Assembly: GCA_025201805.1 (NCBI GenBank)
Contig: MU619265.1
Location: 215,466 to 279,465 of the forward strand
Length of the DNA stretch: 64,000 nucleotides
Direction: 5' to 3'
Source: Parasitella parasitica NRRL 2501
Taxonomy: Eukaryota; Fungi; Mucoromycota
Made by a program: the position numbers and the translations under genes. Under the pieces are notes generated by a model, which was not told the DNA's origin, searched no databases, and worked only from the letters and a program-made list of their open reading frames with translations. Below are positions 1 to 64,000 of this stretch, one piece after another (the first letter of the stretch is position 1; the number at the start of each line of letters is the position of its first letter).

Positions 1-162
1 CGTAGACTATATAGTCTATTGAATGTACCAGATCCAATGGTTGCTTATTATGGCCAGCCCATTGAGCAGTTACAGCATCAAAATATACAACAGCCGTCAT
101 TGCAAAACCTTCAAATTCAACAGCAACAGCAACAGCAAGAGCAAGAGCAGCAGCAGCAGCAG

Positions 163-194
<32 letters not shown>

Positions 195-210
195 GCAACA
201 ACAACATCAT

Positions 211-250
<40 letters not shown>

Positions 251-1976
251 CATTCAGACAACAAACACAAGCGCAACAACCATCTTCAAGTCAAGCTCAA
301 GACGTGCACAATGAAGAAATTCATCTAAATGATATCAAACGCATGAAATCAACTCAAATGAACCGTAAATTCACCAATTCACATCGCGTTGGTAAACGCT
401 CTACATTGATGGAAACACCTAGTCCAACTACAGCATTTGTTACCAACAAAACTGATGAAAACAACAGTATTCATAGCAGTCGACCCCACAGTTTAACATC
501 TTCAATGAAGCGAACCTCGCTGAATGAATTAGAAGGGGATTTATCTCAGATGAGTGTGAGTAGTGCAACTCGAATATACACGCACAAATATACCAAATCT
601 GTACCCAAAGCCAAGAGCTTTTATTTTGCAGAATTGGGTGCATTACAGCATTTCATGTTGAAGCATATCGCCGTTCTCTATTTGGAAGAAATCTTGCACG
701 ATCATTTTACCCTGGAAGAGCTCGCTGATTTGATTGATGATAGAAAGAATTCAACATTGTGGGGCAAATTCGTCACTAGCTTAAAGGCTGGTGGCAATAA
801 AAAAGTGCCGAGGGCGAAAGGTAATTATTACTTACTAGCTAGTTTTGAAGAGTAATTAACTGAATGATTTAATAGAGGGAACATTTGGTGTGTCAATTGA
901 TATTTTAGTCGAAAAGAATGGAATTGAATCAAGTCTTGGTGTCGGCCCGACCCGAATTATCAAAATCCCTTCATTTATCGATGACAGCATTTCAGCCATG
1001 AAACAAATGGATATGTCTGTAGAAGGCATCTTTCGAAAAAATGGTAATATTCGTCGATTGAAAGAATTGAGTGAAGAGATTGATAAGAACCCCAATTCCG
1101 TGCAATTTTTAAACGAAACACCCATTCAAGTGGCTGCAATAATCAAAAAATTCTTGAGAGAGCTGCCTGATCCGTTATTAACCTTCAAGTTACATCGTTT
1201 ATTTATCACTGCTCAAAGTAAGTACTTTGTTTGGAGCTTATTCTGAATAAGTTATGCTAATTTAAAGTTTAGAGTTAGAATCAGAACTAGACCGAAAGAG
1301 AGTAACACACTTAGCTTGTTGTCTCTTGCCTAAAACAAATCGTGACACAATGGAAGTATTATTCACATTTATGAAATGGGTATCTCAATTTGCTGATGAT
1401 ACTGATGGCGGGGGTAGTAAAATGGATGTAGTAAATCTAGCTACAGTTATTGCTCCTAATATCTTGTACTCCAAAAGCAAGGATCCTATCAAAGATGAAT
1501 CATTTCATGCTATTGAATCTGTCACTGTTATGATACAAAACGCAGAGGAATTTGCTACGGTTCCTGAAGATTTCATTCCATTATTGCAAAATTTATCGTA
1601 TGAACAAGGTGATATGGAATTGAATGTAAGACACATTTTGAAGAAGTGTGAGGTGGTGATGAAAATGAGAAGGTCCAGATCTGCAGGAGGACCTCTTCCG
1701 CCTCAGTTACCTAGACAACACTCATCACCAGCTGCAGTTACCACTAGTAATATAGATAATCCAATCTATTCATCAGGTGAACAGCAGCAATCGCCAGAAG
1801 CATCATCAGCGCAGCAAAACTATTACTTGTCTTCATCACCCCAAAGTATAGTGTTGGAAGACCCAAATGATAGTCTTGCCCCTCCTACAATACCTCCCAT
1901 CATCCGTTCTCAATCATCCACTCAGCTGAATGGCAATGAAGGAGGGAATCTTTTGATAAAAGAACTCATTCAATAA
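1..1976 (+). CDS. Rho GTPase-activating protein, Lrg1/Rga1-like (5'-partial, multi-exon)
   Basis: RhoGAP motifs MDMSVEGIFRKNGN, AAIIKKFLRELPDPLLT and KMDVVNLATVIAPNIL. The pre-GAP segment YFAELGALQHFMLKHIAVL and GVGPTRIIKIPSFIDD resembles fungal Lrg1/Rga1. GT-AG introns at about 821-875 and 1218-1272; stop at 1974-1976. Confidence 0.88.
118..250 (+). repeat. CAG/CAA polyglutamine tract in RhoGAP
   Basis: Interrupted (CAG/CAA)n run encoding about 40 Gln in ORF 19..855. Confidence 0.95.
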
Positions 1977-2089
1977 TTTATCTTTCTTTCTATTATAAAT
2001 ATTCCCCATTTTCTCTCTACTTGATTGATATGCAGACGACACTAAGCCCTCGCATTTTAATCCTATCTAATTATTAAAATACTTGTAGG

Positions 2090-2665
2090 CTCATTCTCAT
2101 CACAGAGCGTTTTGGATAATTTGGAATGATGTGGGATATGGTTGACCATATAATCAAGTTTGGTAATTTCGGTTGATTCACTTATAACGGTGGTTCGTGA
2201 TGAGATATGAAGTAGGCGTTCAGAAGATCAAGAACTTTTTTTATAACACATTTCATTCAAATTTCAGATGTTGAACTAAAAAGGTATGTGCTATATCAAA
2301 GTTATCTCATAGACCTTTTATGCAACGTCCCACTCGTAGTATTGGTATCTGAGGTAAATCATTGATAATCCTGATTTACATTCATAGTAAAACCCTTTGT
2401 TAGTGGATCTATAGTAATTCTTTGACGGATTTGTTTTATTTGACTTTAGACATAACGCTATAGTGTCTTGAGTGGGTCATGTAATAATTTTTACTAACAA
2501 GAGTGGTATACAAGTCATTTCAAATCTCAGGTACAATACCGATCGATTAGAATAATGTACCACTCTTTGCAATGAAAAAAAAAGCTTACCAAACCTAAAA
2601 GATATAACTAATTCTGACCTCACAGAATTTTATATATAACTTTATCCCTTGGTAAATCTTTTTTA
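2090..2665. ncRNA. Candidate structured ncRNA downstream of Fanzor (omega-RNA candidate; G.U pairs favour + strand)
   Basis: Many inverted repeats: 2095-2103/2197-2205, 2267-2273/2323-2329, 2279-2285/2313-2319, 2329-2335/2470-2476, 2339-2353/2526-2539, AAGAGTGGTA/TACCACTCTT at about 2499-2568, TTACCAA/TTGGTAA at about 2586-2654. T-runs at 2236-2242 and 2659-2664. No ORF. Confidence 0.5.
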
Positions 2666-3052
2666 TGCGGAAGAATCCCCTTCAAATTATGCTCAGAGTC
2701 AAAACAAACAACACCTACATCTCAGACCACAAACAACTACATAATGCAGGCAATATGTTTATTTGAAAGTAAGGACTGTGATTCGGTGGAGTAATGCTTT
2801 CAAATGACAAGAAATTCACAGCGCAGGAAACCATAATACTGATAGAGTAAATGAACTATGAGACCAAGCGAAAGCCACAATATTAAGACCGTTAATAAAA
2901 AATAGCGCAAAGAGTAATTGCATACATACCAACAAAAGAGATGGTTATGTTGTAAAAAAATTATATAGAAGAAAAAGAGAATGAGTTTCTGATAGTAATA
3001 AGCTTTATAGAGTTTCTGAATTTACCGAATATAGCCCTCATCGAGGGCAGGC

Positions 3053-6000
3053 CTATATTTTTTTCTTGTTAAGAAAGACATCAGCAAGTTTGTTGAAATT
3101 GTCAGTTCTTGAAAAACTGGTTTTTGCGTCGAAGGATGGGAATGTCACGCCGAAGACGAGTTGGGCCACACCTGCCAAACCGATCACAAGAGCACTGAGA
3201 GTGTCTCTGTTGTGAGTGATGTGGGCAGACTTGACAGAGATACAGTCTTTATTGACACAAATGAATGCACCTTTGACTGTCTTGACTTGGGTTTGGTCGT
3301 TGTCTCGTACGACACGTAACGGGTGAGAGAGCTTACGAAAGCAGTATGGGCAAGTCTGGGATGTATTATGCTCGTTTGTGTAAAGTACCGAAGAATACAG
3401 GCTATTCTTTTTGGGCTTCCAGTGACCACCATAACGCAAAAAGCCTTTCGTTCGTGAACCAATACCAAGCCCGCGATCACCTACAAACATAACAAGGCGC
3501 TTAAGCCTTTTGTCTTCTTCGACGATGCAATGATTTCGTTCAGCGGAGCATAATTTATCAATGAATTTTCTTTTCCGCAACTCGTATTGTCTCTTCTTTT
3601 TTGCAAGGTGAGCAGAGTTGTAGAAGCTTCGGACCTCCTCAGCACGACTAAACTGTTTGTTCTCCCAGACAAGTAATTCATCAATCGTGTTGACGTCGGA
3701 TAGGCTCACACTGCTCAAGTCGGCTTCAACATCAAACATTCGACTACTGCTTTTAAATTTCAATTTCCTTGTATGGGCCTCTAGGGCACGAGCTCCACTC
3801 CCATAGCTGATATCTGTGCCATGAACTCCGAATGACTTTGGCATTTTGAGGAAGGCAGGTACTTGATTTGCATGTAAGCTTATTGATCCTGAAGATAGAG
3901 TTAGACAAAAAAAAATAGGCGCATCTACTTGAAAATTACCTGTAGCAGGAGATGCTTGTTGCCTATGCAAATTCAAGTGATACAGAAACCTATCCATAGT
4001 AAATACCACTGTTTCTGTCATCGTTACGAGGCCATTATCTGTGCCTGAAAATCGAAGATTTCCTGAATTGAGGAGGTCATCATCAAGCTTGAAGGATGTA
4101 ACATTGCCGAGACACTTGAAATTTGTCTGGCTGATAATATGCTCTTCTTGATCTTGATCTTTTGTAGCAGAGTCAAAACATTCTTGATACATTCGTTGTC
4201 TAAAATTTGCTAGCCTCTCTTTACAACCTAACAATCTTTGATTGATTTCATCCCTTGTGTTTTTCAAATGTTGAATTTGCGTATACAAAGATGTCTGATT
4301 TTTNNNNNNNNNNNNNNNNNNNNNNNNNNNNNNNNNNNNNNNNNNNNNNNNNNNNNNNNNNNNNNNNNNNNNNNNNNNNNNNNNNNNNNNNNNNNNNNNN
4401 NNNNNNNNNNNNNNNNNNNNNNNNNNNNNNNNNNNNNNNNNNNNNNNNNNNNNNNNNNNNNNNNNNNNNNNNNNNNNNNNNNNNNNNNNNNNNNNNNNNN
4501 NNNNNNNNNNNNNNNNNNNNNNNNNNNNNNNNNNNNNNNNNNNNNNNNNNNNNNNNNNNNNNNNNNNNNNNNNNNNNNNNNNNNNNNNNNNNNNNNNNNN
4601 NNNNNNNNNNNNNNNNNNNNNNNNNNNNNNNNNNNNNNNNNNNNNNNNNNNNNNNNNNNNNNNNNNNNNNNNNNNNNNNNNNNNNNNNNNNNNNNNNNNN
4701 NNNNNNNNNNNNNNNNNNNNNNNNNNNNNNNNNNNNNNNNNNNNNNNNNNNNNNNNNNNNNNNNNNNNNNNNNGGAGAGTCAAGCTTCAGAGCCAATAGA
4801 GAAGTTGGTTTTACAATAGGCACAATTTTCCTGACCCATTTAGAGTATCCGGTACTTTTAAGGAGATTATTGGCCATCAGAAAAAAAGGAAGTTGACGAG
4901 CGACAACAAAAGATTTGCTTCTCTGAGGTATGAAAGGCGATACAAAATTGATGATAATTAAGCAAACTCTGACTTCGTTATTATCGATATCGGGTAAAGA
5001 AGCTTTCAATCTGTCTTCACATTCAGTTTCAAGTGTTTTTTCGAGGATGATTCGTCGCATTGTTGTTTTTAGAGTATTAATACGACGGCTTGGTAGGTCG
5101 GTGGTTGTTTGATTCCCTGAATCTTCCTCATTTCGCAGTTCTTGTGCAGCAGTCGGGTTGGCGTCAGCTTGTAGTTCTAATTCCGTCTCCTGGTCATCTT
5201 TGATTGCAGTTGCTGAATGAATTTCACGAGCTTGTTTCTAAATTATGTCATCAGTTATAAATGCATATATCTACTATGTATATATATCTTCATTGATAAA
5301 TTTACCTCCGTGTACAAAACATGTTCATACGTATTAATTCTTTCGCCGCATCGAGTCGCTTTTTTAAACCATTTTATCTGCATTGGGGCGATCATTCATT
5401 GCTTTTATCTGATTAGATTCTTCCTGGCTTCGTTCTTTCTTAAACAATCGCTTTCTTGCATGGTAAGACAATCCAATAAGTAATATATCGTCAACGGGAA
5501 TAGAGCTTGCGTATTGTTTGACATTACGAGCATTTTGACGGTCCCTTTGACGATCTAAATAATCTCGTTTTTTAGCCTCACGCAAGGGAGCTAAATGAAC
5601 ACGAAGGAGAGCAAGCAGCAAATGATTAAGCAGGGAATAGAACGCCTTGTTGTTGGACCACATGTTTAGGAAATAAGTTTTGTATTTCGCCAAAGCCATC
5701 TTCATGATAAAGGGATCTGCTTCGATATCTGATTTATTTGTGATAGGAAGTGCCGATATTATAGTTTTTTCGATTCGACGGTTGTCCTTTGTACCTTCTC
5801 TAATACCAAGTTTACCAAAATATTCAGAATGAATACGATCCAAGTGGCTGTTATTAAAAAGTTTATCAAATTCTTGAGTGAAGATTTCATTCGATAGACA
5901 ATCGCCTGGTAACGGTGGCGGCATTTGTCCAAACCGCGGATCGAAATGATATCCTGCTGGTAAAACATAGGCAGGATCTGGGCCAGTTTTGGGTTCAAGA

Positions 6001-6758
6001 GCTACACGATCATTTTCATGCAAGACAAAGGATGACGTTTCAAATAGCAAGACGATTTTCAATATCTGTAAGCTGTATCTAATAATGTAGTCTGTAGCAT
6101 GTGTCGTAGCTTGCGATATTCTATTAAAAAATTCTTGTCTAATATCTTGTGGTAAATCTTCACGGACAATAGATTCTAAGCTGCAACTGATTGTTCTGAC
6201 AAATTCTTTATCATCAACATCTTCGAAAGTAGAAACACTACCAGTTGATTGCTGTTCTGGAGTAAGAGAAGCAGTCGAAGTTTCATTTCCTTTGATTTTT
6301 TCTTTGATTTCTTCAGTAAGAGTAACAAAGTTTTTGTTTATGAAATCTTTCCACAGTTGGATGCCCTTTTTGCCCTTACGAGAAAGTCTGTTTATGTATT
6401 TTTCAATTTCCGTTGTTTGTATTGCTTGACCATCTATAGTGTTCCGTTTTTCAGCCTCTGTCACTGTTCCTTTCGGTAAAGCCTTCATCGATATAAGCAT
6501 ATCCTTCAAAGGTGATACATCATCTTGACCTGATTTGCAGTATGCGTGGATTTGAAACGAGATTCTTCTTCTAAACTCATTTGCATCACGTGAGCCATTC
6601 CCTCGACTGCGTTTGGCTGCCGCTTGACTAGATTCTGCTACCACTTCTGTTTCCTCAATGGCTCTTTTTTTGCCCATTGATTTCCAGCGTGGAGGAGTGT
6701 TTATTTGTGTTACGCCAGGAATATAAGTTAATCGTTGTTTCTTTTTAGTTCTAGCCAT
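3053..6758 (-). CDS. Fanzor1 / TnpB-like RNA-guided RuvC endonuclease (2 exons, one apparent +1 frameshift, internal N-gap)
   Basis: RuvC-I FSGTDNG (D at 4037-4039), VGDRGLGIGSR, RuvC-II NEHNTSQT (E at 3371-3373), Zn finger CPYC...CVNKDC, RuvC-III NRD (D at 3203-3205). Intron 5305-5238 (GTAAAT...TTTAG) joins in frame to the ORF 4248..5060 frame. An extra A at about 5372-5375 truncates ORF 5364..6758. Confidence 0.85.
4304..4773. other. Assembly gap (N run) inside Fanzor ORF
   Basis: N run of 470 nt. Confidence 0.99.
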
Positions 6759-6840
6759 TTTTCATCTGCAAAGGTTATAAAAAAATGAAAAGAGAAAGAA
6801 AAATGGATTGCAGAATCTTCATTTTTATAATGAGAACAAA

Positions 6841-6990
6841 AGGGTCTGATGCATATGTTTCCTGATTTATCTCTGTGTGAGATAAACAATATCGTTCTTC
6901 AATTAGAGGAACAATACGTATTTATCAGTTAATTCCTCGGTGAGGTTTTTATGTCGTAGTATTTTTTGTTTATATGGAGACCTTGGTCCC
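6841..6990 (+). ncRNA. Candidate ~150-nt multibranch structured RNA upstream of and divergent from Fanzor
   Basis: Closing stems AGGGTCT 6841-6847/AGACCTT 6978-6984 and CATATG 6852-6857/TATATG 6971-6976. Internal CTGA 6862-6865/TCAG 6925-6928. Hairpins TTTATCTC 6866-6873/GAGATAAA 6879-6886, GTTCTTC 6894-6900/GAGGAAC 6906-6912 and CCTC 6935-6938/GAGG 6942-6945. Confidence 0.45.
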
Positions 6991-7097
6991 GATTTTATTT
7001 GAGTGAAATTTAATGCATAATAGCAAAACGCAACCTTTTTTTTTATTTTTTTTTAAAGATCAAGTGTATACATGCGGATTATTTTGTTTTTCTTCAA

Positions 7098-10000
7098 TTA
7101 TTTGCTTGCAGCCTTTGCATCAGATACAACCTCTGAGGGTATACCCGCTTCAAGTAGCACTGATTCCGGAAAAGCTTGACCAAATTCAGCACAACTTGTT
7201 TGCAAGATCTGATAAATAATATCTATATATAACAGTCAGTGATTTCTTTTGGACAACACACAATTAATTTAAAAACTTACAAACAGGGAATGATGGAGTA
7301 GATGGATAAAAACGCTTTGCCATATCCTTCAACTTTGATTGCAGTTTTTCTTTTGTAGTACTAGATAACCTAATGATGTTTTCCCAAGCAGCGCGCTGAA
7401 AGTTCCAATTATATTCATCCAATATGTGCATTAAGCTTAATCCTTCTTCGTATAATGATTGGGTATAAGCGCATTCCAGCAAGTCGTACTCAGGAACAAG
7501 TCTAGAGTTCAAATCCTGCAGGATCTTTTTGCTGGGATTCTTTTGTTCAATCAGTGATTCGCACATTGTATATTGCACCTGCGCAACCTTGTATTTGCGT
7601 TCGATGGATTCACACTTTTCTTTACAGAATCCTTCAGCTCGTGGCAGGTATTCGCATGCTTTCTTCAGGGCGTTTACTCTGTGAGATAGGCCGACTTGAT
7701 CAGCCTCTGTCGCCAGCCGATAGACAGCGTCGGCAGATTTGGCAAACTCGTTACGATATGCATAATAGTGCTCGAGCAGTATTAATCTTTGACGAAGATC
7801 AGGTTTTTGTGTTTCGATATATGTGAAGAGTGTGGGTATTTCCAAACTTGTCAAAAGATGATGATGATCGTGTTTATCAAGCCATGCGTAAATAGCGTAG
7901 TGATAGGTGCTTTCGTTTGTCATTTTTAGTGCGTTTGTTATTACGTCTTTAGCGTATTTCTCCTCGTTTATCTCTATAGCTTGTTGGATTACTTCAAGAA
8001 CATTACTGCAAACTTGTGAAAACTCCAAATCCCCACGAGAATAGCTTGCAAACGCAAGTTCAATGGCTGCATTATGATCCCCTAAATCAGAAAACTGTTG
8101 TGTAAGGGCAGTGATTCGCTTATCATTGCAAATATTAATAACATTCTTGAAATGCTGTAAAGCTAAACGCAATGCTTGTTTTTTTTCGCTTTCATTGGTA
8201 TTGCTGTACGCAGCATATAAATTTTCAACACCCTAGACGTAAGATAAATAAGGGCGTGTCTTTTTTTTATACCAAAAACTGTTGTCACCTTAAAGTAAAC
8301 CACATTGTCTTTCCCTAAAAGGGTTACGCATTCGCTATCCAAGAAGTTACCGATAAAGTTGAAATTATTGGAGGCGTTAGATAATTTCGATATCTCTATG
8401 GCTGTGTATACGATGTTTTGGGCTAATATACCACCTTGGTATGTTGTTACAAACTCACAGAATGTGCAGACAGTGAATTTGCTTCCAAGTCTACATAAGC
8501 TAATAAGTTACAAGAGAAAAATACATCGATTATTTGATCTTACTTTGCTACAATTTGTTCCCACTTCAAATCATGTGCAAAAGATATTAGTGAGATAGAT
8601 TCAATTGAAGCCAATACAAGATCCATAACATCCTATAAATGATAATATGAGTAAAAAGACTCGTTTTTATACTTCGACTCAAAATTACCGTTGTTGGGAT
8701 TTGGTTCCGCTGATATTCATGAGCTAGTGCTTTCAGACGTTCTTGAACTACTAAAAATTTACCTTTGGCAAACCTATCAAATATCGATTAACTCTAGCTA
8801 TCGAGTGCTCTATCTTTTCACATACTTTTCTGACTTAATATCTAAGGTCCATATATCTTTGACGAGACGGGCAAAATAAAGTAGCAACCCCTCTTGTTGG
8901 ACAACAGATTGGCGGATCAAGTCTATAGCACGTGATGTTTGTCTCTGTGAACAAGCCAGCACATGAGCGACATAGCAAGTTTCAATAGGTCCATAGCGTT
9001 GTTCGAACTTTTGTAAATTTACAGGCGAGACCGATTGCAATGCTTGTTCTAAATAATCAGCAATGTGTTGTTTGTAATAGCGGACAATTCCACGGGTTGT
9101 TAGTGTTGAAATTTGACGATGTGAGCTAGCAAACGGCTCGAACGTTGCCTTCAACGTAAAGTCTGTCTGTCCGCTTCCTTCCTCTACAATAGACCACACT
9201 TTGTCATCGAATTGTTTGTAATATACATCTTCTACAAGGACTGGCTTTGTCTCTTCGACGGATGCGAAGTTTGTGCCGGTCAAAACTAGGTAGTGCTTTT
9301 CTGATTTAGAAAAAATGGATGCGAAAATTCCTTGCTGGTAAAAGGATAAATTAGCATGCTGATCAGTCAAATCGTTGAATAGAATAGAGCCTGGCAAAGG
9401 TGGTGCTGATCGAGTGAATTTGAGTTTGATATTTGGATATTCATATTGGAAATAGAGTCGATCTCCATTCTTTGCAACTGCCATTAGGCTAGGTTTTTTG
9501 GTATCTTGAACAAGACAAATAGATTCCAGATCTCGTCCCATATAGCGCTGCAACGGAACATAACGTACACCTCCAATTGAAGCAACATGGATGCTGGAAT
9601 CCGATAACAACACGTACAATAAATCCTCTGCTTCGTCCAATGCTAAAGATTTTAAATCAGCAGCAGGAGGAGATTTGAAAAACATATTCAAATAACGTAA
9701 GACCGGGTTCATCGTAAGGCAAGAAAGGCTTCCATCTATTGGAGCACCATTATTGTCAAAAGTGAGGACAAGCTCATACAAATGTCCATCGTCGCCCTTC
9801 ATGAAGACTCTCTTCGTTTCTTTTGTTGCTACAATATCAGACATGACAACGCCAGTTGAATTCACTCTGATACCAGTTGCTAGCTGTATTTTGTGTTGGC
9901 CTTGCGTGATGGTGTGCAAGTAAATGAAATCTCGAGTACAAACAATCAGTTCCTCGCGAGTAGCAAATGCTACGATATCAACATGCTCAATCACTTGGTT

Positions 10001-10448
10001 TGTCTCGTATTTAAACACCTGTGAATCCTTCTTGCAAAAATCCCATAAAAGCAACACGGTTACTCTTGCCAGCCAAACATGATCTATACCCTTCAAGAAG
10101 CCAAGCTTGTAATCGCTGCGGGGCTCTATAATCAACCATGTCAGTAAAAGCATTATGCTGTGCATGGTTTGTAGCATCCTACGTTCAATTTGCCATGCTA
10201 TTTCTTCAGGAAATGTTATATTGCTATGTTCATAAAACGCATCTTCATTGTCTGTGCTGTATTGAAGTATCGTAGAATCTGCAGAATGCGTTAGTACTTT
10301 CATATTTTTCAAGCCTCTGATGGATGAATATACCTTGCAAGTATAGATCGAATTCAACATTTTCTTGGTCTTTATTCTTAATTTTGCAGACTTTCTCGTC
10401 GAAACCAGTGAATATTTGGTTTATTTGAGGCTCAAAAGTGCTGTTCAT
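7098..10448 (-). CDS. Divergent Nup170/Nup155-family nucleoporin-like protein (multi-exon)
   Basis: LGFLKGIDHVWL...LLLWDF and RVFMKGDDGHLYEL match the Nup155/170 N-terminal propeller pattern. The C-terminal helical part has HYYAYRNEFAKSA...LSHRVNALKKA and RFYPSTPSFPV. ATG at 10448, stop at 7098-7100. Confidence 0.7.
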
Positions 10449-11102
10449 GTTGAAAATATGCTGAAGATACAAGTTTGGAAACTTGTGCTTGTTAATTCGA
10501 GGCGCGTTTCTGTCTAAATTTTTTAAAAAAGGTGACTTTGATAAGTGTAAACCACATCAACTTGCAGGTGCATCGAGAGGTCCACAAGGTGATGAAGCAG
10601 CATGCTAAATGCTATCGCACTTCATTAATCAGATATTGGTTTAATAAAATTACATAGCGCCTGCTTAAAGAGTTCTTAGTGCTACTTTTTTACCATCCAA
10701 ATGTTCATTACAATAAATTTAGTTGTTCACCTGGTATTGAAAACCTCTTTTGAAGTTGGCAGTTTTAGGAGCTTGATCAAGCAAAAAAATAAATCATAAT
10801 ATCTTCAAACTAAATTTACGGTAGTATTCAGAAAAATTAGAAATATGAAATCCAAAACTAGACAGTATATATTTTGTTTTTGATAAAGATATAATTCCTT
10901 GAACTACTTCTCTTTCTGGAATCCCTCTTTAAACTTCAACGTATTACATCCTACATATAGCCAGTCTGCAAAAGCTTGGAATCATACACAACTGCAAAGT
11001 AAATGATAAAGACTCCATATAGCATCTGATAACGAAAAAAAAAAGTTTATTCATAATGTATTACAGTGATTCGAGTATAAAGGGATGTTGCAGACTACAC
11101 AT

Positions 11103-13416
11103 TTAGCCAAATACATCTGTGCCCAAGCCAAGCATTGCCAAATCATAAATGATCACGAATAAAATAGACAAGGAGAGTATAGTACAAGTAACAATGGCTA
11201 AATAAAGTGGATTAAACCATGTTTTGGTTCAAAGGCAGTGAATTTGTCTGCTTGCATAGGCTTTTCCTGCGTTTCGTCATTGTGGGGAGCAACAGCAGAG
11301 GACTTAAATGAAAATACGCTCGCCAGCATGGATGAATGGCGAGAATGGATAGTCGAATAGGTGATTGAGTCATCGGAGCCGTAGATATTTCAGGTGAGCG
11401 AGGTAGCAATAGGCTCATAGGAACTAACAAGTTGCCCGTGAAAGATGGAGATGGTACTGGTGTTCTTGAGCTGTTTTCTCTTTTGGGAGATGAGGGAAGG
11501 CTGGGCGGGAAAGCCAATTATGTGGAGCCATCAGACAGATGATGAGATATTCCCAGGCCGTTTGTTAATAGTCTGCCATTGTCTTCATCAGCAGCACAGA
11601 TTGAAGAAACAAAATCACTACTGTAAACAATTGTAGGGAGGCCAGGTTTGTCTATTGTGGGCGAACGAGCGGCGGCTTCCAACTGACTGTACTTTGATGG
11701 CTTTATGCTTGATCTTTTATTTGATATTGAATAGTTATCGTCAGGAATAAACATTTTAACGTCGTTGTCATCGTGATTCTGTAAGACGGGAAACTGAAAG
11801 TTTGTCCGTTTCTTGGTTTATCGGCTCAACGGAAGCAACGTATTTTCATAAAATTAACAGTCTGTTGTATCTATTAGGCATTTTTTCTCATCTCGGTTAA
11901 TAGTGCTTACAGATTGAAAGAAGAGACAACTCCAGTTTTGGATTGTATTGACCCAATCTTCTGTCTGTAAAGGGCTGTTATTTACAGCATTTTGAGTACA
12001 ATATAAATACTTTCATGGACATGACTTACATGCAGAATAGCCAAGGAAACAAATTTGACCAGAAAAGTGCCCATGCTAGACTACAAATTTCGCCGCGTAG
12101 AAAATTAGATCGGATGACAATAGTGAAAACGGGAATGAAAGCACAAACAGGAAACAAATATGCAGTGACCTTGGGCGCAGTAGAGCCTAGGCAAACAAAC
12201 ATGCGGACATAACGTCAAATTTCATGTACCATTTTCACTTAAAATTGATATAATGTCACTGGTTGCATCCATTTTGTAGGCCATCGCACCACAAATGCCT
12301 AATATATACTTTTTATCGGTATTCGTTTGACGTTTTACGCCTGCTCTTCTTTTCTAGTTACCTAACAGCAAGTAGAATACGGTGGATATGACGACAGATA
12401 TCCATACGCATCGATGGATATCGATATGTGGTTTTAAGCTGTTTACCCATGAAGGAATCTGACAAAAAAAAGGGGGGTTAGCATCCACCAGTTCAGTCCA
12501 TTTGAATGTGAATCAGAACTGCTTTACCGTGGTAATAAAACTATAGTTGAATATAATAATGCCAAGCACCATAGAAGAATTGCTGCCACCTGCAGGTAGC
12601 AGTGATGGATCAAATCCTTGCTGAACAAATGCAGCCACCCATTGAGCTAAAATGCCCGCTAATAAAACGAATAAGGTTATTTGAACTGCAATGTTCTCTA
12701 CCAAGCTAAAGAAACCCATAGGAATAACGAGCAGGGCGGTGAGGAGAAACCCAAACGTAAAAATATAGTAACCTCTGTGGATAAAGGCGAGTTACCGTCA
12801 AATCCAGATGATTGAGAAACGCAGAACCAGTCGCCTGGATAGACTCCTAGACCACATGAGCCTCTAAATACAGCGATGAACATGCTATCAAATGTCTGTA
12901 TACGAAATCATTAGTTAATACGATTCAGCAGAAATTTGATGCAAGACCTACTTGTGCTGCAATGATGATGCTGGCAATGTTGACAGACTGCAATGATACA
13001 AAAAGCATAACTTGGAAGAAGTAATGGTAACTTGTGCCCAAATAGACTTGCGCAATGGTTGTTAATTCGACTTTGGCCTGAAATGTCTCATTTCCATGAA
13101 TACTAGACAAAGCTTCGCAAATAAATAAAGCAGAGTAGCTAGACAGAAATGCCACGACAATAAATATGAATCACGGAGCAGCCCAACCAGACTACACATT
13201 TGATATCAATACAAATGTATGGAGTGTAACCGCAATATATTACTCAATTATTACCTGTTAAAATAATGCTGGAATAGTAGATAAATCTGGACCCTGAATA
13301 TAAATAAATGTCAAACTTACATTAGTTGTAAGGCAGATCAATTTGAAGCTTACAGTCATGCATGATACTAGCATTGCAGTGCTACCAAAGCTGCCTATGC
13401 CTCTTACTGCGGTCAT
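11103..13416 (-). pseudogene. Amino-acid transporter (Aa_trans/AAAP-like) pseudogene
   Basis: Exons read MTAVRGIGSFGSTAMLVSCMT-GPDLSTIPALF, IIIFNYSFITT-IPSWVN and IPVFTIVIRSN. Disablements: in-frame TGA at about 13170, frameshift at about 12765, deletion plus frameshift at about 11780-11850, in-frame TAA at 11518-11520, and frameshifts at about 11345 and 11222. Confidence 0.75.
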
Positions 13417-14866
13417 AGGTGTGAAGTTATTCGTTTGGTGAAGGAAAAAAAAAGAGATAAATAGACTTGGAAGCCGAGCTTTTTAATATGGATATGTCTG
13501 ATATATATGCTCTAGATCAGGATTGGATTTGCCTTTTTTCCCGCAATATTTGGCAAGACCATTCACAGTAAATATGGCCATATAAAAGCAGTTAATTGTT
13601 TCGATTTCATTTCTGGTGGTACAACCCTTATTTCGACAGTTTTACTCTTTTGCTAACGGATATGCTCTCTGTTTATAGGAGATCTACTAGGCTGTTCCTT
13701 TACAAAGGTCTCTATGCACATTTCTATTCGACATTCCCTCAAAATCTGACCAAGTATCTACTTTGGATATTGAAAATCTCCAAAGAAAACATCAACATGG
13801 TTATAGGTCTTGTGTGTTTTATTTATCAGATGAGCGATACATCGATAACCTCAAGGATATGTAAGACAAACAAACAAACAAACGTTATCACTATTTCTTC
13901 AGGTTCCTTACTGTCATTCTTTGTTGGCACGATGTTTCAAACAATTTCGGATTCATCTTGCGAACAAACATCCAGGTGGCTCCAAATGCCCAACGAAATC
14001 AACATGACACAATAGGATTTCGCAAACCATATACCTGATATTCAAAAAAGCCTAGCATGAATTTTTAAAATCTATTCCACTAAGAAATACAAATACATCC
14101 AAGTAATAGCCATTCATCAGCACAGATGAAAACACCTTAATCGCTTAAATTCTAAACAGAGTTGCATAACATGCAATCCACATTAAAAACATTCGTTCTA
14201 CCAGAATTCGTTTCTTATCAGTATAGTGTCTTCTTTATTGGTAGCATTTAAACAAATAGCATTAAATGTTCAAATGCGTTCAGTATGAGGTTCATAAGCC
14301 TTGGCTTCTAAAACTCTTGGCATAAAGCATTTACATACTGCTTGATGTCATAATCAAAGCAAATCGACTCCTAGCATTGCGTTTAATCGATTTTCTTTAT
14401 CTGTCTTGATTGAGGAGGCTTGTTTCGTTCTAGAAAAAAAAAGGAGTGCTAGTAATAATTTCACCATGACAACGTAAATGCAAGTGAATATGTATGGCAT
14501 TAACAATGTCGTTGTCTTTGAGCTATGTGTAGAGACTACATTTCCTTGGGGAACAAACGTCACTTATCTTCTTTGACGATGCCCAATCATAACTACTGGC
14601 ATTCAGAGAAAACCTTTTTTTTTTTTAACAGACAGGATAGAAGGATTTCATTTATAAGTCTGTCGGCTAGGCTCAATTACTTGATCACCCTTTTTTTTTT
14701 TTTTTTTTTTTTTTNNNNNNNNNNTTCCTCTCTAAATCAATTTCAAGAGAAGAGAATAAGTGAATAGACCAAAAGGCTTTCTCCTGGATTCACACATACC
14801 GCAAATCAGAACAGACGATTCATCTGAAATTCTCTCACTTTTTTTTTATTTGCATACACAAATACC

Positions 14867-17968
<3,102 letters not shown>

Positions 17969-18462
17969 ATTTATATCAAATTTCAAATAACACTACTATT
18001 ATATAATCCTTTCTTTGTATTTTTGCAAGGGCGATGCACTTCCACCTTTTAACTTTGAATACGCCTTCAAAGCTCAACGTGGTAGCTTTTGCTGTGTTAT
18101 ACATTCTCATGGTCTCCAAATAACTAAATACAACATGAACAAGGCCCACAACTGAGTGCATGTTGCATGTTTTTTTTATGAGGCTTTACGCTTATCAAAG
18201 AAGAAAGAATTCTTCAAAGCCTTATACTTTATTAGCTCGGGTGCATATTTCACAGACATTTTATCTAGCTGATTCAAAGGTCTGAAGACGAGGTTTGTAA
18301 CAAATCCATGCATTGTTAAAATCCATTTGTTATTTGTTGGAAATTCTCTTGTTTATTTTTTTTACAGTAAAGATATTAAATTTTAGTGAGAATAAATAAA
18401 ACCACAAACCGAATTAGTTGCTAACTTTTAAAGTGGTATTTACATTGTAGTTGCTAATTATA

Positions 18463-20890
18463 TTAATTATCCACAATGAAGAAACCTTCAGCATCATCAT
18501 CAACAATGGCAGCTGCATGTTCGTTAGGTTTAACACCAAAGAATTCCTCATCAATTTCAGGAAAAGCAGAGGGAACATGCTTGTTCAAATTTAAAGCGAG
18601 AAAAGTACAGGTGGTAGCCTTGATGGTAGTAAATTTAGCACCAATTTGGCGAGCATCTAAAAAAGTGAAAATCTTTAGATTTAGTGGTCTTGCAAGAGTC
18701 AATCATTTCAAACTTACAATCAGAACATGCACCTTTTTTAGCATTTAATGAGGCAGGGGCGATTCCAGCGTTGACATTATCAGAACCATGAGCAGCCCAA
18801 GTGCTTTTGTTAGACTTTTTAACGCCATTAGGAGCACAGGTATTTGATGAGGCCGAAAGTGTCGTATTAATGGTGCCAACTTGAGTAATACATGGATTGC
18901 AACACTTCTTGACAGAAAAGGTTGATGTACCAGATTTACTATCAGCAGGATTGGTGATAAATTGACGGTGAAAACCATTCGATTTGGAGTTTACTAAGGA
19001 AGCATCCAGAACAGAATCAGCGAGACCAAGTTTGCCAACAACAACAAAGTCTTGATCAATCTCATTCAAAGTAACAGAGGCGGTATCTTGAGGGACATAG
19101 CGATTGAAATAACCAGCCAAGGAAGTCAAAGCACAAGCAGCAGCAGTAAGGACAGATTTGACAACAAAGAAGCCAAACTCAGTTACAACAAAGGGCTTCT
19201 TGAAAGGAAGAGGCGAGCCATCTTGTTCCAATGAGCGTTCATGATAAGTGGTGACAGGAGATTGAGCAACACAAACGTTATGATAACCTGTCAAAGAAAA
19301 GAAGACACAAGCAGTAGCAGCAAAGACTGAGGCATCAACAAAGAGACCAGAAGAAGCAACCTCAATGGCGACAGAAGTTTTTCCAAGATAAAGAGAAGAT
19401 TCATTATGCCTCAACGGATGCTTAGTAGTAGGTAAACCGTAAAAAGGGTTGTGAATAGAGCTTGTAACATTCATAAAGCCACCAAGACTGTCTGAACTAG
19501 AAGCAATAACCAAACTAGCAGCAACAGGGACATCATAGTAATTATCAGAGTTGGTAGAATTGTCAGAGTCAGATTCAAAATCAACAAAAAATTCTTCATC
19601 GTGATCAACAATAATAGAATCATTACCGTCAATAGGTTGTTTATCAGAAAGAGTATCCTCTTCAGATTTAACAGCAAAGAACTTTTCATCAATGCTAGTA
19701 AAAATAGGTTGACTACCAGAAACACCGCCAGAATAGGTATTACTCAAATTCGTAGCAGTAGGAGTACCAGCAGCACTGACAGCAGTATTAGCAATAGCAA
19801 GCGCAGCACTGTTATGGTGATCATCTAAAGAGGTAAATTTGTTAAATTTGAAAGCCTTACAAGAGTAAATTACTTCAACATTACCATTAAAATAACCATT
19901 GTTTTGGTCACAGTTCATTAAAGAAGCAGAAATGGAACCGTCAATAGCAGATTCTTTGAAGCCAAGCTTGTCAATGACAACAAAGCCTGGGCCAGCCTCA
20001 TTGAAGGCAACGAAATCAGTACCTTGATGAGCAGAACGACTTAAAGAGCCAGCCAAGGCAAGAGCAGCAGGAGCAAAGATCGATTTATCAATGAAGTGAC
20101 CAAATTTAGTGGTAACAGATGACTTTTTGAGATGGGAAAACGTATCAATTTTTTCCAATGGGTCAACGGAAGCAGAAGCTTGAGTAGCATAAAGACAGGG
20201 ATAACCGACCAAGGAAGAAAAAGCACGGGCAGTAACAGTATATGCGTCGTAACAACCAGCCAAGAGAGAGAAACCACGGGCAGTAGCAGCAAAGTCTAAG
20301 CTATCAACAAAGAGGCTATAGTAATTAGTTTCAGTGGCGGCAGAAGTCTTGTCAAGATGGAGAGAAGAATCAGCATGGTCCAATTGACGTTCATTAGCTA
20401 CGCCATAGAAAGGATCATACACGGTATTTGCTACATTGGTAAATCCATCAAGATCACCACGATCAACACTAGTCAAAGAAGGAAGGGCAGAGGCTTCGTA
20501 GAAATTATCAGAATCGGTAGTTTCCTCAGATTCAGATTCATAATCAATACAGACGATGTCTACAAAGAACAAATCAAGAATGTCAAGAGCAAGACCAAGT
20601 TCATTGGAAGTGCCAGCGTAAGGATTATAAGGTGTCAAAGAAGCAGCTTTTTTCATAGCAGTGGCACATTTTGAGGTGGCAGATTTATCAGATCCCAGTT
20701 TAACAGAATGTTCAAAGCAGGAGGTACTCTTGACAACTTTGACAAGTATGCAGTCTTGGAATTCAGAGCAGTTTCGCATGATAATATCACAAGTAGCACT
20801 TTTAGAGGAGTTTGAAGTTCGAAAAGCATTGCATATGCTGTTATACACAGTTGCAAATGGAGAGTAACGGCTCAGTAACTGATCAAACAT
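18463..20890 (-). CDS. Intronless orphan protein with ~320-aa internal tandem duplication (terminal frameshift)
   Basis: Long ORF 18635..21067 with likely ATG at 20890. Units start DYESESEETTDSDNFY (about 20545) and DFESDSDNSTNSDNYY (about 19582). Homology continues in the shifted frame of ORF 18463..18702. Confidence 0.6.
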
Positions 20891-23800
20891 CTTGCTTAAA
20901 AAAAAAAAGAGAAGCTTGATAACCTTGAGTTTTTTTAGTCTCTTGATTTGCCTGGAGTTACTTGTTTCTTCGAGTTCCTCAGGGTTTCTTTTGAGAGCTT
21001 TGAGGGTTTTGAGAATTTGATTGAAGAAAGTATGGAAGAAGAGATATAAAGAGATATAGAGAAGCAAATTGAACTAGACTCATTATATACCATCTCTATG
21101 TGGCTTTTTGTACATTTTCTTTTTGTTTCCATGGTATTAAACTTTACAGCATGGTTACAATCAAGTACGTAAAGAAAAATGCATTAATCAAAACTGCTTC
21201 ATAAACAAAAAAAGTTTCTCGTTACTAAACAAAAGAATATGATCCTCCCCTACAGTTATTAGAGAAGAAACTTTGCTTTTATCACAAATCAACACTTTTT
21301 TACCTATCACAGCAATTCAGTGCATTGGCATTACGCAAAAGTCGAATGAGCCGAGTTTTGCTTTTTCAATCCATCAATTGATTACAACTGTGGCAAATTC
21401 ATGCTACCTATGGACTTTTCTACAAAAAAATAATCTATAAGAGCTAGGCTCCTCAAAAAATGCAAAGCACACTTTTTTTTTTGTGTTCCCTGAGGCAATT
21501 CTATCTATTAAATTAATACCACTGCGTGCACCAACGGCTTCACACATTTAAGGTAAAGATTGAAACATACGTTTTTGACACATTGGGGTATAGCCTACTA
21601 ACAACATAAATTCGAGCTATATCATTAGTTTCACCTTTTCTTGGCAAATCATTATTTAACAGAAAGCTTCGATACAAACAATTATAGCAATAACAAATAC
21701 ACCTAGAAAGGTTGATCTTCCATAGAGATGCTTGCGACAGATACGTAGCAAAACACTACGATTAGCCATAAACTTTATTTCATCTCGCATGCTAATTCTA
21801 GACTTCGAAACAAGTGGGAGAGTCATAAAATGTGTCTTGATATTTCAGCTTGGATGCACTCTTAAATGCCTTGCTCTGAACGCATAGTTTTCACTTGCAA
21901 TTTGGATGAGTGTAGTGGCAAGGCTTCTCTCCTGTATGCGAATTTTCCTGATCTGTTTTGATTGACAAAGCACTTAATTCAGCATTGTCTTTTTTTTGCA
22001 TTCGCTACAATTTTTATAGACAAGAAGGTATAAGGTTTTAGCTCTTTGCTTTGCATATCAACGATAGTTGAAAAAACGTTGTTTCCTTTAATGGATGGCG
22101 ATTGAAACAGCATTAGTGGTATTGATGTCAAGGCATTGATTACCTTGGCTCATTCACATTTATAACGCCAAGTAGTTCGGTCAGATCGACAGTAGGTGGT
22201 AATGCTGCAAATCTGCCTTTACTAGTTGACAGCTGTAGCAATGAGGTTCAAGTATTGCTTGATCAGATGTCTTTACCTGGTGCATGCATCACTGTTGTTT
22301 TGTTGATTGGTCAAAAAATCGAGTATGGTACACTATCTTGATGTGGTTGCACGACTATCACATGTAAAAAAAAAATGTGTTGAGAAAATGCATAATGTGG
22401 GGGGGGATCCTCTCGTGTGCAGTGTCTGCACATGAGAACTCTAAATTTTTGTATGGTGTTGCATTGTCATATGAGCAGATTTGAATCGAACGTATCCGGA
22501 TCACTATACAAAAGGAATGATGCTACATTCATGCACATTCCCATAGCCATTTTTCATTGCATTAACGAACACTTGAATCTTGCGCTCTCTATCCCCCTTT
22601 CTTTATCCAGGGGACACGCAATATTAGTCAATAAACAAAAATTTTCACACCTTTCTTCCATTCAAAGGCTTTTACTCTAACTAATAAAAGCTGGCGAGTA
22701 TTTAATAACAATGCTGTAATTATTTATTAGCATTTATATAATAACTTTTTCAAGTGAAATCTGCTTTGATGACTTCCTAACGGGTTAGTTCTGTAGAAGC
22801 ATAATTATTCATACTCTGAATGACAGTTCTCAAAGTATGTCCTATTATTTTAATGATTATACAGTAATTTCCAAATAATTTTGATACTTACTCCTCAATT
22901 GATGAAAACAATAATTCATGCCTCTCTTCCTGCTGCTGTATAGCTATATCGATTTCGATTTGCTCCTCGTGTCCTCTTGTATCATATTCAACCATTGGCA
23001 AGTGAGCATCTTTTTCGGTCAAGCCAGTGTCGTTAACTCTATGCAACTAGTACGATGAAAATTTTGAGGTCATTAGCAGTAAGATAAAGTGTTTAAACAT
23101 TTACATACATGGTATGTGCTTACAAGAAACTTTACTAGTTTGCTAATCCATGCAAGTGCATGATTTTATTCAGTTTTGTTGAAGGTCAACATCAATTTTA
23201 AAAGATTTGTTATCTTATTATCAACACTAGCAATAGTACTATCGCAAGTAATAGCTACAGTTTAACATCCAGTCCAAGCAACCGCAACCAATGTCAAGTC
23301 AAATGCAACACTCTCTACATCATGATAACAGAGAAAAAGAGGGCTTCAATTTTGAGAATGGGTACATTTAAAGCACATAAACAACTGCTATACATCAGTG
23401 GTTTTGATGATTAGTATGAGAGGAAGGGCTATACTTTAATACATTCGTATGTACATGAAAAGTGATTCGGTAGTACAGTCAGAATCGTTGTCTGCAAGTC
23501 TGAAAAACTTTCAACATAATTGATGGAGAGTGACAGAGGTCCGTCGTATAAAAATGTATATTTGAGCCATCCTACAAAACGCACGACCAGCCACAATATG
23601 TATTATTATACCAGTTTTGCTTGGCTTGCAATTTTGTTCCAAGATTTCTTGAATGGATGAAACTGCGCTATACAAGCCATGTGCCTTACTTTTATTATAT
23701 ATAATACGGCCACTGCTGCTGCCTATGATAAGCCATCTCGACTTGATTTACTAAGCTGACTACTGTTTAGGAGTTTACCTTGCATAAAATACAACAAAAT

Positions 23801-23994
23801 GAAAGAATGAAATCCCGGAATAAGTTCTATGAATGAAGAAAACAATGTAATTTATTGAAAAAGCAAAGACTAAACAGAGAAAGGAATCGAAAAGAAAAGC
23901 AAATGTTCTTGTTTTGGGTGTATATATGTAAAGATGTACAAAAAAAAGTGGAAGTATGTGTATGTGTCGTATGTATAAGTTTTGTGTGTGTGAT

Positions 23995-24408
23995 TTAACA
24001 GGCCATCACAGGGATCAAGTAGCCATGCTCTTCTTCGTCATCTTCGTTTTTGCATTTGTAATGAGTTGATAACCCAGAAAAGAACAGTGGAGTCAGTGAT
24101 TGAGTATTGATAGTTAATTTAGGCTTTTTGGAGTTAATTTTTGGAGTCTCTGGAGTACTGGGAGATTCAAAAGCGCGTCTACGAGAATTGGGAATAAAGG
24201 ACAAATCGAGTGGCATGATTGGAGGTCTATCTTGCTGCTGATGTTGGATAACGGGTATAATAGTAGAAGCAGTAGAGTCTGCGACACTAGGGATTGTAAA
24301 TGTGTACTGGATAGGTTGCGTGGATGCAAAGCAGGATCTATCATATTCATCGGCACTATAGGTAGTGAAAATAGTGATTTCAGGATTAAAGCGAACAAAT
24401 TTTGACAT
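23995..24408 (-). CDS. Small protein with PP1-docking motif (Bni4/neurabin-like)
   Basis: N-terminus KFVRFNPEITIFTTYSADEYDR is an RVxF motif plus TYSxxEYDR, as in the neurabin/spinophilin/Bni4 PP1-binding region. Single 137-aa ORF. Confidence 0.7.
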   Translation of the reverse strand: MSKFVRFNPEITIFTTYSADEYDRSCFASTQPIQYTFTIPSVADSTASTIIPVIQHQQQDRPPIMPLDLSFIPNSRRRAFESPSTPETPKINSKKPKLTINTQSLTPLFFSGLSTHYKCKNEDDEEEHGYLIPVMAC

Positions 24409-24922
24409 GTTGAGTTGTTTTGATGGTTTTCAACAAAAAAGGATCTTCACAAAACATCTGGTCCTTTTATACCTTTTGATGAGCAAGTAGATCTATTTTT
24501 AACCCAAGTAACACGATAAACTTTTATGGTACCAATTACTACCAGTAGTTCTATTTTTACGCATATATATATATCAAGGAAAGCGGCTGCTTTTCATAAT
24601 TCTTGGCTCGCTCAGAAATATTAAGGAGAGCTGTATTTGTACTGTTGTTTCTTTTCTATTGTGCTTTTAATAGATTTATTCAACTAGCATTCTGTAAATA
24701 TAGAATCTGTAGGTTTGAGAAGATTCTATCAAAAAACAAATCATGTTGAAATCAAGTTCATCTTTTTGATGCTAATCGTTCATTGTTCCACTAAAAAGGA
24801 CATGACACTGTCTATGCTCAAATTGATTTAAAGATTCGTACTCCACACGCGCTAAAGCTCTGCCTTGACATTCATTGATGCCAAACCATCAAATTGTGGT
24901 TTAACAATTTTTTATTTCAGGT

Positions 24923-27054
24923 TCAAGCCTCTACTGTCATATCAGTATTACTATTAGAAGAGCTGCTATTATTAATGGGTATTAATTCGTTTGCGGTTTG
25001 GGTGCTGCGTTGGTTCAGCAGAACGTCGCTTGTCACATAGTTGACATTTTGAGCGTGATGGTGATGATGTACGTGGTGATGGGGACGGTGGCGTTGCTGG
25101 TAATGAGCACTAGTCCCAGCAGCGGCTGTTGTATTAACAGATTGGGAAATCATAGTATTACTATTACTAGCATATACATGGTGATGACTGGAATTACTTG
25201 TGTTGTAAACTGTATTTTGCTGCTGTGGTTGCGATTGTCGCGGGGATGGTGCCACTGCTGCTACATATCGTGGTCGTCCCACTTCAAGCACTGCCTCCTT
25301 TGGCACAGCCTCAAGAAATTCTTCTCTCACAGAGGAAGGTAACTCCATTAACATGTTGGATTTCAGTAGATAGCCATAATTTTGAAACATAAAACCCAGA
25401 GCAAGTAGCTTCAGCCCAACCTCTTCTGCCATAATTGCCTTTTCAAAAATCAACCCACAGCTTTCAACAGACATATGGCGTCGATACAGCCTTCGGCAAC
25501 ATAATTTCTTGAGCCTGTGTAGTAAGTACATATTCGCCATGACTAATAAATCGCAAACTATTTGCCACGGCTCTGACTCATCTAACCGGTCGCTGTACAA
25601 AAACTTCAAAAAAGCCATAATCACTTGAACTGGCTCTGGTATTACCATCTTTCGTTCAATTGCTTCTGACATGCCTGATTTGTGTATATTTTTGAAATGA
25701 GGCCAGCGTGTCAGCAAGATGACTTGATGTACATAAATTTCCTCTCCGTTTTCGGCAATGATGGAGAAATCAGATAACTCTGGGCTATTTAGTAACTGAA
25801 CAAACTCTGTAGTGAATCTTGGCTCAGCGATATCATAAAGCCCCAACGATTCTCCATGTATCACCAAGGCATCCCTTTCATGTTGTTAGTATGTAAACAA
25901 AAAAAATTACCGAGAATCTAGTATATTTACCTGAAATGATCATATCCTTGTGGTCTATAAGGATCTGTGTTACCAAGAAATAGTAAATTGTTGACATTGA
26001 TTTGAGATTGAACATCTGCCTGTTCTCCGGATGATTCATTGACTATGGTAAAATAATTCCAACCACCAACTTCAAAATGTCCGTCGCATTCTTGCTTTTC
26101 CCACTCTAATGTGTCCAAATCCAACATCCATAAACTATATGTTGATTCGGGACTATTTAGCTGCTGTTGCTGCTGGTGGGGGTGTTTATTGTTGCTTAAA
26201 TATCTCCCAAAAACTAATAGCTTACCACATGCTGTATCGCAAAAATGTTGGCTCTTTAAAAGAACCATGCTTTTATTGCATGATTGTTGTTGCTGTTGGT
26301 TGCCGCTAAGCACTAAATGAGGCGTGTAAGGTAATTTCTGAAGGTTGACCATAAACAAATCAGATACTGTGTTTCCTTGCTCATCTTTGCCAGCGTAAAT
26401 GTACATTTTATTTCCAACAAGCGTGGCTGAGTGGTTGTATCTAGGTGGCATGTCATGGTATCGTGTCCATACCATTGAATTCAAATCAAGGATACACAAT
26501 TCATCCAAGACATAAGTGCAGTCAGAGCTTTTAGCAAATCCACCATATATAATAAGTTTATCTTCGAATACTGCTGCGCTGTGTAGATAGCGAGAAGATA
26601 CATTTCCTGTAATGTTGGGTTGATGCCATGTCGATGTTTTGAGATTGAAAATATGCACATCTCCACAATATTCTTGGTACTCGTTGCAGCCCCCTAATTA
26701 GTAATATGCATGTTAGTTTGTATTCATGAATCCGGTCGTTAAGTGTACCGAAAACTATGATTGAATCTCTCCATCTTGTTGCTGAATGTCCATATCTTTT
26801 GCATGGTGGAATACCATGTGTGTTCTACGCTGTATTTAGTACCCAAAATAACTACTGATCATTTTTTCACATACCTGTATAACCTCCCATTGCATATTCT
26901 TTAAATCAAGATAATGCAAATTATCAGTTACATTTCCACCTCCACCAAATACGTACAATCGTTGATCTACTTTTACAAACGATGGCCTCCATAGTCCAGC
27001 TAAATTTTGACCTATCGTTTTTATCGGTTGACCGGGTTTCATAAGCATTGCCAT
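24923..27054 (-). CDS. Kelch-repeat + BTB/POZ protein (Cul3 adaptor-like)
   Basis: Kelch repeats (LYVFGGGG, RYLHSA...LIIYGG, RYNHSATLVGNKMYIYAG) and BTB (SDFSII...IYVHQVILLTRWPHF...SGMSEA). Three introns. Confidence 0.9.
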
Positions 27055-27481
27055 TGTTTGGTTTGTTTATTATGCAATGAAATTAACTGTGGTTATATTA
27101 AAAAACAAAACAAAATTCAGAGGAACCAGTAATTGAAGATTGAGAAAAAATAAAAATGAGATATAAAAAGAAGAGAAAGGAAGTATATTAAATACGAAAA
27201 GCTTTATTTCTTGTTGATTGTTGATAAACTACAAAAATTTCCGTATGAAAGAATATGGGTTACCAAATAACAAAAAAGAAGGGGGATGGAGGAGGATTTT
27301 TACTTCAAGAGATGAAGGGGCATTTACAAATGCTCTGAATTAAAGTTTCTCGATTCCTATGTTCCCGTTGCTATACATTATTCGTTCCTGATATTTTTTT
27401 TATTATTATTCAAGTTCATCACTATAATTGTCTTATGCTGTTAATCTATTAAATGTGATTTTCTATACATTCTTTCTCAAT

Positions 27482-27890
27482 TTAGGATTCAAAGCCTTTT
27501 AAAAAAGGTACCATGAGACCTTTATAGAGACCGGTATCATTGGCCTCATTATTAAACTGCTTAAGACGACCTTCTAAAAGAGTGATGTCCGTAATATGGG
27601 TGGTATCAACCATGCAGAATTGCGCCCGAGACCTTTGATGAAAGGGCGAACAAGCTCCACAGGTGCTGGTTGCGCTTCTCCGGACAAGGCTTGCAAGAGA
27701 CCGAAATCGCAACACTGGGCTGAACAATAGCTGGAGTGAACGGAATGTGTCGTTGCTTTTCTTTGATGCCCTTCGTGACAAGGACCCAGCTATTGGGTTG
27801 TGATGATTGCGAGGAAGATCCAGATAACTGAGGATCTCCTTTGTTAATTGTATCTTTACTAAGAGCTGTTACTATGAGAAAAAGTCTCAT
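27482..27890 (-). mobile_element. Possible degenerate LINE ORF1 (gag-like) fragment
   Basis: Two overlapping frameshifted ORFs (PNSWVLVTKG...; MVDTTHITDITLLEGRLKQFN) in a GC-richer island between divergent promoters. The similarity is recalled by eye only. Confidence 0.25.
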
Positions 27891-29344
27891 TAGCTTTTGA
27901 AATGATGTATTCAGCCAAGGCAGCCTTCAGTAATGGCAGTTTTACCAAAAGCTCTGATTCTAGGCGTCAAAAAAATTTTTTTTTTAAAAAAACAGATCGA
28001 TTTCTTTGAATTTAGTTGAGAAAAGAGAAAAAAATGAAAGCATAAGCGAAGGTTTCAACTGTATCTATAGCATATATATTGAGAATCTGCAATTGTCTGT
28101 AAAAATATAAAAGCTATCTTTGTCATGCCTATCCGGGATGATGTGCAATTATAAATTTTAGGGGCCCTTCTATAAGAAGGGTCACGTAAGATGTAATTTT
28201 ACCCAACAGTTCTGAAGAGTATCGTGTAACTAAATGAAGGTAATCATTTTGGTAAACATAGCAACATGCCAGACTTGACAGTTACAAAATACCGTAATCA
28301 AAGTAATTTGTCTTTTTCAACAAATTCTGAGAGCTCCTAAATGAAAGTTTTTGATAAAGTAAAATTCAGGACATCTTTTATGCGGTTTTAGAACAGAACC
28401 CATAATTGAAGAGAATCCAATGCTTTCTGCAAGATGTTATCGACCTTGACGAAGGACTGTACGGCGAGGACACGGCCAATTTCTAATGTTGTGATTATTG
28501 GGTGGCGGTGCTGAGGATTTTATGAACTCCAAATCCCTAATATGCCACCGGTTGTTTGTTTTTTATGCGGAAGAGAGGGCCATACACGACATATGTTTGA
28601 TGATTGTTTACACAATTATTTATTGCGCCGGGGCAATGATTTACATCGTAGATTCGGAAAATGAGTTAGTTAACTGTAAAAATATTGCTGGGAATCCTAA
28701 TGAGGGTTTTGGCCATAATGTTTATTCTTCAAAACATGATTTATGAGATGAATTCAATTTTCTAGTCTTTTGGCCTTTTCGATGACCATCTCTAATACTC
28801 AAGGCTACACATTAACTTCTGTTAGATTGTGCCTTACATTTTGTGTCGCGGACAAAAGTACTTTGCCCTTTCAAGAGTCAGTATTCCTTCATATATTAAG
28901 ATTATGATTGGCAAGGAAATTTCTTTGCTGGAAGATCATGCAGGTCATTTTACTCACAGCAACGCAGTATTTTTTAAAGCCTTTCTATAATTTTTTCTTT
29001 AATACACAAAAATATGAGCATGATATACTTTAACAAGCTTCGTGGCGAAGCAGGCCTGTGGCAGCACGTTCTGGGCACTGCGAAGCGTTGCTTATCAGCT
29101 CGTCCTCTTTAAAAATACTGTATGCACATTGTATACAGCCCTTTAATTTACTTGAATTTACATATTTAGTAATTTTGATCTTTGTGTTGCACATTTTCTA
29201 ATTGCTCACATCTCCGAACTAAAATATACAGTTGTATATATTGTCTTATCGTTGTAATTACATATTATCCCCCTTTTCTTTTTTTCTTTCACTTTTTGAT
29301 CCTTTTTTCTCGGTTTATTATACCTAATTTATTTATTTTTAAAT

Positions 29345-31909
29345 ATGCCTGAGATCATCAAAGAAGGGTACCTTTCTTTAAAAGAAGAAGGGTTAAGAGC
29401 ATGGATTTGGTCCAAAAGATATTGTGTCTTACGTGAACAATCTTTAACATTTCATCGAAATGAGGTATTTCACACAAGAAAAGCAATCAAGTACAAGAAA
29501 ATTAACCTTTCTTCATGCTCGCTAGGCTGGCCAGTGCATTGGTTTATTATTCTTGAAAGATATTGAATCAGTAACAAGAATAGAGCTGAAACCATATTGC
29601 TTTGAAATCTCAGCAAAGGATAAAACGTATTTCATCGCTTGTAAAAGCGATGAAGAGTTATATAGTTGGATGGATGGGATTTACAATGTAAGTATCTGTT
29701 TTCATTATAACGTTGTTTTTGACATATTAATCATTTACAGAGATCACCCGTTGGTGCTTCTGGCCCCACTAATTTTATTCATAACGTTCATGTTGGCTTT
29801 GATCCCATTACAGGCGCATTTACGGTAAATAATATTACTGATTGTCATTGGATCTTTAATTTACCATCGAATGCGATTAGGGTTTGCCCGATCAATGGAC
29901 TCGTCTTTTGAAAGGATCAGCTATTACAGCAGAGGATGCGGCAAAGAATCCTCAAGCAGTTTTAGACGTATTAGAATTTTATGCTGAGCAGACGAAGCGT
30001 GAAGAAGAAGAGTACGGTACATCGCAACTTCAAGGGGCTGTCCAACGCATGAGTGGCGTCGGATGGGCCAAAATGATGCAAGAAAACTCACTGCATCAAC
30101 AACCTCTAACTCCTACTCCCTCTATTTCTACTGGCTCTACTTTCCAAAAAAAACCTGCTCCTAACGTAAAGCTACCTTCCAAGAATATACCAACAAGACC
30201 TGCTCCCCCACCTCCCTCAGCATTAGCAGCTCTTTCTGAATTGAAAATTCAGGTACCTTTTGTTTTTTTAATTTCACTCATTTTTGCTAACATTTTACTC
30301 TCAAAGGATTCGAAAGAACAGCAAAGACAATATGAGCAAAAAGCCTCGCTACCGAAACCTTCGCATAAAGCAAATGGAGTGACTCCAGCTCTACCTGTAA
30401 GTTAGATTACACAAAATAAATGCTGCGCACATTTTATTGACGAATGATTCAGGGTAAATACTCGTTACCATCTAGAGATCAGAATGGAAGTCCAATTCCG
30501 AGTGGTAAGTCGTTCAATATTGACAGCAAACGTGAAAAAGAAATGCAAGAAGAAAGAGAAAGACAAAAAATCCCTGTTCGCACTAGTAGCGTTGACTACT
30601 ACCAACAACAGCAAACCTCTCAAGAAAGAGAACAACAGCAGCAGCAATTGGAAGATGAAAAGGAGAGAGAAAGAGAACGAGAAAGAGAAAGAGAACGTTT
30701 ACATCGTGAAAGAGAAAGAGAGAAAGCTGCTGCTCAAGTATCTTCTAAAAAGAAGGTTGAGCAAAGAATAAGTACCATGACAGAAGCTCAAATCATGGCC
30801 AAACTGCGTAAGTCTTTTGCTCCTGCGTTGTTTGCAATTCTTTTTAATTTTCGACTACATAGGTTCCGTTGTATCAAAGGGAGATCCTAGTGAATGTTAT
30901 AAGAAAATCAAACGAGTGGGTCAAGGGTAATTTTTCTACTAGTTTTCGGCCTTACGTTACACTATACTAACGTACGATTGTAGTGCATCCGGTTCAGTTT
31001 ACGTTGCCACCTCACTTGCTACCAATACAAAGGTTGCAGTTAAGCAAATGGATTTAGCTAATCAACCCCGTAAGGAACTCATTGTCAATGAAATCCTCGT
31101 GATGAAAGAATCGCAACATCCCAATATCGTTAATTTTCTGGATTCTTTCCTTGTCGGAAACTCGGATTTATGGGTTATTATGGAGTTCATGGAGGGCGGT
31201 GCCTTAACAGATGTGATCGACAATAATAGCAAAATGACGGAACAACAAATATCAACCGTGTGTCTTGAAACTGTAGCTGGTCTCCATCACTTGCATTCCC
31301 AGAATATTATCCACAGAGATATTAAATCAGATAACATCTTGCTTAACTCTCAGGGGCATGTCAAGATTAGCGATTTTGGTTTTTGCGCAAAATTAACTGA
31401 CCAAAAGAGAAAGCGTGCAACAATGGTTGGAACGCCTTATTGGGTAAGTTATATAATATGTCATGTATATGAAGGCCTTTTTTTTTATTTATTTATTTAT
31501 GCAAATGCATTCATTAGATGGCTCCAGAAGTTGTAAAACAAAAAGAATACGGCGCCAAGGTGGATATTTGGTCCCTTGGTATCATGGCTATTGAAATGAT
31601 TGAAAATGAACCACCGTATCTGGACGAAGAACCATTGAAGGCTTTGTATTTGATTGCTACCAACGGTACCCCTACTTTAAAAAATCCAGAAACTCTATCG
31701 AAAGAATTGAAATCCTTCTTGGCTGTTTGTCTTTGCGTAGATGTTAGATCTCGTGCAAACTCGGCGGAACTTATGGATGTAAGTAGATTTGGTAGATAAA
31801 ACTTGTCTATACTAACATTTTATTTTCGCAGCATGAATTCCTCAAGAAGGCTGGCCCTTTGGAAATTTTGGCCCCTTTACTAAAATTCAGAACAAAGACA
31901 AAGGTATAA
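29345..31909 (+). CDS. CLA4: Cla4-type p21-activated kinase (PH + CRIB + kinase)
   Basis: PH domain ([10 protein letters not shown]...WSKRY), CRIB ([15 protein letters not shown]), and kinase motifs [28 protein letters not shown]. Stop at 31907-31909. Confidence 0.92.
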
Positions 31910-34290
31910 TTATTAAAAATGCAATAAAATACATTAGTTTTTGTTATACATTTTGATGGACGACTGGATTTAAGCATTTCCCTCATACAAAAAACTATAA
32001 TCTACGTCCTTACTGAACCATTCAGTCTTATTCGTGAAATAACTATTAGAGCAATACACTTTATTCTTCTAATCGAATTACTATTAACTTGATAGCCCAC
32101 TTCAATTAATAACTTTTTCTATTGCCTTTCCATAGCTACCTTCAACAAATTTCACTACTCAAATTGGTAGCAGGCTATAAGACAATATTATATGTCATTC
32201 CCTGTGCCCCATCCATTGATGTGTTATATTACTACGATTTTACAAAACAATATCACCTCTCATTATCGGATTATTAGCTCGCGAAATTGAATAACTCAAA
32301 TTCGATACTGTTGCTACCACTCAAGTTTTGACCCTAACCGCAAGCTCTCAGGAATGGGCTCAAGTTGGTTAGAATCGACTCGCCATGCAATAATTAATGT
32401 AAATCTTACCATTCGCACGTACTGTTATGTAAGAAGGCCAGCGAATCTTAATTACAGTCTCTGTCATTTATTTAATCTACACTGCAATGTATGAAAATCA
32501 TTAGTGCAGACTTTGCCTTTCATTGTATTAAATAATTTCTAGAATTTCTACTACCAGTACTAGTACTATTCATATTCATATTCATATTATTTTTGACATT
32601 TAACTCAAATTTTTGAAACCCATAAAAAGCTGTAGGGAGGGGTTGCTTCAACTCATGTCAATGGTGTTGTGCCAGCGTAAAGGTCGCAGCGAAATTCTGT
32701 GTAAATGTTATTATGAAAAGAAGTTACCAAGACTTTCTCTGAATAAAACCAGATACAAAACCGAAGACTTTTATTGACATAAGATATGATCTCTATTTTC
32801 TACTAAAATATATCCCAATCAATATTTATCCACATAATAAGTGATGCTTGACAAAAAGTGTCAAACACTACTAAATCACAGCGTTTTCAGAAACTGACCT
32901 ATTCTTCTATTTAAATTGAAGAGAAGATGTGGGTAAGATGTCTCCCCGACATCCCGCGATCTGATCTAGATGTAATCTTTGAATAAGCCTAGAGCCTTTG
33001 CAAGAGGTTTTATTACAGCTTGTAGTTTATTCTTTATCTGTAAATAAAAATTAGAAAGAATTAATAAAATGATCTATACATTTGTAACTAAGTTAGATAT
33101 GAGATATGTAGCCTTCATATGGATACAACATATGGATGAGGGAGCCATGGTTCGATCCTTCGGTGGGCAAATTTTCTTTTTTTTTTGCTCCTTTTGGCCA
33201 CAAGTACGGGTAGATAGTACCTTTGCGAGCCTCGTTCCACAAAAGATGCCACTTTCTTCTGCCAGTTGTTATGTGTAAGAACGTCATGTCTATCCAGAGT
33301 AATTAGCAACAATCAGTGATTTCAACTTTATTTGAGTGTACCAAAGTAGATTAATTGCCATACCTTATGTGAGTCGGACCCATATTGCACCGAACTTCTC
33401 TGCGGTATTCTCCTGCATTAGGTCTATTTGTCCACAAAAATTTGTCTAAGGGCGAGGTTTCTATCAGTAAGATGTCGTAACATACCATCTTTTAAAAAGA
33501 TCCAAAGTTCTAAAATAGATTGTTGAGTCAGCCGAAAGTTGCTATTATCTTCTCTAGATTGTTTCATGTCAGTATGCGATTGATTTCACCAGTATTAGCC
33601 GAGAAGTGCTTTCTCATCATAAAAGAAATAAGAATGATGGGGTCAACAATGACCACCTCAGAGACACTTCCATAAAGATGGCAACGAAGACGATATACCC
33701 AACTATAGCAGAAGCATATATTCGCATTTTCAGAGACAACATGGTTAGAACCAAGCAAGGGAAATTGACATCATTAGTAGGGTATACTTTGCATCATGAA
33801 GACAAACAATCAAGAGGTAACTGTAAATTCAGAGCAAGAGAGGAGATTTTCATATTTCGATCTAAGGATAAAACGACTAAATAAATTGCAACAAAGTGCA
33901 TTCATATTATCTATTTCAAATATATTGTGTACAATAAAAAGAAATTTGTGATACTTTACAGCTTTATTTCAACAATAAAAGAAGTATCTTCTGGAGTGTA
34001 ACATGCTACACTCACCTGAAGCCGAATGGTCTTGATGAGACGATCCATAATAATACTCGTCTCAAATCAACAAAGTTGAATATGAATTAAATAAAATTTA
34101 CTCGAAAATTTACTTGGTATAGCTAGTGTACTTTTCATGTTGATAAGTGAATTAATTGTAGATTTGTTTATTATATTTAATGTCTGCAGTCCTCTTTGCA
34201 TAAAAATTAAATAAAGCAATGCGATTTTTCGTTATCTACTAGATAATAGTGCACACGTTCTCATGATGAAAAGTCAAGCATGCATCTAAA

Positions 34291-35755
34291 CTACTTGGAG
34301 GCTGCTAAACCAATCTGCATGTTTCCATAATCATAAACTGAATAATAATTCTTTAAAAATGTATTACCCAGTATGAAAATGGGTGATTGAGACTCTGCTA
34401 TTCCAGAATAGCATAATCCGTTACCAGCCTCCACATTTTCTCTCACCAGATCCGCGGCACTTAGAGGAAAATCATGATCACCTAGTGTAATAGTGATGAT
34501 GTGCTTGTGGTCGCTGACAGCTAGATTGCAAGGCATGCGCCAGCCATACAATGCATCGTAATTAGCGCCAGGAATGGCCTTGTGAATCTTTTTGGATACT
34601 GCTGTAGGCACAACCAGTAATGTGGTACCCGTGTCCAAAATAGCACTGCCTACTTTATCATAAATTTGATACCCATTGATAGACACCCCCGTGATAGGAA
34701 CCTTCCATAACGATTTTTGTTCCACTGGTATATAAGCAATATCGCCAGCAAAATGGTTCGTATTCACACCCCCAAACATCTGGTATATACATATACTTAT
34801 AAGCATCATTGCTTTTACGTATTCGAAACAACTAAGTATAATGATGCATTTATGTACATACCACTTCACCTTGTCCATCATCGGCAGCAGACCGGCCAAG
34901 CCAAAAGCTAACAATAGGCTCCTTGATTTTACCCTGCGCGTGCAAATCCTGCACAAAAGTCGTACTGGTCATGTTATCAATTGCAGAAATGGCAGGAAAA
35001 GCTAAACCAAATATGCCATCCAAAAACGGATCAACGGCGAATCCATGCGCTTGCTCCTTGGCTATTCCAAAGGGATAGTCTTCTAAGGAGATGCCATTGC
35101 CAATCATAATTCTATCATGTCCAATGATGCCAGATACACTTGAGCCATCGCCATAACGCACTTGCCATGTGCTACTGTCTTGATCTATAGTCTTGGTATG
35201 ATTTGTTTTGGAGAAGTTGGATCCATAGCGTCTTGTACCTCCACAACGACGACAGTCCAAGGCTGGTACCCAAATCTCGGCACTACCTGTATCGAAATTT
35301 AAATGAAACTCTTGTGGTGGATTGCCGATATACACACGGCCAATGTACTATATATATATATATATTATATAAATTGTTATTATCATAAATTACCAAGTTA
35401 GAAATGAAATTGTTTAATATTATATTACTTTACTTCTACGTCTATCATTACAGCGTTTAATTCAACCGTGGTTGCTGCAGGATTGTTGTCCGAATCTGAT
35501 GTCGTTGCAATCCTGTTCAACAGCTGCAGTGTATCTTTTGATGGTTTTAAATCAAACTTTGCCAAGGAATGGCGAATTCTGTCTTGAGTTGATATTTTTG
35601 CATTATGTTGCTTTTCAAGAATAAATCTAGAAATACAAAATTCTTTGATTAACATGGTAAGCCGTTATATCTATGCATTGAATTACGATATTGATTCTTC
35701 CGCCACCACGCAAGCAGCAAAAGCAGCCGTAATTAAAAGATAATATGCATGAATT
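34291..35755 (-). CDS. Secreted pepsin-family (A1) aspartic protease; start codon uncertain
   Basis: Both catalytic motifs FDTGSAEIWV and LDTGTTLL, plus YGDGS, DGIFGLAF and ILGNTFLKNYYSVYD. Signal-peptide-like exon YYLLITAAFAACVVA at about 35690-35755. Confidence 0.88.
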
Positions 35756-35979
35756 GCGTATTCGATGTAGACAAGAATAGAAAAATAAAAAAGCGCATTA
35801 TATTTATATACACGATTGTATATCAAGGAGATATATTAGGGCCTCGGATGTACATTGTTTCATAATTTTTATTGCTAATTGTTCATTTTATTTGTTTGAT
35901 GGATCGAGATAGTGAGATATTAGGGAAGGGAATATTTATATACACAATTAAGGCTAATTACAGAGTGTAAAGGTCAAGC

Positions 35980-37449
35980 TTACGAAAAGATCTTGCTCAA
36001 TCTTTTGCTTGTGGTTCTAAATTTAGTAGAGATGGAGCGCGCAGGTTTGACGGAGGGCGCTGGTGCATGTGTATCTGTTTCCATGTCAATTATATTTCTC
36101 AAATCCTTCTTTCTAGTCAATCGAATAGAAGAGAATCGGCTCTTTTTGGTGGCTGTAGTCGAAGATGACGATGCTGCAGGAACAATCACATCTTGTTGTT
36201 GTTTGTTGTTGTTGTTGTTGTTGCTGTTGCTGTTGCTGTTGCTGTTGTTGCTGTTGTTGCTGCTATTGCTAGGTCGAACTTTCTGCATTGCCATTTGGAG
36301 TTTTGTTTTAAATGTAGAGTGCTGGCTTGTGGTGCTACTTTTACGAGATAGAGTGGACCCAGCAGCGGAGGACTGATTTGGTGGTGTGAGAGCAGGAGTC
36401 GTTGTGATCCCTTCGTCATAGAGCACGGTGCTTGGATGCATCATAGAAAATGGTCGGATATGAGGGTCAATTGATGGTGTAGGTGGGTCATCATACATGC
36501 GCTGCGAATTGTCTGAAAATGCTATGAGGTCCTCGCCTTCCTTTTCAATCTCTTTATAGTGTTGCTCAGGTTTTGAAGCTTGGTCACCATCAGCAAATTC
36601 AATTGATGCTGATGAGGGCTGATTTTCATTATTTTGTCGCGGGATCGTTGGCTCCGGGTTTTTAACAAGAATAGCAGGTTGTGTTACTTGTTGCTTGGCA
36701 ACAACATCTACATCATGTTCTCTCACTTTCATTGGTATCACCTGAGCACGATCCTGGATTGCGAGATCTTCTTTCTTGATGATAGTATCATTATTGCTTA
36801 ATTGAGCCGATCGCATCTTTGAAGGAGAAGAAGGAGTAGGAGTAGTGACAACATGGGAAGGAGTAGCAACGCCGTTGGTGCTATTGCTGATACTAGTGGT
36901 GGTGGTGATGGTACTGGAGCTGGCGCTGGCACTGGCGCTGGCACTGGCACTGGCACTGGCACTGGCACTGGCGCTGGCACTAGCGTTAATGCTTGTGCTT
37001 GTGTTGATGTTGTTGTCATTCACTATGCTGGCCTCTATTGGTTCAACCTGTTTATTTTTGCTGTCGACAGATGTAGCCAAATCTGCAGTAAAGCGCATAG
37101 GCGTAATTGCGAGTGCATTGATGTTACCTGATGTTTGTTTGTTCAATTTTGGCGTTGCCGTTGCTGTTGCTGTTGCTGTTGTTGTTGTTGTTGTTGTTGA
37201 TGACGATGCCTCTGGTGTGGGTGCAGTTAATTGCTTGATGGTGTTAATCCCAGTCATAGTAAAAAGCACAACAAAAGAGACCAAAAGACAGACACTGTGG
37301 ACCACATGTGAAACGATATTATTTCGATCAGGTTTATAGACAATCAGCGATAGAAAAATAGCCGTCATATCGATGATTTGCATTGGCGTAAGTATCAATG
37401 ATATAAAGTACATGTGAGCGAAAAATCGCATTAGAGAAAGAACAGACAT
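35980..37449 (-). CDS. Hypothetical protein with two N-terminal hydrophobic segments and a low-complexity tail
   Basis: Intronless ~489-aa ORF from ATG 37449 with hydrophobic N-terminus, T/AS/N repeats and a basic C-terminus. Confidence 0.7.
   Translation of the reverse strand: MSVLSLMRFFAHMYFISLILTPMQIIDMTAIFLSLIVYKPDRNNIVSHVVHSVCLLVSFVVLFTMTGINTIKQLTAPTPEASSSTTTTTTTATATATATPKLNKQTSGNINALAITPMRFTADLATSVDSKNKQVEPIEASIVNDNNINTSTSINASASASASASASASASASASASSSTITTTTSISNSTNGVATPSHVVTTPTPSSPSKMRSAQLSNNDTIIKKEDLAIQDRAQVIPMKVREHDVDVVAKQQVTQPAILVKNPEPTIPRQNNENQPSSASIEFADGDQASKPEQHYKEIEKEGEDLIAFSDNSQRMYDDPPTPSIDPHIRPFSMMHPSTVLYDEGITTTPALTPPNQSSAAGSTLSRKSSTTSQHSTFKTKLQMAMQKVRPSNSSNNSNNSNSNSNSNNNNNNKQQQDVIVPAASSSSTTATKKSRFSSIRLTRKKDLRNIIDMETDTHAPAPSVKPARSISTKFRTTSKRLSKIFS
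36920..36982. repeat. (GCACTG/GCGCTG)n hexanucleotide repeat encoding (Ala-Ser)n
   Basis: Direct tandem repeat visible in sequence. Confidence 0.9.
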
Positions 37450-37683
37450 ATTTGATGGACCAAGAAAAAAAGTGAAAGCAAAGAGACGAGAGAGATAGAG
37501 AGAAAAAAAAAAAAAAAAAAAGACGGCCATGTAACACTATTTATACAAAACATTTTTTAAGGAGACAGATCTGGCACATTACATTAAAAAACCGCTTGGT
37601 AACAATGAAGGCCAGGCCGTATTAAATGTTGCTGAAAATTTTAAGAAAGGAAAAGGGGTGGGTGGAGGGAGGATGGGGACCCA

Positions 37684-39690
37684 TTATTTCTCACCAACTT
37701 GTAATGTGGCCGGCCTCTTTGGTGGTGGAGATCTTGGTGACATGGGCGTTAACTTTAGTTTACGTGAATTGACATAGTTGGGTTCTTCGCTCTTTCGTCT
37801 GCGTATAACCTCTGATCGTTCACGGTGTGCTAATTGCTCTTTCAAATCTGATATGTCACTGTGGCTAACACTGCGAACACCCCAGTATTTACGCTTGTGT
37901 TTTCCTGATCCAATGGTGCGTTCCTCCAATGCATCAGGTATAACCACCATGCCAGCAGCAACACTGACTCTTCTGCCAGACGGATTGATGATGGGCCGAT
38001 CGGGCAACATGCTTGACGGCAAACGCTGATTTTCTTCCTGCTTTTGGTCTTTGTTGTCTTTTAATTCCTCTTCCATCTTGATCCATTGTGTGCGATTCGC
38101 TGCTAATTCTTTTAATAGCTCTTCTGCCTTGGGAAACAATGCTGCAAATATTTCAAAATAAGGGCTTACAACAAAATCGCCAAACTGTAGTCCAATTGTA
38201 GTCTGGCTCACTTGATTTCTATCCATATTTGGCGATACCTTTAGTCCGTGCTCCAATTCGGCGTCGCCTTGAAGGAAAAACTCTTCACAAACCAGGTTGG
38301 ACCAGCTTAGACAAAGCGGCCATGGCCGAAGTGCATTGCTTATATCTGCGGCATGCAGTATAATCTGACAGAGAATCAATCTCTGCTGTGGCTCCATTAT
38401 ATAATTGGGCGGTGTGAATGCTGTTTTACCGTCTGCTGTGGTTATTGTCACAAGGTCGGCTCCAGATGAATGGTGTCTTTCCGAGGTGGTTTTACAGTTG
38501 TTAGGACCCTGATCCATTCCGTTGTTATCTTCGTCTTCCTCCTCCTCATCCTCCTCTGGACTTGCAGGTAATACAGGCATTGTCTTTAAACACAAGGGCA
38601 CAGTATCTTCTTCGAAATATGATTTCCTTCTAAAATAAGATATCGCACTCTTTGCTCCTTGACTTGAGAAGATGTCTTTGACCTGAATTTCAGCGTCTGC
38701 ATCATTAGCTTGATCTTGCTGTGTGGATACTTGCAAGTGTTGCTGATGAGGTTGACATTCCTTGTCGTCTTCATCTTCCTCCTTTGTGGATGGTAAAACC
38801 GGTTTATGCTGGGACGACTTTGACTGCGATACTTGATCCTGTCCTGCGCTTTCATCGGCGATGATTTCCAGTAGGTTTGCGAGGTTTTCTTGCAGCTCGT
38901 AATGGAATATCATATCCGTTGCCAAGATCATCTTTATGATTCCAGTCCTCATTTCAGATTCAGACGTAGGTAATCCCAATGAGCCACTTGCCTTTTCCAG
39001 CCTTCTCAGCAGTTTGTGTTTGGTTAACAAATCCATGGTGATTGTACAAGAATAGCTTTCCAAGACTGACTTGTTACTATATCGGATAGCGAGATCAGTT
39101 TTTAGGTTTACTTGGAAATTGTTGTTTTTTCCAGGCTAGATTTGTGCAAAAAAAAAAAAAGAAAAAAAAAAAAAACAAGTGTACAAATTAGTAACAGGAT
39201 AGCCCATTTCATTGGTTAAACCACAAATTCTACTTTACATGACCAATATCATGACACAAGCCTGCAATCATTAGTGCAGCTATATCAATACGAGATATGT
39301 AGCTTGCCACATCGTACTGGCACACCATATGGTATAGTACAATTGCAACATCCACGGCATGAAAGAAAGAGTGATACGCGTTTGCCAAATAACCGTGATC
39401 CACATCCACCAAAAAATCGAGGAATTCAGACGGTGTAACGCCAATAGATTCGCATAAACCAAGACGTTCTAAAAATCCAAGAATGTATCCATAGAGCTCT
39501 GCTCGAGATTTGTCAAGCACAGTGAAATGTTGAAGATCTTTGATCTCGTATTTCGGGTCTGCCACTTTGATCATCAACTAAACAAAATATTCGAAACCGC
39601 ATTCTAAACAAACATTGCAGTAATGATACTTACGCATTCGATTTTGAACAGGTCTTCAGACGATACGTTATTGTGCCTTAAGATGAGCAT
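37684..39690 (-). CDS. Class I 3',5'-cyclic nucleotide phosphodiesterase (Pde2-like)
   Basis: AYHSFFHAVDV, LCHDIGH-PGKNN, ILATDM, LHAADISN, EEFFLQGDAE and Q-GDFVVSP motifs. ATG at 39690; two introns. Confidence 0.92.
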
Positions 39691-39805
39691 TTTTCTAGGA
39701 CTCCCGGATTCAATTGAGAAGAAAAAGGAAAAACGAAAAAGGAAAAAGAAAGAGAAAGAGAAGAGAAACAAGATTTTTTCCTTTCGTTGTTTTATTCACA
39801 TCATG

Positions 39806-39839
<34 letters not shown>

Positions 39840-40685
39840 GTCGTAAACCCCCCCCAGACTGCTGTTTGCCTCAAAACGCAGCCACTCAACAGCTCTGTCA
39901 ATGCAGGTGTTGGGATGCCTTCTGCAGCTGCAAATTCAAAGAAAATGGCTGTCTCATTCTTGGAGAATCCAACAATTTCCCGCCTAAGCGGCTTTAGGGT
40001 TTGTACATGCTTTTCATGTCGATATGCTCGAGTAATGGCAGACTATTCGTGATGGCCAACTCTCGAGCTTACTCCTAAACAACAGAGCACTTTAGCAAAG
40101 GATCAAGCGCTTGTCAAGCTAATTCGACTTGTCTATTAGAGTTCACATTGTGGTTTCAGTTTTATTTCTCTTATTGCCAACAAAACTTGACAAGGCAAAA
40201 ATAGACTACTGCTATGGCTACATTTGGTATATGTTATCCAAAACAGCCTCCTCGAGACCTGTTTAGAAAGGGCCATAAAATAAGGGGGAGAGAGCCTAAA
40301 GTCCAAGCAGTCCTATGTAGGTGTCCAGCAACAGCCAATATGGCCGGTTATGCTCTAAACAAGAGAAATCCGTAGCCCTTGAAAACGTAAGCGCAATTTT
40401 TCAGCATCTGGCTTGCATATATGGTGGCATTTGATCTAGTAGAAAGCTGTTTGAACATGGCTTGCAAATGTCGCATCCAAGAAGGCCGATGCCAACATCT
40501 GTGCGTTTTAATTCAAGGTTGTTTTGCACCAAGCTATAAAAGACAATGTGCAGCTGTTAGACTATAAAGTGTGTAACTTGGACGCCAAAAAGGAAAGTGA
40601 AAACGGGCGTATTGCGCGGAAAAGGTGATTTGAGGGGGAGGGGTATACGCAAAATATATCTTTTATTGTTCTATGAGCAAATCAT

Positions 40686-42792
40686 TTACAATTTGCCAGC
40701 CTGATTAGTATTGGCATAGTTAGGAGACCACATTCGTGCAGTAACATAATTCAAAATTTCTGCATGTGATTTGCAGTGCATCATCATATCTTGCGACGTG
40801 GCTAAATTTTCGTTCAAAGTCTCTTGACAAACAGCTGCCGCGACAATAGCAGATACGCTACGGATACGCTTCAGTGAGGGATACAGCCACCCCTTGTCGA
40901 TTTCTTCTTTTGTCAATGAGTCTGCGAGTGCCTTGGATGCCTCGTAAATCATGCGGTCAGAAATATGCTTGGGTTTTGCTAAAACTGCACCAAGGCCCAA
41001 GCCAGGGAAAATGTACATATTGTTGCCTTGGCCAGGGTACTTGATTTCACCAGTAGATTTGATCGTGTATGCAGGGAACGCAGTGCCAGATGCAAAAATT
41101 ACCTTGTTATTGGTGGCCTCCATAGCTTGCTCAAACGTGCATTCGGCTTGTGTGGCTGGATTGGACAGTGGGAACACAATAGGCTGTTCGTTGAGCGATG
41201 CCATACGCTCAAGAACCTGCGTATTAAACGCGCCAGTTGTGGAAGACAATCCGATCAAACTGCGAAATTATTAGTACTTGGCATGCCTAGACACCTAGAA
41301 TACTAGCTTACATTGTGGGCTTGACATAGTTTACAATGTCGATTAATTCTTTAAACTGTTGGCCCTGATTGTCATCTCTTGCAAAATAGACCTTGTGTTG
41401 AGCTAATTTATCGCCTCGTGTTGAGGTAATAAGACCCTACTAAAGAGTTAGCATAGACTCATGAGCCTTGTCATGAGCTGTGTTAAGGCTAACCTTGGAA
41501 TCTACAATCCAGAATACATCCTTCGCTTCAGCTTCAGTCATATTGTGTTCGATTTGGAAATAGCTTTGGATTTGGCGAGCAACACCGATAGCGGCTGAGC
41601 CAGCGCCATAAAAGATAATGCGATGATGACGAGGAGACACTCGGTCTTCTTTCTCGACCTTACGTATGGCATTGATGACACCAGAGAGAATGACAGCACC
41701 TGTGCCTTGGATATCGTCATTGAAGCAAAGCATTTGATTTTGGTACTTTTCCAAAAGGCCAAACGCATGTTCAGAAGACCAATCTTCGAACTGAACAAGT
41801 AATTTAGGATACACAGTGTGCAATGCCGTCAAAACAGTATCGACGGTTTGATAAAACTGTGTAAAATAATAGGTTGGCCGTCGTCAAAAAATGGGATGTG
41901 TCGCAAGATTTTATACGTACCTCTTCGTCACTGGGTCGCTTTTGACGAAGACCAATGTAGAACTCGTCATTGAGCAGCTTCTCATTGTTTGTGCCCAAAT
42001 CTAGAATGATAGGCAATGTGCGACGAGGGTCGATGCCGGCACCAGCAACATAGAGCTGAAGCTTGCCAATAGGGATACCGATACCATTGGTTCCCAAATC
42101 TCCAAGGCCTAAAATTCTAGATCCATCCGAGATAACAGCAATCTCTGGGTCAAATCCCTCTATATCTGAAGGACGATAGTTGCGAATAGTTTGGCATAGG
42201 TCCGGTAATTCGGCTTTAGTGAGATAAAGTCCATCCGATACACCAGGAGCAGCCAAGAAAGGGTAGATGGTCGAGTATTCCAGACATGCAGTACCTACTG
42301 TTGGGGTGTAGATCACTGGTGCCAATTCCTGGTTGTAAAACGTGATAATTAGTCATAAAGTTACATTTATTTGGCCTTGTCAGTCTTTTTGTACCTCTAA
42401 TTCATCAATGACAATTTTGTAGAATAATCGAACATTGGTAGTACGAAGCTGAGCCATCAAGATGTACTTCTCCAACAGATTGGGTTTAGAACGAAGCACT
42501 TGCAACGCGCGAGCCTTTTGGATCTCCAATGTCTCGACACCGGCGGGCAAAAGGCCATTCAGCCCAAGTTTCTGGCGTTTTGCATGATTCATTGCAGTGC
42601 CTATAAATTCAATGCGTTAGTTTGCATGCATTAAAAAAAAAAAAAAAAACGAACAAGTTTGTCGTACTTGCCTTCATTTAAATAGCCTGATCTAGATATC
42701 AAATCAGTTGTAGCAACTTGCTGCTGTTCCCCGTCTTCTTGCAGCTTGGTAGAGGACAATTTGTTACGAACAAAGTCAATAATTGGAGACAT
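40686..42792 (-). CDS. malA: Malic enzyme (NAD(P)-dependent), Mucor malA-like
   Basis: PVIYTPTVG, DGSRILGLGDLG, VQFED, FNDDIQGTG, GAGSAAIG, LSNP and GQGNNMYIFPG. N-terminus MSPIIDFVRNKLSSTKL resembles Mucor malic enzyme. Confidence 0.93.
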
Positions 42793-44315
42793 TTTATATA
42801 TATATCGATAAAGATATTAAAGAAGCCTAATCCCGGCATTTTGAAGCTTCTTTAAATAGGCCTTTACTATCACGAGCCTCGGCATGATGAAAATGACATG
42901 AATCAATGTGATTGGCAGAATGACATGTTGAATCACAACTTGCAAAGGTCAAATGCTCGCATGCCATTTGCTTAAAGCATTGAAATAGTGGTCACTGGGT
43001 GATCCCGAAGACATGAACTGAATGCACATGTTTATTTTCTCACCGTTCAAAAATAGAGTGGAACTCCAAGTTTGGAGATTGCTCCTTGGAACAAACTGTG
43101 TCTAATGCAGGTTGTTTTTTTCTATAAGTAAAATGCCCCAATTTCAGCATTTTGAATTATTAGTTGTTGGGGGAGATTGAGAAATGCGTTTTGAGATGTT
43201 GCAACTAGTGTTAATCTGTTAAACTTGACGCTATCTTCATCTCATGAGCGACCCACTCAATCACCGTAAAGGTCCAAATTATGTACGCTGAGTAAGGTTA
43301 ATTTATCAGTCTTTTTTTTTTCAGATCAGACCATGTTTAGATACAAGATAGTGACAAATGTACTAAGCCAATGAGCAAAATTTATCGAGTTTGGTACTCT
43401 TGTTGATTTGTTTGCATGTCCTACTTCCAAATGGCGAAATGAACAAGCATTTATTCGATATTCTTGGTGATTCCACCTGAAAACACATGTCAATTGTTGT
43501 TTAGTTGAATCCGATATTCACAGGTACTATGGTATCCAATCGAAGTTGATTAGAGTCTTGTAAATTGTGGTGCATCGAGATCTTAAAACGCCAATGTTTT
43601 ACTAAAACTAACGGATACTTCTTCACTATGCTGCTTGAATGGTTATTTATTAGTAGAAAACCATGCTACGCAAATATTTCTATTATACACATACAATCGA
43701 CAAGTAAATCATGTGCACCATAACATGTGCTATAGATAATCGCTAGATCATGTAAGGTTACGGTATCCTCTTTGATCGCAGCTCAAATGTCGTTTATACC
43801 AAAATACATGTACAAGGATCTGTTACAATCAAAACTACACGACACGGCATATTTAGATTATTTAGATTACTTACTGGATGACTTGATATATAACAAAAGT
43901 TGTTTGCAAAAAAAAAAATGCTTACCATGGCCTGTATACACGCTACTAAATCTACAATATCAATTCCTGTGATTAAAGGAAAAATGAACTACCACAATGG
44001 CGTTAAACTGTTTACAGAGACGTAAACTATTTCCCAACAGTAATAACAAATGTATTTTTTTTCTCTCGGAATCAGTGCATTCTTCCTAGGGAAAATGGAT
44101 AGTTATGTATCTACTTTATTGTCACAATCTTATCATATGCTGCATTTTCGTAAAATAAGCTTAGTTTTGCAATAACAAACATTTGATTAATATAAAGCTA
44201 TTGGGGCAAATGCACAAAAATAAGTATTATAATAAACTGTATGTATATGTATGTATTTATATGAAATGTCTATATAACGAGATGCTAGGTATATTGCCAA
44301 TATCAGCAGAACTAA

Positions 44316-46450
44316 TTAATCAACTTCTTCCATGGACGAGTTGTACCTCCAATCCATCATCGATGAACTGTTATTATTAGTATTAGTATTATCTGAAGCA
44401 CCGTGGTCATACGAGTCTTGCATAATGGGTGATCGACTTGCTCGGAACTGATCCAAAACGTATTGATCCATTGAATTCCTTGTTGGTTGGAAATATCTAT
44501 TGCCGTTTCTTGAACTTGTGCTGTAATTCAACGGGATCGTATCAAGCGTATTTGGCGTTAATATAGTTGCAATTGATCTATGGAAGGCACCGTCTCTTTC
44601 TTCGCTTGACTCAATATTGCCACGGACTGTCTCTTCCCGGTTCTGTTCAGTGGCGGGATATAAGCCCTCATAAGCAACATTCGCATCAATTAAACTTCTT
44701 GATAATAACGCAGACGAAATAGATCTCTCAAAGTCATTGACAATGTCTTCAAACGAGTCATCATCTGTGTGATATATTTCGTCTTGGCTTTGCTCACTAT
44801 TTATTTGTGACCCTTCGTACTCAACATTTTCACTTTGATCGCTCTCTGTTTCGAATTGATCACTATCTAATTCAACAAAAGTAAGTCTTCCGGCTTTAAA
44901 TATATAAACAGTTAGCAATTTACATAGTGCTACCTGTGAAATACAGATATACCTTGGAGTATCGAAGATGATGCAGAGGAGGGCAATGGAGGTGTCGAAA
45001 CGGCTGAATCCGTAGAGGCAGACGGATGTGTGCTGTGTTGCTGTCTTTCTTGCTGCTCTTCATGTACTTCTTGATTTGGTTGTGCTTGTTCATACTGTTG
45101 GTCTTTGTCTGCAGGGTGTCGACTAAGTTCAAGGAGAAAAAAACACTGTTTAATACGACTTATTGAGATAAACCGTTTGGACATTTACCATATCGGACAG
45201 GAAACATTGACAGTAAACCATTTCGTTATACAAACGCCATGGTATTTGTGTTGGCAAGGCAAATGGAATATTTCATTTGTCGATCCATACATTTCTTGGC
45301 AAATAATACATTCATCGTGCACAGCTAAACAATGCATTATTTAGTAAATATTTGGAAAAATTAACGCTCGGGTTACCTGGATCAGATGGGTCTAAACATG
45401 ATATTTTCAAACTCTTCACTATGGCATCTACAGTGCTTGCAGGCGTATTTGGCGTTTGCTGCTGTCGCACCCTACAAATTCTATTACTATCAGTCTATTT
45501 TGCATAGTTAACACGCACTCACTCTGATGTGTAATCTGATAAAATGTCGGCCAAATTATCCAAAAAGCTTCTCCTGTGATAATTGCTCTCCCCTTCATCA
45601 GAGTCATCGTCAGACCGATAATTATACATTGTGCTGTAATTTCAGGTTAGCGTACAAACTTGTTAAAAGTAGTAGAGATAAGTAGCTTACTCCAGTAATC
45701 TTCCAAATCGAGTAAATGGCAATTGGAATAGGCTTTCTGTTTCGGGCTGTGGCAATATCGATGCTTCCCACGTTCTATCTGCATCTGGCGGATCCAATTC
45801 ATTCTCATCATTCATTGTTCTCTGCTCGAATCGAACATCATACGAAATAATATCTCGATCTTGTTCATCTTCAGTGACCTCCTCCTCCTCCTCTTCCCGT
45901 TCCTCTCTTTGTGCCTCTTGAAATAATCTATCAGCTAATCGCCTATTCGTGGTTGGAGTTGTATCTGATCTCGGTGATGTTGTGAAGGGATTCGTGCTAG
46001 TACTAGTAAAATTTCTAGCGATAGGGTGATTGTACATTGATGACAATTGCTCAAATAAACATCTCTCCTCTAACGCCTCTTCATCATCATCTTCGTCCTC
46101 GTCCTCATCCTCGTCCTCGTCAAAATTGGCTTCATCTTGAGCTTGTTCTTGCGCAAGTATGTTATCTAGAAGGCGAATGGATACATTAACTTGATTGCAG
46201 TCGTTCTCATAGGCATTACATACAATACAGATCAATTTCTGAGAAAAACTCTTGCAATTCTTCCTCTTCGCTGCTTTCTTCACTAATGATCGGTATCTAT
46301 ACGCACAGAGTAAATGGAAAGCGCATTTTTGCACTTCAAGTCATATATATAACGTACCGAATCTATCATTTCACTTCCACATACGGCACAAGATAATGGG
46401 TTGTAAAGCAAGTCTCTTCTCTGTGCACATTCATGGCAATAATAAGACAT
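44316..46450 (-). CDS. RING-H2 E3 ligase with N-terminal zinc ribbon (RNF126/RNF115-like)
   Basis: MSYYCHEC...CAVCGSEMI zinc ribbon, PPAST-like TPASTVDAI, and RING-H2 CIICQE...LPCQHKYHGVCITKW...SCPIC. The final exon ends SSMEEVD*. Confidence 0.85.
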
Positions 46451-47106
46451 GTCTAAATTTCCAATGATGTAAGAGAGGGAAACTGGTAAAAAGGAGCTAG
46501 AACAATTCTTGCATTTTGCGTCATTGATAGCTTTTGAGAAGTTTAAAAACATCACGTGCGAGTGTGCAATGTACTGTATTTGACTAGAAAGTTTATTACA
46601 TGACTATATACAGAAGCTCTTTCCCGGTGCGGACCACCCCCCCCCCCTTAGATTGATTGGAATGATTTCGTTTTCAAAATTATAGATATCCTCATGCATA
46701 TTCATAAGCCCGTTAAGTGATTGCAAGATGAGCCTTTTTTTTTTTGAGGCTGGATGCCAGTAAATCTGACAATTGATCATATCATGGCAACTAAAATTTG
46801 AATCCCCTTCCTTAGCAACCAGGCACCAAAAGGGGCATTTTGTACAAATGAAAAACACATGGTTGAATGCATGGAAGACTGAAGTGGAAATTGAGCTTGT
46901 TTTTTTTTCCATCATGTACAGCTTTTGTAAAATTAATCGTTGAAAAGTATAGATTTAAGTATCTAATTTACAGTTGATTAGTGATAAAAAAGTACAATTT
47001 ATTTCGTTTCATGAAAATACAGCAAACGGGATATATAAATAATATACATGAGATAATAAAGAAGTGATATAGTTAACGATTATGACAAAAGAGGGAATCT
47101 ATGATT

Positions 47107-48261
47107 TCAAAAACTGTGGTGGTGGCTATTGGCAGCAGCTATTGGCAACAACCTTGTGTTATTAACAGGATTCAAATGCTGCGAAAAGGTATCATAGTGA
47201 TGATGGTGGCCTAAACCATCTATGTTGCAGCTTGTTGTTCTATTGTTACTAATACTGCTCGTGCTTGTAGAGCTATTAATAACCCAAGGCAGTGTAAATT
47301 CAGTAGATGAAGACATTCTAGGTGATGAAAAAGGCGGTATATTCACTTGACGCCCATTTGATTGTTGCCTTGGCGATTGTAATGGAAGAGGTAGAGGTTG
47401 AGCAATTACTTCATTTGGAGAAGGTGGTGATGACGATGAAGAATAACGAATTTTAAAACTTGCAGTAATTCGTTTGAGAAACCCAACTGACGTTGATGTT
47501 GTGATGTCAGTTGGTGAAGGTATAGGTGATGATAAATTGAATGGCATGGACGGTAATATAGGCGTTGGTGGAGGCGAATTTAAATAAGATTCCGTGCTAG
47601 TAGTTATTATCGGGCTACTCTTTCGTCTCTTGATGAAACTCTTCTTTTTCGTGGAGCAACACAGTCTAGTTGGATCTGTTGCAAATGGTATAAATGCACT
47701 GATTCTTAATAACTCTACAACATCACTGCAGGCGGGAAATAATAGCGCAGGGTGATACAATCGTTGTGTTTGGTATGACTGTAATAATTGATGGCGAACT
47801 TCATAATGTATGTTGATTTCTTGGGGGGCATTTGACAAGATAAATTCTTTCAAGATAGCTTCAAATTTCTGAATCAAGGTATCAAACCAAAGCTGCTCTT
47901 GAGCAGTCAATATATGTTTTGTGTTTGTGGAAAAGTCGAATGTGCGACTATCTGATAAGATAGCAGGAGTCATCTTTGATGAGTGCAATGCTGATTCATC
48001 AAAATGAACACCGAAAAAAGCAGCGCAATGATCTTTATAATCAGTTACTGCTTCATAAAATAACAAATTTTCGCTACAGTAAGTTGATTTTAAATATTCC
48101 GAGAAATCTTTCAAGCTGAAAGGTGGAGGCGTCTGATCTAACAACACCATTTCCAGTGTCAATCCTTCTGGCGCTGAAATAGCCATGTCATTAGTTGCTG
48201 TTGTTGAAGAATATGAAGAAAAGCCATTCAAGGCCTTTTGAGCGATGTCTGAAAATACCAT
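47107..48261 (-). CDS. RGS-domain protein
   Basis: PPPFSLKDFSEYLKSTYCSENLLFYEAV...EFILSNAPQEINI is an RGS core; Ser/Pro-rich tail. Confidence 0.88.
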   Translation of the reverse strand: MVFSDIAQKALNGFSSYSSTTATNDMAISAPEGLTLEMVLLDQTPPPFSLKDFSEYLKSTYCSENLLFYEAVTDYKDHCAAFFGVHFDESALHSSKMTPAILSDSRTFDFSTNTKHILTAQEQLWFDTLIQKFEAILKEFILSNAPQEINIHYEVRHQLLQSYQTQRLYHPALLFPACSDVVELLRISAFIPFATDPTRLCCSTKKKSFIKRRKSSPIITTSTESYLNSPPPTPILPSMPFNLSSPIPSPTDITTSTSVGFLKRITASFKIRYSSSSSPPSPNEVIAQPLPLPLQSPRQQSNGRQVNIPPFSSPRMSSSTEFTLPWVINSSTSTSSISNNRTTSCNIDGLGHHHHYDTFSQHLNPVNNTRLLPIAAANSHHHSF

Positions 48262-48398
48262 AGTGACATTCAGATGAACTGATTCAAGAAGAAAAAAAAA
48301 AAAAAGGGAAACAAATGTGTGTGAAGATATTCACAAGGAATGTGTGTTGTACAAGAGCATGCTGATGTGACCATTTATTAATAGTACACTTGTCGCAT

Positions 48399-49277
48399 CT
48401 AATAAACCATCTTTGTTGACCATCCTGCTTCTGAATCCTGTATCACTTGAACAACTTGATCTACGTCCTCTACTGGTTTATCTTTTAAAAGCCAATTTTT
48501 TGCACTCGAGTATTTATATGCCAGCCTTGGATTAAGGCCTAGTGCCTCTAATTTGTTCCATAGTAACAGCCGCTTGCTGTTGGTGTGGATGATCAATCTG
48601 CTCGTATCATTCAGAATATAATCAGTAACAGAATCAGTGTATTCGTCGTACTGATTTATGCCTTCTTCTTCTAAAAGCATGCTACGCAGTGCCTGATATC
48701 TCTCTGGAAACAGTGATAAAGGCAATCCTAAATTGTCTTTGATAAAGCCTCCCAGTAGCCATGAGAAATTGATCATGACTGAATCAATCACAATGGTGCC
48801 ATCGTCTTCAAATGAGAATTTAATAATTAAGCCTCGATCACTAATGTATTGGTGGCTGCGCTTTTTATTTCTGTGAGGCAATGCATATACATGCTCCAAT
48901 GGTGCATTATATCTCGTATGAAACATCACCAGAGCACGATCCTGTAGACTGAGATGCCGGACATATCCTAAAGCAGGTTGACGCCATTTGCTAAACACTA
49001 CTTGTAATTGGTTTCCACTGATCTGTGTTGGTTGCGATGATCGAAATGTCATCATTTGGTGCTGGCAATCGTAGTTTGCAGGCTCCAACTCTGTCTCGTC
49101 TTTTCCCACTTTGATGAGGAGTACCTCTTTTTGGCTTTCTCCTAGTCTCGATTTGATTAGATGGAATAGATGATATTCGCATTGAGCCTTCCAGAACTGG
49201 GACACTGCGCGGAGCTGATAAGTCTCTTTCTCTGATAGATGATTCAGTATTTCAAGAAAAATTTCTGCTGCAAACAT
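48399..49277 (-). CDS. F-box protein
   Basis: N-terminal F-box AEIFLEILNHLSEKETYQLRAVSQFWK; intronless 292 aa. Confidence 0.8.
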   Translation of the reverse strand: MFAAEIFLEILNHLSEKETYQLRAVSQFWKAQCEYHLFHLIKSRLGESQKEVLLIKVGKDETELEPANYDCQHQMMTFRSSQPTQISGNQLQVVFSKWRQPALGYVRHLSLQDRALVMFHTRYNAPLEHVYALPHRNKKRSHQYISDRGLIIKFSFEDDGTIVIDSVMINFSWLLGGFIKDNLGLPLSLFPERYQALRSMLLEEEGINQYDEYTDSVTDYILNDTSRLIIHTNSKRLLLWNKLEALGLNPRLAYKYSSAKNWLLKDKPVEDVDQVVQVIQDSEAGWSTKMVY

Positions 49278-49779
49278 ATGCTGTTTTCGACATTAAAGAT
49301 GAAAAGGAGAATTATGTTGCATCCATACATTAATATATGTGCTGTATTTATGTGGCTGTGTGAGATAGAGTTTCAACTTGCTGCTGCGGTACCTGAAACT
49401 TTTGCATATATAGTACGTGTCATGAATACAAAACGACACATCACTTGAAGAAAAGGCGCAAATGCTTGCTGTTATCTGCCATGTGAAACTAGGATATCCC
49501 TCACATTGTACAAAATGCCTTTCGTGCACAAGTATGCTAGCTGTATAACATCCCATGTGTTTATAGTACATTTAGTCCAGCCAGTTTGATATTGTATAAA
49601 CACAATTTTAATGCTTTATTATATATATTATATATAATTGTGTGTGTGTGTGTAATATTTGGATGATGAGGTTTTTTTTTGTTACATATAATATATACAG
49701 TACATATATATTATAAATATGTGCAGAGAGTTATCATTTACATAAAATGCAGGGAATAGATTGCATGAAAATGATTGAT

Positions 49780-51577
49780 TTAGGTAATGACAGTGGGCTC
49801 CTTGCGACCAGTGAAGTTTTCAAGTTCAGACAATTCTAAAGCAACATCGATCAAAGGCTTCAGTCCGACTTGAGCATCATCAGCATATTCAGCAGCATTG
49901 TTAGAATACTTTTCTACATAGAGACGTACAGTAGCGCCTTGAGACCCAGTTCCAGAGAGACGAATGATGATGCGAGAACCATCCTTAAAGATAATACGGA
50001 TGCCTTGGTTCTTGGAAACACTTCCATCAATAGGGTCCAAATACTCGAAATCATCGGCCTTAGCAATAGTAAAACCACCTACAGTTTTGTTTTCTAGTTC
50101 CTTCTTGGAAATTTGATCGCGAAGACGGTTCACCATTTCTTCAGCACGCTGGCCATCGACCTCCTCGTAATCGTATCTGGAGAAGAAGTTGCGGCCATAC
50201 ACCTTGTAATGCGCTTGAAGAATATCTTGAACGCCGGCTTTCTTTTCTTTGTTGACGTGAGCAATGATACTCAACCAAGCTATTTTACAATCGTAATGTC
50301 AGAATTACATAAGCATAATTCAGAAAATCTTACCTAAAACAGCCCAAAGACCATCCTTCTCACGGATATGATCAGAACCAGTGCCAAATGACTCTTCGCC
50401 ACAGATAGAGCAGCGACCAGCGTCCATCAAATTGCCAAAAAACTTCCAGCCAGTAGGTACCTCAAAATTCTCGACACCCATCTTCTTAGCAACCAGGTCA
50501 ATGGCTTGAGAAGTAGGCATGGAGCGAGCTAAACCGTTGACGCCATGCTTCTTGAAGTAAGGGATAGCTTCCTTGGCGTAATGAGCAATGATTGCGACGC
50601 TGTCGGAGGGAGTAACAAAGGCCTTCTTGCCGATAATCATGTTACGGTCGCCGTCACCATCAGAAGCAGCACCAAAATCGAGGCCTTGCTTCTCAACAGC
50701 TTCTACCAAATCATGAGCATAAGTCAAGTTGGGATCGGGATGAGCGCCACCAAAGTCAGGCTTGGGAACACAACGCATGACACTAGATTCAGGAAGGCCG
50801 AATTCCTCAACAAACAGGCGATAGCCATAAGGGCCTGTCACACCATTCATTCCATCAAACAGCATTTTGAAGTCCTTGTTGTTTTCAAAGAAAGACTTGA
50901 TGGTACCGAAATCGAAAATCTCCTTCATCAACTCCACATAGTCATCCACACCATCGATGATCTCGATTGTCAAATTGCCAACCTGCTGAGTGCCCAACTT
51001 GGAGAAATCAACCTTGGGAGCGTCACCTAGCTTGAGCTCCTTGATGGTCTTTGAGAGCTCATAAATCTTGTTGGTTACAGATTCGGGAGCAGGGCCACCA
51101 TTGGAGCAATTGTACTTGATGCCAAAGTCGTTGTCAGGTCCGCCTGGATTGTGAGAAGCGGTCAAGAGGATACCGCCAGTAGCCTTACGCTTACGGATAA
51201 TGTTGGAAGCAGCAGGTGTAGATACAATGCCGTTGCGACCGACGATCAATTTGGAGACCTAAGTATGATAACGCGTTCAGTCAATTGAAACCTGCGTTAA
51301 TGAACACACACACACACACACAACTTACACCTTGACCCAAGCTACACTTGACAATAACTTGGAGCACCTGATCAGAGTAATAACGGCCATCACCGCCAAC
51401 AACAAGGGTGGCACCCTTTGCACCGCCGTCTACCTGAGGAATAGCCTCGAGCATGGCCTGGATAAAGTTCTCTGTATAATGTTTTTGCTCAAATACCTTG
51501 ACACGTTTTCTAAGGCCAGAGGTGCCGGGTTTTTGGCCCTCAAAAGGTTCAGTAGAGATAGTTTGAATGTTTACCAT
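49780..51577 (-). CDS. PGM: Phosphoglucomutase
   Basis: [11 protein letters not shown], phosphoserine motif TASHNP, metal loop DGDGDR, CGEESFG and RLSGTGS; two introns. Confidence 0.97.
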
Positions 51578-52354
51578 AGTAGAAACGCAATCAAGACAAT
51601 GCAGTTTAAAAGAAAGTTAAGCAAGAAAAGAAAAGCTAGATCTCAATAGTATTTGTCTGCTTTTTATACTTTATGCTTTTTTTTCCACTGGAGTATCCGG
51701 GAGTTCAAATGTTTGTTACAGCCGAGAAACTCCCAGATAAACCAAGATTATGGCGATACGCATATAATACACCGTATAATCTCCAGCATGAAACACGTTT
51801 GTTTGTGTGTGCACAATGACCTTTATTTGGGGCTGTTGGTGTAGAAATTGATCCTAATTGATCCCCAGTATTTTTTTTTTTTTGATGCTGCTAGCTTTTG
51901 GAATCTCGTTCAACGTTACATTCAGGTATTGAATCATAATTATGTGTTTCTATCCATTTTAAAAGCCGGGCAAACAACCCTTGAAATCTTACGCGGGTCT
52001 TTTTATGCTGATTTCCACAGATAAAATCGTGCCTATTTATCAGCTCTTTTAATGCATAAATAGTGAATTTGCATCAACGATTTCAAGCGTATAAAAAGCT
52101 TGGGCCATTTGGAACGATCACCTTTAAGAAAACAACATTGAGTAAGAGTATCTCATTGAGTTGATCAGAATCGCTTCGTTCTTCCCACTCTGCATTGATA
52201 GTAACACTAATTCTCAGCTGACGCGTGAGTCTAGTAGTCGGCATCCATCACGCAGCAGTTGCTCCACTATTTTTAACAGCATAATTACAACCTGCTGGGC
52301 TTTTTTTCCTCCTTTCTTTTTAACTTTTGTCGATAAATATATCCATCAAACAAT

Positions 52355-53699
52355 ATGTCTGTACAAGATGCCTATAATAAAGTCTTTTCAAACTTTCAAA
52401 AAGTTCGAGACTACCTTGCTCCTGTCTTGAAAGACTCCAAGTTCAAGGAAACCGGCTGTTTAACACCAGATGAGGTTTCTATCTGCTACTGCTTGCTTTT
52501 TTTCGCCCTGTGTTCTGACTTTTGCGTAGTTTGTAGCCGCTGGAGACTTTTTGGTTTACAAGTGTCGCACATGGAAATGGTATTGATTTCAGTTCAAGTG
52601 TGCTTGAAGACTAGGTAAACTAATAGGTTTATAGGGAGGCAGGTGTTGAAGATAAAAAAAGAGACTACTTGCCCAGTGATAAACAATTTCTAGTTACTCN
52701 NNNNNNNNNNNNNNNNNNNNNNNNAAAAAAAAAAAAAAAAAAAAAAAAAAACTGCTGGCATTTTACACAATATAGTCATACTGATCGCACTTGGATCTAG
52801 TGCCATGTATTCGCAGAGCCCGTCAGATGGAATACACTGAGGACGATTCAGAGACTCAGATCAAAGATGAAATGGACGATGATGGCGATGACTGGATGTT
52901 TACGCATAGCAATAGGGTTACAAAGACGATGGATGAAATTGCTCAAACAATCATGACTGAGGAAGAAGAAGAGGCTGAGATAAGAAAAGAACTAGATAAA
53001 CTAAACGTTGAAGATATCCCTGATCTCGAAGATGTACCTGACATGGATGATATCCCTGATATGGATGATCAAGTGGACGAGGAGGATGATCCTGTGAGTT
53101 ATAAAGAGCGCTTTCAAACGAAAATATGCTGACGGTTAATGTTCGATATAGTCTGTTTTGAACAATGTGAAAAGTAGCAAGTTAGAAATATCTACTCACT
53201 ATTACCCGTAAACGCTTTTACTAACCTATACAAATATAGTGACAAAGTGTTACAAGTTCGAACTTATGATGTCTTTATCACCTATGACAAATACTATCAA
53301 ACTCCTCGTATATGGTTATTTGGTTATGATGAAGAGCGCCGTCCTTTAACATCAACCCAAGTGTTTGAAGATGTATCTCCTGATTATGTCAAAAAGACAG
53401 TTACTATTGAGGCACATCCTCACTTGCCCCTTAGCTTAGCCTCTATTCATCCTTGCAAACATGCTGAAGTCATGAAGAAAATTATTGAAAGGATGGGTGA
53501 TGGCAAGTCTGTAGGTCTTGGAAGAAGTGAAGGCAGTAATGAAGAAGAAACTGGAATACGTGTAGACCAGTAAGTGCTTAAAGTCAAAAGAATAGGCAAA
53601 CCCTAAATTCGTTTTTCTTGTAGGTATTTAATTATTTTCTTGAAATTCATGAGCTCTGTCATTCCTACTATCGATTATGATCATACAATTAGTACATAG
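52355..53699 (+). CDS. ATG3: Autophagy E2-like enzyme Atg3
   Basis: [45 protein letters not shown], catalytic [10 protein letters not shown] and [15 protein letters not shown]; stop at 53697-53699. Confidence 0.96.
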
Positions 53700-54293
53700 A
53701 GTATGGGAAATATCAACGCGTAGCGTCCTCGACTAGCTTGAAAACCCTATTGAGCTCCTATTAATGGATATTATATTCTTGATTTTGTATTTCTGTCTTC
53801 TAATAAAGAGAGGCATTTAATCTGAAAGATCAAGTTTGTGATGTGTCTGGACCTCTAGACCAACAGTAATAACATAATGCCATTGTTTTTCGTGGTTTTT
53901 AGAATACCAGCAAAGTTATCAAATGTATCTAATGTATTTATCAGCACCGAATAAATGTAGTTGATGGCTACCTGCAAGACTTTTCCGCTCTTTAAAAACC
54001 ATTTTTGATGGACAAATTCAAATCGCAAACAAAACGCTATCTTGATGGAATATACAGTTGCAAATCCTCAAAGTAGCTGATTTTACCAGCCATATTTAGA
54101 AATAGTTTGATTTACATGTTATTGCATTCACTCCCATGAAAAACTTGCCCATTCAAAGAACAATTGATACACGAATTGTTCGGTTAATTTTACTGGAATT
54201 CTATGATTGAAATATTAAACTGAAGTTGTTGCTTTAGTTTCTTGATTTATTCATAAAATTAAAGGATAAAAGCTCTCCCTGCTTTCTTGACAC

Positions 54294-57035
54294 TTAAGCA
54301 ACGTAGCTATACATATCCTTTTGATTCTCGACACGCTCAATGTATTCTTTTTCCTGTAAATTCAAAGCAAAATTAGTATTTTGTACAGTCAAACCAGAAA
54401 CAATATACTTACCAATAAAACATCGATACATTTCTTGATGGCAGGGACACGGGGCTTAAATCGAGATTGTAACTGAGTAATCACTTCTTCTATAAGAGCG
54501 ACATGCTTCATGACTTTGCGAGTCTTCATAATTCTCACAATGGCAGCTTGCATTACAAACATTCTGTCTTCCTCGATAGTTTTATGTGTTTCGTCTGTTT
54601 CTGCCTTTTGCTCCATTTTCATTTGCATGTTGAGGTTGATACGGACTTTCTTGCTTTTGAAGTCGTGGTTCAACACATAACGAGAGCCAGCATCACCGAC
54701 GTTTTCAGCATCACGCAGTAAAAGAACCTTTGCTTTGATGAGGATACCAAGAGCAGGATTCAAGGCATCGGGAGCAAGAGCAGTGCTCTTGTGTAAATCT
54801 TCATAAGTACAGCTATCGGTAGAATTAAATTGAAGTAGGACGCCCATCTGGTAGGCAGAAACCATGAATGTGTAGCCCACCTTGGATGCCTTCAGATAAT
54901 GTGTCTTTAGCTCAGCTTTTGATAGTTGGAAGAGCCAGTTGAGTTTACGGCCAGAATGCTTGTTTTGATAAAATTTCTGGAACCGGTCGTACATTTTGAC
55001 AACATCATCTGGAAGGTTGAAAGATGTGGAAGGGGTAGATAGTGGCCAGGAACCAGCACCAAGGACCAAGATATTGAAATCAGCTATCGCAAGAGACTGT
55101 CAGCCATCCNNNNNNNNNNAAAAAAAAAAAAAAGAAAAGACAAGCTAAACAATATACGAATCTTACCTCCTGAGGGACCTTCTTGGCTTTGAGTGACTAA
55201 ATCCCTGAATTGGTCGTTTAGCTCTTTACTAAGTGACATGTCAGTCAGCATACGCTGAAGCTTAGAAGTGTATTCGAAACCGCACGCCTCCTTTAGTTTT
55301 GAAATCATAGAGCCCTCGGCATCATCAGACGCAGAGGTTCCATTAACTAGACGTTTGGCCAGCATTTTGCTGTAAAACTTCTGGAACACGTCTTTATCCT
55401 CAACATATTTAAATACAGTCATCACGTTGTTTAGCACATCCTCCAGCTCGTCCTCCTCAGGGTTTTTGGCGCTCTTCTTGAGTAGTTGATCACAGAAACG
55501 AGCAAGCAACTCTGGCGATTTGCTTGAAGATCCTTTACATACCTTGTTTCTGTTGACAAACTCACCGCAAGCTTTGTCAAGAGCAGCAACAAATCCAGCT
55601 TCGCCGCTAAAAGCAGTTTGTACCAAATCGTTGTACTTTTTGTGGACTTCCAGCAAAGTATCGACGTAACTCTTGGGATCAATAGGCTCGGATTCGCTTT
55701 GTGAAATACGCTCAATGGCACCAAGACCTGCTTTTTTGACATGGGCTTCGAAGCTGACACGTAGTGGGTTGAGACCGTCAGTGATACGAGCTAAAAGTGA
55801 ATACATGCGGTGAAGATCTAATTGATAGTCGTTTTAACGAACGTAGTAAAAAGTTTGATCTAATGTTGTATATTCACCATCTTGTTTATCAGCATTGAGT
55901 AAACCTTGAAACCCATCCCAGATGCTTTCTTCTTGGTTTTTGACAAGAACAGTTTCACAGATAGGAATCAGCGTCTTTTGGGTGCTGGGATGAAGATACA
56001 TCTGGACACGGCCATCCTCCTCATTCAATCTAGTCTCAGCCTTCTTCATGTAATCCGGAATGCTATTCTCGCTAATAAACTTTTCAGACTCTGTCTTGTA
56101 ATAGACTTCAGTAGCGCTGAGAAATTCCTTTTCGAAGTAATCTTTATAAACATCCAAGTTTGACTTTGATGAATCGTTATGGTCAAGGCCAAGAGAAACT
56201 ATGATGTATGTAAGTTTGATGCCCTTGAGTTTGGTTCCATGTCCAGCCTACCGAATGAATCCACTACGTTCTTGATCAAACCCGTCTCGATGACTTCGCC
56301 ATTTCTTTGTTTGGTGATCAGTTTCAATACAGCAGCAATAACGTTATGATTCACATATTCAAACATGTACTTTTTCCAACTGACAAGGGTCAACTATATT
56401 TAAAAAGTGTTAATTTCACGAGCGATGCGAGTATGCATATAGCAGTATTACGGTAAAGACATCGTAAACATCGCTCTTTCTATCTTCGTCGATTTCACGC
56501 TTGACCCAATAACGGTTAAGATACATGAAAATGTTGTTCACAACACGTGCAGCAGCAGTGTATCTTGTCCATTGTTTGGTGTAGTATTGTAATAAAGATT
56601 CGTCCATATATTGTTCAGATTCCTTTCTAATCTTCTCAAGATGTAGTTTCAAGTAGTTGCTGAGATGTTGGTAGACCTCACCTCCAATCAATGGGGGAGC
56701 AGGAGCAGCTAATAGCCATATTAGTTTGTTGACAATGCAGTCAGACTATCAAGATATTTACGTCTACGGGAATTGGGTCCGCCTGGAGCATGAAGATTAC
56801 TTTGCAAGTTGGAATCACTTCGAGCACAATAATTGTGAACAGCACTAATAAAGAAGAAGCCCATATTGGTAACACGTAACTAGCCTCTTAACTTTTAGTA
56901 ATACCTGTAAAGAATCGAATAGCGAGTACGATCAAGACCTTCCTCGAAACGGCACATGATTTGATCAAGACCTTCTTGTAAAAATGTCCAAGTAGCATTG
57001 AAGTCGTTGCCAGGAGGCAACTGCATTGTAGTCAT
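54294..57035 (-). CDS. CUL1: Cullin-1 (Cdc53)
   Basis: [37 protein letters not shown] and neddylation motif [11 protein letters not shown]; multi-exon. Confidence 0.96.
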
Positions 57036-57389
57036 GGTGTGAATGTATTAAGGTAAAAAAAGATGCAGGCTAAAGGTATATATAATATATCGTGATCGAC
57101 TATTTTTTTTTTTTTTTTTGCTGATAAAAGAAGAGAAAAAACAGTGGTTTGGATACCAGTTTATAGAAGAACAAGGAAAAACAACAGAAAAATGGAAACT
57201 CTTCTAAAATGCTATATTGACAAACCAAGTATACGTCACTTTGAACAGGACATGTCGATCGTGACACTCATTTTCAATCATATATAGCCTTAATCAATGT
57301 CAACATACATCATGAAACAAAGCAAATCTATACAAAGAAGATGCCCTTTTTTCCAATTTATTTTAATGGTAATCACTTGAAAAGAAACA

Positions 57390-58103
57390 CTAGTCTGACT
57401 CGGAAGCAGATCCATCATCCTCGACCTCGTCGTCATTGGCAATTTCTGAATCATCCTAAATTGGGAAGCATTGTCAAGACAGGTTTTGTAGAAAATGAGC
57501 TGTAGACTTACAATTTCAACACTTGCTTCGTTCAATATTTTTAAAATGTCTTTGTGTTTATAATTAACTAGCATGATAGGCGTCAATTTATTGCGATCAG
57601 CAATCCTGTGTATGAGATGAGTATCAGGGTCCGAGCAATTTTTCATAAATTTCAACATACCGAGGATTAGCACCGCCAGCTATCAATAATTCTACCATTG
57701 CAAATGCCATATCAGGATTCTCATCTGCATTTTTTACGGCCATATGAAGAGCGGTTTGTCCTTCTAAGGTATTTTGAATATCGAGGTCAATGTCATCTAC
57801 GTTGACAAGCGTCTCGAGACATCCAATAGAACATTCCTTTGCACTGATGATGTATACGTAAGTTGGCCTATTTGAAAAAACTAAGCAGCTATCCTTACGC
57901 GTAGTGAACAGCTGTATTTCCTGCGCCGTCTCTATAAGAAACATCGCATTGTCCTTCCTCCAACAACTTTTCCAACTCTTCCTCTTGGTCACCTCGGCAA
58001 AAAGCCAACATCAGTTCATCTAATTACTGTGGTCAGATTTTTTCTTATTTTTATTCATTTATTAGCAGCTTTTACTTGGGGAGGCTCCTTGGTCTTCAAT
58101 CAT
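57390..58103 (-). CDS. Small ankyrin-repeat protein (yeast YGL242C-like)
   Basis: MIEDQGASP-ELMLAFCR, DGAGNTAVHY, LEGQTALHMAV and acidic tail DDDEVEDDGSASESD*; multi-exon. Confidence 0.82.
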
Positions 58104-59908
58104 TGTTTTCTTTGGATATCTAGTTGTATTAAGAAAGAAGTACCGTAATTAGCGAGGCAAGCGCACGAGGTTGGGAACCGTATTTCGGATGTATGGTGTG
58201 TTTGAAGGGGATAAAGGAGAAGCTTCGGTGACTTGACTAATTACCACCACATTAGTTGCTCGTGGCTCCATGGTTTAACTTGAACACCTCAAAACACGAG
58301 ACAATACCCAAACATATGGCTGCATCACCACTAATGTGATGTTATTTGTGCCATAACCTCTTATTAAAAGCTTTCCATCTGAGGGAATCTAGACCTCTAA
58401 CATTTTCTCGAATTGTTTTAAGGTTGAGATATACTGAGAAGGCTAGCCAATAGAGCCGATGAATCAGATTACTGATGAAAAAAGTACGTGGTCTAAAGCT
58501 ATCTATGAATTGAGAAAAAATAGAAACACCCAACATCATCTATTGCTAGTAACTTGGCAGAAATTTCGGTATGTATCACACAACAGATTATCAACACGTC
58601 AGAGCTTGTCAATGCAAATAAAAATAACGACTAAAGGTGTTCCATCTGATAAGTCTAGAATGGCTGATCTATGCTTTATCACCATTCCGGCGGAGAATAA
58701 TCAAGAGCTTCATGCAGTTTACAAGACTGATTCATTGACATAATATACCACGTCTTGTCAGTAAGTATTGTCATTTTGCAGTTTTTGAAAAAATGTTAAA
58801 GTAAATGATAAAGGTCATGGTAATTGTGGTGATAAGCCTTTTATTGCTGATAAAAGCCAAGAAGTTCCTGAGAGAAGAGAAATGTCTCTCTAAAAAGATT
58901 TGAAGTGGGGATTTCCATATTTAGAGAAAAAGAGTAATTGCTTTAATTTGTTCCATTCGTAGTGAAAATATTAAGAGAATGTGTTGTGAAATCTGCTATC
59001 TACATCATATCTTTATGTTCAAGGCAGTATTTAAAACGGGTTACGGTTGTCTATTGACAAACATCTGTGATTCTTGGTGTAAGTGTGTCTGTTGACGTTA
59101 GACCAAAAACCTTTAATTTGATTCAGGAACAGAGGGCGAGGTTGAAGATAAACACAATCATGTCCTTGGGATTTTATAAATTTCTATAAAGATAGCTTTT
59201 TAGAAATGGGTACGTTATTTTGGTGGCAGATTGTTTCCTTTTCTCAAGCACTTTCTTATACCTTCAGTTGATCAAGCGTCTTTTAGTGTAGAAGGTCTTG
59301 TCAGTTGCACAATAGAGCAATTAATCAAACCTTTGCCATCTTTTCCATAATATTGGATAGGTTCAAAAGTGTGTGTCTTTTACAAAGCCAGCGTAGATTT
59401 TAGGCGTCTGTTTTTTTTTTTGGTCTACGTGGACTTCAGTGTGTTATTGTCAGAAACAAAGACAAAAACTGTAAGAAAATAATGTTTAGCTTTTTTAACC
59501 ACAAAAACAAGTAATGCAGAGTAATGCATTAGACTATAAGGCACCCTTTGATAACATATTTTTTATAGTTTAGAGCAAGTTTTCGTACTTTCTAAGTTGA
59601 CAACGGATGAAGGTAGCGATGTTTTTGACTTTTTTTCGGAAAAGTATTTTTCAAAATCGGAGCGTGAGATCGTCAGGCCATGTGCGGACATGCAAGTACT
59701 ACCATTAGAAAGCCACGAAGCACACCATTCAAATAAACTAAATTGTAATTGTTTTTCACTAGAATTGGGTAAGCTATGGCTTCTCAAAGCTAGTGCTTTC
59801 TTCAAAAAAACATCATTTTTTTGTGATAGCGGGGATTAAACATGGCCTAAATCTGGAAGAAAAAGATTCTTTCAAAAACTCCATTTGGACATTTCGAAAA
59901 CTAAATTA

Positions 59909-62900
59909 AAGTTTACATTACCTGAAGAACCAAACTTGTTGCCACTCTATGTGCTCAATCTCTATGCGCCTGCAGACTCACCACAGAGTAGAACAGGCTT
60001 TTACAACAAACTTATGGACTATATCAAGTCTCTCGATTCTTATGGGGACATTTTGGAACGTTTGATCTTGGCTGGTGATTTCAACTTCCAGTACGATCTT
60101 CGTCTTCCCGACAATGAACCCCGTAAACGACCGTCCGCATTCGTTGCCTTTACCGACACCTTCCTCCATGATTGCAACAACAACTACAGTGATTTGCTCT
60201 TTGAGACACTTCCCACTTTTCGAAGGGGCAAGGCTATCAAGACACTCGACTACATCATGGTAGGCCGTCAGTTGAAGGATTCATATTTTGACAATGATAT
60301 CGAATACCTTGCGTCGACATGGACCGATCACGCACTACTGACCATCAAAATGCGCCTCCATCTCACCAACACCGGTAAAGGGCTCTGGCGTGCAAACCCC
60401 AACCTGGTCCATTACAAGTCATACGTGAAGAAGATCAACGCTGGTATCAGTCACTTTATGCAGCACATATTAGCCGACTCCACTGATAGTAGCCAGATCA
60501 AGTGGGATCGCTTGAAAGGATATGTACGCAAACTGACCAAGGCCTATTGCAGCAACCGTACTACCTGGAGGAGAGAGCGCCTGAAGCAACTTCAGAGCTC
60601 GCGAAACCAGCTGATAAGGAGACTGAAAGGCGACCAAGAGGCATTACAGCAGCAACTTCCCGCAATTGAGCAGCCCATTGCACATTTGGAGCATGAGATG
60701 GCCCTCAATGCCACGCTGAAGGCTGGTCGCAGGTGGCTAGACCACAACGAGAACTCGGTAGGCTTCCTTCAGAAGACAGCTGAGCGTCGTTTGGCACAAC
60801 GCACGATGGACACAATCACACACCCGACCACCAGTGTACCTTGTTCGTCCACTGCGGATAAGCTGGAAGCAGTGCACGACTATTACAATGTGTTGTATTC
60901 ACCAGAACCGACCCATCGATACTCAATGGATAAGTTGCTGAAAGGCATCCAGACCACGATATCCGTTGATGATGCTGAATACATCATTGCCGCAATTGAC
61001 ATGGAGGACATTCTACAATCTGCCAACCGCTGCCCCAAGGTCAGTAGCCCGGGTAAGGACGGGCTCCCTTATCCTATCCTTCGCCTGATTTTAGCGCACC
61101 CGGCATGCAAGGACCTAGCTATGAAAGTTTATAATGATGCTCTGCAACGAGGCGTGTTCCCACCATCTTGGCAGGAGACCTGTATTGTTCTTCTCCCGAA
61201 GAAAGGCGATTTGTGGAATCTAGCCAACTGGCGCCCTATTTCCTTGATCAACACTGACTGCAAGGTGTTCACCCGCATCTTGAATTCGAGAGTCATAGAC
61301 GCGGCAAACAAGGTCATCACTCGTTACCAAGCTGGTTTCATGCCGACANNNNNNNNNNNNNNNNNNNNNNNNNNNNNNNNNNNNNNNNNNNNNNNNNNNN
61401 NNNNNNNNNNNNNNNNNNNNNNNNNNNNNNNNNNNNNNNNNNNNNNNNNNNNNNNNNNNNNNNNNNNNNNNNNNNNNNNNNNNNNNNNNNNNNNNNNNNN
61501 NNNNNNNNNNNNNNNNNNNNNNNNNNNNNNNNNNNNNNNNNNNNNNNNNNNNNNNNNNNNNNNNNNNNNNNNNNNNNNNNNNNNNNNNNNNNNNNNNNNN
61601 NNNNNNNNNNNNNNNNNNNNNNNNNNNNNNNNNNNNNNNNNNNNNNNNNNNNNNNNNNNNNNNNNNNNNNNNNNNNNNNNNNNNNNNNNNNNNNNNNNNN
61701 NNNNNNNNNNNNNNNNNNNNNNNNNNNNNNNNNNNNNNNNNNNNNNNNNNNNNNNNNNNNNNNNNNNNNNNNNNNNNNNNNNNNNNNNNNNNNNNNNNNN
61801 NNNNNNNNNNNNNNNNNNNNNNNNNNNNNNNNNNNNNNNNNNNNNNNNNNNNNNNNNNNNNNNNNNNNNNNNNNNNNNNNNNNNNNNNNNNNNNNNNNNN
61901 NNNNNNNNNNNNNNNNNNNNNNNNNNNNNNNNNNNNNNNNNNNNNNNNNNNNNNNNNNNNNNNNNNNNNNNNNNNNNNNNNNNNNNNNNNNNNNNNNNNN
62001 NNNNNNNNNNNNNNNNNNNNNNNNNNNNNNNNNNNNNNNNNNNNNNNNNNNNNNNNNNGTGTATGGTCGAGCCAAAATGGCTAATATGATTTTCCTTGCT
62101 CGTTTTTGGCACCTTCTTCGGGTCACCACTCTGTCTCTGGCCTTTGTAAAGAAGATCTCTTCAATGGTTTATCAATTTGTATGCTACAAAATCTTCCCAC
62201 CTCTGAAGAAATCGATTATTTACCTGCCAAAGCATGTCGGTGGTCTCGGCGTCAACGATATCATCGTCCAACAGCACATCCTGCAACAGCGGTATGTTCG
62301 TGCGCTGCTCTTGGATAACCAGGTCCCTCGCCCAATTCCTGCGTTCCTCCTACAGCTGCTCAGCACGTTCATCCAGGCAACGTACGGGGTTGCCCATCAT
62401 CACCTGCCATTGTTGTTCCGCAACATGCGTTACGGTTCGCCGCTGAAAGGCCAACACTGCTTGCTTCCTCTTTTCCGCTCTGTTGACGCCTTCTATGTCG
62501 AAGAATCTTGGGACAACTGCTCCTTGTCGCCGGATACTCTGCTACAAATGCCGTTTCTGGAACTCTGCCACCAGGCCACTACTGATATCAGTTTCCTTGA
62601 CCACAAACTGATTCGTATGAAGCCTGCGCATACCTTCCTAGAGACCAGTCGTCTCCACGATTCGTTGGTTTTCAAGGCACGAGCCAGCTGCCCCAACCCT
62701 GGCCTTTTGACCAAAATCATTGCGGCGGTACGCTCTAGTACTATCAATTTTGTGCCCTCTTTGCCTTGCGTTTACCTGTCTGCTCCCCTTGGCCCTGACT
62801 CCTTATCTGTCACTGATGGAGGTTTTGATCTCTCGCTATACTTCCACCACAAGCTCTTCTACCAAGGTACTACGATTCTGTCCATGTCTAATACCGAGCT

Positions 62901-63432
62901 TCGTGCGATGTATATGCGAAACCATCCTCCAATAACCAACCCCCGGGTGGATGTAAATCGACTCACTGTGGCCTCTTTTCTTGACACGAAAATGCCCAGT
63001 GCAGCTCGTAATCTCTGGTTTCGGTTGATCCACAATAAGGTTTCATCCAAAGTTAATGTGTCTCATATTCTTGGCCTACCAGATGATCTCTGTGAATTCT
63101 GTGGCTATCTTGAAACCACTGCTCATATGCTTTTTACTTGTCCTTCTCATCTGGAAATCTGGTCCAACTACTTCTCCCTGGTCTTTGTGCCCACTGGCGC
63201 TCTTGATATGAGTAAAGTTTATCAAGACGTCATGTCTCTCAATCTCTCCTCGTACCGTCTTCTAGACTCACCTCTCAAGGTGTCCGTCTTTGAAGCAGTT
63301 ACCTGTGTTATCACAGCCATTTGGCGTGCCAAGTGGCGGGCCCATTTTGACAATGCTGATTTTGGCAACCAATCCGTCGTGGATCGTGCCATGATCAACT
63401 TGAGACACATATCGTCTTTAAACTCTTTTTAA
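59909..63432 (+). CDS. LINE ORF2 (APE endonuclease partial, reverse transcriptase, zf-RVT); N-gap 61349-62058
   Basis: APE motifs NLYAP, AGDFN, LDYI and TDH. RT motifs SPGKDG, LLPKKGD, NWRPISLINTDCK and QAGF, plus GGLGV. C-terminal CEFC...H..FTC. The RT catalytic DD falls in the gap. Confidence 0.9.
61349..62058. other. Assembly gap (N run) inside LINE RT
   Basis: N run of 710 nt. Confidence 0.99.
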
Positions 63433-63887
63433 CAATTTTCTTTGCCTTCTCTGGACGGGTCACTTCATATTACACCCGCTCCTTTCAAATATTCAATTCA
63501 ATAATATTTTTTTTATGAGTTTATTTCTTAATAAATCTTCATACTTACAAACAAAAAAAAAACGAAAACTAAATTACTTCTTTAAATCAAGATATCATCC
63601 TCTGATACTATGCATACCACAGCTGTCAGTCTATGATAACAGCTGTATATTTGGGCACGCTACACAATGGTGTTATTTTCATAATGCCCGTATGTTTATA
63701 GAAGGAATTCTATTGAAAAAACTCAAAAACAGATTAAGAGGAAAAAGTCAATATTTTGCTTAATCAGAGCGCATTTTTAGTCTTTCAGATCAAGGATTGG
63801 TCTTTTACGATCATTTTCCTCCAATATATGCCATAGTAAAAAGTTGCATTTTTGATGTCGAAATCGAAGATAATGCATAATCAATAA

Positions 63888-64000
63888 TTTTTTTTTTTTT
63901 TTTTGTTTGTAAGTATGAAGATTTATTAAGAAATAAACTCATAAAAAAAATATTATTGAATTGAATATTTGAAAGGAGCGGGTGTAATATGAAGTGACCC
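63888..64000 (-). mobile_element. 3' end of a second LINE copy (opposite orientation, runs off window)
   Basis: 63905-64000 is the exact reverse complement of 63457-63552 (96 nt); poly(T) at 63888-63904. Confidence 0.93.

Follow-up and report, generated by a model that had tools for sequence, protein, structure and literature searches.

In the described Fanzor and TnpB systems, transcription of the conserved transposon end yields the omega-RNA scaffold, with only 14–15 variable nucleotides lying beyond that end (Saito et al. 2023, PMC10432273), and known scaffolds measure 75–150 nt (Xu et al. 2024, PMC11423790). In the 64-kb stretch of DNA analysed here (the window), a paired block of ~400 nt at 2260–2665 resembles these RNAs in being non-coding, structured and located 3′ of a Fanzor gene. 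The original prediction took it for either an unusually large omega-RNA scaffold or a convergently transcribed RNA in a non-canonical Fanzor layout. We find that the block is an ordinary, known kind of feature and not a Fanzor guide-RNA scaffold. It is very probably part of the 3′ untranslated region (3′ UTR, at least 860 nt) of the neighbouring RhoGAP-domain gene, or read-through from it, with its pairing a legacy of repeats.

Another described system to which the locus can be compared is the eukaryotic mRNA 3′ UTR with MITE remnants and a 3′ UTR intron. As in such regions, the block is contiguous with upstream coding exons on the same strand, has no ORF, carries a decayed dispersed short repeat and is not conserved in relatives. 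It differs in that its transcript extends at least 30 nt into the Fanzor element and is known from contigs without ends, and in a fold excess larger than in 67 local controls.

Extent of the Fanzor element and position of the block

The block is framed by the following features.

256–1976, + strand: last three coding exons of the RhoGAP-domain gene (mismatch-free spliced RNA contig, PF00620 homologues, translation)
1977–2835, + strand: non-coding unique stretch from the RhoGAP stop to the Fanzor element end, transcribed and containing the paired block
2836–3052, − strand: conserved non-coding tail from the Fanzor stop to the element end, 91–97% identical in 10 copies
2836–7018, − strand: multi-copy Fanzor/TnpB-like element (ends from genome copies, TNB domain, intron spliced in RNA)

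The RhoGAP-domain gene lies on the + strand and its stop codon ends at 1976. PF00620 RhoGAP homologues of its last exon reach 84% identity in Mucoromycota, Cunninghamella being the only named close source among them, and a long CAG/CAA (poly-glutamine) tract occupies 106–255 of the gene. The stretch at 1977–2835 is single copy in the genome except for a repeat at 2290–2456. On the − strand, the spliced Fanzor gene spans ~3053–6758, with its stop at 3053 and bases 4300–4780 reading N. The next host gene past the element is encoded on the − strand, which places the element between two convergent host genes.

The Fanzor-like protein gave a weak Pfam match to the TNB domain (PF07282, E 0.0015), and its neighbours in the Atlas (score 0.98) come from Mucoromycota and giant viruses and are Cas12f1-like TNB proteins. 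For its C-terminal piece, a comparison with PDB sequences at E up to 10 turned up nothing relevant; the Fanzor identity therefore rests on the Pfam match and the Atlas neighbours. A 51-nt intron at 3888–3938 (− strand; CT..AC on the + strand) is spliced in RNA contigs. The contig over 3611–4200 differs from the window at four bases and by a 1-nt gap, and may thus derive from another Fanzor copy. At least one Fanzor copy is expressed and processed.

Searching the genome with 2000–3060 returned 10 other copies (91–97% identity), which match only from 2835/2836 inward. Every aligned copy begins with ATACTGATAGAGTAAATGA... at the junction, and the copies show no relationship in the 50 nt outside it. 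The other end of the element lies at about 7018. With the element thus delimited to 2836–7018, the block falls in unique flank, 171–576 nt outside the element end and 388–793 nt past the Fanzor stop codon. A search with 2230–2700 matched only MITE-like copies at unrelated loci, and none of its matches lay next to another Fanzor copy.

Set against the published systems, the oversized scaffold of the original prediction fails on position, conservation, strand and size. Omega-RNA scaffolds lie inside the conserved transposon end, whereas the block (2260–2665) is outside an element that ends at 2836. Beyond the boundary, the 10 other copies all lack related sequence, which speaks against any link to Fanzor. 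The strand is opposite to that of the nuclease gene, as the intron at 2354–2403 reports + strand RNA and the fold favours the + strand. Finally, the block is ~400 nt long rather than 75–150 nt, and begins at least 171 nt beyond the point where a 14–15-nt guide would end. Following the published placement (PMC10432273), the real omega-RNA scaffold would be expected in the tail at 2836–3052 (− strand), and its guide would be read downward starting at 2835. The segment containing this candidate tail (2816–3075, − strand) had no fold excess (z −0.43).

A false lead is thereby removed, as no oversized or antisense guide RNA has to be invoked for this Fanzor copy. The rule that follows for scans of Fanzor and TnpB loci is to set the element boundary from other copies first, because an omega-RNA scaffold must lie inside the element. 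Small positive results are the element coordinates (2836–7018), the RNA-supported Fanzor splicing and a repeat-derived 3′ UTR intron.

RNA across the block and its intron

RNA evidence came from de Bruijn contigs of the single public run covering the locus. The RNA label of this run was guessed, and we count it as RNA because its contigs carry four spliced joints. The contigs are unstranded and have neither ends nor levels, and one contig across two features is not proof of one molecule. A 2484-nt contig aligned with 0 mismatches to 256–818, 874–1217, 1273–2351 and 2402–2865, giving three GT..AG joints on the + strand. Two of these are RhoGAP coding introns (819–873 and 1218–1272); the third is inside the block. 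Introns in the window are short and of the GT..AG type. The contig ends at 2865, 30 nt into the Fanzor repeat, because a de Bruijn contig there meets multi-copy sequence. Two features of the block are needed here.

2290–2456, + strand: decayed copy, with an internal deletion, of a dispersed MITE-like repeat of ~270 bp (copies in genome, alignment)
2354–2403, + strand: 50-nt GT..AG intron (contig joint 2351>2402, cut +2; sequence checked)

RNA of the block is continuous with the RhoGAP coding exons, GT..AG polarity places it on their strand, and it lacks coding capacity (longest ATG ORF in spliced 1977–2900, 33 aa), all of which fits an mRNA 3′ UTR. The contig covers the entire block; + strand transcription is shown only around the intron at 2354–2403, and RNA over 2404–2865 could partly be − strand Fanzor read-out. 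Given + strand transcription at the intron and a contig contiguous with RhoGAP, the block is best read as RhoGAP 3′ UTR or read-through. The predicted convergent RNA is thus borne out in strand and direction at the intron. The non-canonical Fanzor layout attached to it is not, since an RNA contiguous with the RhoGAP mRNA makes this an ordinary convergent-gene arrangement.

Two other processing signals suggested by the sequence were discarded. An intron guessed to run from GTATGT at 2285 to TACTAAC..AG at ~2493 is unused in the RNA contig, the real intron being that at 2354–2403. A Pol III transcript ending at the T6 run (2659–2664) was likewise rejected, because the RNA reads through T6.

The intron lies wholly within the MITE-like copy. 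The genome search matched 2286–2460 to at least 11 unrelated loci at 69–87% identity to the window, and the copies are alike over about 250–270 bp. Relative to full-length copies in the alignment, the window copy is short of about 100 internal nucleotides. A full-length copy used as query gave 147 first-look candidate matches in the genome, 40 of them scored; many of the 147 match only the 3′ ~90 nt of the repeat. In full-length copies the family termini are GTTATATCAA... and ...TTGACATAAC, whose inverted-repeat match covers 9/10 positions. No consistent target-site duplication was found in the alignment of copies. The repeat is short and non-coding, with many dispersed copies, and it shares with MITEs a size of ~270 bp, many diverged copies, short inverted termini and an internal hairpin. 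It departs from them in the ~100 nt missing from the window copy and in the far greater abundance of the family's 3′ ~90 nt, an abundance that would fit the end of a larger element. At the start of contig G000:C88, a MITE-like fragment (135–244) directly adjoins a Fanzor left-end fragment (247–371), which looks like a transposon-rich junk region and not a linked pair.

The stems GTAAATCA/TGATTTAC and AGACAT/GTGTCT belong to the MITE-like copy or its edge. The former is contained in the intron and hence spliced out. Both splice sites are conserved in most copies (at the 5′ site, GAG before the cut and GTAAATCA after it; at the 3′ site, TTTGTTA(TA)G), which makes the family a possible carrier of latent splice sites. 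This recalls introner-like elements, in which splice sites likewise derive from repeat-family sequence conserved among copies. Here, by contrast, an internal 50 nt and not the whole insertion is spliced, one copy has been seen to do so, and it lies in a UTR and not in a coding region.

Pairing in the block and its origin

The dense pairing described in the original prediction is real. Direct reading confirmed the coordinates of GATGTTG (2267–2273)/CAACGTC (2323–2329), of CCCACTC (2329–2335)/GAGTGGG (2470–2476) and of the T6 run at 2659–2664. The remaining stems were found at the approximate places given for them, and 8/8 are present in the + strand minimum-free-energy structure. Its claim that wobble pairs favour the + strand also holds, on two G.U pairs only (in GAUGUUG/CAACGUC and AGACAU/GUGUCU).

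Compared with shuffled sequences, the + strand of the block stands out (−92.3 kcal/mol, z −3.68; 0/100 shuffles as good) and the − strand does not (−83.4 kcal/mol, z −1.78; 3/100 as good), so that the expected fold excess was found on one of the two strands and the asymmetry between them is real. As controls we used 67 other 406-nt segments, each taken on one strand, of the same 64-kb window (mostly coding DNA, 20 shuffles each), which had a mean z of +0.27, an s.d. of 1.16 and a minimum of −2.89. Re-scored with 20 shuffles like the controls, the block gave z −3.34 (+) and −1.47 (−). No segment sampled is as extreme as its + strand, which lies beyond every control. The excess persists when the intron is removed (z −3.4 for the spliced block).

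The pairing can be assigned to four parts of the block.

2267–2329, + strand: local hairpin, GAUGUUG/CAACGUC enclosing AAAAGGU/ACCUUUU (z −3.18 on +, −0.72 on −)
2329–2476: long-range CCCACTC/GAGTGGG domain (z −1.9 on +, −1.6 on −)
2486–2580, + strand: inverted-repeat hairpin with a AAGAGUGGUA/UACCACUCUU core, inverted repeat I2 (z −3.91 on +, −2.66 on −)
2583–2662, + strand: inverted-repeat hairpin, UUACCAA/UUGGUAA enclosing AAUUCUG/CAGAAUU (z −4.71 on +, −3.20 on −)

The excess comes mostly from the three local hairpins. In the first, the 3′ half overlaps the 5′ end of the MITE-like copy. For the other two, 0/200 shuffles folded as well; the genome search found no further copy of the hairpin at 2486–2580, and the T6 run comes after that at 2583–2662.

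RhoGAP orthologues in related Mucorales have nucleotide identities of 83% (L027–L032), 75% (L025/L026) and 73% (L033), and align until about 2016, plus one patch at 2047–2103. From 2104 to 2835 nothing matches at the orthologous loci of the three relatives, where the downstream gene differs and gene order is not kept. Equivalent 406-nt stretches downstream of RhoGAP in two relatives showed no unusual fold (z +0.36 and +1.22). Searched against Rfam at E up to 10, 1800–3400 returned noise only (best E 0.57), the best matches falling far below the gathering threshold (17 bits vs 84; 13.5 vs 100), and an ARAGORN scan gave no tRNA. A host non-coding RNA recognisable by Rfam or synteny, the outcome against which the original prediction had set its own reading, is thus not what the block is either: it belongs to no Rfam family, and the three relatives share nothing at these loci beyond about 2103.

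From these observations we propose how the block probably arose. The RhoGAP 3′ UTR or its read-through would cross AT-rich non-coding DNA in which two more local inverted repeats accompany the decayed MITE-like copy. Rather than a selected RNA structure, the pairing would then be a side effect of transposon debris and local inverted duplications: a DNA-level, lineage-specific legacy of repeats. The Fanzor element would have landed 171 nt beyond the block, between the two convergent host genes, and the block would play no part in Fanzor guide-RNA function.

Alternative readings and wider possibilities

The most substantial rival accepts the host transcript and gives the fold a function independent of Fanzor. 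Either the whole block or the hairpins at 2486–2580 and 2583–2662 would be a structured element, such as a small-RNA hairpin precursor in a mucoralean fungus proficient in RNAi, or a regulatory structure of the 3′ UTR. The block is transcribed, its z of −3.7 is beyond all 67 local controls, and the two 3′ hairpins (z −3.9 and −4.7, 0/200 shuffles as good) may have been selected for structure. We consider this distinctly unlikely, as no Rfam family matches, the regions downstream of the relatives' orthologues show neither homology nor fold excess, and the hairpins are inverted repeats at the DNA level that fold on the − strand too (z −2.7 and −3.2). A separate + strand lncRNA with its own promoter and one intron, merely overlapping the end of the RhoGAP mRNA, would fit the missing ORF. 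The contigs cannot tell single from overlapping transcripts, and a 3′ UTR of 860 nt that contains an intron is long by the standards of a compact fungal genome. Yet 1977–2260 gave no positive sign of a promoter or poly(A) site, and this reading is highly improbable.

An RNA that serves the Fanzor element itself, as an oversized scaffold or a dedicated antisense partner, is barely credible. The block is close to the Fanzor 3′ end and RNA contigs do cross the boundary at 2836. That boundary, seen in 10 copies, nevertheless leaves the block outside the element; the block is absent beside every other copy and is transcribed and spliced on the strand opposite to Fanzor. Moreover, it is ~3–5 times any published omega-RNA length and lies beyond the 14–15-nt guide extension (PMC10432273, PMC11423790). 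RhoGAP 3′ UTR or read-through with repeat-derived pairing thus remains the reading we prefer.

Two wider possibilities go beyond this assignment and are, taken together, unlikely. The latent splice sites of the MITE-like family may make short introns in transcribed regions; if so, this would be intron creation by an introner-like process in a mucoralean fungus. In addition, antisense RNA from RhoGAP may pair with omega-RNA or Fanzor transcripts and contribute to control of the element by RNAi. At this locus, RNA of the host gene appears to extend in antisense as far as the omega-RNA end of the Fanzor element.

Other copies of the element provided further observations. RNA contigs cross the element end both at 2836 and at L002:1501, and a 255-nt loose end matches the L002 flank; at L002, + strand ORFs likewise converge on the Fanzor element end. 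Copies C46 and C21 have internal ORF deletions. A mini-copy at G000:C2:241027–241358 is internally deleted, with the right-end tail joined to part of the left-end region and the gene absent. Three copies (L034, L037 and L038) share the sequence CCGTATAACCACTCGAAAAAATTAAAT... just outside the left end, beyond the equivalent of 7018, and are either nested in another repeat or represent a longer variant of the Fanzor element.
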